Position numbers and translations under genes: made by a program
Source: an uncultured Verrucomicrobiae bacterium
Lineage (GTDB): Bacteria > Verrucomicrobiota > Verrucomicrobiia > Chthoniobacterales > JAFAMB01
Reading direction: 5' to 3'
DNA length: 64,000 nucleotides
NCBI GenBank assembly: GCA_963762565.1
Contig: CAVXLD010000001.1
Location: 224,001-288,000, forward strand
Shown here: positions 1 to 64,000 of the stretch, in pieces
How positions within the stretch are numbered: the stretch's first letter is position 1
How the letters are laid out: the number at the start of each line of letters is the position of its first letter
Notes under the pieces: model-generated
What the model was told of the DNA's origin: nothing
Seen by the model: the letters and a program-made list of their open reading frames with translations, nothing else
Databases searched by the model: none

Positions 1-42
1 CTCTTTGCTACGGAGTATCTTCGCCTCGCGCGAGCCCGAATC

Positions 43-190
43 CGAATTCGCCTTAGGCTCATCCGGAATGACAAATGACAGATGAAAAATGACAGATTGG
101 GAAATCCTTCGGTCACACGCGTTCTATTTCGGACATTTGTCATCTGTCATTTGTCATTTGTCATTCGAAACGAGCCTCAGGCGAGTTTCG
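43..190. repeat. Family A palindromic element, copy 1 (terminal IR plus inverted TGACARA heptamer arrays around a ~40-nt core)
   Basis: Reads cgaattcgccttaggctc...(tgacaaa/tgacaga)n core (tttgtca/tctgtca)n...gagcctcaggcgagtttcg; near-identical copies at 625-774 and 1518-1655. Confidence 0.9.
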
Positions 191-614
191 CCGTGTACGT
201 ATTCGCAGTGCCAGACAGACACACGACTCCATCCTGATTGCGCACAGTGGTGGCAAGCGTGCAGATCGGTTTGTCGTCACGAACAGTTGTGACTTCAACC
301 CTGCCGGTAATCACATCTCCGACGTAGACTGCTTTAACAAACTTCCATTCTACCCCGAGAAACACCGTGCCGGGGCCAGGGAGATCTTCGGCCACGATCG
401 CGTTCAAAATTCCGGAAGTGATGCCTCCCTGAACGATCAATCCGCCAAACACTGATCTCCCAGCAACTTCGCGGTCATAATGTAACGGATTCCGGTCGCC
501 GGTGATCTCTGTAAATAGCGCGATGTCGCGCTCGCTGACTGTTCGGGATCGCTCTGCCGAATCGCCAACTCTCGGTTTCCCACGAATTGTTCCCGCCCAA
601 CCGTCACTCTTCAT
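177..614 (-). CDS. MaoC-like (hot-dog fold) dehydratase
   Basis: Motif FTEITGDRNPLHYD...GGLIVQG...LPGPGTVF; stop codon lies inside the family A arm. Confidence 0.85.
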   Translation of the reverse strand: MKSDGWAGTIRGKPRVGDSAERSRTVSERDIALFTEITGDRNPLHYDREVAGRSVFGGLIVQGGITSGILNAIVAEDLPGPGTVFLGVEWKFVKAVYVGDVITGRVEVTTVRDDKPICTLATTVRNQDGVVCLSGTANTYTAKLA

Positions 615-624
615 GATGTGACCT

Positions 625-774
625 CCGGACTCGCCTTAGGCTCGTCCGCAATGACAAATGACAAATAACAGATGACAGATTGGGAATTCCTTCGGTCACA
701 CGCATTTCTATTTCGGAGATTTGTCATTTGTAATTTGTCATCTGCCATTCCGAACGAGCCTCAGGCGAGTTCGG
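625..774. repeat. Family A palindromic element, copy 2
   Basis: Same arms, heptamer arrays and core as 43-190. Confidence 0.9.
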
Positions 775-1516
775 CTTCTGTGAGCGCTGCTAACACCCGT
801 TCCTTCCAAGCCGTGAAGGCATGATCCTGTCGAGAACGAGGCCGAGGAAGATCGATCCGAAATTGGCGATGAATTTGTCCGGGGCGTCCCTTGATCACAA
901 CGATGCTGTCGGATAATGCGACCGCTTCTTCAATATCGTGCGTCACGAAAAACATGGTCAACGAATGCCTCGCAAAAAGCTCCATCAAATGGTCTTGCAG
1001 CCGGCTTCGGGTGAGAGCATCGAGGGCGCTAAACGGCTCGTCCAGCAATAGAAGAGATGGTTTTCGCACTAAGGCTCTGGCTATCGCCACCCTTTGAGCC
1101 ATCCCTCCCGACAATTGGCGCGGGTAATAATGGGAGAAGGATTCTAAACCAACTTGCTCCAGAATTTCCTTCGCCAACGCTCCGATCCGGCTATGCCCGG
1201 CCGGGCCGAACCCGAATTCCACATTTTGGCGAACGGTCAGCCACGGCATGAGTCGGGGCTCTTGAAACACGACGCCTAGGTTGGGGCGTTCGGCATTTGG
1301 CGTTTGGCGTTCGGCGTTCGGCGCACGATCGCTATCCCAGCGGATTTCTCCGGAGGTCGGGCGCTCAAGTCCAGCTAGAATCCGCAACAGCGTGCTTTTG
1401 CCCGAGCCGGTCGTACCCACCATCACCGTGACTTGTTGCGGCTCGATCGAAAGCTCAAGATTAGCAATCACCAAAGCGTCACCGTAAGCCTTCGTTATCT
1501 GATCGATTCTTACCAT
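761..1516 (-). CDS. ssuB: Sulfonate/nitrate/taurine-type ABC transporter ATP-binding subunit
   Basis: Walker A GTTGSGKST, VFQEPRLMPW, LSGGMAQRV, LLLLDEPFSALD; start moved to ATG 1516 because the upstream ORF extension is repeat-derived. Confidence 0.85.
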   Translation of the reverse strand: MVRIDQITKAYGDALVIANLELSIEPQQVTVMVGTTGSGKSTLLRILAGLERPTSGEIRWDSDRAPNAERQTPNAERPNLGVVFQEPRLMPWLTVRQNVEFGFGPAGHSRIGALAKEILEQVGLESFSHYYPRQLSGGMAQRVAIARALVRKPSLLLLDEPFSALDALTRSRLQDHLMELFARHSLTMFFVTHDIEEAVALSDSIVVIKGRPGQIHRQFRIDLPRPRSRQDHAFTAWKERVLAALTEAELA

Positions 1517-1517
1517 T

Positions 1518-1655
1518 GAACTCGCTGAGGCTCCTTCAAGATGACAATGACAGATGACAGATGACAAATGTCCGAAATAGACCGCGCGTGACCGAAGGAT
1601 CTCCCAATCTGTCATCTGTCATTTGTCATTCCGAACGAGCCTCAGGCGAGTTCGG
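1518..1655. repeat. Family A palindromic element, copy 3 (core inverted relative to copies 1 and 2)
   Basis: Core tgtccgaaatagaccgcgcgtgaccgaaggatctcccaatc is close to the reverse complement of the copy 1/2 core. Confidence 0.88.
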
Positions 1656-2501
1656 CTGATAGGCGTCCTGCCAGTGCAACGCACGCTCGGAAACCCAGGC
1701 CAAGCATCCGTCAGTCGATTTTCCGCACAGAGCGAATAACAAGATGCTGGTGATCAAAGTGGCGGGACGACCGGTGGTTTGTCCATCGATCAGCAGAAAC
1801 CCGAGACCATGGGTTGCTCCCATGAATTCTGCTGCGACTACAAACATCCAAGCCAGACCTAAACTCTGTCGAAGCCCTACGAAAATGGCCGGTAAACTTG
1901 CGGGGAGAAATATTCTTCGAGCCAAGCTCCACCCCTTGAAGCCGTTCACCAACGCAACCTCAACCAGTTTCCGGTCAACGCTACGGATGCTGCTCACGAG
2001 CGCCAGGTAGAGCGGAAAGAACGCCCCCAGCGCAATCAAGAGGATCTTCGAGGTCTCAAAAATTCCGAACCACAGAATGAAAAGAGGGACCCAAGCATAC
2101 GAAGGTACGCTTCGAATCGCGTGAATGGTCGGGTTGAGTAATCGATACGCGGTTGAGCTAATGCCCGTAACGGTTCCGAGCACTATCGCAACTGCGCTGC
2201 CTAGACCGAAGCCGCTGAAGACTCGGACAAAAGTGGCCCAGAGATGGACCCAGATCTGCCCGCTCCAAAGCAAACGATTGATTTCAGCCAGGATCTCGGT
2301 TGGCGAAGAAGTAATTGTCCGGTCTAACCATCCAAGGCGAGACGCCATTTCCCAGGCGGTTAGTGCGATTGCCGGAACCACAAAACCAAGCAAACTCCAT
2401 CGCCGGCGCCATTTGACAGGAGTCCGGACTCTATCTCTCGCAGTCTTAGATTCCAAGACATCGACTGGCTCAGCGGCAGGGAGCAGCGTAGAAGTCGCCA
2501 T
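1626..2501 (-). CDS. ssuC: Sulfonate-type ABC transporter permease
   Basis: Hydrophobic; AWVPLFILWFGIFETSK, LPASLPAIFVGLR, WMFVVAAE motifs; start taken at MATST (2501). Confidence 0.85.
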   Translation of the reverse strand: MATSTLLPAAEPVDVLESKTARDRVRTPVKWRRRWSLLGFVVPAIALTAWEMASRLGWLDRTITSSPTEILAEINRLLWSGQIWVHLWATFVRVFSGFGLGSAVAIVLGTVTGISSTAYRLLNPTIHAIRSVPSYAWVPLFILWFGIFETSKILLIALGAFFPLYLALVSSIRSVDRKLVEVALVNGFKGWSLARRIFLPASLPAIFVGLRQSLGLAWMFVVAAEFMGATHGLGFLLIDGQTTGRPATLITSILLFALCGKSTDGCLAWVSERALHWQDAYQPNSPEARSE

Positions 2502-2517
2502 TTCTTGGTCCCCTCTT

Positions 2518-2807
2518 GTGTCCTGTCCCATAAGTAACATGGCTTTCGCCGTCGGCCAGTTGGCTGTTTTTCAAGGCGCGAGCGAAGCGCCCATATCTGG
2601 TTCATACGGGTCGAGCGAGCAACGCGGAAAAACAGCCAACTGGCCACGGCCCGGAGGGTTGCGATGAAAATGGGCCGGCGGCTGCGTTGCTCGTCGGTTA
2701 CGTATCGATCAAGATATGCGCCCTCTACCGCCAGTCCGGCTCGGACCGCCTTGCCGGCGGCCCATTTTGATCGCAACGAAAGCCATGTTACTTATGGGAC
2801 AGGACAC
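2518..2807. mobile_element. Family B 290-bp MITE-like element, copy 1
   Basis: 31-bp perfect terminal IR gtgtcctgtcccataagtaacatggctttcg, two internal hairpins, no plausible transposase ORF; second copy of the same length at 7852-8141. Confidence 0.85.
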
Positions 2808-3907
2808 TAGTTGGCAGTCGCGATCCGATCCGCAAACGAGGGATCGAGCAATTCATTCACGATCCTGTCCACGTCGGTGTTGGGATCGATGATTCCGTTC
2901 GCTTTCAAGGCGTTGGCGGAATCCAGAATAACCTGGCGCTGAGTCGCTCCGAGCCGCGAATCCTTCAGGTTGGTCCTTTCCCACACCTTCTCCGCAACGG
3001 CCGGGCTTAATTGAGCCGCTGACTGTAGGATGGTACGCGCTTCGTCCGAATGATCCAGGCACCACAGGCGGGCTTTCTCATAAGTTCGGAGAACGCGCTC
3101 AGTAATATCCGGATGCTCGAAAGCGAAAGCTTCCCGTACGTTCAATACCCCGAAACTGTTCCAATCCGCTCGGCGAAAAAACAGCTTAAATCCCTTGTCG
3201 ACCTCTAGCTGTGCCATGTACGGATCCAGCCCGGCCCAAGCATCGACCTGCCCCCGTTCCAACGCGACTTTGCCGTCGGGATGCTGCAAAGGTACAACCT
3301 GGATATCCTTTTCGCTCAACCCAGCGGAGGCGAGTGACCGCAAAAGAAAAATATGAGGATCAGTTCCGCGAGTCACGGCCACGCGTTTGCCACGCAGATC
3401 TTCGATCCGCGTTATTCCGGAGCTTGGGCTTGTTACCAGCGCGGTCCATTCGGGCGCAGAATAAACGTAAATCGCTTTGATTGGGTTGCCGTTTGCTCGC
3501 CCGATAAATGCCGCCGCTCCCGCGGTTGAGCCGAAGTCGACACTTTTGCCCCTTAGATACTCCAGCGCTTTGTTACTACCCAGGCTCTGCACCCACTCCA
3601 CCTTGATGCCGCTTGAGCCCAGATCCTCCTCTAGCCATTTCTTGTCCTTGAGCACCAGGCTAATCGGATTGTAGTACGCCCAATCGACTCGAACGGTGTC
3701 GACGCTTCCGGCCTTGGAAAATTCGCCAAACCAGAGCGACCCAAACAAACACATAAGGGACAAAATCGAGCTCAGGCGACCTCGCCTCGGTGATGGCTTA
3801 GTTGTGTCACCGTACGCGCGAGGGGGATTGTACCTCGGGCTGCCATGCCTGGAAGATCGAAGTCGGACGGAAAGAATACTGTGCTGATAGGGTTTCACCC
3901 TCCCCAT
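2807..3907 (-). CDS. ssuA: Aliphatic sulfonate ABC transporter substrate-binding protein
   Basis: DWAYYNPISLVLK, GSNKALE, VAVTRGTDPHIFL, DAWAGLDP motifs; true start uncertain and may lie further downstream. Confidence 0.85.
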   Translation of the reverse strand: MGRVKPYQHSILSVRLRSSRHGSPRYNPPRAYGDTTKPSPRRGRLSSILSLMCLFGSLWFGEFSKAGSVDTVRVDWAYYNPISLVLKDKKWLEEDLGSSGIKVEWVQSLGSNKALEYLRGKSVDFGSTAGAAAFIGRANGNPIKAIYVYSAPEWTALVTSPSSGITRIEDLRGKRVAVTRGTDPHIFLLRSLASAGLSEKDIQVVPLQHPDGKVALERGQVDAWAGLDPYMAQLEVDKGFKLFFRRADWNSFGVLNVREAFAFEHPDITERVLRTYEKARLWCLDHSDEARTILQSAAQLSPAVAEKVWERTNLKDSRLGATQRQVILDSANALKANGIIDPNTDVDRIVNELLDPSFADRIATAN

Positions 3908-3973
3908 CTCTAGATGTAATCCGCCCGAACGCAAGCCGTTTCGCGCCTAGCGCAGGCGAGCCGGTCACGACTT

Positions 3974-4177
3974 GGAGGGGAGCCGCTTTGGAATTTTGCG
4001 GATCCGTAAGTTGGCAGCAAGCGGCTCCCGGGAACGGTCCAGGGCTGGGCAGCTCTGTGACGGCTTCAAATCGATGCTTGCAACCGGGTTCTTCCGCCGT
4101 GCCTCACATTGGGTAATTCCCGGGAGCCGCTTGCTACCAACCTACAGATCTGCCACGCTACAAAGCGGCTCCCCTCC
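3974..4177. repeat. Family C REPIN-like doublet, copy 1
   Basis: ggaggggagccgctttg...gcggctcccgggaa...ttcccgggagccgc...caaagcggctcccctcc; five copies in the window. Confidence 0.9.
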
Positions 4178-4303
4178 AGTCCTTGGGCGTGCGACGCCAC
4201 CGGGCTGATTGCGATGACGAGAACGAAGATGATCGCGCCACAGTGATCACTCACTCCTTGCAAGCCCAGCAGCTCCAGGCCACGGTTTGGCAGACCTAAA
4301 GTT

Positions 4304-5338
4304 ATGATGAACTATCGTTTACTCGGTCGGAGCGGGCTGCGAGTTTCGGAGCTCTGCTTAGGAACCATGACCTTCGGGGAAGATTGGGGTTGGGGAGCTC
4401 CCAAGGATGAAGCACGGAAAATCTACGACGCGTTTCGCGAAGCCGGCGGCAATTTTATCGATACGGCTAACGTTTATACGCAGGGTTCGAGCGAAACCTT
4501 TCTCGGCGAGTTCTTTTCGGAACACCGTGATAGCGTGGTTCTCGCCACGAAATACACCAATGCGCTAACCACCAATGACCCGAATGCCGGGGGAAACCAG
4601 CGCAAGAATATGATGCAAGCCGTTGAAGGCAGTTTGCGTCGCCTGAAAACCGATTACATCGACCTCTATTGGCTTCATATCTGGGATCAAATGACGCCAG
4701 TTGAAGAAGTGATGCGCGCCTTCGATGACCTGGTTCGCCAAGGTAAAGTCCTTTATGTCGGCGTTTCCGATGCACCTGCCTGGTGGATCAGTAAAGCGAA
4801 TACGATCGCTGAGCTCCGTGGATGGTCGCCCTTCGTCGGTCTGCAGATTGAGTATTCACTGATCGAACGTACGGTCGAACGGGAGCTGATTCCGGCAGCG
4901 AAACATCTTGGGCTCACGGTCACCGCCTGGTCACCTTTAGCGGGTGGCGTTCTCACCGGCAAATATGCGTCAGGCGAAGCCACCGACTCCCGTTATTCTA
5001 CCGAAATGATGAAACAATGGTTACCAGAGCAAACTCGGACTGCTCGCATCGTTGAGGCTCTTCAGAATGTCAGTAAACAGACCGGACGGAGTAAAGCCCA
5101 GATCGCATTGGCTTGGCTGCGACATCGCGCCGTCCCGGTTATCCCTATTGTGGGCGCCCGCAAACTGACTCAGCTTGAAGACAACATCGCCAGTCTGACA
5201 CTCACTCTCACTCCGGACCAACTGGCCTTATTGGATGAGGCCAGTCAGATCGAGCTCGGTTTCCCGTACCACTTCTACGCTAACGAGATGGTCCGCACGT
5301 TCGTGTACGGCGGTGTAAGGGACCACATAATCACGTGA
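4304..5338 (+). CDS. Aldo/keto reductase
   Basis: LGRSGLRVSELCLGTMTFG, IDTANVY, SLRRLKTDYIDLY, WSPLAGG motifs. Confidence 0.92.
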   Translation: MMNYRLLGRSGLRVSELCLGTMTFGEDWGWGAPKDEARKIYDAFREAGGNFIDTANVYTQGSSETFLGEFFSEHRDSVVLATKYTNALTTNDPNAGGNQRKNMMQAVEGSLRRLKTDYIDLYWLHIWDQMTPVEEVMRAFDDLVRQGKVLYVGVSDAPAWWISKANTIAELRGWSPFVGLQIEYSLIERTVERELIPAAKHLGLTVTAWSPLAGGVLTGKYASGEATDSRYSTEMMKQWLPEQTRTARIVEALQNVSKQTGRSKAQIALAWLRHRAVPVIPIVGARKLTQLEDNIASLTLTLTPDQLALLDEASQIELGFPYHFYANEMVRTFVYGGVRDHIIT

Positions 5339-5632
5339 TTAGTGATTAGTGATTGGCGATGGCGCTGGTCGGGCGAGGCTCCCGAAAGAACTAAAGTCTC
5401 TAACGAAGATCCAGACGTTTCGGCCTGAAAGAGTTTGTTAGGCCGATCGGTGTGCCGAGCCGTGGTTCCGCGCGTAACCCGGCTCGGCGCGTTGCTAGAA
5501 GTAGCATGCCTTCTTAATTCGGAATGCGAAGGGAGATGGAAAATCACAGAGTCTTTCGGGAGCCTCGCCCTACCAACGGCGTCTCATCCACCATCACCTC
5601 TCACCAATCACCAATCACTTCTCACCTTCTCC
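5335..5632. repeat. Family D REP-doublet element (5366-5575) nested within inverted heptamer arrays (gtgatta / tcaccaa-tcacttc)
   Basis: ggtcgggcgaggctcccgaa...gccgagccg...cggctcggc...ttcgggagcctcgccctacc, flanked by heptamer tandems. Confidence 0.85.
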
Positions 5633-5633
5633 G

Positions 5634-6044
5634 TCACTCCCCGGCCGCGAGATAATCTCCTTCGACGTGCACAATCTCGATCAGATTGTTGAACGGATCC
5701 CGAGTAAAAAACCGGGGACGAAATGGTAATGCCCTCGTTTCGATGATCTGGTAACCAGCTGCCTTGAGTCTTGTCCGATAATCATCCAAATCATTGACCT
5801 CGATGCAGAAATGCGGGGACCAATCCCCCGGCACTGATCGTGCCTCCGGAACACAATGAAGCTCGACACCTTCTTCTCCGGTATAAAACCAAATCCAACC
5901 TAACGGTTTGACGACTTTAGGAATCGGCTTTTCCCGAAAGCCCATCACCTCGACATAAAATTTCCGCAAAAAGTTCTCCTCTCCTGGAGGAAAAATAATC
6001 GTGACATGCTGGAACTTTGGTGTCGCGGCGGTCGTCGTGCTCAT
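5634..6044 (-). CDS. VOC/glyoxalase family protein
   Basis: QHVTI...FYVEVMGF...ELH...HFCIEV...FTRDPFNNLIE. Confidence 0.85.
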   Translation of the reverse strand: MSTTTAATPKFQHVTIIFPPGEENFLRKFYVEVMGFREKPIPKVVKPLGWIWFYTGEEGVELHCVPEARSVPGDWSPHFCIEVNDLDDYRTRLKAAGYQIIETRALPFRPRFFTRDPFNNLIEIVHVEGDYLAAGE

Positions 6045-6222
6045 ACGCCAACATCTAGTGCGTCCCAGCGGTCTGCAAGCCTGCTGAGCAGCTTTACTTT
6101 TTGGCTAGTACTATTACTTGTTCCAGATTCGCCTAGCTGCCGCCGCCTCAGAGATGCGCTTGCGGAACTTGTCGCGCGGCGCCACAGGCGGCCATGACAG
6201 TTTGAGAAAGGAATCAGTATCT

Positions 6223-6603
6223 ATGTATCCAACTCGATTAATTGAATACCAGGACGCCTCCGCCGAAGTCCGCCAGGTCTACGATGACATCATGGCTACT
6301 CGCAAGGTCGACAAAGTGAATAATTTCTGGAAGGCGCTGGCCAACCATCCCACCACTCTGCGACGAACTTGGGAGAGCATAAAAGAGGTGATGACGCCAG
6401 GTGAATTGGATCCGTTAACTAAAGAACTAATTTATATGGCGGTGAGCGTTACGAACAACTGTGAATACTGCATCCATTCGCATACTAAGGCAGCCACTAA
6501 GTTGGGCCTTTCCCCGCAAGCGTTCGGAGAATTGTTAGCAGTGATCGGCATGGCCAATGAGACCAATCGTTTGGCGAATGGCTATCAAGTCCCGGTCGAT
6601 TAG
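6223..6603 (+). CDS. Carboxymuconolactone decarboxylase / AhpD-like protein
   Basis: KELIYMAVSVTNNCEYCIHSH (CxxC); RBS aaagga before ATG 6223. Confidence 0.85.
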   Translation: MYPTRLIEYQDASAEVRQVYDDIMATRKVDKVNNFWKALANHPTTLRRTWESIKEVMTPGELDPLTKELIYMAVSVTNNCEYCIHSHTKAATKLGLSPQAFGELLAVIGMANETNRLANGYQVPVD

Positions 6604-6715
6604 CGTCTCAGGAGCGCGCTTGAGGCCTTGACCAGAAACAGCATCAACCAGAATGGCTCTCCGCTGGTTTGTATGCGGATCGCGTGCATTGGAAGGGTCC
6701 GCTGCAGGGGCAGAC

Positions 6716-6745
6716 TTCGTGTTAATTCGCGTCAATTCCGCGGTT
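6716..6745. repeat. Family F 10-mer tandem (ttcgtg/ttcgcg...ggtt type)
   Basis: ttcgtgttaattcgcgtcaattccgcggtt; similar arrays at 29130-29143 and 43388-43420. Confidence 0.55.
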
Positions 6746-6812
6746 AACGACGTTGTCTTTTACCATCATATCGGCTACCTTAGTGAAGGTTGGTTAGTCA
6801 GGGGAAATTGGT

Positions 6813-7802
6813 ATGGACCGGTTTTTCGTTGAGACTAGACGGGTAAGAACGTATGTTCAAACCCGAGGGACGGGCGTGCCGCTCGTCTTTATCCACGGTG
6901 CTCTGTTAAACTCCGACCTGTGGACCCACCAAATCGAGACCTTCTCGGATCTATTTCAGGTTGTTGCCTACGATTTGCGTGGACACGGACGCACTGGTCC
7001 GTCCGATTTGAAACGCTATACAACCGGTACTTTCGCCGATGATCTGGCCGAGATTCTCGACGCCTTAGAACTTAGCCGGCCGATCGTGTGCGGCCTCTCT
7101 ATGGGCGGTATGATTGCACAAAGCTTTGCCGCCAAATATCCGGAGCGAGTGCGCGCGCTCGTGCTATGCGATACCGGGGTATCAACCTGCCATTATTTAA
7201 CCGACAGAATCTTGAACCAGGCCATCGGATTGGTGACACCGACAGCAACGCTTCTAGGGGTTCCAGAGTTCCGCCGGTTCACCCATTTGGTCAACCAATG
7301 CTTCGGCGATCATAGTTGGGTGGCTCAGACTGAAAAAAGCATCAATTTCGTGGCGAAGGCTGTCGGAATGGTTAAGCCCCAAGAAGTCGCCAAGATCGTC
7401 ACTGCTCTCCGGAAGTTTGACAGTTCTCCACTCTACCGGCCTAAGATCCCGGCACTGATTCTCAATGGAGAAAGCGATTCTCCCTTTATTCTTCGGCACG
7501 CTAAGATACTGCAGGATGCTTACGTAGGATCCAATTATCGAACCATTCCGAAAGCAGGCCATTTAGCAAACCTTGATAACCCCGTGATTTTTGATTTGAG
7601 GTTGTTAGAATTTTTGACGGAACTATCCGCTAAGCCAGCTAGAGAGTTTGCAGTGATGGCTTGGCTGGCCCACACTTTGGCTCGCGGGCGCAGCCTGATT
7701 CAAACTTTTACTTCCAAGAAAAGCTCGACCGTTCAGGAGTATAACGGGCCGCTCTTAGAGACGAAGGAGAGGAGTCAGGCACCAGACCTGCGCCCTCGTT
7801 AG
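6813..7802 (+). CDS. Alpha/beta hydrolase
   Basis: VFIHG, YDLRGHG, GLSMGG nucleophile elbow, AGHLAN. Confidence 0.88.
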   Translation: MDRFFVETRRVRTYVQTRGTGVPLVFIHGALLNSDLWTHQIETFSDLFQVVAYDLRGHGRTGPSDLKRYTTGTFADDLAEILDALELSRPIVCGLSMGGMIAQSFAAKYPERVRALVLCDTGVSTCHYLTDRILNQAIGLVTPTATLLGVPEFRRFTHLVNQCFGDHSWVAQTEKSINFVAKAVGMVKPQEVAKIVTALRKFDSSPLYRPKIPALILNGESDSPFILRHAKILQDAYVGSNYRTIPKAGHLANLDNPVIFDLRLLEFLTELSAKPAREFAVMAWLAHTLARGRSLIQTFTSKKSSTVQEYNGPLLETKERSQAPDLRPR

Positions 7803-7851
7803 CACACTATTTCTACTCGCTGACGGCGATTCCTGCGGCTTCAGAACGTTA

Positions 7852-8141
7852 GTGTGCTGTCCCATAAATAACATGGCTTTCGCCGTCGGTCAGTTGGCTG
7901 TTTTTCAAGGCGCGAGCGAAGCGCCCATATCTGGTTCATACGGGTCGAGCGAGCAACGCGGAAAAACAGCCAACTGGCCTCGGCCCGGAGGGTTGCGATG
8001 AAAATGGGCCGGCGGCTGCGTTGCTCGTCGGTTACGTATCGATCTAGATATGCGCCCCTTACCGCCAGTCCGGCTCGGACCGCCTTACCGGCGGCCCATT
8101 TTGATCACAACGAAAGCCATGTTATTTATGGGACAGCACAC
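7852..8141. mobile_element. Family B 290-bp MITE-like element, copy 2
   Basis: Terminal IR gtgtgctgtcccataaataacatggctttcg flanked by TA on both sides; about a dozen substitutions versus copy 1 by eye. Confidence 0.88.
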
Positions 8142-8150
8142 TAGGAGCGC

Positions 8151-8636
8151 TCACTTGTCCAGGTTAGTCGGTTCTGTCAACCGAGTCGCTTGCTCTTTTT
8201 GAGCTTGCACCGTCAGTCGATCCAGGGCACCGGTACCCTCTGGCTGTTTTACGTCGGCCTCGCGATCCACCGATTTAGTATCCTTCGCGTCTTGCTGGTC
8301 CGGCTGCTTTTTATCACCGCTACGACCGCTATTTGTCGTCTGGGCTACGTGATTCTCGCCATCCCGAATTGTTGACGCTTCCGGATCACGCCGGCGATTC
8401 TGCGGAGCAATGGTCGAGTGGAATGATCGATTTGCTGGGGTAATCGAGTGAAGACCATTGGCAGATCTGACATAAATCACTCGATCTTCCCGACCGCCTA
8501 CCACTATGACCCGCTTGACGATTACACGAGTTGCCACCGTCGGGACGGTAGGAACCTGATCGTCATCAGCCTTTGCAATTGCGCATAGGCAAAGGCCCAC
8601 GCTTAGCCCAGTTATAAGAAGTCGCGCTTTCTTCAT
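8151..8636 (-). CDS. Hypothetical secreted protein with low-complexity charged C-terminus
   Basis: Signal-like MKKARLLITGLSVGLCLCAIAKA; ggagaag RBS upstream. Confidence 0.6.
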   Translation of the reverse strand: MKKARLLITGLSVGLCLCAIAKADDDQVPTVPTVATRVIVKRVIVVGGREDRVIYVRSANGLHSITPANRSFHSTIAPQNRRRDPEASTIRDGENHVAQTTNSGRSGDKKQPDQQDAKDTKSVDREADVKQPEGTGALDRLTVQAQKEQATRLTEPTNLDK

Positions 8637-8779
8637 TAGATCTTCTCCAAATATCTGCATGCATCTCCGCGCCAACCGCCAAAGTCCTTGCCGGAGATCA
8701 CCCAATCTTATTTCGCTTCCGCGCATCACCTTGGACTTGCATTGACATCGAGCAAACCGAAACCACCCACGCTCGCTCC

Positions 8780-8885
8780 TGAACTCCCCGACTCCGCAAA
8801 GCCTACGTCGCGGCAAGCCTTGAACTCCCCGACTTCGCAGAGCCTACGTCGCGGCAGGCCTTGAACTCCTTGAACTCCTTGAGCT
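8780..8885. repeat. Two tandem 41-bp units followed by tgaactcct 9-mers
   Basis: 8780-8820 and 8821-8861 differ at 3 positions; each unit is a 9-mer plus a small hairpin. Confidence 0.8.
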
Positions 8886-8901
8886 ACCGTCTGCCTTGGG
8901 A

Positions 8902-10338
8902 ATGCCAGCCAGCCACGAATATGATGCGGTTGTAGTGGGCGCAGGACCGAACGGCTTGTCTGCAGCTATCCGTATCGCTCAGCACGGCTTTTCCACCTTG
9001 GTCTTAGAACAGAGCACAATTATTGGGGGCGCTTGCCGCACGGAAGAACTCACTCTTCCGGGATTCCGGCACGACGTCGGGTCTGCGGTTCATCCTCTTG
9101 CCCTAGGTTCGCCTTTCTTTTCCTCTCTGCCACTCGAAGAGCACGGTCTGAGTTGGTTGCAACCGACAATTCCACTCGCACATCCGATCGATAAAAACCG
9201 AATCGCCGTTCTTTATCAGTCCCTCGAAAAGACTGCGCTTCTCTTCGGACGCGATGCCGACCACTATACCAGGCTGTTTAGACCACTGGTCGCGAACTGG
9301 CGAAGCCTTCTGCACGAGTTTCTCCAACCAATAATCCATCGCCCGCAGCACCTGTTGCAGATGGCTCAATTTGGCTGCATGGCTCTCCTTTCAGTCGAGC
9401 AACTGGTCCGGAGACGCTTTTCGGAAGAAAAAACCAGAGCTTTATTGGCAGGCTTGGGAGCACATTCTTTTTTATCATTGAGTAGCCCAGGCTCAGCCTC
9501 CTTCGTTTTGGTTCTCGGATTGCTGGCTCACGCAGTCGGTTGGCCGATCCCCAAGGGTGGTGCCGGCTCGATCACTCAAGCTCTGTCGCAATATTTGTCA
9601 TCGCTCGGAGGAAGGATCGAGACCGGTAGGCCGATAAAGAGCTTTCGGGAACTGCCGAAAGCCCGAGCGGTGCTCTATGACCTTACTCCCCGGCAGCTCA
9701 TCCAAATCGAGTCACTGCCGAGCGGTTATCAACGGAAACTCGAACGATTCAAGTATGGACCAGCGGTTTTTAAGATCGACTACGCTCTGGATGGAAACAT
9801 CCCTTGGGTCCATGAGGCGTGCCATAGCGCCGGCACCGTTCATCTGGGAGGCACGTTCGAGGAAGTAGCCTTGGCGGAATCAAAAGTTGCTTCTAGAGGC
9901 TACACCGACCAGCCTTTCCTATTGCTCAGCCAACCGACCTTATTGGATCCAACCAGGGCGCCAGCCGGCAAGCACGTGCTTTGGGCTTACGCTCATGTTC
10001 CCTTTGGCTCAGACCGTGATCTCACCGAGATCATCGAACGACAAATCGACCGCTTTGCACCGGGATTTTCCAAGCACGTCATGGCGCGACACGTTAGTTC
10101 ACCGGCACAGCTGCAGACCATGAACCCGAATTTGGTCGGTGGAACCATAACCGGCGGGGCTAACCATTTGTGGCAATTGATCGCTAGACCGACGCTTAGC
10201 GCCGTCCCCTATCGGACGCCAAAAAAAGGGGTGTATCTTTGCTCTTCATCAACACCGCCTGGTGGCGGCGTTCACGGGATGTGCGGATTCCACGCGGCCA
10301 ATGCGGTTTTACGAGATTTTCATCGGAGTTCGAAGTAA
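8902..10338 (+). CDS. Phytoene-desaturase-like NAD(P)/FAD-dependent oxidoreductase
   Basis: DAVVVGAGPNGL, LPGFRHDVGSAVHP, LCSSSTPPGGGVHGMCG. Confidence 0.88.
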   Translation: MPASHEYDAVVVGAGPNGLSAAIRIAQHGFSTLVLEQSTIIGGACRTEELTLPGFRHDVGSAVHPLALGSPFFSSLPLEEHGLSWLQPTIPLAHPIDKNRIAVLYQSLEKTALLFGRDADHYTRLFRPLVANWRSLLHEFLQPIIHRPQHLLQMAQFGCMALLSVEQLVRRRFSEEKTRALLAGLGAHSFLSLSSPGSASFVLVLGLLAHAVGWPIPKGGAGSITQALSQYLSSLGGRIETGRPIKSFRELPKARAVLYDLTPRQLIQIESLPSGYQRKLERFKYGPAVFKIDYALDGNIPWVHEACHSAGTVHLGGTFEEVALAESKVASRGYTDQPFLLLSQPTLLDPTRAPAGKHVLWAYAHVPFGSDRDLTEIIERQIDRFAPGFSKHVMARHVSSPAQLQTMNPNLVGGTITGGANHLWQLIARPTLSAVPYRTPKKGVYLCSSSTPPGGGVHGMCGFHAANAVLRDFHRSSK

Positions 10339-10339
10339 A

Positions 10340-10468
10340 TGTGGAGCGCTGCCTCGCTTGCGAGGCCGTGGTGAGCAGGGCAAGATGCTGTGTCATACGC
10401 CATTTTTTCGATGCTAGGTGACGTCGCCCTGCTTACCAACGGCCTCGCAAGCGAGGCAGCGCTCCACA
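10340..10468. repeat. Family E REP doublet, copy 1
   Basis: tgtggagcgctgcctcgcttgcgaggccgt ... acggcctcgcaagcgaggcagcgctccaca (perfect 30-bp IR, each arm itself a hairpin). Confidence 0.9.
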
Positions 10469-10488
10469 CGGCGTTCTGGCGCGTTTAC

Positions 10489-10516
10489 TTGACGCAGAAA
10501 CGTTCAGGCAGATACT
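10489..10516 (+). promoter_or_regulatory. Possible sigma70 promoter of the sugar ABC operon
   Basis: TTGACG, 16 nt spacer, GATACT, ~35 nt upstream of ATG 10552. Confidence 0.35.
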
Positions 10517-10551
10517 TACGCCGCTAGTCTCCCTATTTATCCCCCAAAACC

Positions 10552-11817
10552 ATGAAACACGGAACTGTTTCTGTATTACTTCTGTCTGCCTGTCTCGCTT
10601 CGCCTGGCTTTAGCGATACAGTGATTAAAGTCCTGCACATCCAAAAGCTCCCCGCAGTTCGTGCCATCTGGCAAGAAGCAGCGGACCAATATCAGAAGGC
10701 AAATCCCGGAGTTAAAGTGCAATTCGACTACCTTGAAAATGAAGCGTTCAAGGCAAAGTTACCCACTCTATTGCAATCTAAAGACCGGCCCAGTGTCTTT
10801 CATAGCTGGGGCGGTGGAGTGATGGACGAACAAGTCGCCTCCGGCGTCTGCAAAGATATTACTCAAGCGGTCGGGAGCGGCGGATTTAAAGACACATTTT
10901 ATTCGGCCGGTGTCCAGAACTTCACCGTAAACGGAAAGATCTACGGCTTACCAAACGATATTGGACCAGTCGTCTTTTGGTACAACAAAGACCTCTGCCA
11001 GAAAGCCGGCGTTGATCCGACCCAAATTCATTACTGGGATGATTTTATTGCGGCGGTCAAAAAAATCCAGGCGGCCGGAATTACGCCAATCGCTGCCGGT
11101 GGCAAAGACAAATGGCCACTACATTTCTATCCGGCGATTCTGTTAATGCGCATCCTGGGCAAGGAAGGATTGACCGATGTGGCCGCCGGCAAGGATGGCG
11201 GGTTTACTAATCCCGATGCCGTCAAGGCGTTCCAGCTTTATAAGGAACTCGCGGACTTGCAGCCGTTCCAGAAAGGTTTTCAAGCGGCGACTTATCCTGA
11301 TTCGGCCGGTACGTTCCATGATGGGAAAACAGCGTTCCATTTGATGGGCATCTGGGACATCACCGAGGGCCGTTCCGATGCCGCGGACGGTAAAGGGTTA
11401 CCGGATGAAAAACTCGGCTGGTTCAACTTCCCGGAAGTGAAGGGCGGAAAAGGTCACGCCAACGATATCTTTGCCAGCGTCGACGGCTGGCTGGTTACCA
11501 GCGATGCCCCCAAAGAGACTGTTGATTTTATGAAGGTCTGGCTCGGAAAAGATATTCAGACCAAGCTAGCGGCCGCTGGTCTGTTCATTCCGATGGTAAA
11601 AGGAACGGCCGAGGCCATCCAGAACCCTTTCTTCAAAGGGATCGCCACGGAGGTCGCCGAATCCGACTGGATCGAAATCGCGATGGACCAGTTGCTCGGA
11701 CCTGACACCGGGTTGGTCTTCAATGATGAGAGCGCCGCGGTAGCCGCTGGAAGTGCTTCCCCAGCGGACGCTGCCAAAGCGATCGAAAGCGCTTTGGAAC
11801 GGAATAAGCAGCAATAA
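10552..11817 (+). CDS. Carbohydrate ABC transporter substrate-binding protein
   Basis: Signal peptide; LENEAFKAKLPTLLQS, SWGGG, GKIYGLP, FWYNK. Confidence 0.88.
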   Translation: MKHGTVSVLLLSACLASPGFSDTVIKVLHIQKLPAVRAIWQEAADQYQKANPGVKVQFDYLENEAFKAKLPTLLQSKDRPSVFHSWGGGVMDEQVASGVCKDITQAVGSGGFKDTFYSAGVQNFTVNGKIYGLPNDIGPVVFWYNKDLCQKAGVDPTQIHYWDDFIAAVKKIQAAGITPIAAGGKDKWPLHFYPAILLMRILGKEGLTDVAAGKDGGFTNPDAVKAFQLYKELADLQPFQKGFQAATYPDSAGTFHDGKTAFHLMGIWDITEGRSDAADGKGLPDEKLGWFNFPEVKGGKGHANDIFASVDGWLVTSDAPKETVDFMKVWLGKDIQTKLAAAGLFIPMVKGTAEAIQNPFFKGIATEVAESDWIEIAMDQLLGPDTGLVFNDESAAVAAGSASPADAAKAIESALERNKQQ

Positions 11818-11828
11818 TCTGAGCTCTC

Positions 11829-11966
11829 GGTTCTAGGTTCAAAGTTTTAGGTTTTAAGTTCTAAGTTCAGAGTGCTCGAAGGCAGAAATGGGCCTCCGAG
11901 CCTCTGGCTTGCAACTCCCGAAGTAGGACCTAAACCCTACAACCGGTAACTTTAAACCCTGAACTC
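11829..11966. repeat. Inverted heptamer arrays (rgttyta / taraacy type)
   Basis: ggttcta ggttcaa agtttta ggtttta agttcta agttcag ... ctaaacc ctacaac ... ttaaacc ctgaact, ending at the next ATG. Confidence 0.7.
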
Positions 11967-13052
11967 ATGCTGAATATCGGAGTCGTTGGATCCGGATTCA
12001 TTAGTCGAGCTTACCTGAAAGCAGCTCGGGACTTTCCGAATGTGCGAATCATCGCATGCTCGGATGTCAACTTTGCTGCTGCAGAAGAAAAGGCTCGCGA
12101 ATTCCAGATCCAAGCACAATCGGTCGGGGAACTGTTAGGAAACTCAGAAATCGATTTGGTTCTGAACCTGACGGTCCCTCAAAGTCATGGGGCTGTTTCC
12201 CTTCAGGCAATTGAGGCAGGGAAACATGTCTATTCGGAAAAACCCTTGGCTCTTTCGATAAAAGAAGCCACTCAACTGCTCTCCGCTGCCGGGGTTCGCG
12301 GCAAGCGGGTCGGTGTTGCGCCGGATACCTTTCTTGGTGGCGGCCAACAAACCGTCCGCGGATTGATTGACGGCGGCGCCATAGGAAAACCGATCGGCGG
12401 GGCTGCGTTCATCCTGCTCCCCGGCCACGAAATTTGGCATCCTAACCCGGACTTTTTCTATCAGGCGGGCGGCGGCCCGGTCCTCGATATGGGACCGTAC
12501 TATTTGACCGCCCTAGTGCATTTGCTCGGCCCAATCAAACGAGTGACATCGATTGGCAGCCGAACATTTGATGAGCGAGAAATTCAATCTGGACCACGAA
12601 AAGGAGAACGGATCCCAGTCACGATTTTGACCCATTTTAACGCCCTTCTGGAATTCCAGGAAGGACCGGTGGTCAGCTTTCACGCGAGTTTCGATGTGAA
12701 AGAGCATACACATTGGCCAATCGAGATCTATGGCACCGAGGGCACGCTCCAAGTACCCGATCCCAATACTTTCGGCGGACCTGTCCGACTATTGAAGGTT
12801 CGAAAGTCCGTCACTGAAGTCCCGCTCACACACGGTTTCTCTGATCGCAATTATCGAATTCTTGGTGTAGCCGAGATGGGGAACGCCATTGAAAAGGGTA
12901 GGCCTCATCGAGCCTCTGCTGAGCTTGGGTATCACGTCCTCGAGGTCATGGAGGCAATCGTTCAAGACGGTGGAAAAGGAACGCAGATCGCTTCACATTG
13001 CGACAGGCCGGCGCCTTTGCCATCACAGCCACGTTTAGGAATATTGGAATGA
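11967..13052 (+). CDS. Gfo/Idh/MocA family oxidoreductase
   Basis: IGVVGSGFIS, AGKHVYSEKP, APDTFLG, DMGPYY. Confidence 0.9.
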   Translation: MLNIGVVGSGFISRAYLKAARDFPNVRIIACSDVNFAAAEEKAREFQIQAQSVGELLGNSEIDLVLNLTVPQSHGAVSLQAIEAGKHVYSEKPLALSIKEATQLLSAAGVRGKRVGVAPDTFLGGGQQTVRGLIDGGAIGKPIGGAAFILLPGHEIWHPNPDFFYQAGGGPVLDMGPYYLTALVHLLGPIKRVTSIGSRTFDEREIQSGPRKGERIPVTILTHFNALLEFQEGPVVSFHASFDVKEHTHWPIEIYGTEGTLQVPDPNTFGGPVRLLKVRKSVTEVPLTHGFSDRNYRILGVAEMGNAIEKGRPHRASAELGYHVLEVMEAIVQDGGKGTQIASHCDRPAPLPSQPRLGILE

Positions 13053-13101
13053 CCATGGAAGACATCCCCCAACCTGCCTTTGGCCGACGCAATTCGGACC
13101 C

Positions 13102-13307
13102 GGAGGGGAGCCGCTTTATCGTTAGGCAGCTCTGTAATTCGGCAGCAAGCGGCTCCCGAGAACGGCCCCGGATGATGCAGGTCTATTGGGCAGCCATATC
13201 GACCAGCTTGGAACAGAGCCGCTGGGCAAATATTTACGCTGGGTTATTCCCGGGAGCCGCCTGCTGCCAACTGATAGGACTGCCACACTACAAAGCGGCT
13301 CCCCTCC
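13102..13307. repeat. Family C REPIN-like doublet, copy 2
   Basis: Same four conserved blocks as 3974-4177. Confidence 0.9.
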
Positions 13308-13353
13308 AGGCGCTGGGCATGCGACGCCGTGTTCTTAGAAGCACGAAGCGCAC

Positions 13354-13995
13354 ATGAGATCAGCACTCATTCTCTGGGGCGGTTGGGACGGTCACGAGCC
13401 GGAGCGGTGCGCGGAAATCGTTCAAGGGATGCTGACCGATGACGGGTTTCAGGTGAGCAAGGAGGCCGACCTGCAAGTCTTGGTTGAGGCAAACCCAGGC
13501 AGGTTCAACTTGATCGTACCGATCATTTCGATGGGATCGATCACAGATGCTCAGTGTAAAGCTCTGACCTCAGCCGTGGAAGCAGGAACGGGCCTGGCTG
13601 GCTTTCACGGCGGTATGGGCGATAGCTTCCGTAACCATACCCACTATCAATTCATGACTGGCGGTCAGTTTGTTGCGCATCCCGGCAACATCATCAATTA
13701 CCGGGTGAATATTGTGGATCATTCCGATCCAATCACAGCCGGCCTGGATGATTTCGATTACCGTTCAGAGCAATATTACATGCATGTGGATCCGAATAAT
13801 CACGTGCTCGCTACCACTACTTTTTCTGGCGAACACGCTTTCTGGGTTGCAGGGGCGACAATACCAGTGGTCTGGAAACGACAGCACGGGCATGGAAAAG
13901 TGTTTTTCAGTTCATTAGGCCACGCAGCGTCTGAGTTTGCCGTGAAAGAGATGAGAACAATCTTGCAACGCGGGATGGTTTGGGCAGCCAGGTGA
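13354..13995 (+). CDS. ThuA-like domain protein
   Basis: WGGWDGHEP, GLAGFHGG, GGQFVAHPG, SEQYYMH, FFSSLGH. Confidence 0.85.
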   Translation: MRSALILWGGWDGHEPERCAEIVQGMLTDDGFQVSKEADLQVLVEANPGRFNLIVPIISMGSITDAQCKALTSAVEAGTGLAGFHGGMGDSFRNHTHYQFMTGGQFVAHPGNIINYRVNIVDHSDPITAGLDDFDYRSEQYYMHVDPNNHVLATTTFSGEHAFWVAGATIPVVWKRQHGHGKVFFSSLGHAASEFAVKEMRTILQRGMVWAAR

Positions 13996-14057
13996 AGCCT
14001 ATGGACTTGTCCATCGAAGGCGGTCGAACAGCTCCTAGGCACTCGCTGAACTCAACG

Positions 14058-14184
14058 CCGGGAGGGATTCGCGTCCTCGCGATCCGACGCGATCGAAGCC
14101 CTGCGCGGCTGGCGGACGAGGGGTTGAATGTATCTTTAGTTCTTGGAACGTCTTTACGGCGCGCGGGGACGCGCGCCCTCCCGG
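14058..14184. repeat. Family M REP doublet, copy 1
   Basis: ccgggagggattcgcgtcctcgcgatccg ... cggcgcgcggggacgcgcgccctcccgg; related copy at 47536-47694. Confidence 0.75.
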
Positions 14185-14266
14185 GCGGCGGAGCCCTTCT
14201 CTCGCCGCGAGATGTATACGCAAGCGAGCGAGTGCGAGATCCCGGTTCACATTGCTCAAAGATCCT

Positions 14267-15229
14267 ATGCCGCCCAACCAAACGTTGATAGCGGAAGCTC
14301 CGGCGAAAAAAACGCCTGTCCCGAAAAGCTCTTTGCCTTCCGGGCTGCGCGCCGCCTATCGCAGCGGTATTCTGACGACGCTGCTTTTGTTTTTGCCTCC
14401 GGCGCTCGTGCTCTTCAGCATGTTCGTTATCCTGCCGGTCGGCGAAGCCAGCTATTTCAGCTTTTTTAACTGGAACGGGTACGGCCATCCCAATAAGTGG
14501 ATCGATTTCGTAAATTATTTTCGCGTCCTGCGCGACCCGGTTTTTCTGCAGTCACTGGGAAATAATGGTCTGGTCATCCTAGTCTCAGCTTTTATTCAGG
14601 TGCCGCTGGCGCTCTGGGTAGCCCTTCTGATCTCCGATCGAAGCCGGTCCAGCATCGTGTTTCGGGCGATCTTTTTCGTTCCTTACATACTGGCTGACGT
14701 CGTGGCCGGTCTGATTTGGCGTTATCTCTACGACGGTGATTATGGAATTGTCGGCACGATCTTTCGTTGGTTTGGGCGTGATGCCCCCGATGTCCTGGCA
14801 GAGACCGGGTGGGCGACAGCGGCGCTATTATTAGTCGTGGTCTGGAAATATTTCGGATTTCACATGGCGCTGTTCATTGCTGGACGCCAAAACGTCCCCA
14901 ACGACGTACTCGAGTCGGCGCGAATCGACGGCGCCAGCCGTTGGAACATTACCCGTTTCATAGTTCTTCCGCTGATGCGGCCAGTCATTGTTCTTTCTCT
15001 GTTTTTTAGCTTGCTCGGGTCTCTACAACTCTTTGACCTCATTATCGCGCTGACTGGTGGAGGTCCGCTCAATTCAACCCACTCGGCGGTCTCTTACCTC
15101 TACACGTTTGGAATCAGGCGGATGCAAGTCGGTTTTGGCAGTGCGGTCGGAGTTATCCTTTTTATTATCTGCGTTCTGGTCATGATTTTCTATAAGCGCA
15201 TCTTTATGCGGGAGTCTGCCTCCAAATGA
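14267..15229 (+). CDS. Carbohydrate ABC transporter permease
   Basis: WKYFGFHM, ESARIDGA (EAA loop), LTGGGP; start uncertain (14252 or 14267). Confidence 0.88.
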   Translation: MPPNQTLIAEAPAKKTPVPKSSLPSGLRAAYRSGILTTLLLFLPPALVLFSMFVILPVGEASYFSFFNWNGYGHPNKWIDFVNYFRVLRDPVFLQSLGNNGLVILVSAFIQVPLALWVALLISDRSRSSIVFRAIFFVPYILADVVAGLIWRYLYDGDYGIVGTIFRWFGRDAPDVLAETGWATAALLLVVVWKYFGFHMALFIAGRQNVPNDVLESARIDGASRWNITRFIVLPLMRPVIVLSLFFSLLGSLQLFDLIIALTGGGPLNSTHSAVSYLYTFGIRRMQVGFGSAVGVILFIICVLVMIFYKRIFMRESASK

Positions 15230-16047
15230 AATCCCTCTTCAGTTACTATCGATGGTTGGTCTTGCTTCTGGTAGCGAGTTTTTGCCTGGTTCCATTGTGG
15301 GCAACCGTCGTGGGTGGGTTTAAGTCGACGGGTGACCTCCGTACGAATGCTCTCGGCTTGCCCCGGCAGTGGCTGGTAGACAATTATATTTCCATCGTCT
15401 CGACTCCGCGGTTTTGGCAGATGCTTTGGAATTCGGCTGTGATCGCCTTTTTCACGGTCGTACTAACATTGATAGTCAGTTCACTAGCTGCATATACTCT
15501 AGCTCATTTGCGCTTCGCTGGGCGCAAATGGATCGCCAACTACCTGACCCTGGGACTGACTTTCCCGTTCGCCACTGCAGTCTTGCCAGTATTTATTCGG
15601 GTTCGCGATCTCGGCCTGCTCGACACCTACTGGGGCGTCATCCTCCCCCAAGTCGCCTTTAACTTAAGCTTTAGCATCGTGTTGCTGCGCGGTTTCTTCT
15701 CAGAGTTACCAAAGGAATTGTTTGAAGCTGCGATCATGGATGGTTGCAGTTATCCACGAATCTTTTTGCGCATTACCCTGCCGCTCTCTCGCCCGATCCT
15801 GGCCACTGTCGGCGTTCTGGCTCTGGTCGGAAGCTGGAACAACTTCCTTTTGCCATTGGTTACCATCAATGACGACTCCGTTTATCCATGGCCTTTAGGA
15901 ATCATGCAGTTTCAAGGTCAATACAGCACCGACTGGGGGAAGGTGCTGGCTTTCGTAACCCTCACCATGCTTCCCGCTATCACGCTGTATCTGATGGCCC
16001 AGAAACAGGTCATTGCCGGCCTTACTTCGGGAGCCGTTAAGGGTTAG
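15226..16047 (+). CDS. Carbohydrate ABC transporter permease
   Basis: LPKELFEAAIMDG, SWNNFLLPL, GLTSGAVKG; ATGA overlap with the upstream permease. Confidence 0.9.
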   Translation: MKSLFSYYRWLVLLLVASFCLVPLWATVVGGFKSTGDLRTNALGLPRQWLVDNYISIVSTPRFWQMLWNSAVIAFFTVVLTLIVSSLAAYTLAHLRFAGRKWIANYLTLGLTFPFATAVLPVFIRVRDLGLLDTYWGVILPQVAFNLSFSIVLLRGFFSELPKELFEAAIMDGCSYPRIFLRITLPLSRPILATVGVLALVGSWNNFLLPLVTINDDSVYPWPLGIMQFQGQYSTDWGKVLAFVTLTMLPAITLYLMAQKQVIAGLTSGAVKG

Positions 16048-16180
16048 CGTTTGGCGTTTGGCGTTCGGCGTTGGCAGTTGGTAGCGCTCGAGCTCAGTAA
16101 GCGGTTTTCTTCTACATAGCGCTCATTATTTTGGGACGACCACGGCCGCCTTTCACCTTTCACTTCTCACTGATCACTAA
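16046..16180. repeat. Heptamer tandems (ggcgttt/ggcgttc, then tcacttc-type)
   Basis: agcgtttggcgtttggcgttcggcgttgg directly after the stop; ttcacctttcacttctcactgatcact at ~16152-16178. Confidence 0.65.
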
Positions 16181-16218
16181 CCTTGAGCATTGGACACAAA
16201 CCATTCACACTCCTACCC

Positions 16219-16581
16219 ATGGCCGAGCTCACAACCTATCTCTTCCCTGCTGTCCAAGGATTGTTTTGCCTGATCGTAGCCGTGGTATGGCTGATCGGGT
16301 TTATTCGTCAGCGAAACATCGGTTTTTTGCTATTGACCCTGGCGACGCTTGCCGAAGGTGTAACCAGTCCAATCCGGCAGGTGCTAATCAATTACGTGAT
16401 CTTTCATGAGTCTCATCTCTCCGCTGCAGAACGGTCGACCGCCCTTGCAACGATTTCCTACACGATTCTTGGTTTTTACATCGTGTTTTGGCTGGTTACC
16501 GCCCTCGGCGCGACGTTGGTGGTGTTCCATCGATCAAAACATCAGATAGCTCCCGGACCAATTCCTCCCGTGTCTGGTTAG
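16219..16581 (+). CDS. Hypothetical small membrane protein (about 3 TM)
   Basis: Three hydrophobic stretches; ATG 16219. Confidence 0.55.
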   Translation: MAELTTYLFPAVQGLFCLIVAVVWLIGFIRQRNIGFLLLTLATLAEGVTSPIRQVLINYVIFHESHLSAAERSTALATISYTILGFYIVFWLVTALGATLVVFHRSKHQIAPGPIPPVSG

Positions 16582-16602
16582 ATCGATCGCACATAAATAG
16601 CG

Positions 16603-16634
16603 TTGGCGGTTTCGCACCGCTGCGAAACCGCCAA
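16603..16634. terminator. Hairpin between convergent genes, probable terminator
   Basis: ttggcggtttcgca-ccgc-tgcgaaaccgccaa, 14-bp perfect stem; no clear U-tract. Confidence 0.55.
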
Positions 16635-16675
16635 GTCGGCTACTCCTGAAAAACTGGAGTCAGGTTAAAGGGTTC

Positions 16676-17182
16676 TTATTTGCGCTCAACCTTGACCTTG
16701 CGGCCGGTTTGATGGTCGAGATAGATCTCCTTGTTTCCCTTTTTCTCGATCAGTTCATACCGGCTTGGGGCCTGTTGAACTTCCTGCGTGGTAACCACCG
16801 CATCGTCGCCAGTTGATTCTACCACCGTGCCTGGCCGCTCAGTGACCACCGTGTTAGGCCGCTCGGTGGTGGTTGTCGTGGTAGTCTCCCGCACGCCGCC
16901 CGCTGGGGCTTGCAGAATGGAGCCAGTCGGTGACACGTAAATCACTTGCTGACCCGAGTCACCCATGTACGTCACGGCATACTCTCCTCCGGTGTCCTGG
17001 ACCACGCGTACTACTTTCGTCGGAGACGCAATTCTTGTTTCTCTAATCACCGACGATTGGACAACTTGGGGCAGGGTTGTGAATTGAAGCACCTCGTCAG
17101 CTTTCGCGATCCCAACGAGTGATACACCTACTCCGGCAACGGCGATAAGACGTGTTACGTTTGTCATTAATTGATCTTTCAT
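16676..17182 (-). CDS. Hypothetical secreted protein (paralogue of 17308-18225)
   Basis: Signal peptide ending AKA; QFTTLPQVV and RYE...IYLDHQT blocks shared with its neighbour. Confidence 0.7.
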   Translation of the reverse strand: MKDQLMTNVTRLIAVAGVGVSLVGIAKADEVLQFTTLPQVVQSSVIRETRIASPTKVVRVVQDTGGEYAVTYMGDSGQQVIYVSPTGSILQAPAGGVRETTTTTTTERPNTVVTERPGTVVESTGDDAVVTTQEVQQAPSRYELIEKKGNKEIYLDHQTGRKVKVERK

Positions 17183-17307
17183 TTTTGCAGTTGGCGTCTC
17201 GCGCCAATCTGGTGACGCGAGACTAGCCTTTACTCTTTCTATTTCGCAGACGGGACAGTTCTTGGATCTATCTCCAGGCCATCACTGCTGCTGGTTTTTA
17301 GATTCGA

Positions 17308-18225
17308 CTAAGAACCCGGCGAGGGTTTCGCTTTGCTCTTGGATTTGTCCTGAGACTGGGATTTCTCCTGAGACTGTTGTTGTTCGCCAGGAGTCCGGCT
17401 TGTTTGATGCTGCTCCTTGTCGCCCTGGTTCTCCTTCATGTTGCGCTGATCCGCATTCTTTTCATCGGTCCGCGGATTTCCTGAGGTGTCACGAGTTTTC
17501 TGCTCTTGACCATTGCCAACGCGCTCTTGGTTCCCTTGATCCTTTTGTTCTCCCCGACTCACATTATGCTGAGTCTTCTGCTCCTCCCTCATATTCTTGT
17601 TGGCTTCCTTGGCATTGCCTTCGTCGGTTTTTTCGCGCATAGCGCCCGACTGCTGATCTTTGTCTTCAGTACGAACGCTACCCTTGTTCTCTTGGTCCGT
17701 TCGGACATTGGTTTTATCCGTCTCGTTCGTTCGGATATTCGTTTTGTTTTCTTCCGTAGTCCGACCGCCGCCCCGCGAAACTTCACTAGCGCCACCTTTG
17801 ACGATCACTCTCTTGTTGGTCTGATGATCGATATAGATCGCGTCTGGTCCCTGGTCTTGCACGAACTCGTAACGTTCACCCCCGCTCCGGATCTCATCCA
17901 TTGTGATCGTCACTTCCGACGATCCCTGTCCGCCTTGTTCGATCACCGTGCTCGGCCGCTCGACGATGGTTCCATCCGCGTTGACGTAGACGATCTGGTC
18001 TCCGCTATCCGTCAAAACCGTGATTTCGTAGATATTGTCCGGCTCTTCCACAACGCGGACAACCTTCTCCGGGCTTACGATATTGTAATGATGAAAAACA
18101 GTTGTCCGAACTACCTGTGGCAAGGTGGTGAATTGGATCTCTTTTTTAACCTCTTTTGCTTCCGTGGCCGCACACAGACAGAGACCGAGTGCACAGGCCG
18201 CGATAATATACTTTGTTCTATTCAT
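17308..18225 (-). CDS. Hypothetical secreted protein with long hydrophilic, repetitive C-terminus
   Basis: Signal MNRTKYIIAACALGLCLCAATEA; QFTTLPQVV, SPEKVVRVV, IYIDHQT; K/Q/E/T-rich tail with ~10-aa RT.E.NK repeats. Confidence 0.72.
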   Translation of the reverse strand: MNRTKYIIAACALGLCLCAATEAKEVKKEIQFTTLPQVVRTTVFHHYNIVSPEKVVRVVEEPDNIYEITVLTDSGDQIVYVNADGTIVERPSTVIEQGGQGSSEVTITMDEIRSGGERYEFVQDQGPDAIYIDHQTNKRVIVKGGASEVSRGGGRTTEENKTNIRTNETDKTNVRTDQENKGSVRTEDKDQQSGAMREKTDEGNAKEANKNMREEQKTQHNVSRGEQKDQGNQERVGNGQEQKTRDTSGNPRTDEKNADQRNMKENQGDKEQHQTSRTPGEQQQSQEKSQSQDKSKSKAKPSPGS

Positions 18226-18496
18226 TGGCTTTCTCTTTGATTTACTTCTCTCCCGCCGTACCGGACTCCGAGCCGGGACAGTGACTCCCCTGTAGTAGGT
18301 ATCGCGGTCCCGTCGCCGGGCGGATCTGTAAGATTGCTTTTACGAGAAGCGAAAAGATTCGCTGATCGAGGTAGAACGCGATGCGGATGCTTGTTTACTC
18401 GCGTGGCAACGACTAGACCGCCGGGTCAACTCGCTGCAATTTACTGACAAGAGAATTAACTACAGGATGCTTCCCGACTACCTCGAGAATCAATGC

Positions 18497-19600
18497 TCAT
18501 ACGCTTACCAGCGTTAGGTTCGGGTCCGCATCTAGCGCCAGGTCTGTCGTGGCATTTCCTCTGAAGCGATGAACAGCTACGTATCCGATCATAGCGGCAT
18601 TGTCAGTGGTTAGTGCCGGCTGCGCCAGGAGTAAGCGTCTCCCAGTCTTCTCCGCGGCTTCCTTCATCCTATGCCGAAGCCGGGAATTGCAACTGACACC
18701 ACCACTAACCGTTATTAAGTCGACTCCAAGCTCGGCTGCTGCCGCCATCGTTTTCCGCACGAGGATATCCACTACCGCCTCTTGAAACGATGCGGCGACA
18801 TCGGCTGCATAGTCGCCTTTCAGCTTCGGCAAAAGGTATCGGACAGCAGTCTTGATCCCGCTAAAGCTGAAGTTGAAATCGTGGCTACCTACCATCGGTC
18901 GAGGCAAATCGTATCGCCTCGAATCGCCTCTGGGCGCGAGCACGTCAATCTGGGGACCTCCTGGGTAAGGCAATCCCAACAACTTGGCGACCTTATCAAA
19001 CGCTTCTCCGGCCGCATCGTCTACGGTTCCCCCCAGCACTTGGTATCGACCAACGCCATCCACCAAAACCAACAAAGTGTGGCCTCCGCTTACGACTAAT
19101 CCGACAGACCGCTCGGGACCGGATTCAGTCGCAAAGAACGGCGACAGAAGATGCGCCTCGAGATGATTTACACCGACAAAAGGTCTGTTCAAACCGATCG
19201 CCAGCCCCTTTCCAAACGAGTATCCAACGAGTAACGACGTCAGCAATCCCGGCCCCCGAGTCGCGGCCACACAATCAATCTGCTGCACCTGCACATTGGC
19301 CGTGGTCAATGCTTGGTTAACCAAGGGAGCGACCTTAGACAGGTGATTACGGGATGCGACTTCCGGCACAACTCCACCGAACTCGCGATGAATCAACGTT
19401 TGACTGGAAATGCAAGAGCTTAGAAGTCTGGCGCCCGCAAGCACGGCAGCCGCGGTCTCATCGCAGGAGGTCTCTATGGAGAGCACGACGGGACCGGCCA
19501 CTCCGTCTTCACCAAGCGGCTCGACTGAGCTCGCTGAAGTCCTTCCGCCTTCCTCGATAGTTTCTGAACTATTGCGGACAAGATGGCGCGACGAGCTCAC
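18497..19600 (-). CDS. tsaD: tRNA N6-threonylcarbamoyladenosine synthesis protein TsaD
   Basis: IETSCDET, GGVVPEVASRNH, HLEAH, SGGHT, DDAAGEAFDKVAK, TDNAAMI. Confidence 0.95.
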   Translation of the reverse strand: MSSSRHLVRNSSETIEEGGRTSASSVEPLGEDGVAGPVVLSIETSCDETAAAVLAGARLLSSCISSQTLIHREFGGVVPEVASRNHLSKVAPLVNQALTTANVQVQQIDCVAATRGPGLLTSLLVGYSFGKGLAIGLNRPFVGVNHLEAHLLSPFFATESGPERSVGLVVSGGHTLLVLVDGVGRYQVLGGTVDDAAGEAFDKVAKLLGLPYPGGPQIDVLAPRGDSRRYDLPRPMVGSHDFNFSFSGIKTAVRYLLPKLKGDYAADVAASFQEAVVDILVRKTMAAAAELGVDLITVSGGVSCNSRLRHRMKEAAEKTGRRLLLAQPALTTDNAAMIGYVAVHRFRGNATTDLALDADPNLTLVSV

Positions 19601-20892
19601 TTCTCTGACGGTTGGGGCTGAGCGCCGCCCTGCGTGTAGATCATGACGCTCTTCACCGCGTCGACTGCACGATCCAGTTGTGAGTCCCGTTGGCTGTTGA
19701 CAAATTTTTGATCTTCCGGTGACACAGGGCCGTCTCTCCGTCGCAGAAGAAGCGCCCTCTCCTGATCCAAGGTTAACGATGCTTTGATGTTGGGCGTTAC
19801 CCCATTTTGATGAATCACCTGGCGGCTAGGCGTATAATACCTAGCGGTGGTTAGACGGAGCGCGGAACCATCCGGCAATTGAATAACGCTTTGTACCGAT
19901 CCTTTCCCGAATGTGGTTTCTCCGACGAGAATAGCTCGATTGAGATCCTTTAATGCGCCGGCCACAATCTCAGCTCCACTTGCGCTCTGTCCATTCACCA
20001 GCACCGCCATTGGCATAGTCAGTCTAGGCTTCGCTTTTTGGTCAGTATAGTATTCGTGGCGTTGCGAGGCCTCGCGCCCCTGGGTATAAACCACCATGGT
20101 TTTGGGCGCCACGAATTGCCCGCAAACATCAACGGCACTGGTTAACAACCCGCCTGGATTAAAACGCAGATCCAAAATCAATGCCTGCATCCCTTGCCGC
20201 TGTAGATCATCCAGTTTCTGACTCAACTCTTGTGCCGTCGGCTCGTTGAATTGGGTGATTCTCAAATAACCGATCTTGAATTTGGTGCCCTCTGATTGAT
20301 CCAGGATCTTGGCATCCTTAACGCTCGTCACCTTGATGATCTCGCGTTGTAGGGTGAACTCTTTTGTTTCCTTAGTAGATGGCCGATAAATTGTAAGGGT
20401 TACTTTTTGTCCGGGGTCGCCTTTGAGCTGATTCAAAGCGTCCTGCAAGCTCATTCGGTCCGTAACACTTCCGTTGATACGAAGGATCTCGTCTCCAGGC
20501 ATGATACCGGCGCGCATGCTTGGGGTATCCTCCATCGGAGTAACCACCGTGATGACCCCGTCCTTAGTGGAAACCACGATACCCAAGCCGCCAAACTCGC
20601 TCTTGGTGTCATCCTCCATGTCCCTGTAATCGGCCGGTTCCATGAACTGGCTGTGGGGATCCAGGCTATTGAGCATGCCGTGCAACGCCGAGTAGGTCAG
20701 GCCACGGTAAGACGTCTTACTCTCGTCCACGTAATCCTGCCGCACCAATTGCAGGGCTCGGGTAAAGACCGTGAGATTAAAGTAGTCCGTGTTAGAATCG
20801 GCGGCTGCATTCCCGGTAAGGACCTTGAAGCCCACAGCCAGGTTGAACCCCACGAGCAGCGCGACCAATACCACGACCAATTTGCGCTTCAT
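19597..20892 (-). CDS. ctpA: Carboxyl-terminal processing protease (S41A)
   Basis: LDPHS, PDZ FGGLGI, DLRFNPGG, SASGAEI, TFGKGSVQ, TTARYYTP. Confidence 0.92.
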   Translation of the reverse strand: MKRKLVVVLVALLVGFNLAVGFKVLTGNAAADSNTDYFNLTVFTRALQLVRQDYVDESKTSYRGLTYSALHGMLNSLDPHSQFMEPADYRDMEDDTKSEFGGLGIVVSTKDGVITVVTPMEDTPSMRAGIMPGDEILRINGSVTDRMSLQDALNQLKGDPGQKVTLTIYRPSTKETKEFTLQREIIKVTSVKDAKILDQSEGTKFKIGYLRITQFNEPTAQELSQKLDDLQRQGMQALILDLRFNPGGLLTSAVDVCGQFVAPKTMVVYTQGREASQRHEYYTDQKAKPRLTMPMAVLVNGQSASGAEIVAGALKDLNRAILVGETTFGKGSVQSVIQLPDGSALRLTTARYYTPSRQVIHQNGVTPNIKASLTLDQERALLLRRRDGPVSPEDQKFVNSQRDSQLDRAVDAVKSVMIYTQGGAQPQPSEK

Positions 20893-20932
20893 GTAAGAGC
20901 GGAACGTAACACAGCATTACAAATAACCAAGC

Positions 20933-21180
20933 TGGTGGGGCGAGGCTCCGGAATAACCTGAAATGGCAAACGGAGAACTCGATTTAGTCTAAACCGAGAT
21001 CGCGCTTCGCCAATGGGCGCGCCGAGCCGATCCCAGCGTGTGGCAGCCGACGATCGGTCAGGGGGGGTGGAACATGCTGGGACCGGCTCGGCGCGTTTAG
21101 CGGCATCGCCCACGATAGATTGGCAAACATTGACGTCCTCCGCTCGAGCAAAGCGGCCGTTCGGGAGCCTCGCCCCACCA
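20933..21180. repeat. Family D element
   Basis: tggtggggcgaggctccggaa...gcgccgagccg...cggctcggcgc...ttcgggagcctcgccccacca. Confidence 0.88.
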
Positions 21181-21187
21181 ACGCCTC

Positions 21188-21613
21188 TCAGAACCGCTTC
21201 CGGTGCCGGACCAGCCTATTGCCCTTTTCGTTGACCAGCACTAGTTCGTCTTCGGTGAGACTTTCAATACGCTCTTCAACCTGATACTGCTGCACGGAAC
21301 CGGAATCGCTCCGATAAACCTCGCCCGAGGCGACCAGTTTCCCATCCTTGACATCCCACATCCCGGAAAAGCTCCAACGCGTCGTGCCTCCATCAGCGTG
21401 CATGATCTCATCCGCGGAATGCATCCCATCCCGATGGAAGCTGTTCTCGCCGTAGAATCGGTAGTTCCCCCCGGCTTCGTCAGTGACCCAAGTCCCAACC
21501 AACTTTTGGGTTAGTTCTTGATCGGTCGGAGCGGACTTGTGGCAGGCAACACCGCCGGCGACGAGCAGGCTGCTCGCCAAGACACCTCCTAGAATACGCC
21601 GTCGCCATCTCAT
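21188..21613 (-). CDS. Hypothetical lipoprotein
   Basis: MRWRRRILGG...GGVAC lipobox-like; KLVGTW motif; ORF-track extension upstream is repeat-derived. Confidence 0.65.
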   Translation of the reverse strand: MRWRRRILGGVLASSLLVAGGVACHKSAPTDQELTQKLVGTWVTDEAGGNYRFYGENSFHRDGMHSADEIMHADGGTTRWSFSGMWDVKDGKLVASGEVYRSDSGSVQQYQVEERIESLTEDELVLVNEKGNRLVRHRKRF

Positions 21614-21618
21614 TCCAT

Positions 21619-21714
21619 TTAATTTCACCACAGAGAGACAGAGGACACAAAAGCCAAAATTCGGTTTCCCTTAGGATGACCTTTGTGTCCCCTGTCTCTC
21701 TGTGGTGAAATTAA
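21619..21714. repeat. Family G palindrome (caccacagag...ctctgtggtg)
   Basis: ttaatttcaccacagagagacagaggacacaaa / tttgtgtcccctgtctctctgtggtgaaattaa; contains the clpX stop codon. Confidence 0.85.
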
Positions 21715-22979
21715 GCGGCGTCCTTGTCCTGCTTCCTGCGAATTAGAGGAGCTCGTTTGCCCTCAACCACGGCCCGATTGATCACCACGTCAGCGATGTC
21801 TTCCCGGCTCGGAACGTCGTACATAACGTCGAGCATGATTTTTTCGAACATGGAACGAAGCGCACGCGCCCCAGTTCCTTTGGTGGCCGCCTGTTGGGCC
21901 AACGCCCGGAGAGCGTCCTTAGTAACCACCAAGTTCACTCCCTCCATCGCCAATAGTTTGGTGTACTGCTTCACCATCGCGTTCCGCGTGTCGGTCAATA
22001 TCAGGATTAACTCTTCCTCGGTTAAGGTATCCAGCGCCGTCACAATCGGTAACCGGCCGATGAACTCCGGTATCATCCCGAAGGAGAGCAGATCTTCGGG
22101 TTCGGTATGCCGCAAGGTATCACGCAACTGGAGGTCTGAGGAACTGATTTGAGGCGAATGAAAACCGAGTACTCGGTTCCCTAACCGTCGATTAATCAGC
22201 CGGTCTAACCCCACAAAGGCTCCGCCGCAGATAAACAAAATCTTTTCCGTGTTAACCTGGATATACTCCTGGTGAGGATGCTTTCGTCCACCTTGAGGCG
22301 GGACATTGCAGCTGCTTCCTTCCAAAATCTTCAGAAGCGCCTGCTGGACGCCCTCACCGGAAACATCGCGGGTAATACTGACGTTATCGGTTTTACGGCC
22401 GATCTTATCTATTTCATCGATATAAACGATTCCAATCTCGGCTCGTTTAACGTCGTAGTCAGCATTCTGCAGGAGCCGCAAGATGATATTCTCGACGTCT
22501 TCCCCAACGTAACCGGCCTCGGTCAACGTCGTAGCATCAGCGATACAAAACGGCACATCCAGAATTCGGGCTAGTGTCCTGGCCAGGAGCGTCTTTCCGC
22601 ACCCAGTTGGCCCGATCATCAAAATATTGCTCTTTTCAATCTCGACGTCAGCGTATGGATCGAGGGATAGATCCTTGGTCGGGTTGGCGTTCAGAATCCG
22701 CTTGTAATGGTTGTGGACGGCCACGGAAAGGACCTTCTTGGCCGAATCCTGCCCAATCACATGCTGATCGAGTTCGCGCCTGATCTCGACTGGCTTCGGC
22801 ACACGCAGCGTTGTGGTCTGCCGTCGGGCGTCCTCGTTTAGCTCTTTATCGAGGATGCCTTTACAAACGTTGATACAATTATCGCAGATGTAGACACCCG
22901 GCCCGGCGATCAATTTGCGAACCTCTGCGTGGCTCTTTCCGCAGAAAGAACACATCGTCAGATTAGAGGCCCGGGCCAT
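21711..22979 (-). CDS. clpX: ATP-dependent Clp protease ATP-binding subunit
   Basis: CSFCGK zinc finger, [33 protein letters not shown]. Confidence 0.97.
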
Positions 22980-23019
22980 ACGACTTACTAAACCGCTCTA
23001 CAAGATACCAAGAAACCTT

Positions 23020-23685
23020 TCACGAAGCCAGTACCCTATCACCATTTTGAGGGAGCGCCTCTGCCTTTACATCCTTACGCGACTTCACCACTTCGTCGAC
23101 CACGCCATAGATCCGCGCTTCTTCCGCCGACATCCAGTAGTCACGGTCGGAATCGATCCCGATCTGTTCCTCCGTTTTGCCGGTGTGCTGCGCAAGGATA
23201 TGGATCAGCCGTTTCTTGATCTTGAACATCCATTCCACGGTGCGTTCGACGTCACTTGCGGTACCCTGAGCGCCGCCGGAAACCTGGTGGATCATAATAT
23301 CCGAATTTGGCAACGCGTACCGCTTTCCGCGGGTCCCAGCAGCCAGCAACACTGCTCCCATACTCGCCGCTATGCCCACACAATAGGTCGCTACCTCGCA
23401 AGTGACGAACTGCATGGTATCATAAATCGCCATCCCCGCCGTGACCGAACCGCCGGGCGAATTGATGTACAGATTGATGTCCTTCTTCGGATCCGTCATC
23501 TGCAGAAAAAGCATTTGCGCCACGACCAAGTTGGCCACGTGATCATCGATCGCCGTCCCGATGAATACGATCCGATCGTTCAGCAGCCGGCTATAAATAT
23601 CGAGGCTTCGCTCTCCTCTTCCCGTCTGCTCGATCACCATCGGAACCAGGTATGAGCTTGGCTTTGAATAGTTTGATTTCGACAT
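23020..23685 (-). CDS. clpP: ATP-dependent Clp protease proteolytic subunit
   Basis: [26 protein letters not shown]. Confidence 0.97.
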
Positions 23686-23702
23686 GAATAAATCGGCCCG
23701 GA

Positions 23703-25031
23703 TTATCGGTTTAGTTGAGGCTCCGAACTCGTTTCGACGTTAGCATTCGAGGTTAGGAAATCAAGGACCTTGCCGACCTGGATCTCGTCGATCAGCTGGG
23801 GAATTGCTCCTCTTTTATCCAACTCCGACATGGCTTTCTCGTAAGACATCCCATGTTGCGCCGCCAGCGATTCCACCCGGCGCTTCAATTCCGGCCCGCT
23901 CACCTCGATTTTCTCGGCTTCACCAATCCGGGTGAGGATAAAGCTGGCCTTCAGCCGGTCTTTTGCACTGCGAGACGCCACGTTCATGATCTCCTTCCCG
24001 CTCTCTCTCAAGGCATCTTCGCTGACGCCTCTCAATTGGTTTTGCTCCACAATCTCGGACATGATTCGCCGGGTCTCATCTTTGACGTAGCTCTGGGGTA
24101 GCTCGCATTCGACCCGTTGAGTCAGAAAATCCACAATCTGGTTGCGCTTGGCTCTCTCAATTTCTTCTGTCTTTTGCTCGGTAAGCCTGTCCCGGAGTTG
24201 AGCACGCAGCTGGTCTAAAGCCAGCCCAGGGGCAACCTGCGCAGCAAACTCGTCATTCAATTCCGGCAACTCCATCCGCTTCAACGCCTTCAATTCCACC
24301 TGGAAGTGGATCACGCGGCCCTGCAGGGGCTTGACCGGAAAATCATCCGGCGGACTGAGATCAAATTCGCGCCGTTCTCCGATTTGCATCCCCAGAACCG
24401 CGGCGCCAAAACCAGGTAATAAGCTGTCTTCCTGGAGTTTAATCCAGAAATCTTTCCCGTTGGCCAGCCGTTTAGGAGCATCCGGAATCGCTTCCAAGAG
24501 CGGTTGGCCATCGACCGTAGTTTCGAAATCGATTACCCCAAAACCGCCCATTTCCAATGCACCATCGGATTGCTCGGTAAACGTAGCGTGCCGCTCCCGG
24601 AGCCGCTCTAGAGCGGTTTCAACTTCCGGATCTGACACTTGGAGCGGTGGTACCTTCACCGGAATCCCTTTGTATGCAGGAAGCTCAAACTCTGGCGAGG
24701 TAACTACGGTCGCCGTGAAACGCATGCTGCGTTCCGGGGTAAATTCAACATCTTCAACGTTCGATACGGATAAAACTCGTAGGCCTTTTTCCCGAATCGC
24801 TTCTTTGGTCGATTCGTTGACCAGTTTTCGCGTTAACTCTTCTTGGATTTCTTTGCGAAACTTTGATTCAACCACGTGCTGAGGCGCTTTCCCGGGGCGG
24901 AAGCCGCGTATCCGAGCGACCTGTTGGAACCCTTTTACCACGTCGTTCCATTCTTTGGTTACGCGTTCTGGGGGCAATTCGACCCTCAATGACGCCAAAC
25001 AATTCGGTAAATTCTCAACTTCTACGTTCAT
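23703..25031 (-). CDS. tig: Trigger factor
   Basis: GFRPGKAP ribosome-binding motif, LPELNDEFA; tig-clpP-clpX synteny. Confidence 0.95.
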
Positions 25032-25080
25032 GGAAACTTAGCGAACGCCAAGCCTAGACCTGATCCCGTATCGGGGCAAG

Positions 25081-25275
25081 AGGGCGAATAGGCGAAACGG
25101 CGAGTGGGTCAATGGGCGAAAAGGCGACAACGCGTCAGAATCATCTCTGAACGCTATGGCAGAAAACTCGACGGTCTCGCGACACGAGTTGCTGTTTCAG
25201 ACAAACGCAGCGGTTTTGAGCCGTTCCGCGGGCACCCTCGCCGTATCGCCCTTTTCGCCCACTCGCCGTTTCGCT
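25081..25275. repeat. Inverted octamer arrays (nnggcgaa / ttcgccnn)
   Basis: gggcgaataggcgaaacggcgagtgggtcaatgggcgaaaaggcga ... tcgccgtatcgcccttttcgcccactcgccgtttcgc. Confidence 0.75.
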
Positions 25276-25292
25276 CCCGCGTCCGGAAACGT

Positions 25293-26564
25293 TCACAATC
25301 CACTTTCCGCAACCCAGCGGTGCATCTCACCCTCTGCGACTGGACCAACCACTGCCAGACCCATACGGGTGGGATCAAAACAAAGACGCGCAACCGATTG
25401 GATCGCTTCCGGAGTGACTTCTTTGACTTTCGCCTGGACCTCTTCCGGATGAATCACGTGCTCGTAAGCGATGATCGATTCCCCCATCCACATGATCTGA
25501 TTAGTGGTGCTCTCCAAGCTAAGTTCGTTTTGGCCGATCGTGTATTCCTGCGCCTGGTGAAGCTCTTTCTCGGTCGGCGGCTCCTCACAGACTCTCTCCA
25601 ATTCGTGCCGGATCGCTCGCAAGGCGCTCTTTAATTTGCCCGGTTCCAATCCGACGCAAATGCTCATCAATCCTGAATCTTCGAGCACCAACGTTCCACT
25701 ATGGACAGAGTAACAGTAAGCGTAACGCTCCCTGAGCTGTTGGAACAGGCGGGAACTCATATTTTCGCCCAGGATGACGCTGAGGATCTTCAGAGCGTGG
25801 CGCCGGTCATCGTTGCGATCGATGGCATGATAACCCAACGCTAAATGGGTCTGTTCTGTTCCTTCCTTGGCTACCGCCATCCGGTCCTTAACTTTGGTTC
25901 CTTTCCAGCGATCAAATTCGGGCGGAGTCCCAGCTGGCAGGTCCGCCATCGTTGATTCGAATTTGCTGACGACCTCGTTATGGCGGCAACATCCCCCAAC
26001 CGTGATGACCGTGGTACAGCCGTTATAATTCCGCTCCATATATTGAACCAGATCGGGCCGCCGGATGCGGCCGATTGATTCCAGCGAACCGGTCAACGGC
26101 CGGCCCAGAGCGTGACGCGGCCACATCACTCCGCTTAACAACTCTTGCGAGAGCTGGGAGGGTTGATCCCGATACATCAAAATCTCTTCGCGAATAACGT
26201 CGCGTTCTCGCTCGATCTCGACGTCCGCCAGCAACGAGTTGCGAAACATGTCGGTCAGCACATCCGCCAGGATATTGAAGTAATGAGCTGCCGCTTTTGC
26301 ATAAAAGCAGGTGTGATCTTCGGTCGTGAAGGCGTTGATAAATCCGCCCACTCCTTCTACCTCCTCAGTCAACCGTTGAGCATTCCTCGTTTTGGTCCCC
26401 TTAAATAGAAGATGCTCAAGAAAGTGGGAGATGCCGCAGTGTTCCTCAGGCTCGTGACGACCGCCCACTGCAACCCAGATACCTACGCTGACGCTCTTCA
26501 TGTGAGGCATCTCGCAGGTCGCTACCCTAATTCCATTCCTGAGCTTTGTTGTCTGATATATCAT
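25293..26564 (-). CDS. M16 (pitrilysin) family zinc peptidase
   Basis: HFLEH inverted zinc motif, NAFT, MSSRLFQ. Confidence 0.92.
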   Translation of the reverse strand: MIYQTTKLRNGIRVATCEMPHMKSVSVGIWVAVGGRHEPEEHCGISHFLEHLLFKGTKTRNAQRLTEEVEGVGGFINAFTTEDHTCFYAKAAAHYFNILADVLTDMFRNSLLADVEIERERDVIREEILMYRDQPSQLSQELLSGVMWPRHALGRPLTGSLESIGRIRRPDLVQYMERNYNGCTTVITVGGCCRHNEVVSKFESTMADLPAGTPPEFDRWKGTKVKDRMAVAKEGTEQTHLALGYHAIDRNDDRRHALKILSVILGENMSSRLFQQLRERYAYCYSVHSGTLVLEDSGLMSICVGLEPGKLKSALRAIRHELERVCEEPPTEKELHQAQEYTIGQNELSLESTTNQIMWMGESIIAYEHVIHPEEVQAKVKEVTPEAIQSVARLCFDPTRMGLAVVGPVAEGEMHRWVAESGL

Positions 26565-26607
26565 TGCTTAGATCTTCAGATAGTCAGACGTAAAAATCTG
26601 CGGCGCA

Positions 26608-27306
26608 TCATGTTCCAGTCGCTACTTTGTCTGTCTCCAGCTTGAATAAGCTGCGAGCTAATTCCAAATCACTCGGATAGGTCACCTTTAAATTCCAATC
26701 TCCGCTCTGCATCAGGCGCACCGGAAATCCGGCCATTTCTGCCGCCGACGTCTCGTCCGTAACCGTCATCCCGCGAGCAAGCACCAACTCGTACGCGGCA
26801 AATAACCAATCCCGTCTGAAGATTTGTGGCGTTTGCATCGTCCACAGACCCGAGCGGTCAATACTACCGACTACCAAACCATCACTATCAACTTTTTTCA
26901 ACGTCTCGACGACAGGAGCCGCCAATGCAACAGCTCCACATTTAGTTGCGAGCAGCATCGCGTTCGAGATTGTCGAACTCGAAACCAAGGGCCTGGCGCC
27001 ATCGTGCACAGCGACAAGTTCAACATCCTCGCTCAGCGCCCCTAAACCTTGCCAGACCGATAAATGCCGGTTCGCACCGCCGGTCACAACAGCCGCTACT
27101 TTCTTCAGCGCATATTCCCCGACCAGGTTGCCAAACTGCTTGATGCGTTCTTCGTTCGCAACCAAGACGATCTCATCCACTTCCGGGCAGTTTTCAAAGC
27201 GCTCCAGGGTCCTGATAAATAAAGGTCTACCATCCAAGTCCGCAGTAAGCTTGTCGAACCCCATTCGTTGACTATTGCCCGCGGCCACTACAATCGCTGC
27301 TCTCAT
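26608..27306 (-). CDS. ispD: 2-C-methyl-D-erythritol 4-phosphate cytidylyltransferase
   Basis: VAAGNSQRMG, VHDGARP, QTPQIF, TDE, NLKVTYPSDL. Confidence 0.93.
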   Translation of the reverse strand: MRAAIVVAAGNSQRMGFDKLTADLDGRPLFIRTLERFENCPEVDEIVLVANEERIKQFGNLVGEYALKKVAAVVTGGANRHLSVWQGLGALSEDVELVAVHDGARPLVSSSTISNAMLLATKCGAVALAAPVVETLKKVDSDGLVVGSIDRSGLWTMQTPQIFRRDWLFAAYELVLARGMTVTDETSAAEMAGFPVRLMQSGDWNLKVTYPSDLELARSLFKLETDKVATGT

Positions 27307-27498
27307 TAAAAAAGGCCAGAGTCGCATTTAACCGAGGCCAATCGGCTATAGAAGCCGATCCGCTACGAAATAACAAGTGAAAAGGCGGGGCGAGTTTGCG
27401 GTTCAATATCAGCGGCTCCGATCACGGCGCAGAGAAAGTCATGGCTTAGCGGTATCCCACTGAATGGAACCTATGGGACTCATGAGCGGCGCCTCAGC

Positions 27499-27541
27499 GC
27501 AAGCCCGAAACCGCCAACGGCTAACGGCAAACCGTGAACCC
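27499..27541. repeat. Heptamer tandem (aacggc/aaccgy type)
   Basis: aagcccg aaaccgc caacggc taacggc aaaccgt gaacccg, abutting the yqeY stop. Confidence 0.55.
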
Positions 27542-27542
27542 G

Positions 27543-27995
27543 TCAGGGGAGAGCTTCCCGAACAGATTGGCTCAGCGTCTTACCGTCGACTCGACCGGCG
27601 GCCTTCTCCGTCGCAATTTTCATCACTTGACCCAGCTGAGCCTTTGAGGTGGCGTTGGCTTCGGTTATCGCTTCGCGAACCAGCGCCTTTATTTCCTCCT
27701 CTGACAAGGGCTTAGGAAGATATTGGTTGAGGATCTGCATCTCGCGCCTCTCTTTCTCAGCCAGCTCAGGCCGGCCACCCTTTTCAAAACCAGCAATAGA
27801 GTCCTCCCTCTGCTTGACCTGTTTACGGATAACGATCAGGGTTTCCGGGTCCGCCAGCTTTCCGCCGGCTCCGTATTTCTCAATGGTGGCATTCATCAAT
27901 GCCGATTTCGCCATCCGCAAAACAGAGAGACGTTCCGCCTCTCTAGCCCGCATCGCTTCTTTAAGATCAGCCTCGATCTGGTCTTGGATCGTCAT
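27543..27995 (-). CDS. yqeY: GatB/YqeY domain protein
   Basis: DLKEAMRA...KQVKQREDSI...YLPKPLS...GQVMK. Confidence 0.9.
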   Translation of the reverse strand: MTIQDQIEADLKEAMRAREAERLSVLRMAKSALMNATIEKYGAGGKLADPETLIVIRKQVKQREDSIAGFEKGGRPELAEKERREMQILNQYLPKPLSEEEIKALVREAITEANATSKAQLGQVMKIATEKAAGRVDGKTLSQSVREALP

Positions 27996-28013
27996 GGGAA
28001 AACCTAGAATAAG

Positions 28014-28160
28014 AAACGAGCGAGAACGAGCGGAAACGAACGAGAAAGTTCGGAAGCGAGGATTGGCGGGGCGAGGCTCCCGCAGGACCCTGCGCGACGC
28101 CAGGGTTTAAGGCAATTCGATTCCGGATGTAATGTTAGGCCGAAACAAGCGCCGAGCCGC
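28014..28160. repeat. 10-mer tandem (aacgagcgag type) followed by a half family D element
   Basis: aaacgagcgagaacgagcggaaacgaacgaga; tggcggggcgaggctcccg...gcgccgagccg without a right half. Confidence 0.6.
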
Positions 28161-28204
28161 TCGTTTCTCCTGGCTGAAAGCCGAAATTCGGGCAATATAG
28201 GCGA

Positions 28205-29119
28205 ATGCGTTTGCGCGTGGCCGTAGCTGTACTGGGTTTCTGTTTTATTCAGGCTTTCTCGGCAACTGCATCGCTTCCTTTCAGCACCGTTTTCAAAGGC
28301 GAACCAATTTTTGATTTATTGGTGCGCAGAGCCGAGCAAGAAGGCTGGCGTTCGCGACCATTGGGTGAGCGAATGGTTTTGGTCGGGAAAGCTTTACTGG
28401 GCACGCCATACCGCAGCTTTACCTTGGAAATTGACGATCACATCGAAGCACCTTCGGTCGATTTCCTCGGCATGGATTGTTGGACCTTTTACGAGATCGC
28501 TCTCGCATTCTCCAGAATGCTCGAATTGAAATCGAGTGCGTACAGTCCCCAGGATCTCTTGTCCATCATCGAGCTGGATCGTTACCGAGGTGGACACTGC
28601 AATGGTCTCTACACCTCGCGTTTGCACTTTCTTGAGGACTGGATTTACGACAATCAGAGGCGCGGTTTGGTCCAGAATATGACCGTCAGTCTAGGCGGGG
28701 TTCCGATGCGCGGCCGCTATCTCAACGAGATGAGCAAGTATTGGCGTAGCTCGCGGTATTTGCGGAACAATCCCAATCTGATTCCGGTGATCCGCAACAT
28801 GGAAGAAACCGTAGCCTCTCGCCCGATTTACCATATCCCGAGAGACCGGGTCGCCGCCATCGAGCCTAAGATTCGAAGCGGTGACATCATCTGCATCACC
28901 GGCCGGGGACCCGAAGGATTTACCGAGCACGTCGGGATTGCTTATCGAGACGGCGTCGGCGTTCTGCATTTCATGCATGCGTCCAAGGACGAACACCAGG
29001 TCATGATTGATGTCGCTCTGCATCAATACGTCTACCGGTATCGTAAATTCGCCGGCATCATGGTAGTGCGGCCCGTTGATTTATCGCCGGGCGAGGAGTC
29101 GCATGTCGCAGCCAACTAG
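28205..29119 (+). CDS. DUF1460 / N-acetylmuramoyl-L-alanine amidase-like protein (NlpC/P60 superfamily)
   Basis: LGTPY, DCWTFYE, SRLHFLEDW, SGDII, HVGIA, HAS motifs; signal peptide. Confidence 0.8.
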   Translation: MRLRVAVAVLGFCFIQAFSATASLPFSTVFKGEPIFDLLVRRAEQEGWRSRPLGERMVLVGKALLGTPYRSFTLEIDDHIEAPSVDFLGMDCWTFYEIALAFSRMLELKSSAYSPQDLLSIIELDRYRGGHCNGLYTSRLHFLEDWIYDNQRRGLVQNMTVSLGGVPMRGRYLNEMSKYWRSSRYLRNNPNLIPVIRNMEETVASRPIYHIPRDRVAAIEPKIRSGDIICITGRGPEGFTEHVGIAYRDGVGVLHFMHASKDEHQVMIDVALHQYVYRYRKFAGIMVVRPVDLSPGEESHVAAN

Positions 29120-29168
29120 TCTGGTGGTTATCCATTCGTGGTTCGTAAACGGCCAGAGGTGGTCCGGC

Positions 29169-29485
29169 AGTAAGCGGTAAGCAGTAAGCAGTGGTCAGTA
29201 CTACGAGCTAAAATCCAGGAGCTAGGAGGGCCGACGGCTGTGGAGCGTGCCTCGCTTGCGAGTCCGTGGTGAGCAAGGCTCATTACGTGACATCCCCATC
29301 GTCGGCGTACGCTCTTTTGTCTGAAGAGGCAAACCTTGCGATACAGAGCGCTGACCGACATAGGGCATGTGTCGTGGTTCACCCTTGCTCTCCAACGGCC
29401 TCGCAAGCGAGGCACGCTCCACGGCCGTCGCCCCTCCTAGCTCCTAAATTCTAGCTCCTAGCTCCTAAACTGCTTACTGCTTACT
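29169..29485. repeat. Nested palindrome: family E doublet (29240-29422) inside two layers of inverted heptamer arrays
   Basis: (agtaagc)n ... (aggagct)n [E doublet] (agctcct)n ... (gcttact)n. Confidence 0.88.
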
Positions 29486-29541
29486 TTCGCGCCATCACCC
29501 AAACGCTCGCTAACGCTCGATTTATGGGCCATACTCCCCCC

Positions 29542-30117
29542 ATGGCAGCGACACCTTCTATGATGGTAGAGCTAGGGCGCAAAGCTCCTGATTTTCACCT
29601 GCCGGATGTTGCAGATGGCAGGATGGTTAGCCTCTCCGATTTCGGTCCGGATCAGGCATTACTGGTGATGTTCATCTGCCGGCACTGTCCTTACGTTCTG
29701 CACGTGAAGCCGGAACTGGCCCGGCTCGCAACGGATTACCAGGAAAAAAGCGTCGGGATTGTCGGAATTAGCTCCAACGACGCTCAACATTATCCGGATG
29801 ACGCACCGGATAAGCTGGCTGAGCTGAGCCGGGATCTGGGCATTCCGGTTCTCTACGACGAAAGCCAATCCGTTGCCAAAGCGTACCAGGCCACTTGCAC
29901 ACCCGATTTTTTCGTGTTCGACGGAAATCGGACGCTGGTTTACCGGGGCCAGCTTGATGACAGCCGGCCCGGGAACAGCCGGCCGTTGAACGGCCGCGAT
30001 TTGCGGGCCGCTCTAGATGCAGTCTTAGCCGGACGCGTAGTCGACTCTACTCAGCGCGCCAGCATCGGTTGCAACATCAAATGGAAACCGGGGAACGCTC
30101 CCGATTATTTCCGTTGA
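29542..30117 (+). CDS. Thioredoxin-family (AhpC/TSA-like) protein
   Basis: APDFHLP, MFICRHCPYV, ATCTPDFF, YRGQLDD, SIGCNIKW. Confidence 0.88.
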   Translation: MAATPSMMVELGRKAPDFHLPDVADGRMVSLSDFGPDQALLVMFICRHCPYVLHVKPELARLATDYQEKSVGIVGISSNDAQHYPDDAPDKLAELSRDLGIPVLYDESQSVAKAYQATCTPDFFVFDGNRTLVYRGQLDDSRPGNSRPLNGRDLRAALDAVLAGRVVDSTQRASIGCNIKWKPGNAPDYFR

Positions 30118-30196
30118 CCCGCGCGGCCTTCGTTTAGGGGAGCCGGGTCAAATTCTTGGCCACGACCATTTGCGGGGAACGATTTGCTCCCAATAA

Positions 30197-30210
30197 TGTT
30201 CACTTGAACA
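30197..30210. promoter_or_regulatory. LexA (SOS) box, Verrucomicrobia type
   Basis: TGTTC-actt-GAACA, matching the reported Verrucomicrobia LexA motif TGTTC-N4-GAACA, just upstream of a DNA-repair-type radical SAM gene. Confidence 0.8.
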
Positions 30211-30236
30211 TATTTTACAGCCGTGCATGTTAACCC

Positions 30237-31322
30237 ATGCACTCGTCGCCACCGCCAAATCTTTCAGGCTGGGGTGAAAAGATCATGGGCCGCGGTTCAA
30301 GCATCAATCCAGTTAACCGCTTTGAACCATTGCATTATGATTTGGATGAATGGTGCGATCCGCCATCCCAGCCGCACATCCGCACTCAGCTTTTTCGCGA
30401 CGACACTCAGAGTATCATCGCGCGCAACCAAAGTCCGGATGTCGGTTTTGAAACCAGCATCAATCCGTATCGAGGATGTGAACACGGCTGTGCTTATTGC
30501 TACGCCAGGCCGACCCATGAATATTTAGGGTTCTCCGCCGGCATCGATTTCGAATCGAAAATACTGGTTAAGTTAAATGCCGCGACGCTGCTCGCGGCCG
30601 AATTAAATCGGCCTGGTTGGCAGCCGCAAACGGTGACCATGAGCGGCGTAACGGATTGTTATCAGCCAATCGAACGCAAACTGAAGATCACGCGTTCCTG
30701 TCTGCAGGTGCTGGCCGATTTCCGCAATCCAACCTTCATCGTCACCAAAAACCATCTGGTCACCCGGGACATTGATTTGCTCGCAAGCCTGGCTGCACAC
30801 AGAGCGGCCGGAGTCACGGTCTCAGTAACCACGCTGGACGCCGGTTTGGCTCAAAAGCTCGAACCACGAGCATCGAATCCGCGGTCACGCCTGGCCGCGA
30901 TCCGGGAGCTAGCGAGCGCTAACATCCCGGTTGGCGTTAACGTCGCTCCGATTATCCCGGGTTTAACCGACCATGAAATACCGAGCATTCTGACCGCCGC
31001 GGGTGAGGCCGGCGCCCAATTCGCCTATTACACGATTGTGCGTCTACCCATGGCGGTATCGACGATCTTCATTAACTGGCTGGAAACCCACTTCCCGGAT
31101 CGCAAAAATACGGTTCTTCGCCGGATTCAGTCGATGCGCGGCGGGAAACTAAACGAATCGGTATTCGGCAAACGGATGCGCGGGGAAGGGATCCTGGCCG
31201 ACCAGATCCGCCGGATTTTCGAAGTTGGCTGCCGCCGGGCCGGCATAAAACAGGATCATGTGGAGCTCAGTACAGAGGCGTTTCGAAGGATAGAACCGAA
31301 CCAGCTAGGATTGGATCTGTAA
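30237..31322 (+). CDS. PA0069/SplB-like radical SAM protein
   Basis: NPYRGCEHGCAYCYARPTH (CxxxCxxC), TDCYQP, LEPRA; start 30237 or 30285. Confidence 0.9.
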   Translation: MHSSPPPNLSGWGEKIMGRGSSINPVNRFEPLHYDLDEWCDPPSQPHIRTQLFRDDTQSIIARNQSPDVGFETSINPYRGCEHGCAYCYARPTHEYLGFSAGIDFESKILVKLNAATLLAAELNRPGWQPQTVTMSGVTDCYQPIERKLKITRSCLQVLADFRNPTFIVTKNHLVTRDIDLLASLAAHRAAGVTVSVTTLDAGLAQKLEPRASNPRSRLAAIRELASANIPVGVNVAPIIPGLTDHEIPSILTAAGEAGAQFAYYTIVRLPMAVSTIFINWLETHFPDRKNTVLRRIQSMRGGKLNESVFGKRMRGEGILADQIRRIFEVGCRRAGIKQDHVELSTEAFRRIEPNQLGLDL

Positions 31323-31330
31323 CCTCGGAT

Positions 31331-31480
31331 TGGTGAGCGAGGCTCCGGCACGACAAAATGCATTGCCAAACCCAGCGATAGGCCCGGCTCGGCGAGCTGT
31401 GCAGCGTTGCACCGGTCAAGTAGGGGCAGCATAGCGGCTTTGCGAAAATCGATCGGTCGTTCGGGAGCCTCGCCCTACCA
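31331..31480. repeat. Family D element (degenerate left half)
   Basis: tggtgagcgaggctccgg...cggctcggcg...ttcgggagcctcgccctacca. Confidence 0.75.
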
Positions 31481-31528
31481 CGCTCGTTGACGGCGTCGTG
31501 TTGCCATGCATACCTGACCCTTCGTCCT

Positions 31529-32518
31529 ATGCATCAAAAGCTGCGGCCATCCCATCATGTTTCGGCGACAGCAGGGTTAACGCTCGCGTGCCTTTTTTGG
31601 GGGCTCAGTTTTCCGGCCAGCAAAGCATTGACGTTCCTCTATCTGAAAGCGATCCCGGCAGAATCGAGTTGGTTCGTAGTCGGCTTACAAGGAGCCCTGC
31701 GTTTCGGTATCGCCGGCCTGATCATGGTTCTGCTCAGTTGGCGAGAACTGTCGTCGTTGAACAGGCGCGAGCTAGGTCAAGGACTCTGGCTCGGGCTATT
31801 TGGAGGAACCGGCTTGATCTTTCAAATCGATGGCTTGGCATATACTCCTGCCTCAACTTCGTCTTTCCTCACCCAGACTTATTGTATTTTGGTCCCGCTT
31901 TACCATGCCGTCGCCGCTCGACGTCTCCCGCGACCAGTGCAACTGCTGGCCACGGCCGGCGTGGTCGCTGGCATCGTCGTCCTGAGCAAGATCGACTGGG
32001 GCCATTTCCGGATGGGCCGCGGCGAGCTTGAAACCTTAATTAGTACGTTATTTTTCACCGGCCAGATTCTGGTGTTAGACTCCGCCCAGTACTTCCAGAA
32101 CCGGACGAAGGTGGTTTCCTCGATAATGTTCCTGACCACCGGACTGGTTTTTACTCTGGTCCTTATTCTATCAAACCATTCTTTCAGCAGTTACCAAGCA
32201 GCCGCTCGCGTAGAAGGACAATTCTACCTCCTGGCGATTTTGATCTTCTTTTGCACTCTATTGGCTTTCAACCTGATGAATCGCTGCCAAAAATATATCC
32301 CGGCGAGTGAGGCGGCTTTGATTTACACCATGGAACCGGTTTCCACTTCTGTGTTCGCGACCTTCCTACCCGCCTGGCTATCCCATCTGGTTGGTATTCG
32401 GTATGAGAACGAACAAGTCTCAGTAAGCCTGCTGATTGGGGGTGGCCTGATTCTAGCCGCTAATTTAGTGATGCAAATCTGGGGGCATACTCGCATCGCC
32501 CACGCTGGAGAAACTTGA
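31529..32518 (+). CDS. DMT/EamA family transporter
   Basis: About 10 TM helices; FWGLSFP, GLAYTPAS, AALIYTMEPV. Confidence 0.85.
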   Translation: MHQKLRPSHHVSATAGLTLACLFWGLSFPASKALTFLYLKAIPAESSWFVVGLQGALRFGIAGLIMVLLSWRELSSLNRRELGQGLWLGLFGGTGLIFQIDGLAYTPASTSSFLTQTYCILVPLYHAVAARRLPRPVQLLATAGVVAGIVVLSKIDWGHFRMGRGELETLISTLFFTGQILVLDSAQYFQNRTKVVSSIMFLTTGLVFTLVLILSNHSFSSYQAAARVEGQFYLLAILIFFCTLLAFNLMNRCQKYIPASEAALIYTMEPVSTSVFATFLPAWLSHLVGIRYENEQVSVSLLIGGGLILAANLVMQIWGHTRIAHAGET

Positions 32519-32549
32519 CAGCCCGGTCCAGCCGAATCCAAACTGCACT

Positions 32550-33590
32550 ATGCGCCGCTGTTACCTTCTGCTCGCCTTAACCGGGTTCGCCATCAACTGC
32601 CTTGGCCAAGACAGTTCCGATTGGTCGAAAGTGATGGAAGCCGAAAAACAACGCGAGGAAAAACCGGCGGTCGGGCAAAATGCTGTAGAATTTTACGCAG
32701 GACGCGAGAAGGCACTTCACGATGCGGCGGCAGATTTTCTGGCGAAGCATCCAGACGATCCCAACGCAGCTAAGGCTCTGCTGTGGAAAATTGATAACAC
32801 CGCTTTTTCCGGGCCCGCTGAGGAAAGAACGACTCTTCTAGCAAATCTCTCTAGCGAGACTGATGCTTTCTTTAAGGCTCATCCCCAACCGGCAGCTACC
32901 GAAACGCAGATTCGAGAAACGTTGCTCTACTGTTATTTGGACAACGACGATCTGATTCACACCCCGCAACAGGCTGGGGATCTGGCAGCCAAGATCGCCC
33001 AGTTCCTGGCAACCTATCCTGAAGCCGAGAAGCGGGTAAAACTGCAAATTGTTGAGTCAAGCATGCTGCTAAAGGCAGATCAGGCCAAAGGGATAGAATT
33101 TCTGGAGCAATTGAGTAAAGACTCGAACCCTGAGCTGGCTGAGGCAGCGAACGCCGCTCTGGTGAAAGCTCGCCTAGTCGGGAGCAAGCTCGACCTTTCA
33201 TTTGTTGATACCAAGGGGCAAAATGTTGATTTGAGCCAGCTCTCCGGAAAGGTCGTACTCATCGATTTCTGGGCATCATGGTGCCCGGATTGCGCAAGGG
33301 AGATGCCCCAGGTACAACAGGTCTATCGGGATTTTGAGTCGAAAGGGTTTGCGATCCTGGGTGTTTCTTTGGACAAAGATCGGCGCGCGATGGACAACTA
33401 CATTGCTAAACATTTGATTCCCTGGCCTCAATATTTTGACGGAAAAGGTTGGAAGAACGATCTGGTGACGAAGTACTCCGTTCACGAGATTCCGGAGATG
33501 TGGATCATCAATAAAAAGGGTGTCGTGGAGACCACGGCCGCGGATGTCACCCAATTGGCCTCCACCGTGCAACGCCTGGTAGCGGAATAG
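32550..33590 (+). CDS. TlpA-like thiol-disulfide oxidoreductase with helical N-terminal extension
   Basis: GKVVLIDFWASWCPDC, LGVSLD; signal peptide. Confidence 0.88.
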   Translation: MRRCYLLLALTGFAINCLGQDSSDWSKVMEAEKQREEKPAVGQNAVEFYAGREKALHDAAADFLAKHPDDPNAAKALLWKIDNTAFSGPAEERTTLLANLSSETDAFFKAHPQPAATETQIRETLLYCYLDNDDLIHTPQQAGDLAAKIAQFLATYPEAEKRVKLQIVESSMLLKADQAKGIEFLEQLSKDSNPELAEAANAALVKARLVGSKLDLSFVDTKGQNVDLSQLSGKVVLIDFWASWCPDCAREMPQVQQVYRDFESKGFAILGVSLDKDRRAMDNYIAKHLIPWPQYFDGKGWKNDLVTKYSVHEIPEMWIINKKGVVETTAADVTQLASTVQRLVAE

Positions 33591-33602
33591 TACGGCGTGA
33601 AC

Positions 33603-34472
33603 ATGAGCGAGCGGCCTGCTGCCATCGGTGTCATTGGAGGAAGCGGTCTTTATCAGATGGGAGGCTTGGACTCGCCCACAGAGATAGAGGTCGATACTCC
33701 CTTTGGAAAACCCTCCGACTCGATCGTGGGCGGGATCTTAGGAGGCCGTCCGATCTATTTTTTACCCCGGCACGGAAGAGGCCATCGGATCTTGCCGAGC
33801 GAGTTGAATCATCGAGCAAACGTATTTGCGCTGCGGTCTCTGAACGTTCGGTGGCTCATCAGTTTCGGCGCCGTAGGCAGCCTTCAAGAGAACTACCATC
33901 CTCGTGACATTTTACTGCCGTCTCAATTCTTTGATCGAACCAGTCAAAGAGCCTCGTGGACCTTTTTCGGGGAAGGCATCGTTGCCCACGTTTCCTTCGC
34001 GGATCCAGTGAGCTCAAAGCTGAGGGCAATTACCGCAGAGGCAGCCCGGGCGGTGGGTTGCCGTGTTCATGATGGCGGCACCTACGTCAACATGGATGGC
34101 CCCGCTTTTTCAACTCGAGCCGAGTCTGAATTCCATCGAAAAATGGGATTCGATGTGATCGGTATGACGAACCTGCCCGAGGCAAAACTTGCCCGTGAAG
34201 CAGAAATGGCCTTTGTAGCAATCAGTCTAGTGACAGACTACGATTGCTGGAAAGTTGACGTTGAGCCGGTAACGGCGGAAACGATAATCGGCCATCTGCT
34301 GGCGAATGCTGATGCCGCTCGACAGATTACTTCGAAAGTGGTTGCACAGATTCCGGAAGAGCCAAATTGGCCGGAGCATCGGGCATTGGATTCCGCTCTA
34401 GTTACTGATCGGAAACTTTGGCCGCCCGCCACGGTTAGAAAGTTAGAAGTTATCTTGAAACGATTTTTGTGA
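33603..34472 (+). CDS. mtnP: S-methyl-5'-thioadenosine phosphorylase
   Basis: IGGSGLY, LPRHGRGH, GPAFSTRAES, GMTNLPEAKLAREA, VTDYDCW. Confidence 0.93.
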   Translation: MSERPAAIGVIGGSGLYQMGGLDSPTEIEVDTPFGKPSDSIVGGILGGRPIYFLPRHGRGHRILPSELNHRANVFALRSLNVRWLISFGAVGSLQENYHPRDILLPSQFFDRTSQRASWTFFGEGIVAHVSFADPVSSKLRAITAEAARAVGCRVHDGGTYVNMDGPAFSTRAESEFHRKMGFDVIGMTNLPEAKLAREAEMAFVAISLVTDYDCWKVDVEPVTAETIIGHLLANADAARQITSKVVAQIPEEPNWPEHRALDSALVTDRKLWPPATVRKLEVILKRFL

Positions 34473-34474
34473 AA

Positions 34475-35311
34475 ATGCGTTATCTCTTGGGTTGGTTTTT
34501 CGTGCTTTTTAGCATGGTCTCTTGGGCTGCGGCTGAAGACACGACGGTGGCGAGTCCAAGTCCGTCCCCGTCACCAGTATCAACACCTGAAGCTCCAGCC
34601 GCCGAGGTAAAACCGGCGACCTGGTTCAGCGTGCACGTCGACGGTCCTTACATCGCGATGACTTTCGATGATGGACCCAGTGCGGAAACCACTCCTCGAC
34701 TGCTGGACATTCTTAAACAACGAAATCTCAAAGTCACTTTCTTCGAGATCGGTCAAAACGCCGAACGCAATCCGGCGATCGTTAAACGAATTCTGGCGGA
34801 AGGGCATGAGATCGGGAATCACTCGTGGACGCACCCCCAGCTGTCGAAGTTGTCCGACGAGCGCGTCACTGAAGAGATCACCAAGACCCAAGACGCGATC
34901 AAAAACGCATCCGGTTCCGGCTATACCCCAACTCTGTTACGCCCGCCGTATGGCGCCATCACTGCCCGGCAGAAGGAGTGGATCGAAAAACAGTTTGGCT
35001 TGAGCATCATCATGTGGTCCGTGGATCCCTTCGACTGGAAACGGCCCGGAGAATCAGTGATCGAGCAACGGATTTTGGCCGGCGCACGACCCGGTGCGAT
35101 CATACTTTCCCACGATATCCACAAACAGACCGTTGATGCGATGCCAGCTACATTAGATGCGCTGATAGCCAAGGGATTCAAGTTCGTGACCGTCAGTCAA
35201 TTGATTGCGATGAACACACCCAAGAGCAGCGTCACCCCAAGTCCGCGGCCGTCAGCCAGTCCTCACGCAAGTCCGGTGAAAAAAAAGGCTAGACTGGCGG
35301 CGGGGAACTAG
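34475..35311 (+). CDS. Polysaccharide deacetylase (NodB / CE4)
   Basis: TFDDGP, HEIGNHSWTH, RPPYG, DW, LSHD motifs; signal peptide. Confidence 0.92.
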   Translation: MRYLLGWFFVLFSMVSWAAAEDTTVASPSPSPSPVSTPEAPAAEVKPATWFSVHVDGPYIAMTFDDGPSAETTPRLLDILKQRNLKVTFFEIGQNAERNPAIVKRILAEGHEIGNHSWTHPQLSKLSDERVTEEITKTQDAIKNASGSGYTPTLLRPPYGAITARQKEWIEKQFGLSIIMWSVDPFDWKRPGESVIEQRILAGARPGAIILSHDIHKQTVDAMPATLDALIAKGFKFVTVSQLIAMNTPKSSVTPSPRPSASPHASPVKKKARLAAGN

Positions 35312-35320
35312 AGGGTTTTT

Positions 35321-35602
35321 GGTAGGGCGAGGCTCCCGAACATCCCGACATCTTCGCAACGCCGGGGATGATCTTCTACCAGTGTATTAACGTGGCCGAT
35401 CAGCGCGCCGAGCCGTTGGTCCCAGCGAGTTCCATGACCCACAAGAACGGATCGAAGGTTTTTAAAAGTTCTCGCACGTCGAAGCGGTTAAATCAGCGCT
35501 GGGTAAATCGGCTCGGCGGGCAGACCGGGGCTGGACGCGTTTAATCCAAAAAATCACGGGCCCTGCGAAAGTGCATTCGTAATTCGGGAGCCTCGCCCTA
35601 CC
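35321..35602. repeat. Family D element
   Basis: ggtagggcgaggctcccgaa ... ttcgggagcctcgccctacc perfect 20-bp IR with inner gccgagccg/cggctcggc pair. Confidence 0.9.
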
Positions 35603-35655
35603 CCCCTCGCAGAGTCCTAGCTAACCAGGACGATTCTGCTACCATAGCCGCATCA

Positions 35656-37377
35656 ATGGTAGTGGAGACATATCTCGAGGCTCGTGCTCGGCTCGCTGGT
35701 GTCGTAGGGAACTTGGTTTCTCTCGCCAGAGAGACCGATGAAAGCCAGGAGACGATCGAAACGCTCCAGACTCTCTCGCGCAGTCTGGCGGATCCGCTTC
35801 TTTTTGTTGTGGTAGGCGAAGTGAAGGCAGGCAAATCGTCTTTGCTGAACGCGGTTTTTGGACAGGAATTTTGCAAAGTCGACGTGCTGCCTGCCACCGA
35901 TAAGATCTACGTCTTCAAGTACGGAGAGAAAGACCATGATGTGCCGGTATCGGATCATCTGACCGAGCGTTACCGCCCAATCCCGTTTTTGAAGAATTTC
36001 AACATCGTCGACACGCCGGGCACGAATACCATCGTGGCCAGCCACCATGAAATCACGACCAGCTATGTTCCACTGGCGGACTTGATCGTGTTCGTTTTCT
36101 CCGTGGTGAATCCGTGGGCTGCCTCAGCTTGGGAATTTCTTCGGCTGCTTGGGAATCGATGGAAGAAAAACATCGTGTTTGTATTACAACAGGCGGATCT
36201 ACGTTCGCCGGAAGAAGTCCAGGTCATTATCAAACACCTTGACCAGACCGTTCTTCAGATATTGGGCTCGAGCCGGCCGATTTTCGCGGTTGCTGCAAAG
36301 AAGGCCCTTAAGGCTAAGCTCATCTCGAATCCGCCCGAAGAGCCACTTTGGCAGGAAAGCAACTTTGCTGTCCTGGAGAATTGGATTTCTGAGACGGTAA
36401 CTCAAAGCGAGGAACGAGGCGGCAAGCTGCGGTCGACAGCTCAAACCGCCCAGGTTGTCGCCAATTCGATCCAGGTCCGTCTGCAAAGCTCTTTGGACCT
36501 CCTGAAATCAGATCAGGAAAAGTTGGGGACGATTCGTCGATCACTGGAGGCGCGAAAAGGGCAAACCCTTCGCCAAGTGGGCGGTTTTATCCGGGAAATG
36601 GAAATGGCTTACGATAACTGCCGTGAGCGGGGTGAGAAGCTGCTCGAGGAACGCCTCAGCCTGACCCAAACGTTCAAAATGATTTTTTCCGGCGGCCGTT
36701 GGGAAAAGGACTTTCAGGACCAAGTGGAACGCGATGTCAGGACCAAGGTACAAGAACAGATCGAACACGCGCTCGGGCTGCTCGAGTCGGATCTGCGCGG
36801 TATTTGGCAGGACTTACAGGAACGAGTTCAAGTTCAATTCGATAGCGACAGCAAACGACAGGTACGTCCAGCGTTGCCCGGGTTCCTAAGCCAGCGGGGA
36901 ATCATATTGCAAAAACTCCAACTAACCCTCCTCGAGCAAACCTCGGACGCGAAGATCAAAGAGCAGCTGCAGAGCTGGTTTGGCGAGACCGCTCGTTGGC
37001 TCCGGGTTCCAGCCGGGGTCGCTGCTGCTGGCGGAGTCTTTACCGTCATTGCTGCCCTGGCGCACGCCGCGATTCTAGACGTAACCGGGACGGTCGCCGG
37101 CGTCGCAGCAGCAGCCGGAACATTGTATGCCGTCCTGAGGCGTCGCCATATTTTGAGGGAATACCGCTTACGGATGAATGAGAAACGAACCCAACTTTCG
37201 GAGGCCGTTGAGACACAACTGCGTAACGCCATCACGGCCTTCTACCATGAGATCGGTACTACGTTCGATCCGTTAGAGAGTTTCTGTATCGCCGAAGCGC
37301 ACCGCATTTTGCCGTTACGAGAACGGGTGGATGAGATTGAGCGCTCATTGGTGGAGCTCAAGCAAATGACCGGGTGA
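35656..37377 (+). CDS. Dynamin-like GTPase family protein
   Basis: G1 GEVKAGKSS, DTPG, C-terminal hydrophobic hairpin within helical bundle. Confidence 0.82.
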   Translation: MVVETYLEARARLAGVVGNLVSLARETDESQETIETLQTLSRSLADPLLFVVVGEVKAGKSSLLNAVFGQEFCKVDVLPATDKIYVFKYGEKDHDVPVSDHLTERYRPIPFLKNFNIVDTPGTNTIVASHHEITTSYVPLADLIVFVFSVVNPWAASAWEFLRLLGNRWKKNIVFVLQQADLRSPEEVQVIIKHLDQTVLQILGSSRPIFAVAAKKALKAKLISNPPEEPLWQESNFAVLENWISETVTQSEERGGKLRSTAQTAQVVANSIQVRLQSSLDLLKSDQEKLGTIRRSLEARKGQTLRQVGGFIREMEMAYDNCRERGEKLLEERLSLTQTFKMIFSGGRWEKDFQDQVERDVRTKVQEQIEHALGLLESDLRGIWQDLQERVQVQFDSDSKRQVRPALPGFLSQRGIILQKLQLTLLEQTSDAKIKEQLQSWFGETARWLRVPAGVAAAGGVFTVIAALAHAAILDVTGTVAGVAAAAGTLYAVLRRRHILREYRLRMNEKRTQLSEAVETQLRNAITAFYHEIGTTFDPLESFCIAEAHRILPLRERVDEIERSLVELKQMTG

Positions 37378-37409
37378 TGTAGACATGGACCCGGAAGGGG
37401 GAGACACCC

Positions 37410-37697
37410 GGAGGGGAGCCGCTTTGTCAGACGCTAGCTGTGTTCGGTCGGCAGCAGGCGGCTCCCGGGAATAGCCCAGCGCGTTCTATTTATCCAGCGC
37501 CTACTTCGTTGAAGCACCGACACGGACAGAGCCTATAGAGCTGGATTACCTGGCAGACGTTACCGGGAGCCGCCTGCAAGCAACCGATAGACCTGCCAAC
37601 TTACAAAGCGGCTCCCCTCCGGCGCCGCGTCGCCGATACGCCCATTCGCCCTTTCGCCCGTTCGCCGATACGCCCACACGCCGACACGCCCATACCC
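37410..37697. repeat. Family C doublet, copy 3 (37410-37620), followed by an octamer tandem (cgccgata/cgcccatt)
   Basis: Conserved C blocks, then cgccgatacgcccattcgccctttcgcccgttcgccgatacgcccacacgccgacacgccc. Confidence 0.88.
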
Positions 37698-37756
37698 CCC
37701 AGCTACCTCTGGACGCCACGTGCCCATTATGGCAGGCTCCGCCGCAACATTCCTTC

Positions 37757-38620
37757 ATGAGTCGCTTTTTGCGTAGACTGGTCAGCGCCGTCGCTATGTG
37801 GGCGATCGCCTTGGCAGTTGTTTCCACCGGAAACGAAGTCGTTTTCTTTCTCCTGATCGCCGGGCTGGGGCTGGCCGGGCTTTGGGAATACTTCGTAATG
37901 ATCGAGAAATCCGGGATGCGCTGCTTCAAAGCATTCGGCATCTGCTGCGGAGCAGCTTATTTCATCGGAAGTTTCCTATTCTTCCGATCGAATGGAGCTG
38001 ACGCTGACTATAACTTCGAGACCCTGGTGCTCTTGGTATTCTTGTTCGGCGTTTTTGCCCGGCAGATGTTTCGGCCGAGCACGAAGCAAGCACCGCTGGA
38101 AACGATGGCATACACCTTGTTCGGGTTGCTTTACGTCTCCTGGTTATTCAATTTTTTGACGAAGATCATTTACGTAGTTCCGCGAGACCCGAACGGCCAT
38201 ACGGTTGGCCAATTCTACGTCATTTATCTTGTAATCGTAACGAAGTTCAGTGATATGGGCGCGTATCTCGTCGGCAGCAAGATCGGACGTCATCTGATGG
38301 TTCCGCATATCAGCCCGGCCAAAACCTGGGAAGGGTTCATCGGCTCACTGGTATTTGCGGCGCTGGGAAGCTGTTTATCGCTTCTGGTGCTACCCCATGA
38401 GTTGCACGCGCTGAACTGGTTACACGCATTGCTCCTGGGCATGCTGATTGGCTTAGCTGCCGTGGTCGGCGATCTCGGTGAATCGATCTTGAAAAGAAGT
38501 ACCGGTGTGAAAGACTCCGGTTCTGTGTTGCCCGGAATCGGCGGTGTGCTAGACCTGATCGATAGCCTCTTGTTTACAGGTCCTTTGCTTTACTTTTATC
38601 TTAGGCTCTTAGCCCAATGA
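37757..38620 (+). CDS. cdsA: Phosphatidate cytidylyltransferase
   Basis: SDMGAY, ISPAKTWEG, GDLGES.LKR..GVKDSG..LPG.GGVLD. Confidence 0.93.
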   Translation: MSRFLRRLVSAVAMWAIALAVVSTGNEVVFFLLIAGLGLAGLWEYFVMIEKSGMRCFKAFGICCGAAYFIGSFLFFRSNGADADYNFETLVLLVFLFGVFARQMFRPSTKQAPLETMAYTLFGLLYVSWLFNFLTKIIYVVPRDPNGHTVGQFYVIYLVIVTKFSDMGAYLVGSKIGRHLMVPHISPAKTWEGFIGSLVFAALGSCLSLLVLPHELHALNWLHALLLGMLIGLAAVVGDLGESILKRSTGVKDSGSVLPGIGGVLDLIDSLLFTGPLLYFYLRLLAQ

Positions 38621-39771
38621 GAAAACGCCGAGTCATTCTCCTAGGCGCTACCGGGTCGATTGGGTCTAGTGCCATCAAAGTCGCGGAAACCATTCCCGAT
38701 CGAATGCAGATCGTCGGCATGGCGGCCAAGCGCAATGCCCGGCTGTTAGCTCAAGCCGCGAACCGCGCCCGCCCGGAGGCAATTTGTTTGGTCGACGAAG
38801 CTCACCTGGATGAACTACGATCCTGTTTGGATTATTCGCCGGAAATTCTTACCGGTGAGCTGGGCCTGGAAACGCTTGCGCGCAGCGGCGGTGCGGACCT
38901 GGTACTAGTCGCGATCGTCGGTACTACTGGATTAAAGCCCGCTCTGGCCGCGATTGAGACGGGAAAAGACCTCGCCGTCGCAAGCAAAGAGATTCTGGTC
39001 ATGGCTGGCGAGACTGTGATGACCCAGGCCGGCCAAAAAGGCATAAAAGTGCTGCCTGTGGATAGTGAGCACAACGCGATTTTCCAATGTTTGGAAGGTA
39101 AACCAAAGCATGAAATCAGAAGTCTTATTTTGACGGCCTCCGGCGGGCCATTCCGGACATTGAGCTCGGAACGCCTGGCATCCGTGACCGTCGCTGATGC
39201 TCTCAATCATCCAACCTGGAAGATGGGCCGTAAAATCAGTATCGATTCGGCGACCCTCTTCAACAAGGGACTCGAGATGATCGAGGCGCGTTGGCTTTTC
39301 GACATCCCCATGGCTCAAGTCCAAGTTCTGGTTCACCCGCAAAGTATCGTGCACTCGATGGTCGAGTTTGTAGACGGTTCATTGCTGGCACAATTGAGCC
39401 ATTCTGACATGTGTTTCCCGATCCAATACGCCGTTACCTGGCCTGACCGGGTTCCTAACGCCTTGAAACCGCTCCGACTGGCCGAGCTTGGACGCCTGGA
39501 GTTTGAAGAACCGCGCTATGACGATTTCCCAGCCTTGCGGCTTGCAAGACAGGCGGGCGAGAACGGAGGAACCATGCCCGCCGTTTTGAATGCCGCCAAT
39601 GAAATTGCCGTCGAAGCGTTTTTGGAAGGCCGGATTACTTTCCCGCGGATCTGGTCTTTGGTTGAGAACGCAATGAATCGATCGGACAATTTTGCCAGAC
39701 CAAGCCTGGATGATATAATCCAGGCTGACGGCAAGGCCCGCGATTCGGTTCGGGAGGCGTTGGCGCAATAG
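38617..39771 (+). CDS. dxr: 1-deoxy-D-xylulose-5-phosphate reductoisomerase
   Basis: LGATGSIG, LPVDSEHNAIFQ, TASGGPF, NKGLEMIEA, LNAANE. Confidence 0.97.
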   Translation: MRKRRVILLGATGSIGSSAIKVAETIPDRMQIVGMAAKRNARLLAQAANRARPEAICLVDEAHLDELRSCLDYSPEILTGELGLETLARSGGADLVLVAIVGTTGLKPALAAIETGKDLAVASKEILVMAGETVMTQAGQKGIKVLPVDSEHNAIFQCLEGKPKHEIRSLILTASGGPFRTLSSERLASVTVADALNHPTWKMGRKISIDSATLFNKGLEMIEARWLFDIPMAQVQVLVHPQSIVHSMVEFVDGSLLAQLSHSDMCFPIQYAVTWPDRVPNALKPLRLAELGRLEFEEPRYDDFPALRLARQAGENGGTMPAVLNAANEIAVEAFLEGRITFPRIWSLVENAMNRSDNFARPSLDDIIQADGKARDSVREALAQ

Positions 39772-39774
39772 AAT

Positions 39775-41436
39775 ATGATCCTGAATATCTTAAGGGTAGG
39801 GTTGATCGTTTTCGAGGTCCTGCTCATCTTCAATCTGCTCATCATCGTCCACGAGCTTGGACACTTTCTCGCAGCTCGCTGGCGAGGCTTACATGTAGAC
39901 AAATTTGGCGTCTGGTTCGGCCGGCCAATTCTAAGGCGCACGATCGGAGGCGTTGAGTTCTGCCTGGGTTGGATTCCGGCCGGCGGATTTGTGTTGCTGC
40001 CTCAGATGGCCACCATGGAAGCCGTTGAAGGTAAGTCCGGGGTCAGCGGCTCAGATCTGCCACCCATCAAGCCGCTTGACAAAATCATTGTGGCGGCGGC
40101 GGGGCCGCTCTTCAGTTTTTTGTTAGCCTTGGTTTTCGCAACGATCGTCTGGATCGTCGGCCGGCCAATGGCTGAAGCGGATACTACCACGACCATTGGC
40201 TACGTGGCGCCGGACGCGCCGGCCGCCAAAGCCGGTTTCAAACCGGGCGACAAAGTTCTGGAAGTCGATGGTCATCCTGTAAATCGGTTCAATGGGATGG
40301 TCGACAGCATTACCTGGTACGTCGTCCGCAGCGAAGGAGCGACTATCCCATTTAAAATTCAGCGGGGCGATCAGATTCTGAGCATCAATTCTGGCTTCGA
40401 TAAGCCGGAGACCCCGGGTTGGGAACGAAAGTCATTGCGCCAAGTAGGGTTGCAACCGGCTATTACGCCGATTGTTGCCAAGGTAGCGCCAGATTCGGAA
40501 GGCGCGAAAGCCGGGCTGGAAGCAAACGACGAAGTCGTCGATATCGGTGGCCAGAAGATTTACTACCTCAAGCAAATATCCGAATGGGCTCAGAAACATT
40601 CCGGACAGCCTCTCCCACTTACGGTCATCCGCGACGGACGAACTTTGCACATCGATATGCAGCCGGGTCGTCTCGTGATTGCCGGCATTATCCAGAATAG
40701 CCCGGCGGATGTTGCCAAGTTGCAGAAAGGCGACGTAATCATCGCGCTGAACGATCAGCAGATCTATGACATCGATGCGATCAACCAGTATGTGGATGCC
40801 AATCCGGACAAAGTACTCACTCTGACGGTTCGACGCGAGGGCCAAACACTCTCCGTCCGGATCCGGCCCGCGGTACCGGATCGCCCCCTGTCGCAGGAAG
40901 GAAAAACGCATCCGATCATTGGTTTCTACACTGGCGAGAGTACGGACGGAATTACCTGGGATGCGGGCGGCAAATTGACGACTGCTCACATCTCCCCGAT
41001 TGAACAGGTCTCTGCCGGAGTAGAGACAATCACGAACACGATCGGTGCGCTGCTCTCACCACAGTCGGATATCAAGCTACAGCACATGAGTGGCCCGGTG
41101 ATGATCATGCGGACCTATTACCTGCTGTTTCAAAGCGAATTTGGTTGGCAGCTGGCCCTATGGTTCAGCGTCGTATTCAACATCAACCTGGCAATCATTA
41201 ACCTGCTGCCTATCCCGGTGCTTGACGGTGGGCATATTCTCTTGGCCATCCTGGAAGCAATCCGGCGGCGGCCGCTCAATATTCGGGTGCTCGAAGTGTT
41301 GCAGGGCGCCTGCGCGATCTTGCTGATTGGATTCATGCTCTACGTCTCCTTCTATGATGTGCAGGACTCCGTTGGCGGGAACCAGAAACCGGCGTTTAAT
41401 CATCCCGCCCAACCTGCGCCTTCCGACAACCAATGA
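39775..41436 (+). CDS. rseP: RIP metalloprotease RseP (site-2 protease with multiple PDZ domains)
   Basis: HELGH, AGP, NLLPIPVLDGGH; dxr-rseP-ispG synteny. Confidence 0.93.
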   Translation: MILNILRVGLIVFEVLLIFNLLIIVHELGHFLAARWRGLHVDKFGVWFGRPILRRTIGGVEFCLGWIPAGGFVLLPQMATMEAVEGKSGVSGSDLPPIKPLDKIIVAAAGPLFSFLLALVFATIVWIVGRPMAEADTTTTIGYVAPDAPAAKAGFKPGDKVLEVDGHPVNRFNGMVDSITWYVVRSEGATIPFKIQRGDQILSINSGFDKPETPGWERKSLRQVGLQPAITPIVAKVAPDSEGAKAGLEANDEVVDIGGQKIYYLKQISEWAQKHSGQPLPLTVIRDGRTLHIDMQPGRLVIAGIIQNSPADVAKLQKGDVIIALNDQQIYDIDAINQYVDANPDKVLTLTVRREGQTLSVRIRPAVPDRPLSQEGKTHPIIGFYTGESTDGITWDAGGKLTTAHISPIEQVSAGVETITNTIGALLSPQSDIKLQHMSGPVMIMRTYYLLFQSEFGWQLALWFSVVFNINLAIINLLPIPVLDGGHILLAILEAIRRRPLNIRVLEVLQGACAILLIGFMLYVSFYDVQDSVGGNQKPAFNHPAQPAPSDNQ

Positions 41437-43301
41437 AGAATCCAGCGTACTGTCCCGATCCTTGGGTTTATCAGCGCCGGCGTACGCGGGTGGTTAACGT
41501 CGGCAACGTCGGTGTTGGTGGCGACAACCCGATCCGAGTCCAATCCATGTTGACCTGTGACACCATGGACACAGAAACCAGCATTCAGCAGACTCTGGAT
41601 TTGGTGAAGGTCGGTTGCGAAATCGTCCGGATCACAGCCCCAACCGTAAAAGACGCCAAGAACCTAAGATTAATTAAACAAGGTTTGCTCGAGCGGGGTT
41701 GCGATGTGCCAATCGTGGCCGATATCCACTTCAAGCCGGAAGCCGCTCTTGAAGCCGCGCAATGGATCGAAAAGGTTCGGATTAATCCCGGGAACTACGC
41801 GGACTCGAAGAAGTTCGTCGTCAAAGAATATTCTGACGAACAATATCAAGACGAGCTGGCGCGGATCCGCGGGCGATTCACTCCGTTGGTCAAACTGTGC
41901 CAAGAGCGCGGCGTCAGCATGCGGATCGGCACCAATCACGGCTCCCTCAGCGACCGTATCATGAACCGATACGGTGATACGCCGCTTGGCATGGTGGAGA
42001 GCGCGCTAGAGTTTGCGCACATCGCTCGCGACCTCGGCTACCACGATTTCATCTTCTCCATGAAAGCAAGTAATCCGAAGGTGATGATCTGCGCCTATCG
42101 CTTGCTGGTTTCTCGGCTATACGCAGAAGGACCGGATTGGAATTATCCGCTGCATCTCGGCGTGACTGAGGCCGGCGATGGCGAAGACGGTCGGATTAAG
42201 AGCGCCATCGGGATTGGTTCGCTCTTGGCCGATGGCCTCGGCGACACCATCCGGGTTTCATTAACCGAGGACAGCGTACACGAGATTCCCGTCGCCCAGG
42301 CGCTAGTGGCCCCTTATAACGCCGTCAACGCCGCGAGCGCCGAAAACGGAACCAATCACGAATCACCAATCACCAATCACCTTACCCTTCTCACCTCTCA
42401 CGTCTCACCTCTCACTTCTCACTTCGATACGCTCCCTTTCGATCCATTTCACTTCGAGAAACGGGAGACCGAAAAAATCCAAGTGAACGGCGTGGATCTC
42501 GGGGGTGAGGAATTGATTCGAGTAGCCATATCTCAGGGCAACTTTGAAAAGATTGCGCATAAGGTCGACAAGATGGGCGATTTCAAACCCGAAATCGTCG
42601 TAGAAGAATCCGGGGTTGTAGCTGTCGATCCGAGAGATGAGGCCAAGATTGCTGAGATCAACAGCAACTCACAACCCTGTTTGGTGACGGTCTCCGATCA
42701 CATCGGTCTGCCCACCATAACGGCATTTCGACTCCTGGCAGCTCAGCTACAAGCGCGACATCCAATCCTGTTGAAGGACACCCTGGTCCCATCATCGGAC
42801 GGTCAAAAGGATTTTGTACAAACGTTGCTGGAATCGGCGACCAATCTTGGGGCACTGATCTGCGACGGTATCGGTGACGCGATCCTGGTGCAGGGAGAAC
42901 AAGCGCCCGGCCAATCATTGCGGCTGTCTTACAATATTCTCCAAGCTGCCGGCAGCCGGATCTTCAAAACCGATTACGTTGCCTGCCCTTCCTGTGGCCG
43001 GACGTTGTTTAACTTGCAAACCACCACGGCCAAGATCAAGGCCTCCACCACTCATCTGAAAGGAGTCAAGATCGCGATTATGGGGTGTATCGTAAATGGC
43101 CCTGGTGAAATGGCTGACGCCGATTTTGGCTACGTCGGCGGCGCTCCTGGCAAGGTGAATCTTTACGTCGGTAAAACCGCCGTGAAGTTTAATATCCCCG
43201 AAGCAGAAGCCGTCGATCGGTTAGTCGATCTAATCAAAGAGCACGGCCGCTGGGTGGAAAAACCGGTCGAGGCTGCTGAAGCAGCTGAAATGGTGGCATA
43301 G
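41433..43301 (+). CDS. ispG: (E)-4-hydroxy-3-methylbut-2-enyl-diphosphate synthase, long form
   Basis: IRVQSM, VADIHF, RINPGN, NHGSLS, LHLGVTEAG, ACPSCGR, MGCIVNGPGE. Confidence 0.96.
   Translation: MKNPAYCPDPWVYQRRRTRVVNVGNVGVGGDNPIRVQSMLTCDTMDTETSIQQTLDLVKVGCEIVRITAPTVKDAKNLRLIKQGLLERGCDVPIVADIHFKPEAALEAAQWIEKVRINPGNYADSKKFVVKEYSDEQYQDELARIRGRFTPLVKLCQERGVSMRIGTNHGSLSDRIMNRYGDTPLGMVESALEFAHIARDLGYHDFIFSMKASNPKVMICAYRLLVSRLYAEGPDWNYPLHLGVTEAGDGEDGRIKSAIGIGSLLADGLGDTIRVSLTEDSVHEIPVAQALVAPYNAVNAASAENGTNHESPITNHLTLLTSHVSPLTSHFDTLPFDPFHFEKRETEKIQVNGVDLGGEELIRVAISQGNFEKIAHKVDKMGDFKPEIVVEESGVVAVDPRDEAKIAEINSNSQPCLVTVSDHIGLPTITAFRLLAAQLQARHPILLKDTLVPSSDGQKDFVQTLLESATNLGALICDGIGDAILVQGEQAPGQSLRLSYNILQAAGSRIFKTDYVACPSCGRTLFNLQTTTAKIKASTTHLKGVKIAIMGCIVNGPGEMADADFGYVGGAPGKVNLYVGKTAVKFNIPEAEAVDRLVDLIKEHGRWVEKPVEAAEAAEMVA
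42318..42425 (+). repeat. In-frame 9-mer plus heptamer repeat insertion within ispG
   Basis: aacgccgtc aacgccgcg agcgccgaa aacgg, then accaatc acgaatc accaatc accaatc ... acctctc acgtctc acctctc acttctc; the same units are intergenic at 5590-5632 and 63775-63925. Confidence 0.85.
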
Positions 43302-43319
43302 TCCGGGAGAGATTGTTCG

Positions 43320-43420
43320 CCACGGCCTCGCAAGCGAGGCACCGCTCCACGGTTCCAACTGCATCTTGATGCCCGGCCCTAGTCCATCCATTTCGTGTCG
43401 ATTCGCGTCCATTCGTGGTT
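43320..43420. repeat. Family E single arm (43320-43352) plus family F 10-mer tandem (43388-43420)
   Basis: ccacggcctcgcaagcgaggcaccgctccacgg; catttcgtgtcgattcgcgtccattcgtggtt. Confidence 0.8.
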
Positions 43421-43450
43421 TAGTTTCACAAAGATCGGGATTCCGTTCTC

Positions 43451-44011
43451 ATGAGTGTTCGACCACATGCCCCACCGCTAACAGAGCAAGATTACTACAA
43501 TCTACCGGAAGGCAGCAGATACCAGCTAATCGAAGGTGATCTCTACATGGCTCCCGCCCCGAACCTTTACCACCAAACGATTCTCGGTAACCTAGCTTTC
43601 GCGCTCCGTTCCTATGTGGAACAGAATCCAATCGGTATCCTGTTCCAAGCTCCCACCGATGTTTTCTTCAGTCGGGAAAGCATCTGGCAGCCGGACCTTT
43701 TTATCGTGCTGAATTCTCGGCGACACATACTCACAATCAGGCGTTGCGAAGGAGCTCCCAATTTCATTGCCGAGATTCTATCTCCTAGCAGCCAAGACCT
43801 GGACTTACACACAAAAAAGGTAGTGTACGCTCGCGCAGGCGTCGACGAGTATTGGATTCTAGATCCAGAGAGCAACGAACTTTTGATTCATCGGTTTGAC
43901 GACAACCCAAACAATCCGATCGCTCGTCTCAAGCCGCCTGAGAAGGCCACTAGTTCTCTTTTCCCAGGATTAGCCATCGACTTAGACCACCTCTTCCGCC
44001 GGGTTATTTAG
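43451..44011 (+). CDS. Uma2 family (DUF820) PD-(D/E)XK endonuclease-like protein
   Basis: YQLIEGDLYMAPAP..HQ, QPDL, EILSPS...D...KK..YAR.GV.EYWILDP. Confidence 0.9.
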   Translation: MSVRPHAPPLTEQDYYNLPEGSRYQLIEGDLYMAPAPNLYHQTILGNLAFALRSYVEQNPIGILFQAPTDVFFSRESIWQPDLFIVLNSRRHILTIRRCEGAPNFIAEILSPSSQDLDLHTKKVVYARAGVDEYWILDPESNELLIHRFDDNPNNPIARLKPPEKATSSLFPGLAIDLDHLFRRVI

Positions 44012-44205
44012 GCTACGTCGTGAGTTGCAGATACTGTTTCCGGTTATCTCGTTGGTAGTCGGTTATGAAGAACCTTGAGGAGATTAAGCTGCACGACCGG
44101 AATGAATCGGCCTCTTTAGTCAAGCGCCCCGAGCCCTCTTTGAAATCGGCACACGACGCAGAGCGTAGATAACAACAGTGCACACAGCGAAAATCGCGTT
44201 GTTCA

Positions 44206-44238
44206 CCACGGCCTCGCAAGCGAGGCACCGCTCCACGG
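44206..44238. repeat. Family E single arm
   Basis: Identical to 43320-43352 and in the same orientation. Confidence 0.85.
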
Positions 44239-44293
44239 GCTCCGACCGCAGGCGCCACTTGCATGAATCCGGAAACCGCTTTCGTTTCTCTGC

Positions 44294-45400
44294 ATGACTG
44301 GATCGCTACCGAATATTGGCTTTGTGGGCCTGGGCTGGCCCGGTGAACGTCACGCAGAAGGCGTTATCGCTTCCTCGCTCGGCGCCGTGCATGCCGCCTG
44401 TGACCTTAACCAGGAACGGCTCGAAAAATTTGTCACCACATTTCGCCCAGCTCGAGCGTTTACGGATTTCAAGGAGATGCTCAATGATTCCGCTCTCGAT
44501 GCGGTCGTGATCAGTCTGCCAAACGCCCTCCATTATCCGTTCTCACTGCAAGCATTGCAGGCTGGCAAACATGTCCTTTGCGAAAAGCCGCCTACGATGA
44601 ACGCGGGTCAGATGAAGACGCTGCACGAAGAAGCGCAGAAACGCGGGCTGGTTTATTATTTCGGCCGCCAGATGCGGTTTTCGCCAGCGATGCAAGCCGC
44701 CAAGACACTCGTCAAAGAGCGGCGTTTAGGTGAGATCTATTTCGCTGAGACCATGTGGGTGCGCTCACGAGGAACCCCGGATGGTGTTGACGGCTGGTTC
44801 ACCGAGCGATCTAAGGCCGGCGGCGGCGCCATCATCGACCTCGGTGTCCATGCGATTGACGCGGCTTGGTACCTGATGGGTACGCCTCAACCGCGAGCGA
44901 TATCCGCGCAGACCTACCAAAAGTTTCCCCAACTGGTTAAGAACAACGTATTCGACGTCGAGGACAACGGATTCGGCATGATCCGGTTCGAGAACGGCGC
45001 CACTCTTTCGTTCAAGGTCTCCTGGGCATCGAATGTGCAGGACGATATCCCGCTGAGTTCGAAACGCGGCCGTTCATTACTCTCGACCTTGGTTTACGGA
45101 CCTAAAGGGTCGATCAGGATCATCGACGCGTTTGAGGCGGATGCAGACAATTTCCCTTCTCCGATCGTTTTCTTTGAAGACCAAGACGGAACACCTGAAA
45201 AAGTGGACGTCCCGGTGCAGGACGTTCGAGGAAGTGCTCTCCGCGCGCACGAGTTTCGCGGACAGGCAACTAACTTCCTCCGCTGCATCCGCGGCGAAGA
45301 GGCCGCCGTTAACAGCTCAAGCCAAGCCGTTCAAATCATGGAAATGCTCGACGCTATTTATCGCTCGAGCCAGTTAGGGAAAGAAGTCACGATCGACTGA
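44294..45400 (+). CDS. Gfo/Idh/MocA family oxidoreductase
   Basis: IGFVGLG, AGKHVLCEKP, GGGAIIDLGVH. Confidence 0.9.
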   Translation: MTGSLPNIGFVGLGWPGERHAEGVIASSLGAVHAACDLNQERLEKFVTTFRPARAFTDFKEMLNDSALDAVVISLPNALHYPFSLQALQAGKHVLCEKPPTMNAGQMKTLHEEAQKRGLVYYFGRQMRFSPAMQAAKTLVKERRLGEIYFAETMWVRSRGTPDGVDGWFTERSKAGGGAIIDLGVHAIDAAWYLMGTPQPRAISAQTYQKFPQLVKNNVFDVEDNGFGMIRFENGATLSFKVSWASNVQDDIPLSSKRGRSLLSTLVYGPKGSIRIIDAFEADADNFPSPIVFFEDQDGTPEKVDVPVQDVRGSALRAHEFRGQATNFLRCIRGEEAAVNSSSQAVQIMEMLDAIYRSSQLGKEVTID

Positions 45401-45424
45401 TATCGTTGAGTGATAAGCGCCAGT

Positions 45425-45660
45425 TCACCACGATTCGACGGTGACATCGCCGACTACATCCTCTCCGACGGCCAACAGCTGGCCAAAGAAATCTGAGGGA
45501 TCGAGCTTCCGAATGCTAAGAAGAGCTTGTAGCTGGGGGCCTTCCGGCAGCAATCCATCAAAGAAAGGCGGGAAGCGATCAAAGTGCCATTGGCGCCGCC
45601 TTGTCGACCTCGTCAGAGAGACTGGCGGCCCTTGGTAGTCAGGCAGTATCAGATGACGAT
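45425..45660 (-). pseudogene. 5'-truncated HipA N-terminal-domain (HipS-like) gene
   Basis: YQGPPVSLT...FPPFFDGLLPEG.....L........D.FGQLLAVGED.VG.VTV resembles the couple_hipA domain; N-terminus replaced by a family E arm; no HipA kinase or HipB adjacent. Confidence 0.7.
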
Positions 45661-45672
45661 GCCCTCTGGTCA

Positions 45673-45704
45673 CCACGGCCTCGCAAGCGAGGCACGCTCC
45701 ACGG
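45673..45704. repeat. Family E single arm
   Basis: ccacggcctcgcaagcgaggcacgctccacgg, same orientation as 43320 and 44206. Confidence 0.85.
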
Positions 45705-45709
45705 TCCGC

Positions 45710-47332
45710 CTACCAGACCTGCCCGCTCGTCCCGGTCGGAAACGGCAGATACTGATAAACCCAAGTCTCGGACAGAACCTTATCGCCGTTCTTCAAGTAA
45801 AGCCGCATATCGACCGGATCATTACCGCTAGCAGTCAGATCGAATTGAGCGCGCCAATGTCCGGGTACGCCGTCTGGAACTGCTTCCGCAAAGATATAGG
45901 AAAAGGTACCTCGCGACGCCCACAGAACGGGCTCCGGTTTAACTCCAAACGGGAGATCAACCAACGGTCCTCCCAAGAACTCAACCATGAATTTCCGCAC
46001 CCCTTGCGGACGTGGTTGACCTGGGACACCCCCATTACCCAGCCGGGTAGCGACGCAACGGGCGAGAGGTGACGGAAATGGCTCGTCGGCTAACCAGTGG
46101 AGCCGGTAACGCAGACGATAAGAATTCCCTGCTTTAGCGGGATCCGCCGGAACCCACATCGCACCGATGTTATCGTGAGTCTCATCATCGGTCGGGATCT
46201 CGACTAATTGAACCGTTCCCTTTCCGAAAGGATTCAGGGGCTCGATCCATAAACTCGGGCGCCGATCGTAAAAGACGCCGTCCAGATAATGATCAAAATC
46301 CCGGTCCCGTTGCAGCAAGCCATATCCCCGAGGGTCAGTATCACTGAAAGACGAGACCTCGACGTGCTGTGGATCATTCAATGGCCTCCAGATATGTTCG
46401 CCGGCAGAGGTCCAGATGGCCAAGCCATCCGAATCATGCACCTCGGGCCGCCAATCTATCGCAGTCGGCTTTTTGGTTTCTGAAAACCAATACATCGAAG
46501 TCGCCGGCGCAATTCCGAGTCGCTCCACGTCTTTGCGCAAGAAAAGAGCAGGCTCCACTTCCATGATGACGCCTTTAGCGCGGTGTAGATCGAACCGATA
46601 TGCGCCCGCTATACTCGGCCCGTCCAGCATGGCATAGACCGTCATGACGTCCGCATCGGATTTCGGTGTCTCGAAATAAAATTCGGTAAAATTAGGAAAC
46701 TCCTCCGGCCGATCCGGCTCGGTTATGTTAATCGCAATACCCCGGGCCGATATGCCGTACTGATAAAGCTCTCCGATCGTCCGAAAATAGGAAGCGCCAA
46801 GAAAGGCCGCCCAGTCATTTTTACGCCAGTCCAGTTTCGCTTGGTCCCCCAGCCGGCTCTCTTGTATTCTGAACCCGGCGAACCCTGTCCCCTTCGAAAG
46901 AAGTCGCGCCGGACTATCCGCCGGCATATCAAAGTAGGTGCCATCATAAATGATTTCATGAGCCGACGAGGCCGACGGACCATTGTCAATCACATACATC
47001 CGAACCGGCGTCCGATCGTAGAGGCCCAGATGGAAAAACGTTATCGGATAGCGCCCAGGACCGTTTGCAAAGAGCGCGTATTCCGGCTTGAAATGGATTT
47101 TACTGAGCGCGTCGTAATTGATCTTATCGAGAATGTCGCTGGGCGGAGCCGGCGGCTCTACGTACGGCCGGCTAGCGGCGTCTTTAGCCCGGGCGATTAG
47201 CCCATCAAAGGAGAACGGACTACCGTCACCAAATTTCAGGCTGGGTGCAGAATCAGCCGAAGATCTGATACCCAACGCTGCTAGGGTAGCCGTGGCTCCG
47301 GCCGACACAATAAAAGTACGGCGGTCCATCAT
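45710..47332 (-). CDS. opgD: Periplasmic glucan biosynthesis protein, OpgG/OpgD (MdoG/D) family, Tat-exported
   Basis: DRRTFI twin-arginine signal; FLGASYFR, YGISARG, EEFP, RPEVHDSDGL, DETHDNI; OpgD versus OpgG inferred only from the Tat signal. Confidence 0.85.
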   Translation of the reverse strand: MMDRRTFIVSAGATATLAALGIRSSADSAPSLKFGDGSPFSFDGLIARAKDAASRPYVEPPAPPSDILDKINYDALSKIHFKPEYALFANGPGRYPITFFHLGLYDRTPVRMYVIDNGPSASSAHEIIYDGTYFDMPADSPARLLSKGTGFAGFRIQESRLGDQAKLDWRKNDWAAFLGASYFRTIGELYQYGISARGIAINITEPDRPEEFPNFTEFYFETPKSDADVMTVYAMLDGPSIAGAYRFDLHRAKGVIMEVEPALFLRKDVERLGIAPATSMYWFSETKKPTAIDWRPEVHDSDGLAIWTSAGEHIWRPLNDPQHVEVSSFSDTDPRGYGLLQRDRDFDHYLDGVFYDRRPSLWIEPLNPFGKGTVQLVEIPTDDETHDNIGAMWVPADPAKAGNSYRLRYRLHWLADEPFPSPLARCVATRLGNGGVPGQPRPQGVRKFMVEFLGGPLVDLPFGVKPEPVLWASRGTFSYIFAEAVPDGVPGHWRAQFDLTASGNDPVDMRLYLKNGDKVLSETWVYQYLPFPTGTSGQVW

Positions 47333-47535
47333 GAACTCGATTCCTTCGAAGACAAAGCCTCATCCGAGAAGGAACGAGGAACGATAAAAAGGCCAACAAT
47401 TCTTCGCATCTTTTGAAAACGTACCGCCGGAAAAGCCTAGTGTTAATGGCGATCCGTCAGATTTTCAAGTGATGCTGGATTGCTGAATGTTGATGATAGC
47501 CGACCGGGATGGGTGCCGGGAAGCACGGTTTGGGA

Positions 47536-47738
47536 CCGGGAGGTATCGCGTCCTCGCGATCCGTCGTTCCCGAAGCCGAGGACCTGTTGCCAATCGTGGA
47601 CGAAAATGGACCTCCAAATGGTGGCACGTCCTCGCGGCGCGCGGGGATCCTCCGTCGCTAAAGCTATGGCGGACAGGCAGCGCGCCCTCCCCGGACCGGC
47701 CTCGTAATCGTTTGGTTTTTCGGGAGTCTCGCCCTACC
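47536..47738. repeat. Family M doublet, copy 2 (47536-47694), with a ~30-nt hairpin inserted in its right arm, plus a family D arm (47719-47738) holding the smc stop
   Basis: ccgggaggtatcgcgtcctcgcgatccg...cggcgcgcgggga[tcctccgtcgctaaagctatggcggacagg]cagcgcgccctccccgg; ttcgggagtctcgccctacc. Confidence 0.75.
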
Positions 47739-50700
47739 CGGCTTCCTCTGTGCCCGCCGTTACCGGCACCTCTTCGGAGGTATTGGAAGTATTGGAAGCA
47801 GCAGTCCCTTCCAGTTCCGGCTCTTCTTCTCGTTTGGTCAAACGAACGCCGACCAATTTACTAATCCCGTGCTCTTCCATGGTAACACCATAGAGCACAT
47901 CGGCTTTGGCGATCGTCCGTTTGTTGTGAGTGATCACTACAAACTGACTTTGATGCACAAACCGGTCCAGGATCTTGATGAACCGATTAATATTCGACTC
48001 GTCCAACGGCGCATCCATCTCGTCCAGCACACAGAACGGGCTCGGTTTAACCATGTAGACGGAAAATAGCAAAGCAACCGCAGTCATGGTCTTCTCGCCA
48101 CCGGATAACAAGGTAATCGATTGCAGCTGTTTACCGGGCGGTTTGGCAATGATCTCAATTCCGCTTTCCAGGGGATCGGCATCGTCAATCAGCAACAAGT
48201 TTGCTTTACCGCCGCCAAACAGTTCGCTGAACATCTCTTGGAAATTCTTGCGAACCTCTTCAAAAGTCTCTGCAAACAACTTTTGGGTAGTGGCATTGAT
48301 CTGGTTGATAATGTCTAGGAGTTCCCCTTTGGCTTTAACCAAATCGTTATGTTGGTTTTCTAGAAAGCGCTGCCGTTCTTCGAGCTCGTCGTATTCCTGG
48401 ATTGATTCCAGATTGACCGGACCCATTCCATCCAGGCGTTCGGTCATCTCGCTCACGATTGCCCTGGTTGACTCCCAATCTTCCTCTCGCAGGTTCGCGA
48501 TGTCGGCCACGCCGTCTGCCAACTCGGTGTCCATTGCCGCCTTCAAACGACTGCGTTGTTCTTTTAGCGACTTAAGGAACGCTTCCCATTCCGGTTGAAA
48601 CGTATTGAGATCGATTTGATAACGTCGCTGAACCTGCTCCAGCAAACTATCCAACCGCAAACGAAACTGGGTCGATCTTACCTCTTGTTCTCCGCGTTGT
48701 TCCTGATGGTCAATTAATTGTTTACGGAGCTGTCTCAGGTTCAACTCTACTGCCTCCACCGATGCGACCCGGGTCGATTTCTCACCGGTTAACCGTTCGA
48801 CCTCGAGCTCAGCAGCTTCCTGTTCCTGCTGGAGCGATGCATTCTTCTGTTGGAGGGCATCGTTTTCCTGTTCCAGTTGTTCAATGCGCGCTAGATAGTT
48901 CCGAACATCGCCCTGCCGGCTGGAAATCAACTCTTGTAGTTCCACAATCCGGTTCGCTAACGGCTGTCTTTGCCGGTTCAAGTCTTCCCTCCGCTGTCGC
49001 TCAGTGGCAACTCGGACTTTTAGCTCATTGAGCGAGTCGACCAGCGATTCTTCAGTGCCTCTCAACGCCTCGACCTGCGCTAACGCCGCGCCCAGTCTTT
49101 CTTGGAAATTAGCGGCCTCCTCCCCCAGCTTCGTCAGCTCGCTCTCAAGCAGCCCAGTTTTGGCGGTGGCGCTTCTCAAGCGCTCCTCAGTATTCTGTTT
49201 CTCCCAAGTAAGACTTTTTACTTTGCCTTCAACGTCACGCAGCTCGCGGTCCAGTAAAGCAATCTGACCCTGAACCGTCGATTCGAGAACCTGAGCTTGT
49301 TGAAGCGCCTCTCGATTTTCGCTGATCTTTTGGTGGGTGTCGGCTAATCGGGTTTCAACTTCGGCTTGGCTCTGTTGAGCGGCATCCAGCTCGGCTTGGA
49401 GTTGAGTGCAAGCATCAGCCAGCTCCCGCATCTGCACTTTGCGTCTCAGAACAGAACTGCCGTCATTCCCCCGTATACCGGCAAAGACCACACCGCGTTC
49501 CGAAATAAATTCCCCGCTTGGAGTAGCGACCGCTACGTCCGCATTTTGCCGGGTGATTCGTAAAGCGGTGTCGAAATCCGGCGCTAAGGCAACGTTGCCC
49601 AGCAACTTATTTACCAAAGGCGCAATTTCAGGGCGGGTTTTAACCCGATCCAGGGCCCAGCCCATCGCTTCTGCCGGAAGAGTCTGGATTTGAACCGGGG
49701 CCAGCCGGGAAACGGCATCGATTGAGACTAACCCGGCTCTTCCTTCTTTAACGTCCATTAATTGACGGCTGATTGCTTCCGCCACGTCACGATCCGCCAC
49801 CAAAACAACTTGGAGATGATGATCGAGAGCAGCCTCGATCGCCGGAACGAATTCGCTACTCACCTCAAGGGAATTAGCCAGTACCCCAAGAACGCTGGAT
49901 CGAAACAGCGATGGATCGTTCAACCCTCTCAGCACCGCTTGGGTTCCAGAGTCCAACCCTTCGCCTTCGCGATTCAGTTGAGAGAGCACCTCGAGCTTCG
50001 ATTCGCGTTCTGCCAAGCTACGTTGCTTGCGCGCGATTGCCGCAACCATCTCCTGTAGCATCCGCTGTTGATTGACCCCATCATGTTCGCTATCCCGAAG
50101 CGCGTCGCGGCAACTTTGCACCTGCCCACCCGCCTGTGCCATCTCTGTTCGACTCTGTTCCAGTTGGGATCGGACTTGGTCGCGCCCGCTCTCTGCCTGG
50201 CGAAGCTCTTGTTCCACCAACGTCAAACGAGTCTGACTGCCTTCTCGCTGGTTCAAGACGTTTGCCAGTTCACCGCGAATGCTCGCGGTTCGATTTTCTC
50301 TTAGCTGGACTTCCTGTTGAAACCGTTGAGCCTCGCGCTCCTGATCCAAACGCCTCGCTCGCGAGTCGCTGACTTCCCGCTGGTGTTCCTCTAAGCGTTC
50401 CTCCTCCGCTCTCAAACTTTCAAACAACTCCGCGAGTTGATGATCAGTCTCTTCTAGCTGGCCCTCTTGAATCAGCAGTTTTTCCTGAGCAGCAGACACA
50501 TCAGATTCATACCTGCCGATCAACCCCGAAGCTTCGCGCGCCCGTTCTTCGTTGAAGGAGATCCGGTTGATAGCAACGTCGATCCGATTCTTGATGTCTT
50601 GGCCCGTCTGGCGCACCACCAGAATCTCTTCTTCCAAAGCTTCAAGCTCGTGGCGTTGATCAGCCAGACCAAACTCTTGAGACTCGATCTGTTCCTCCAG

Positions 50701-51471
50701 AGAAACCTGTATCGACCGAAGTTTCTCCACTTGTTCATTCGCCAGCACGATGTCGGCCTTTAGCTGCTCTGAATTCCGAAACGAGAGATGCAGGTCGAGT
50801 ACCCGTAACTCATCGAACAGCGCCCGGTAGCGGCGTGCTTTGCCGGCCTGGCGTTGGAGCGAACCGATCTGGCGCTTCACTTCCTTCATGATGTCCGTCA
50901 ACCGAAGGAGATTGGCGTCGGTGTACTCCAGTTTTCTGAGGGCCTCTTTCTTCTGAGCCTTATATTTCGTAACCCCAGCTGCCTCTTCGAAAATTGCCCG
51001 CCGGTCTTCCGGCCTGGAGCTTAAGATCTGGTCGATCCTGCCTTGCTCCATGATCGAATAGGCTGCTCGGCCGACCCCGGTGTCCATGAAGAGCATCTGA
51101 ATGTCTTTCAGCCGGCAGGGAACCCGATTGAGGAGATAGTCTGAACGGCCGTCCCGATAAACTCGCCGGGTGATATTGACCTCGTTAAATTCGACCCCCA
51201 GATCTTTTTCACACTCCGCGAAGGTCAGCGAGACCTCGGCCATACCAACCGCCTGTTTCGTATCGGTCCCGCTAAAGATAACGTCCGCCATTTCCCCACC
51301 GCGAAGGGCCTTGGCCGACTGCTCGCCCAAAGCCCAGCGGATAGCGTCCAGCACATTCGATTTTCCACACCCGTTCGGCCCGACGATTGCCGATACCCCG
51401 CGGTGAAGATTCAGCGTAGTTCGCTGAGCAAAGGATTTAAATCCAGTTAATTCGATCGACTTTAGATACAT
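47734..51471 (-). CDS. smc: Chromosome segregation protein SMC
   Basis: GFKSF, GPNGCGKSN, long coiled coils with hinge, LSGGEK, LDEMDAPLD. Confidence 0.97.
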   Translation of the reverse strand: MYLKSIELTGFKSFAQRTTLNLHRGVSAIVGPNGCGKSNVLDAIRWALGEQSAKALRGGEMADVIFSGTDTKQAVGMAEVSLTFAECEKDLGVEFNEVNITRRVYRDGRSDYLLNRVPCRLKDIQMLFMDTGVGRAAYSIMEQGRIDQILSSRPEDRRAIFEEAAGVTKYKAQKKEALRKLEYTDANLLRLTDIMKEVKRQIGSLQRQAGKARRYRALFDELRVLDLHLSFRNSEQLKADIVLANEQVEKLRSIQVSLEEQIESQEFGLADQRHELEALEEEILVVRQTGQDIKNRIDVAINRISFNEERAREASGLIGRYESDVSAAQEKLLIQEGQLEETDHQLAELFESLRAEEERLEEHQREVSDSRARRLDQEREAQRFQQEVQLRENRTASIRGELANVLNQREGSQTRLTLVEQELRQAESGRDQVRSQLEQSRTEMAQAGGQVQSCRDALRDSEHDGVNQQRMLQEMVAAIARKQRSLAERESKLEVLSQLNREGEGLDSGTQAVLRGLNDPSLFRSSVLGVLANSLEVSSEFVPAIEAALDHHLQVVLVADRDVAEAISRQLMDVKEGRAGLVSIDAVSRLAPVQIQTLPAEAMGWALDRVKTRPEIAPLVNKLLGNVALAPDFDTALRITRQNADVAVATPSGEFISERGVVFAGIRGNDGSSVLRRKVQMRELADACTQLQAELDAAQQSQAEVETRLADTHQKISENREALQQAQVLESTVQGQIALLDRELRDVEGKVKSLTWEKQNTEERLRSATAKTGLLESELTKLGEEAANFQERLGAALAQVEALRGTEESLVDSLNELKVRVATERQRREDLNRQRQPLANRIVELQELISSRQGDVRNYLARIEQLEQENDALQQKNASLQQEQEAAELEVERLTGEKSTRVASVEAVELNLRQLRKQLIDHQEQRGEQEVRSTQFRLRLDSLLEQVQRRYQIDLNTFQPEWEAFLKSLKEQRSRLKAAMDTELADGVADIANLREEDWESTRAIVSEMTERLDGMGPVNLESIQEYDELEERQRFLENQHNDLVKAKGELLDIINQINATTQKLFAETFEEVRKNFQEMFSELFGGGKANLLLIDDADPLESGIEIIAKPPGKQLQSITLLSGGEKTMTAVALLFSVYMVKPSPFCVLDEMDAPLDESNINRFIKILDRFVHQSQFVVITHNKRTIAKADVLYGVTMEEHGISKLVGVRLTKREEEPELEGTAASNTSNTSEEVPVTAGTEEAG

Positions 51472-51524
51472 GGGTCTGAACGATCGAACGCTAGACAACT
51501 ATGGGTTCCCTGACAAGACGAAAA

Positions 51525-51571
51525 ATACAATCTTTAGGACTCTGTTGAGGAGTAACCACAAGATATTGGGG
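51525..51571. promoter_or_regulatory. Tandem NrdR-box-like sites upstream of smc
   Basis: ataCAATCTTTAGgac (51525-51540) and ccaCAAGATATTGggg (51556-51571), 31 bp apart, versus consensus acaCwAtATaTwGtgt. Confidence 0.6.
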
Positions 51572-51590
51572 TCAGGTCGGTCGACCGCAT

Positions 51591-51843
51591 ATTGGTAGGG
51601 CGAGGCTCCCGAAAGGCCTAAAGCTATGGTACCAGAGGTTTTTAGATGATGCGACGCTCCGGCAAGCGAATTGGGTCGGAAAACGCGCCGAGCCGTGGTC
51701 TATGAGGTGGCAGTGGATGAAACGTGGCAGATCAGGGGAGAGCGGCTCGGCACGTTTCCTGGCCTAACATTGCTCCGGGCATCGAATGATTCCTCTCCCT
51801 CCGATGACGTCCGCCGGTCTTTCGGGAGCCTCGCCCTACCAAT
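51591..51843. repeat. Family D element
   Basis: attggtagggcgaggctcccgaaag ... ctttcgggagcctcgccctaccaat; abuts the stop of the NlpC/P60 gene. Confidence 0.9.
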
Positions 51844-52997
51844 CAATCGCCGTTCGTTAGCAGCTTGACAGGGGTCGGCGAGGGCTGCGGGGCCTTACCA
51901 TGAAGAAACGGATTCTGCTCCGGCTGCGGCGCCTTCCGAATTACTGCTACCGGTGTCGATACAGGGGTTGCACCGTCCACAGTGTAAACCTGGTCGCGCA
52001 GGCCCGGGAGTGGAGAGTACCCTTCAAAACGGGCCACCAGATCCGGGTCACTCTTATTCGGGGTTCCATTCGGGAGCTTGAAATCAAACACGCTGACTCC
52101 GAACCTTCTCTCACCATTGTATGATCGGCCATCGCTCGCGCCGACCATCACCCGCTTATTAGTCCCTTTTTCTTTGCCCAGGTAGATCATGACATGAGTG
52201 ACTGGGACATCGCGGTCTACCTTGTAAGTGCCGGACCAGAACATCAGGTCGCCTGGCCGGAGTTCTTCGAGCTCGAACGTGTCAGCGTTCCGGCTGAGCA
52301 CCGAACGAAAGTTTCCATTTTTTCGAACCCAGAGATACTGGTCGCTCGACTGGCGGGGAACGTCTTTGTATCCGGCGTTGCTCAAAACATAGTAGATAAA
52401 CCCGGAGCAATCCATACCACCGCTGGCAGGATCGTCTGACCCGTAGGTGTAGGCCAAATTCCTTTTCGTTAACTCAAGCGCAGAGCGGATCAAATCCTGA
52501 ACCCGTTGAGGTTGGCTATCGAAATCCTTGAGTTGGCTTGGATCGAGCGAGGCAACTGCAACCGGCTGGTTCTGCGGGCTCGGCTTTGGAGTCTCTTCAG
52601 GCGTTGGCGTGGGCTTGCTGTCTTCCGACTTTTCCCGGTGCTTCGCATGTTTTGGAGGAGATGAGTCCTCGTCGTCATCCACCGAGTTTTTCTTCGCTTT
52701 CGGTTTCTCCGCGCTCTCATCCTCCCTGTCAGAACTGCTGCGGGCGGACTCTTCCGTCGTCAGTTTAGACTTCGGCGAAGGAGACGGGGAAGCGTGACGT
52801 TGCAGAGTAGATGAATGATGATGGATCCGCTTTTTTGCTGGAGTAGGGGTCGCCTCCTCTTGCAGCTGCTGTCTTACAGTCCGACCCCATTTATCCAATG
52901 AGCGATAAACGGCGTCCAAAGGGTTATCATCGCCCCTTACCTCGGAGGCCGCAAAAGCCAGCAACGAATAAGCTGGCGCTAAAACCAGATATCTCAT
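51843..52997 (-). CDS. NlpC/P60 (C40) peptidoglycan endopeptidase-like protein
   Basis: YTYG...GMDCSGF, PRQSSDQ, LRPGDLMFW, THVMIYLG; signal peptide and disordered linker. Confidence 0.88.
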   Translation of the reverse strand: MRYLVLAPAYSLLAFAASEVRGDDNPLDAVYRSLDKWGRTVRQQLQEEATPTPAKKRIHHHSSTLQRHASPSPSPKSKLTTEESARSSSDREDESAEKPKAKKNSVDDDEDSSPPKHAKHREKSEDSKPTPTPEETPKPSPQNQPVAVASLDPSQLKDFDSQPQRVQDLIRSALELTKRNLAYTYGSDDPASGGMDCSGFIYYVLSNAGYKDVPRQSSDQYLWVRKNGNFRSVLSRNADTFELEELRPGDLMFWSGTYKVDRDVPVTHVMIYLGKEKGTNKRVMVGASDGRSYNGERRFGVSVFDFKLPNGTPNKSDPDLVARFEGYSPLPGLRDQVYTVDGATPVSTPVAVIRKAPQPEQNPFLHGKAPQPSPTPVKLLTNGD

Positions 52998-54319
52998 GTC
53001 CCTTTCGCAATCTCCTCGAGGAGATTCCTATTTAGACGGATGCCGGCCGTGAAATTATCAACTGGGAAATTTTCATTGGGCGAATGAACTCTGGCATCCG
53101 GCAGGGCTAAACCGAGTAAGAGCGAATCTAAGCCAAGAACATCTTTGAAGCTCTGGATAATCGGCAAGGTGCCACCCTCTCTGACAAAAGCGATAGGTTG
53201 GTCGAACGTTTGCTTCAACGCCCGTTGGGCCACCTTCCCGTAGCCGGAATCCGGGCTTACCAAGTATGGTCTTCCTTGATGTTGATAAAGTATTTCAATC
53301 TCGACGGATTGCGGGCAGATCTTGGTTAGGAATTTTGTGATCGTCGTTCGCAGCTCAGTCGGATCCTGGTCCGGCACCAGACGGAATGAGAGCTTAGCGA
53401 ATGCTTTACTGGGAACGATGGTCTTGGGTCCTTCTCCTTGATATCCGCCTCCGATACCGTTGACTTCAGCGGTAGGCCGCGCCCAAACCCGTTCCAGCGT
53501 GCTGAATCCGACCTCGCCCGCTAACACGGGGGATCCTGTCTGGGCCAACCATTGGCTGTCGTTGTAAGGAAGTTTGGGCCAAAGTTCCCGTTCCCAATCG
53601 GCAATCGGCTGGACGCGATCATAAAAACCTGGCACAGCCACTCTGCCGTCCGAGTCGTGCAACTGGGCGATCATCTCAGTGAGAACAGTGGCTGGGTTAG
53701 CAACGGATCCTCCAAAGATTCCGGAATGGAGGTCGGCCGCCGGCCCGCGAAGGCGAACCTCAAGACAAAGAATCCCCCGCAGACCATAGCTGAATGTCGG
53801 TATTCCCGGACCTACCATCCCAGTATCCGAAATCGCTATGATGTCCGCCGCTAACTCCTTGGCGTAAGTTTTCAGGAATTCCTCTAGAGTCGGACTCCCA
53901 GTCTCTTCTTCTCCCTCGATAATAAAGGTGACATTAACAGGAAGCTCCCCTTTCTCTTTTAATGCCTGTTCTACGCCCAGGATGTGCGCCAGAATTTGCC
54001 CCTTATTATCAGTAGCGCCCCTGGCGAAAATTCTGCCGTCGCGCACAGTCGGCTCAAACGGCGGCGTTTCCCATAGATCCAACGGATCAGCAGGTTGGAC
54101 ATCGTAATGACCATAAATCAGCACGGTCTTTTTCCCGGGAGAATGAGGGGTCTTGGCCAAGATCACCGGTTGCCCCGCCGTAGCGATCTTGCTCGCTTCC
54201 AGCCCTGCTTTCCGCAGACGGTTGGTTAACCAATCCGCGCACGCATCAACATCGGGTTTGTACTTGCTATCCGCCGAGACAGAGGGGAATCGGAGAAACT
54301 CGAGAAGGTCATCGATCAT
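52994..54319 (-). CDS. M20 family dipeptidase
   Basis: YGHYDVQP, ARGATDNKGQ, EGEEETGS, DLHSG, HSPNE. Confidence 0.92.
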   Translation of the reverse strand: MIDDLLEFLRFPSVSADSKYKPDVDACADWLTNRLRKAGLEASKIATAGQPVILAKTPHSPGKKTVLIYGHYDVQPADPLDLWETPPFEPTVRDGRIFARGATDNKGQILAHILGVEQALKEKGELPVNVTFIIEGEEETGSPTLEEFLKTYAKELAADIIAISDTGMVGPGIPTFSYGLRGILCLEVRLRGPAADLHSGIFGGSVANPATVLTEMIAQLHDSDGRVAVPGFYDRVQPIADWERELWPKLPYNDSQWLAQTGSPVLAGEVGFSTLERVWARPTAEVNGIGGGYQGEGPKTIVPSKAFAKLSFRLVPDQDPTELRTTITKFLTKICPQSVEIEILYQHQGRPYLVSPDSGYGKVAQRALKQTFDQPIAFVREGGTLPIIQSFKDVLGLDSLLLGLALPDARVHSPNENFPVDNFTAGIRLNRNLLEEIAKGT

Positions 54320-54340
54320 TCGTTACTGATACACCTTAGA

Positions 54341-54748
54341 ACAACGCCGACAACGAGCGACAACGAGCGACAACGAGCGACAACGAGCGACAACGCCGGG
54401 AACGTTCGGACCGCGTGTGGAGGGGAGCCGCTTTGGCGCGTGCCCTAACGCCGGCCGAAATTTGTTCATATCATTAGCCTGACCTGAAAATGTGAAGGCA
54501 AGCGGCTCCCGGGAACTACCCAGCGCATGTTTCGCCCGACGGCTTCGTTGTTCTGTTTTCTACGCGGCGGATAGAACTTCGGACCACTGGGTTATTCCCG
54601 GGAGCCGCCTGTTTAACACACATCTCAGCGACGCTCGTGGCATAGCAAAGTTGCGAGACTCTGGCACACGCGCCAAAGCGGCTCCCCTCCAGGCGCTGGA
54701 ACCTTCGCCGACCTCGCTCATTCCGGCGTTGTCGGCGTTGACGGCGTT
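54341..54748. repeat. Family C doublet, copy 4 (54419-54690), nested in inverted 9/10-mer arrays
   Basis: acaacgccg (caacgagcga)x4 caacgccggg [C] ccggcgttgtcggcgttgacggcgtt. Confidence 0.88.
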
Positions 54749-54771
54749 ACCACCGTCGGTAGGCTCAGGTC

Positions 54772-56046
54772 ATGCTCGACATTCGTCTCCTAAGGGAAAA
54801 ACCGGACTTTGTTCGTGAACGCCTGGCCACCCGCGGAGGAGACCTGTCTTCCCAAGTCGATGCGATACTGATGCAAGACGCGGAAAGGCGCCGAGCCGAG
54901 ACCGAGCTGCAGAAACGCAATGCGGAACGAAACCGGATAAGTAAAGAGATCGGCCAGCTTCGGGCCAAAAAAAAACCTAGCGCTGAGTTGGAAGCGCAGG
55001 TCCGCAAAATCGCTGAGGAGATTGCGGTGTTAACAGACGAGGTAAATCAGGCAGATGAGCGGCAGAAACTGCTTCTGCTGAATCTGCCAAATTTGCCGCA
55101 TGCAACTGTGCCGGTGGGAGCAAACGCCGACGCGAACCCGGTGGTGCGCACTTGGGGTGAAGCACCGGTCTATTCTTTTCCGTTGCGCGATCATGTTGAT
55201 CTCGCCACCGATCTTCGCTTAATCGACTTCGAGCGCGCGGCCAAAATCAGTGGCAGCGGCTTTATCTGTTTTACACACCTGGGTGCGCGCCTCCAGCGGG
55301 CTCTAATTCAATTCCTGCTTGACCTACATACAGAAAAACACGGGTACATCGAGACCGCGCCGCCGTTCTTAGTTCGGCGTGAAGCGATGGTCGGAACGGG
55401 ACAACTTCCGAAATTCGAACAGGAGATGTGTTACGGAGTCGAAGATAACTCGCTCTATTTGATCCCAACGGCGGAAGTCCCTGTGACCAACCTTTATCGG
55501 GAAGAGATCCTTCCCGAAACAGATCTTCCAAAACGCTTCGTTGCGTACACTCCTTGTTTTAGAAGAGAGGCAGGAGCGGCCGGTAAGGAGACCCGTGGCC
55601 TGATCCGCGTGCACCAGTTCGACAAGGTCGAACTCGTAAAGATCACAACTCCGGAAACTGCGTACCAGGAGCTCGAGTTGTTGACAGCTGATGCCGAAAA
55701 AGTGCTCCAGTTACTCGGGTTGCATTATAGGACCATCGAGCTTTGCACCGGAGACATCGGCTTCAGCGCAGCGAAGACTTACGATATCGAGGTTTGGGCG
55801 CCCGGGACGGGACGGTATCTTGAAGTATCGAGTTGTTCGAATTGCGAGGATTTCCAAGCTCGCAGGATGAACCTTAAGTTCAAAGACACCGAAGGGAAGA
55901 ACCGATTATGCCACACGCTCAACGGATCGGGGACCGCGTTACCCCGGCTGTTTGTGGCTTTGATTGAAACCTATCAGCAGGCCGACGGCACGATTCAGGT
56001 TCCGGAACCGCTCTGGGAATATGTTAAGGTGAAGGTTATTAAATAG
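54772..56046 (+). CDS. serS: Seryl-tRNA synthetase
   Basis: MLDIRLLR, TGQLPKF, LIPTAEV, FRREAG, RVHQFDKVE, EVSSCSNC, HTLNGSG. Confidence 0.97.
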   Translation: MLDIRLLREKPDFVRERLATRGGDLSSQVDAILMQDAERRRAETELQKRNAERNRISKEIGQLRAKKKPSAELEAQVRKIAEEIAVLTDEVNQADERQKLLLLNLPNLPHATVPVGANADANPVVRTWGEAPVYSFPLRDHVDLATDLRLIDFERAAKISGSGFICFTHLGARLQRALIQFLLDLHTEKHGYIETAPPFLVRREAMVGTGQLPKFEQEMCYGVEDNSLYLIPTAEVPVTNLYREEILPETDLPKRFVAYTPCFRREAGAAGKETRGLIRVHQFDKVELVKITTPETAYQELELLTADAEKVLQLLGLHYRTIELCTGDIGFSAAKTYDIEVWAPGTGRYLEVSSCSNCEDFQARRMNLKFKDTEGKNRLCHTLNGSGTALPRLFVALIETYQQADGTIQVPEPLWEYVKVKVIK

Positions 56047-56098
56047 GACTGGAAGCCCCGCGCCCGGAACGTCTGCCCGTCGATCTGAGCGAGGGATT

Positions 56099-56577
56099 TC
56101 ATATTCGCTGCGATAAGTTTTCACACTCAGCCGGAAAGCCTTGGCGCAGATCGGCCTCGGTCAACATTTTTCCGCTTAGCGGTGAACGGCAAAGATGGTA
56201 AGATTGCTCCGGCCACGTGCCCACAGGACTTGACCAGTTCCGCGGAGATTTCTTCCATCTGCGTGCGGTAGATGGGCTAGGCCGGTAGGCTGCCCAGGCG
56301 TTGCCGACGATATGGCACCACCCTTGATGGATAAAGAACTTCCACTGGATGCCCGAGCGTTTTAGCAACCGTAGGAACCGAATCAAACCCTGAGCCGCGG
56401 TTCGGCGCCGTTCAGGCGTAGCCCATGGTGGGAGGCGGAAAATTCACACCGTTCGCAGACGCCATTAGCAAGGTCCAGAGCCTCCCGAACCCAAAGTGAG
56501 CCCTCGCCCATTCTGCCTTCCGGTTTAAGGAAACGAGCCGCGTTAAGGGCATGCTGTGTTCCCACTATCCCTCTCAA
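56099..56577 (-). pseudogene. Possible degraded gene fragment (perhaps an FAD-dependent oxidoreductase)
   Basis: About 500 bp with no intact ORF; fragments such as GWCHIVGNA weakly recall the G...VGDA motif. Confidence 0.2.
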
Positions 56578-56581
56578 AAAA

Positions 56582-58564
56582 ATGAAACTTGCTGGAATTA
56601 AATGGTTTGCCTTAGTGGCAATCCTACTAGCAGTTTTCCCGGCTCTCGCGGCCGATGTTCTTACATTTCATAATGACCCAGGCCGGACCGGACTCAACGA
56701 TCACGAAACGATATTGAATCCGACTAACGTCAACGCAGACAATTTCGGTCTACTGTTCAACCTTCCGGTTGATGGCTGGGTTGATGCGCAACCCCTCTAT
56801 ATCTCAAGCGTCTCCATGCGAGGAGCGGGACGCAAGAATGTAGTGCTCGTAGCTACCGAGCACGATTCGGTTTACGCTTTTGATGCCGACACAGGCACAC
56901 TTTGCTGGCAGGTCAGTCTGCTGGCAGGGAATGAAGTTCCGTCCGACAAGCGGGGTTGCGGAGAGATAACCCCGGAGATCGGCATCACCGCGACACCGGT
57001 GATTACACGGGAATCCGACAATCCGGGAACGGTTTACCTGGAAGCAATGAGCAAAACCGCCGGCAAAAAGTCGGCCGTTTATCACCAGCGTTTGCATGCG
57101 TTATCCCTAGCCGATGGCTCGGAACTAGCCGGTAGCCCGATAGAGATCCGAGCTTCGTTTCCTGGAAAAGGTCCGGGAAATGACGACGAAGGGCATGTCA
57201 TTTTTGATCCGGCCGATTACAAGGAAAGGGCCGCTCTCCTGCTGCACAACAATGTTATCTATACCGCCTGGGCCTCACATTGCGATATCGCCCCGTATAC
57301 TGGGTGGATAATCGGCTATCGCGTGAACGGTTTGGGCCGCGTAGTGGTTCTCAACGTCGACCCAAATGGCCATCCCACGAGTAAATTTCTTCCCGACGGA
57401 TCCGGCAGCTCCTTCTCGGGCAGCGGCGCCGGATTATCTGCTGATAATAATGGATTTATATACGGTCTGACTGGGAGCGGGCCGTTCGGGGAGCCATCGC
57501 CCAATGGCTTCCCTAAAAACGACGACTACGGAGATACCTTTGTAAAACTATCAGACTGGCGCCTAAAGGTGATCGACTATTTCACGCCTTACAACCAAGC
57601 CGAGCAAGTGGCCGGTGACACCGCGTTGGGTTCGGGCGGCACGTTAATCTTACCGGACATGGTCACAGCATCGGGCGAGATTGTCCGTCTAGCGGTCGGT
57701 GCGGGAGGAGACGGGAATATCTATGTGGTCAACCGAGATCGCATGGGAAAGATCAATCTCAAAACCTATGATAACAGCAATGTTTACCAAGAGATCCAGC
57801 ACGCTTTAGGAGGCAGCGTATTTGGAAGTCCTGCCTACTTTAACGGTTATCTCTTTTATGGAGCGGTTAACGCAACCCTCAGACAGTTCACTTTTCATGC
57901 CGGACTATTGAGCATCAACGCCACTTCGGCCACCGCCAACACCTTCAATTATCGCGGAACTACTCCCAGCGTCTCGTCAGCCGGCAACGAATCTGGAATC
58001 GTCTGGGCTTACGAGAACGCTTCTTCCGGGGATGCGGTATTGCACGCCTACAACGCGCTGGATCTAACTCAAGAGTTGTATAACAGCGCCCAGGCGCCTA
58101 ATAAGCGGGACGCATTGGGCGCAGCTAACAAATTCATCGTGCCGACGATTTGCAACGGAAAGGTGTTTGTTGCCACCACAAATTCGGTAGGAGTGTTTGG
58201 CTTGTTAGCCGCGAAAGGGCCTCACGATGTTACCCAGTGGATGAAGGTCGACCGTGAAGAGGACCCTGCTGATCGGGAAGACGACAATATTCCTGTAAAG
58301 ATTTCGGTGACTAACATCGGGACTGAGACAATAACGGGCCCGGTCTCGCTAGTGTTCGACGACCTAAATCCAGAATCATATGTTTTGGACCCGGATGGTT
58401 CCACCACCGTGGCGGCGCCAACTGGAAGTTTTTACATCAACTTCACTCCTTCGAGCGGCGAGCTCGTGAAAGACCAAACCGAAACCAGAATCGTTAGGTT
58501 CCGTTCCGGAACCGAAACCGTTCGGTACCGCCCGCGTGTTCTGGCGGGAGTGGGAATCCGGTGA
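56582..58564 (+). CDS. Secreted PQQ-like beta-propeller protein with C-terminal Ig-like domain, paralogue 1
   Basis: Signal peptide; DVLTFHND..RTG, VDG.VDAQPLY, ATEHDSVYAFDAD, EIGITATPVI, KFIVPTI.NGKV. Confidence 0.75.
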   Translation: MKLAGIKWFALVAILLAVFPALAADVLTFHNDPGRTGLNDHETILNPTNVNADNFGLLFNLPVDGWVDAQPLYISSVSMRGAGRKNVVLVATEHDSVYAFDADTGTLCWQVSLLAGNEVPSDKRGCGEITPEIGITATPVITRESDNPGTVYLEAMSKTAGKKSAVYHQRLHALSLADGSELAGSPIEIRASFPGKGPGNDDEGHVIFDPADYKERAALLLHNNVIYTAWASHCDIAPYTGWIIGYRVNGLGRVVVLNVDPNGHPTSKFLPDGSGSSFSGSGAGLSADNNGFIYGLTGSGPFGEPSPNGFPKNDDYGDTFVKLSDWRLKVIDYFTPYNQAEQVAGDTALGSGGTLILPDMVTASGEIVRLAVGAGGDGNIYVVNRDRMGKINLKTYDNSNVYQEIQHALGGSVFGSPAYFNGYLFYGAVNATLRQFTFHAGLLSINATSATANTFNYRGTTPSVSSAGNESGIVWAYENASSGDAVLHAYNALDLTQELYNSAQAPNKRDALGAANKFIVPTICNGKVFVATTNSVGVFGLLAAKGPHDVTQWMKVDREEDPADREDDNIPVKISVTNIGTETITGPVSLVFDDLNPESYVLDPDGSTTVAAPTGSFYINFTPSSGELVKDQTETRIVRFRSGTETVRYRPRVLAGVGIR

Positions 58565-58596
58565 GGGCTACATAGGTCACAGAGAAAACAGACAAT

Positions 58597-59019
58597 TTAA
58601 CAGGAAGGCCACTAAGGCCGCAAAGACGGACTGCCTCAATCCGGCACTCCCCTTTGCGGCCTTTCTGTTTATTTTTCCTTTCTTTCAGTCAGATCAATGT
58701 CCTCGACCGAAGTAGCTAAAAGGGGCGAAGTCTGTTCTCTAGGCAAAATCTGGAAGGATCGCAAGATTGGTGAGGCGAGGCTCCCGGAGACACGACTTGG
58801 TCCAGGGATGAACTCCGCCAGCCGCGAGGATAGCTGAGCACCGCCGAAAACTGCCAAGCTAGCTTGCCGACGGCGTGCCCCCCAACTCTGATATGCAAAA
58901 GAAAGTCCGCTCCAGCCCGATCGTTTGGTGAGCACGCCAGACCGGCTCAAACCCTGATACACATGCTCGCCGGCATTGCGGCGCAACGCGCCTTAGGGTC
59001 TCGTCCCATAAGTAACATG
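58597..59019. repeat. Mixed degenerate repeats between the paralogues: short IR, partial family D, and a family B-like terminal end
   Basis: aaggccgcaaag/ctttgcggcctt; ttggtgaggcgaggctcccgg at 58767; tagggtctcgtcccataagtaacatg at 58994-59019 resembles the family B TIR. Confidence 0.55.
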
Positions 59020-59136
59020 CGCTGCGCTGCGATCAAAGTGGGCAGCAATTGCCTTTTTTGTGTTCGATTTTGGAGAACGAACTGCGGTAAAACTTGGTTT
59101 ACCTTCCCACCTCAGAAATCTCACAGGACGAACTCC

Positions 59137-61110
59137 ATGAACTCCAAGTGCCTTGCCTTGGCAGCGGTCCTACTGGCCGCTTCTCCGGTTCTCGCGACCG
59201 ATGTTCTTACGTTCCACAATAACCCGGCCCGGACCGGACTTAACAATCAAGAGACCATCTTGAACCTTAGCAATGTCAACCAAGACGATTTCGGTTTGCT
59301 GTTCAACTTGCCTGTCGATGGAAAGGTTGATGCTCAGCCGCTTTACGTGTCGAGCATCCAGGTCAAGGGTGTTGGACGCAAGAATGTCGTGATCGTCGCT
59401 ACCGAACATGATTCGGTTTATGCATTCGACGCCGATTCCGGCACTCTTTATTGGCAGGTGAGTCTGCTGGTGGGGAGTGAGGTCCCATCAGATAACCGAG
59501 GATGTAATCAAGTAACCCCGGAAATCGGAATCACGGCCACGCCGGTGATCATCCGCGAAGCCGGTAATCCCGGGACGATCTATCTCGTGGCGATGAGCAA
59601 GGCCACCGGCAAGAAAACCACCGTTTATCATCAACGGTTGCATGCACTATTTCTGACGGACGGCTCGGAGATCGCAGGCAGCCCGGTAGAGGTCGAGGCA
59701 TCGTTCCCGGGAAAAGGTCCGGGCAACGACGGCGCCGGGCACGTAATTTTTAACCCGGCGGATTACAAAGAGAGAGCTGCTTTACTACTGCATAACAACG
59801 TCATTTACACGGGCTGGGCATCACACTGCGACAATCCGCCCTACACCGGGTGGATTATCGGTTACCACGTTAGTTCGCTAGCGCGGGTACAGGTTCTCAA
59901 CGTTGATCCGAATGGCCGACCTACCAGCAAGTTTCTTCCTGACGGATCCGGCAACTCTTTCTGGGGCAGCGGCGCCGGATTATCTGCCGACAATAACGGC
60001 TTTTTGTACGCGCTCACCGCAAACGGTCCCTTCGGAGAGCCGTCAACCGACGGGTTCCCCAAGAATGGCGATTATGGCGATACCTTTCTCAAACTTTCCT
60101 CCAGCGAACTGAAAGTTGAGGATTATTTCACCCCCTACAACCAAGCCACGGAAGCAGTCAACGATGACGACCTGGGTTCCGGCGGCACTCTAATCCTGCC
60201 AAACATGACCACCGCAGGAGGCGAGACCGTGCATCTGGCGGTCGGCGCAGGAAAGGACGGGAATATCTATATCGTTAACCGAAATGAAATGGGGAAGATT
60301 AATCTAAAGACTTCTGATAACAGCAATGTTTACCAAGAGGTTCAGAGCCCGTTAGGTGGCGCTGTCTTTGGGAGTCCAGCCTATTTTCACGGTTACCTCT
60401 TTTTCGGAGCGGTCAGCGCGAGCCTCAGACAATTTACTTTTAATAACGGGTTGTTAAGCACCAACCCTACATCGGCTACCCTGGGCACCTTTGGATATCC
60501 CGGAACCACACCAAGCGTCTCATCGTCCGGTAGCGAGTCTGGAATCGTCTGGGCTTACGAAAATGCGTCCTCCGGGGACGCTGTACTACATGCCTACAAT
60601 GCGGTTGATCTAACTCAAGAGCTGTATAATACCACGCAGGCTCCTAATAAACGCGACGCGTTCGGCGCTGGGAACAAGTTCATCGTTCCGACCATTTGCA
60701 ACGGAAAGGTATTCGCTGCGACGACAAATTCGGTCGGGGTGTTCGGCCTGTTAGTCGTCAAAGCGGCTCAGAATGTGACTCAATGGGTGAAGGTGGATCG
60801 ACAAGAGGATCCTGCCGATAGAGAAGACGACAATATTGCGATAAAAATTTCGCTGACCAACACGGGGACCGAGACAATAACCGGCCCTATCTCGCTCGTG
60901 TTTGATGATCTAAATCCAGAGTCCTACGTTTTGGGCCCGGATGGTTCGACCACCACGGTAGCGCCGACTGGAAGTTTTTATGTGAATTTCACTCCCTCAA
61001 CTGGTGAGCTCGTGAAGGACCAAACCGAAACCCGTGTTGTCAGGTTCCGTTCGGCAACGGAAACGGTCCAGTACCGCCCGCGTATTCTGGCAGGAGCGGG
61101 AATTCGATAA
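59137..61110 (+). CDS. Secreted PQQ-like beta-propeller protein with C-terminal Ig-like domain, paralogue 2
   Basis: Colinear with and highly similar to 56582-58564; start at MNSKCLA. Confidence 0.75.
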   Translation: MNSKCLALAAVLLAASPVLATDVLTFHNNPARTGLNNQETILNLSNVNQDDFGLLFNLPVDGKVDAQPLYVSSIQVKGVGRKNVVIVATEHDSVYAFDADSGTLYWQVSLLVGSEVPSDNRGCNQVTPEIGITATPVIIREAGNPGTIYLVAMSKATGKKTTVYHQRLHALFLTDGSEIAGSPVEVEASFPGKGPGNDGAGHVIFNPADYKERAALLLHNNVIYTGWASHCDNPPYTGWIIGYHVSSLARVQVLNVDPNGRPTSKFLPDGSGNSFWGSGAGLSADNNGFLYALTANGPFGEPSTDGFPKNGDYGDTFLKLSSSELKVEDYFTPYNQATEAVNDDDLGSGGTLILPNMTTAGGETVHLAVGAGKDGNIYIVNRNEMGKINLKTSDNSNVYQEVQSPLGGAVFGSPAYFHGYLFFGAVSASLRQFTFNNGLLSTNPTSATLGTFGYPGTTPSVSSSGSESGIVWAYENASSGDAVLHAYNAVDLTQELYNTTQAPNKRDAFGAGNKFIVPTICNGKVFAATTNSVGVFGLLVVKAAQNVTQWVKVDRQEDPADREDDNIAIKISLTNTGTETITGPISLVFDDLNPESYVLGPDGSTTTVAPTGSFYVNFTPSTGELVKDQTETRVVRFRSATETVQYRPRILAGAGIR

Positions 61111-61117
61111 AACAGAT

Positions 61118-61359
61118 GGATTTCACCACAAAGGCACAAAGGACACGAAGATTGGGACTACAAGACAGATTTTGGTTTCAAACTTGTGAAGTTTGTACTC
61201 TTTCTTCGCTAATCTTTTGCCCACACCTGCGACGCGCGGATTCTTTGGACAGGCCCTGAGCAATCCAACCCGTGCGATTGAGGAGCGGCTTTGCTTTCAA
61301 AGCTTCGTGCTCTTTGTGCCTTGTGGTGAAATTCCTCTGTGTCTCTGTGGTGAAAATCC
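61118..61359. repeat. Family G palindrome, copy 2, with a duplicated right end
   Basis: atttcaccacaaaggcacaaaggacacgaag ... cttcgtgctctttgtgccttgtggtgaaat, then ctctgtgtctctgtggtgaaaat. Confidence 0.82.
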
Positions 61360-61360
61360 G

Positions 61361-61765
61361 CTAATAAGAGACTACGCGCGGCAACTTCTTTGCTTCGCCG
61401 ACCCAATTAGTGATGCTGGTTAAATTGGGGACAATATGGACCTGGCGTTTTGTTTCGTTCGAGGTCTTGAGTGTCTCATGCAGATGGTCCGGCTTACGCT
61501 GCGCCAATTCCTTAACCGAATCGACTCCGGATGCCTGTAGCAGCTCGGCGTATTGTCGCCCCACTCCTTTGATCCGAAACAGATCGGCCTGGTTTACCCA
61601 CTTTAACAAGTGGTGCTCGTGAAAACCGGTCTTGGTGCAGAGTTCCTTCCTTCCTTTCGGAGTCGCTCCTGCCTTCAATAGGTGCTCGACGGTGGTAACT
61701 CCGACTTCAGCGAATTTCTTCGCATGCGATGGGCCAATGCCTTCGATTGTGTTGATGTGACTCAT
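61361..61765 (-). CDS. DUF4332 domain (helix-hairpin-helix) protein
   Basis: IEGIGP, GATPKGR, W.NQADLFRIKGVG.QYAELL..SGVD. Confidence 0.85.
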   Translation of the reverse strand: MSHINTIEGIGPSHAKKFAEVGVTTVEHLLKAGATPKGRKELCTKTGFHEHHLLKWVNQADLFRIKGVGRQYAELLQASGVDSVKELAQRKPDHLHETLKTSNETKRQVHIVPNLTSITNWVGEAKKLPRVVSY

Positions 61766-61849
61766 GTTCCAGGGATAGGTTACGATTTTGCCACATTTGC
61801 CTCGTCGAATTCCAGCCCAATTTTTTGAGACGTTGGGAACCTTGATAAA

Positions 61850-62215
61850 GCCGGCAGCGCCGGGAACGTGTCTGGAGGGGAGCCGCTTTGGGGTGTGGTG
61901 TAGAGATCTCCCGACTTTCTTTCCAGCGTCGTTGCGACCAAAACACATCTTAAAGAGGCGGCTCCCGGGAATTACCCAGCGTATTGCTTTTATCCGGCGC
62001 TTCTACTGGCCAAGCGGATTGAATTCATATTCTTACGGTAGAGCTACAAAGCGCTGGGCGATTCGCGGGAGCCGCCTGTTTAAAAAGCGTTTTGGTCCCA
62101 CTCGCGCCGGGAAGAATCTCGGCAGGTTTTCGGGGACGCACCAAAGCGGCTCCCCTCCAAGGGCATTCCCCATCGTTTCCGGCGTTGTCGGCGATCCCGG
62201 CGTTGTCGGCGTTGA
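61850..62215. repeat. Family C doublet, copy 5 (61874-62158), with flanking 9-mer arrays
   Basis: Conserved C blocks; ccggcgttgtcggcgatcccggcgttgtcggcgttga downstream. Confidence 0.87.
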
Positions 62216-62242
62216 TTTTCAGGCTAGCTTAACCCACGATTC

Positions 62243-63772
62243 ATGAAGATTAAGCGCGCCCTCTTATCCGTTTCAGACAAGACAGGGATCGCAGAGTTCG
62301 CCAGACACCTAAACGAACTAGGGGTAGAAATCATTTCGACCGGCGGCACCGCAGCCCTACTTAAAAGCGAATCGATCCCCGTTATGGAAATCGAGAAGTT
62401 TACCGGGTTCCCGGAGATCCTCGGCGGCCGAGTCAAGACGTTGCATCCGAAGGTTCACGGCGGTCTGCTTTACGTTCGCACAGATCCAGTCCATCAAGAG
62501 CAACTGTCAAAGAATGCCATTCAGCCGATCGATTTGGTCGCTGTGAATCTCTATCCATTCGAGCAGACGATCAGAAAACCCGACATCAAGCTGGAAGATG
62601 CTATCGAGCAGATCGACATTGGCGGCCCCTCGATGCTGCGCAGCGCGGCAAAGAATTATCGATTCGTAACCACCATCAGCGATCCGCAGGATTATGAAAC
62701 CGTTCTAAAAGAGCTCGAGGAACACGGAGGGGAAACGACGCTCGCATTGAGAGAGCAACTCGCGATCAAGGTATTCCTACTCACAGCTCGTTACGATAGT
62801 TCGATCGCCACCTACCTTAACCAGGAACAGGCTACGTCCGGTTCTTATGCAGTCTCGCTACCACTAGAGATGCGGCTACGTTACGGAGAGAACCCGCATC
62901 AAAGCGCCTCCCTTTATGGCCGGTTCAGCGATTTCTTCCAAAAACTTCACGGTAAGGAGCTCTCGTTTAACAATATCCTAGACATCAACGCCGCGGCTAA
63001 TCTCATCCGCGAATTCTCTGAGCCTACGGTTGCCATCTTGAAACACACCAATCCGTGTGGTGTGGGCAGCGATCCCGATTTGCGCGAGGCATGGGTCAAG
63101 GCTTTTGCGACGGACAAACAGGCGCCATTTGGCGGGATCATCATCTGCAACCGGCCGATGACGGAACCATTAGCCAGAGCCATAGCTGAAATCTTTAGCG
63201 AAGTCATCATTGCTCCTGACTTTGAGCCGGAGGCAAGAGCGCTCTTACAGAAAAAGAAGAACCTGCGGCTGATGAAATCGCTCGAGTGGTTCAACTCAAC
63301 TCGGCAAGAACCGGATGTCCGTTCGGTCATTGGCGGCGTGTTGGTGCAACAGAAGGATTTTACTGCTTTACCGCGTCCCGAGGACCACGTGGTCACGAAA
63401 CGACCGCCCACCGCCGATGAAATGGCAGCGATGCTCTTCGGATGGAAAGTCGTAAAACATGTTAAATCGAATGCCATCGTTTACGCGCGCAAGGATCGGA
63501 CGCTCGGGATCGGAGCGGGGCAGATGGCTCGGGTTGACTCCTCTCGGATCGCGGCTTGGAAAGCGGGCGAAGCCGGCCTGTCGCTTGCAGGAAGCGCCGT
63601 TGCCAGTGATGCTTTCTTTCCGTTTCCGGACGGCCTGGTTGCGGCTGCGGATGCCGGGGCTACGGCTGCCATCCAGCCGGGAGGTTCCGTCCGCGACGAA
63701 GCTGTGATTCAAGCAGCCGACGAACATAATCTGGCTATGGTCTTCACCGGAATTCGAAATTTCCGACACTAA
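62243..63772 (+). CDS. purH: Bifunctional AICAR transformylase / IMP cyclohydrolase
   Basis: [58 protein letters not shown]. Confidence 0.97.
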
Positions 63773-63774
63773 CC

Positions 63775-63925
63775 AACGCCGTGATCGCCGACATCGCCGT
63801 CAACGCCGTGAACGGAATCTGGAGACACTGGGTTAACAGACTGCGCTTGGTTCCTGCATGCGCCGGCGGGTAGCGCTATCGGATACTTCTCACCTCTCAC
63901 GAATCACTTCTCACTTCTCACGTCT
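63775..63925. repeat. 9-mer tandem (aacgccgtg type) and heptamer tandem (tcacttc type)
   Basis: aacgccgtg atcgccgac atcgccgtc aacgccgtg aacgg ... cttctcacctctcacgaatcacttctcacttctcacgtct. Confidence 0.8.
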
Positions 63926-63933
63926 AAGTCAGT

Positions 63934-64000
63934 ATGCCAAAACTTGGTGTTAATATTGATCACGTCGCCACCCTGAGACAGGCTCGTTACTTGGGGTTGC
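63934..64000 (+). CDS. pdxJ: Pyridoxine 5'-phosphate synthase, 5' end (runs off the window)
   Basis: MPKLGVNIDHVATLRQAR is the characteristic PdxJ N-terminus. Confidence 0.9.
   Translation, partial: MPKLGVNIDHVATLRQARYLGL

What the first reader, a model, noticed from the sequence alone, without database searches (positions are those of the whole stretch)
42318..42425. Intergenic-type repeats sit in frame inside ispG (36-codon insert)
Seen: 108 nt encoding NAVNAASAENGTNHESPITNHLTLLTSHVSPLTSHF consist of aacgccgnn 9-mers followed by acnnmtc heptamers. The same two unit types in the same order occur non-coding at 63775-63925, and the heptamers also at 5590-5632. The insert lies just after the TIM-barrel domain and keeps the frame. 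Inference: repeats also land in genes and persist only in tolerant linkers, creating new protein sequence in a normally essential MEP-pathway enzyme, analogous to Rickettsia palindromic elements.
Basis: partly seen in the sequence, partly recalled or inferred. Interest (0 to 1): 0.78.

Follow-up and report, generated by a model that had tools for sequence, protein, structure and literature searches.

The report
Intergenic repeat words inside ispG linker
A soil bacterium's essential isoprenoid enzyme IspG carries, in its floppy inter-domain linker, an in-frame block of the same short tandem repeats that fill the genome's gene spacers, and close relatives carry different repeats at that spot, so it is tolerated junk that makes new peptide, not a new system.

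Summary
Window 42318-42425 is 108 nt, codons 296-331 of a 622-aa three-domain IspG. It consists of about three and a half 9-mers (NNCGCCGNN), then ACCAATC x4.4 and CTTCTCA x5.6 heptamers. These families occur at hundreds of mostly intergenic loci in this genome. A near full-length twin of the block (82% over 106 nt) lies at C7:107825-107927.

The block sits between the last helix of the TIM-barrel A domain and the extra A* domain. AlphaFold2 gives pLDDT below 50 for residues 306-329. Relatives in other genera have a repeat-free 17-23-residue linker against 41 here, so the net gain is about 24 codons, not 36.

Within the genus, the linker is the only internal indel site of the protein. It is filled by different repeat families (heptamers, 8-mers, hexamers) in lineages whose core proteins are 98-99.8% identical to the window's. 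One variant equals the window DNA minus three single bases.

Best reading: passenger repeat DNA, tolerated because these units have no stop codon in any frame, the length stays a multiple of three, and the site is a permissive loop.

This scan had already noted an in-frame heptamer array in another gene of this genome. Interest is moderate: a new variant of a known kind.

The parts
41433..43301 (+). ispG (gcpE), three-domain form (A TIM barrel, A* extra domain, B 4Fe-4S domain), 622 aa
   Evidence: ORF. Pfam GcpE matches at E 7.9e-126. PDB 3noy aligns to residues 13-288 and 497-601, leaving about 289-496 as the extra domain. C518, C521, C552 and E559 are invariant in 23 sequences.
42318..42350 (+). 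9-mer module: AACGCCGTC AACGCCGCG AGCGCCGAA AACGGA (codons 296-306, NAVNAASAENG)
   Evidence: Read directly. The same module with the same ...GCCGAR AACG junction precedes heptamers at C7:107906, C5:306048 and C7:101437. Residues 291-300 have mean pLDDT 87 and lie in the modelled helix 284-304.
42351..42381 (+). Heptamer module 1: ACCAATC x4.4 (CAATCAC/CACCAAT family, the commonest heptamer family of the genome)
   Evidence: TRF score 55. The family AATCACC has 208 TRF rows genome-wide. The unit has no stop codon in any frame on this strand and TGA on the other strand.
42382..42425 (+). Heptamer module 2: (C)TTCTCA / CCTCTCA / CGTCTCA x5.6 (TCTCAC family), reaching the conserved DTLPFDPF anchor
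   Evidence: TRF 42387-42425, score 57. The order CAATCAC then TCTCAC is seen 15 times against 1 reversed among neighbouring arrays. pLDDT is below 50 for residues 306-329.
63774..63925 (+). Non-coding counterpart: 9-mers (63774-63814), about 70 nt of unique DNA, then TCTCAC-type heptamers (63885-63925)
   Evidence: It lies between ORFs ending at 63772 and starting at 63934.
5589..5627 (+). Non-coding TCAC-type heptamer array (CACCTCT CACCAAT CACCAAT CACTTCT ...)
1285..1323 (-). Second in-frame heptamer array of the window (GGCGTTC x5.6) inside an ABC ATPase gene (ORF 761-1615, minus strand; residues about 97-110 within ABC_tran 50-194)
   Evidence: Already noted by this scan (e1-2369424).

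Best explanation
The 108 nt are passenger repeat DNA. They form one stop-free 'arm' of the genome's own modular short-tandem-repeat elements: a 9-mer module, then a CAATCAC heptamer module, then a TCTCAC heptamer module. The block sits in the disordered junction between the A and A* domains of a three-domain IspG.

It is tolerated for three reasons:
1. On this strand the units have no stop codon in any of the three frames.
2. The total length is a multiple of three.
3. This junction is the only internal place where the protein accepts length change.

The block is written and rewritten by ordinary repeat dynamics. These are unit gain and loss by slippage, small indels that are harmless as long as the frame is restored inside the array, and copying or exchange of whole modules with the hundreds of dispersed arrays of the same families (ectopic recombination or template switching).

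Shown: the anatomy, the placement, absence of the block outside the genus, turnover among close relatives, and the existence of twins elsewhere in the genome.

Inferred: the copying mechanism, neutrality of the encoded peptide, and that the protein retains the segment.
For: Anatomy and family membership:
- The 120 nt around the insert hit 57 places in G000. The best is C7:107825-107927 at 82% over query 7-112.
- The tripartite composite with the same junction occurs at 4 loci by pattern search. ispG is the only one deep inside a long ORF.

Placement:
- PDB A-domain homology ends at residue 288 and B-domain homology starts at 497.
- The AlphaFold2 model has mean pLDDT 80.3, pLDDT below 50 at 306-329, and no secondary structure at 305-348.

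Absence elsewhere:
- In 29 relatives' IspG the segment is shorter and repeat-free outside the genus.
- Linker length is 41 here against 17 (g8) and 23 (g7).

Turnover:
- In 23 genus-level sequences the only indels outside the linker are at the extreme N- and C-termini, and 401 of 583 core columns are invariant. The linker ranges from 21 to 48 residues.
- On a tree built from the core alone, heptamer-type and 8-mer-type linkers each need 5 changes, and starred branches force at least 4.
- P0013 (core 98.3% identical) has 9-mers plus 8-mers and no heptamers.
- The linker of P0006 (core 99.8% identical) is reproduced exactly by removing three single bases from the window DNA.

Fast evolution of the peptide:
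- By my count, P0005 differs at 5 of 26 insert residues, while its core is 96.5% identical.

Stop logic:
- CACCAAT, TCTCACC and TCTCACT are open in all frames in sense and carry TGA in antisense.

Generality:
- In 11 of 20 array-bearing ORFs tested, Pfam domains lie on both sides of the array or span it.
- mutS shows the same site-specific turnover among 6 genomes.

Depletion inside genes:
- Only 5 of the 98 ORFs with at least 7 in-frame residues of TCAC-type array hold it internally. ispG has the longest.

Independent occurrence:
- Contigs of a soil run cover 41433-42380 with 4 differences, and also 42377-42460.
- Proteins P0001-P0005 carry the block.
Against: - No RNA or protein evidence shows that the segment is kept in the mature enzyme. 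The one RNA run laid gave only short, low-identity pieces.
- Import is not proven. Sister species carry single seed units at the same place (G002 CCAATCACG, G004 TCTCAC, G001 ACCAATC), and the 9-mers start on the conserved Tyr-Asn-Ala codons. Growth in place from seeds could therefore give the same picture.
- In G004 the linker's modules match dispersed loci only module by module: 15 loci for the 8-mer part, 1 for the 9-mer part, and none over the full length.
- The three deletions inferred for P0006 rest on its protein alone. They could be assembly errors of its source.
- The linker labels on the tree were assigned by eye from the peptides.
- Gene positions genome-wide come from a crude greedy ORF map, not a gene caller.
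Confidence: 0.75

Rival explanations
1. Purely local origin. The arrays grew in place by slipped-strand mispairing from short seeds already present in the ancestral linker codons, with no transfer of sequence from other loci.
For: - The 9-mers begin exactly at the conserved TAT AAC GCC (Tyr-Asn-Ala) codons.
- Single units of CAATCAC or TCTCAC occur at the same place in G001, G002 and G004.
- G004's linker has no full-length twin in its own genome.
- According to the introduction of PMC4679880 (passages read), which summarises the survey of Mrazek and colleagues, heptanucleotide units are the most abundant class of long simple-sequence repeats in most of the prokaryote genomes that survey looked at, and polymerase slippage was proposed to explain this.
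Against: - Slippage amplifies whatever sequence is present locally. Yet the units here are the same few families found at hundreds of other loci, in the same module order (15 against 1) and with the same 9-mer-to-heptamer junction as three other loci.
- One of those loci is 82% identical over 106 nt.
- Whole modules are replaced between proteins with 98.3% identical cores.
Confidence: 0.15
2. Insertion of a discrete mobile element of the MITE or Rickettsia-palindromic-element type, which transposed into ispG in frame.
For: - The outcome matches RPEs: repeat DNA in frame in unrelated metabolic genes at structurally permissive sites (PMC10969869, passages read).
- Earlier notes of this scan read the intergenic hairpins as REPIN/MITE-like (not tested here).
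Against: - There is no fixed-length unit: linker lengths range from 21 to 48 residues with different module sets.
- Only one arm is present. The complementary arm would put TGA in the frame.
- No terminal inverted repeat or target duplication was seen in the sequence.
- Spacers between intergenic arm pairs are unique, not a conserved element body.
Confidence: 0.05
3. Selected function. The segment is an adaptive tether, or a nucleic-acid signal (protein-binding TCAC words, or translation pacing between domains), kept for the benefit of the cell.
For: - The site is occupied by some repeat in every genus-level sequence seen.
- In two more distant lineages the short linker is itself built of other heptamers (L094, L095).
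- The A* domain's role is unknown (PMC10663253, passages read).
Against: - Content, length and even reading frame inside the block change between near-identical proteins.
- Other genera function with 17-23 residues.
- No Rfam family matches 41000-43800 at E up to 1.
- The model shows no structure there.
Confidence: 0.04
4. Assembly artefact: a repeat-induced chimera in a metagenome-assembled genome.
For: Short-read contigs break inside the arrays.
Against: - The ORF is intact.
- Contigs of a soil run bridge both edges: 41433-42380, and 42377-42460.
- Five database proteins (P0001-P0005), three of them without a listed source, carry the same block, some with small differences.
Confidence: 0.01

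Closest known systems
Long simple-sequence repeats with 5-11-nt units, especially heptanucleotides, in prokaryote genomes. These include the survey of Mrazek and colleagues (as summarised in PMC4679880), GGGAATC in Xanthomonas and GGGGAYT in Nostoc/Anabaena (PMC4692102), and TAACTGA in Beggiatoaceae (PMC4679880).
   Same: - Dispersed head-to-tail heptamer arrays of a few unit types.
- They are mostly intergenic, lie close to gene ends, and are sometimes paired as inverted repeats.
- A minority lie inside ORFs. In PMC4692102, 89-93% are intergenic in the xanthomonads and 68% in Anabaena. In PMC4679880, 24 repeat sets contain or overlap coding regions (passages read).
   Different: - Here several unit families of different period (9, 7, 7) are strung together as one composite.
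- The composite recurs at other loci.
- At one site of an essential enzyme, whole modules are swapped among near-identical strains.
- The units are G-poor on the coding strand, so they are not quadruplex formers.
- In the passages I read I saw no case of a 7-nt array kept in frame inside a housekeeping enzyme.
Rickettsia palindromic elements (Ogata et al. 2000, as reviewed in PMC10969869)
   Same: Repeat DNA inserted in frame in unrelated metabolic genes. It adds a peptide at positions judged compatible with fold and function (passages read).
   Different: RPEs are discrete palindromic elements of about 150 bp, in ten families, each with a conserved peptide. The ispG block is a single arm of tandem modules, variable in length and content, with no palindrome inside the gene.
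Contingency loci / phase-variable genes with intragenic simple-sequence repeats
   Same: A repeat unit that is not a multiple of three lies inside a coding region, so single-unit changes shift the frame.
   Different: The gene is single-copy and presumably essential. All 26 full-length sequences compared are open. The arrays are open in all three frames, so they buffer frame changes rather than switch the gene off.
Three-domain IspG (A, A*, B) of Verrucomicrobia, Chlamydiae, Bacteroidota and plants (Liu et al. 2012, as cited in PMC10663253)
   Same: Same architecture. The A* domain lies between the TIM barrel and the 4Fe-4S domain.
   Different: The A/A* junction is lengthened here by about 24 residues of repeat-encoded, predicted disordered peptide.

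Membership tests
IspG / GcpE, three-domain form | GcpE family match over the TIM-barrel and 4Fe-4S parts | tested here: met
   Pfam PF04551 matches at E 7.9e-126 in 2 stretches. PDB 3noy, 2y0f and 4s38 match at E 1e-42 to 1e-56.
IspG / GcpE, three-domain form | Extra domain (A*) inserted between the A and B domains | tested here: met
   Two-domain structures align to residues 13-288 and 497-601 only. The model shows a folded alpha/beta unit at 349-506. Database relatives carry PF26540 beside PF04551.
IspG / GcpE, three-domain form | Cluster ligands: three Cys and one Glu (the ligand set is recalled, not from a call) | tested here: met
   C518, C521, C552 and E559 are invariant in 23 sequences.
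Long simple-sequence repeats (heptanucleotide class) | Head-to-tail copies of a 5-11-nt unit | tested here: met
   TRF finds period 7 with 4.4 and 5.6 copies at 87-91% matches. The 9-mers are seen by eye only.
Long simple-sequence repeats (heptanucleotide class) | The same unit is over-represented genome-wide beyond chance | tested here: met
   There are 1590 period-7 TRF rows genome-wide, and the AATCACC family has 208. Contig C3 gives 293 rows against 14 after shuffling. The reversed control pattern gives 0 hits.
Rickettsia-palindromic-element / MITE-like in-frame insertion | Discrete element of conserved length and sequence | tested here: not met
   The linker is 21-48 residues long with different module sets in 23 genus-level sequences. 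The best twin is 82% identical with different copy numbers.
Rickettsia-palindromic-element / MITE-like in-frame insertion | Palindromic or terminal-inverted-repeat structure | tested here: not met
   Only the C-rich arm is present. TRF finds no complementary array in or beside ispG. The complementary units carry TGA.
Rickettsia-palindromic-element / MITE-like in-frame insertion | In-frame insertion in a conserved gene at a structurally permissive site | tested here: met
Phase-variable contingency locus | Repeat-number change switches the reading frame and hence expression on and off | tested here: not met
   All 26 full-length relatives are open despite different arrays. The units have no stop in any frame. 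Only one full-length ispG match was found in G000, and no HMG-CoA reductase.
REPIN/RAYT system | Associated RAYT transposase and REP doublets | not tested
   This was raised only in earlier notes of the scan. It was not examined here because the ispG block has no hairpin partner.

The most novel reading that the evidence does not exclude
The A/A* junction of IspG, and similar loops in mutS, ctaA and other housekeeping genes, act as landing pads. A genome-wide module-exchange process copies whole repeat 'words' between dispersed arrays and genes. Because the surviving words are open in all three frames, they buffer frameshifts. They therefore let essential enzymes acquire and rewrite stretches of new peptide within populations that are more than 98% identical elsewhere. 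This would be a fast, repeat-driven route to the birth of linkers and peptides in bacteria.
Probability: 0.3. Interest if true: 0.6.

Novelty: new variant of a known kind. Interest (0 to 1): 0.42.

Why it matters
- The case shows how far selfish or neutral repeat DNA can enter an essential, highly conserved enzyme. In 23 close sequences, 401 of 583 core columns are invariant.
- It identifies which sequence property lets the repeat stay: units without stops in all three frames, a length that is a multiple of three, and a disordered junction.
- It marks the A/A* junction of three-domain IspG as freely extensible, which is useful for engineering or tagging this enzyme.
- It offers a natural series of linker variants for measuring repeat turnover rates in uncultured soil Verrucomicrobiota.
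- It is not a new mechanism or system.

Tried and rejected
- **Read laying.** Contigs of soil runs break inside the arrays. No indel or joint was listed. The RNA run X20 (share 0.05) gave only short pieces at low likeness, so it shows nothing about expression or retention of the block. One contig of run X5, with 24 differences over 865 bases, stops fitting at 42343. Its 38 further letters were not shown, so nothing was built on it.
- **** (proteome scan for repeat peptides) used a faulty pattern and is discarded. One search is the corrected count.
- **9-mer plus 8-mer composites.** A pattern search in G000 found 0. The pattern may have been too strict.
- **Rfam.** No match on 41000-43800 at E up to 1.
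- **Gene-fusion idea.** I asked whether arrays had fused neighbouring genes (TP_methylase+CbiJ, KsgA+NUDIX). This is rejected. The KsgA+NUDIX frame is open across both parts in four relatives (G002, G004, G012, G016). The TP_methylase+CbiJ frame is open in G002, the only one of five relatives that matched.
- **Arm pairs as element bodies.** The spacers between intergenic arm pairs are unique, so the pairs do not define a conserved mobile element body.
- **Gene orientation.** Array families show no preference for gene starts over gene ends.
- **Literature.** Searches found no description of these repeats in Chthoniobacterales or of in-frame heptamer arrays in ispG. The one paper sharing the terms was seen only as a listing.
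Full report
**1. The observation**

Window 42318-42425 reads AACGCCGTC AACGCCGCG AGCGCCGAA AACGGA, followed by ten and a half heptamers of the form ACNNNTC. It lies in frame in the ORF 41433..43301 (+), 622 aa, as codons 296-331, NAVNAASAENGTNHESPITNHLTLLTSHVSPLTSHF. The ORF is IspG: Pfam GcpE matches at E 7.9e-126.

Tandem Repeats Finder calls ACCAATC x4.4 at 42351-42381 and CTTCTCA x5.6 at 42387-42425. It does not call the three and a half imperfect 9-mers, which are visible by eye.

- 63774-63814 holds 9-mers. About 70 nt of unique DNA follow, then heptamers at 63885-63925. This lies between two ORFs.
- 5589-5627 holds heptamers.

**2. The genome-wide background**

The window is G000:C1:224001-288000 of a 6.1-Mb, 15-contig assembly. 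Names that sources give to near-identical proteins, and earlier notes of this scan, place it in soil Chthoniobacterales, Verrucomicrobiota.

TRF on the whole genome gives 5382 rows. Of these, 1590 have period 7, 680 period 8 and 848 period 9. They fall into a limited set of unit families: AATCACC 208, AGCTAGG 170, AAATGAC 117, AAGTGAG 86, ACCTCTC 71. Contig C3 has 293 period-7 rows against 14 after shuffling codon-sized blocks.

Among 2589 non-overlapping arrays, neighbours within 400 bp are inverted copies of the same unit 364 times and direct copies 7 times. The strand order is fixed, for example [GTGATTG]n ... [CAATCAC]n. The DNA between the two arms is unique. The arrays show no preference for gene starts over gene ends, and many lie within about ten bases of an ORF end.

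On a crude greedy ORF map covering 85.8% of the genome, 1877 of 3729 merged arrays lie wholly outside ORFs.

The CACCAAT family (three units, at most one mismatch) hits G000 244 times. It is found in all 5 other genomes of the genus (3-82 hits) and all 3 of genus g8 (2-23 hits). It is found in none of the other 32 relatives searched. The reversed control pattern hits nowhere.

This background had already been noted by the scan. I re-derived what I use from it.

**3. Where the block sits in the protein**

Solved two-domain IspG structures align to residues 13-288 (TIM-barrel A domain) and 497-601 (4Fe-4S B domain). This leaves about 289-496 as the extra A* domain. Verrucomicrobia are known to have this domain (PMC10663253, passages read).

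An AlphaFold2 model built from 23 orthologues has mean pLDDT 80.3. It shows:
- a last A-domain helix at 284-304;
- no secondary structure at 305-348;
- pLDDT below 50 at 306-329.

The 9-mer-encoded residues 296-304 lie in the modelled last helix (284-304). The 25 heptamer-encoded residues form a predicted disordered loop.

**4. Relatives**

IspG was found in 40 of 41 genomes searched. I aligned it from 30 loci.

Outside the genus the stretch between EIPVA..L...Y and DPF is short and repeat-free at the DNA level. After the conserved Tyr the linker is 41 residues here, 17 in two g8 genomes and 23 in one g7 genome. It is mostly 17-21 residues in the more distant metagenome loci, with exceptions up to 43. 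The net gain is about 24 codons, not 36. The repeats also overwrite the ancestral linker.

Within the genus every species differs, with linkers of 21, 29, 34 and 37 residues. The DNA shows other families of the same repeat vocabulary. G004, G005 and G003 carry 9-mers followed by 8-mers of the GATACGCC/CACACGCC type, encoding ADTPTRPY. G002 carries 9-mers and then other sequence. The 8-mer family is intergenic in the window at 37631-37699. It matches 15 other loci in G004.

**5. Turnover among close relatives**

A search restricted to residues 270-360 returned 2061 proteins. I read 20 of them.
- P0001-P0004 carry the window's block with one to three substitutions.
- P0005 has a longer 9-mer part.
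- P0013 has a core 98.3% identical to the window's. It has 9-mers plus 8-mers and no heptamers.
- P0060 and P0090 have a poly-Ser block.

I built a maximum-likelihood tree from the core alone, with the linker removed, from 26 rows. Two partial sequences were dropped. On this tree the heptamer-type and the 8-mer-type labels each need 5 changes, and starred branches force at least 4. P0013 lies inside the starred window clade. The labels were assigned by me from the peptides.

In the 23 genus-level rows the only indels outside the linker are at the two termini, and 401 of 583 columns are invariant.

P0006 has a core 99.8% identical to the window's. Its linker is reproduced exactly by deleting three single bases from the window DNA. 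About 18 residues are therefore read in shifted frames, and the frame is restored before the array ends. This rests on the protein alone and could reflect errors in its source assembly.

**6. Is it a copy?**

A pattern search finds the tripartite composite at four loci of G000: ispG, C5:306048(-), C7:107906(-) and C7:101437(-). The composite is three or four NNCGCCGNN units, then AAC(G), then CAATCAC units, then TCTCAC units. Only ispG lies deep inside a long ORF.

BLAST of the 120 nt around the block against G000 gives 57 matches. The best is C7:107825-107927, 82% identical over 106 nt. A match in ctaA is 82% identical over 78 nt.

Among neighbouring arrays, CAATCAC precedes TCTCAC 15 times against 1.

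This favours copying of a preformed arm. However, sister species hold single seed units at the same position, and G004's linker has no full-length twin in its own genome. Growth in place cannot be excluded.

**7. Why this strand, and how general it is**

CACCAAT, TCTCACC and TCTCACT have no stop in any frame. Their complements contain TGA.

Of 5866 greedy ORFs, 98 hold at least 7 in-frame residues of TCAC-type array:
- 52 are ORFs under 150 aa;
- 35 hold the array in the first 80 residues, probably upstream of true starts;
- 6 hold it in the last 40 residues;
- 5 hold it internally.

ispG has the longest internal array, at 25 residues. Of the other four:
- ctaA and mutS are solid.
- One lies before the first Pfam domain of an alcohol dehydrogenase.
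- One is a 7-residue match inside a BNR domain.

I tested 20 ORFs that carry arrays of any family. In 11 of them Pfam domains span the array or lie on both sides of it:
- within a domain: ABC_tran, CitG, MdcE, MutS_III, ACR_tran, COX15-CtaA;
- between domains: a U32 peptidase, a methylase-CbiJ protein, a GH38 mannosidase, a UvrD-type helicase-nuclease, and KsgA-NUDIX.

Two more are probable and seven are undetermined.

In mutS the same site holds TCTCACC heptamers in G000 and G004, another repeat in G002 and G005, and nothing in G001 and G003.

**8. Essentiality**

Only one full-length ispG match exists in G000. No HMG-CoA reductase was found in the 93.7%-complete genome. This is consistent with dependence on the MEP pathway but does not prove it.

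**9. Comparison with what is known**

- Heptanucleotide simple-sequence repeats are a recognised abundant class in prokaryotes. They are mostly intergenic, lie near ORF ends, are sometimes paired as inverted repeats, and have an intragenic minority (PMC4692102 and PMC4679880, passages read).
- In-frame repeat insertions in metabolic genes are the hallmark of Rickettsia palindromic elements (PMC10969869, passages read).
- The ispG block shares the outcome with RPEs but fails their structural criteria: no fixed length and no palindrome.
- It goes beyond a plain simple-sequence repeat in being a composite of three unit families that recurs elsewhere and is swapped module by module.
- I found no paper describing these repeats in Chthoniobacterales, or such an insert in ispG, in the searches.
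- The scan itself had already reported an in-frame heptamer array in an ABC ATPase of this genome (e1-2369424).

**10. Verdict**

- the net gain is about 24 codons;
- arrays are not confined to inter-domain linkers;
- the block is RPE-like in outcome only.

The block is most likely neutral passenger DNA in a permissive junction. Import versus growth in place remains unresolved. Interest is moderate.

Noticed in passing
G000:C10:125766-125810 (minus strand; locus L035, residues about 383-398): mutS carries an in-frame TCTCACC heptamer array (TSHLSPLTSHLSP) inside Pfam MutS_III. G004 shares it, G002 and G005 have a different repeat at the same site, and G001 and G003 have none. It is striking that a mismatch-repair gene hosts slippage-prone DNA.
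   Followed up: partly
G000:C7:107825-107927 (minus strand; loci L063, L149): This is the closest twin of the ispG block (82% over 106 nt). It forms the last ~25 codons of a 183-aa ORF with no Pfam match. It is read in the same frame and gives a similar peptide (…AENANHQSPLTNHHSPITSHFSLLTSH).
   Followed up: partly
G000:C2:33964-34041 (minus strand; locus L040, residues about 182-199): ctaA (COX15-CtaA) holds a block of CAATCAC and TCTCAC units in frame in the middle of the protein. The block is 82% like the ispG insert over 78 nt.
   Followed up: partly
L094 and L095 (metagenome loci, IspG linker): In two more distant lineages the short 17-18-residue linker is itself built of other heptamers (CTCAACT-type, TTCAATN-type). 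This junction may therefore attract repeats repeatedly and independently.
   Followed up: no
window 43260-43298 (C-terminal tail of IspG): The C-terminal tail varies between EAAEAAEMVA and EAAEVMA among near-identical proteins. Together with two columns at the extreme N-terminus, it is the only indel site outside the linker.
   Followed up: no
window 42315-42440: Summed contig depth from three soil metagenome runs rises from tens to thousands on the repeat block only. These heptamer words are therefore very common in soil assemblies, though it is not shown in which organisms.
   Followed up: no
genome-wide; e.g. window 42389-42423: By recall, the unit TCACCTC equals the anti-Shine-Dalgarno tail of 16S rRNA. 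Its complementary arrays (GAGGTGA) would be tandem Shine-Dalgarno-like sites if transcribed. No test was made.
   Followed up: no
G000:C14:40361-40449 (L038) and G000:C4:18729-18761 (L049): Arrays fill the linkers of two fused proteins (TP_methylase+CbiJ and KsgA+NUDIX). The KsgA+NUDIX frame is open in four relatives, and the TP_methylase+CbiJ frame is open in the one relative that matched. The repeats therefore lengthen existing linkers rather than fuse genes.
   Followed up: yes
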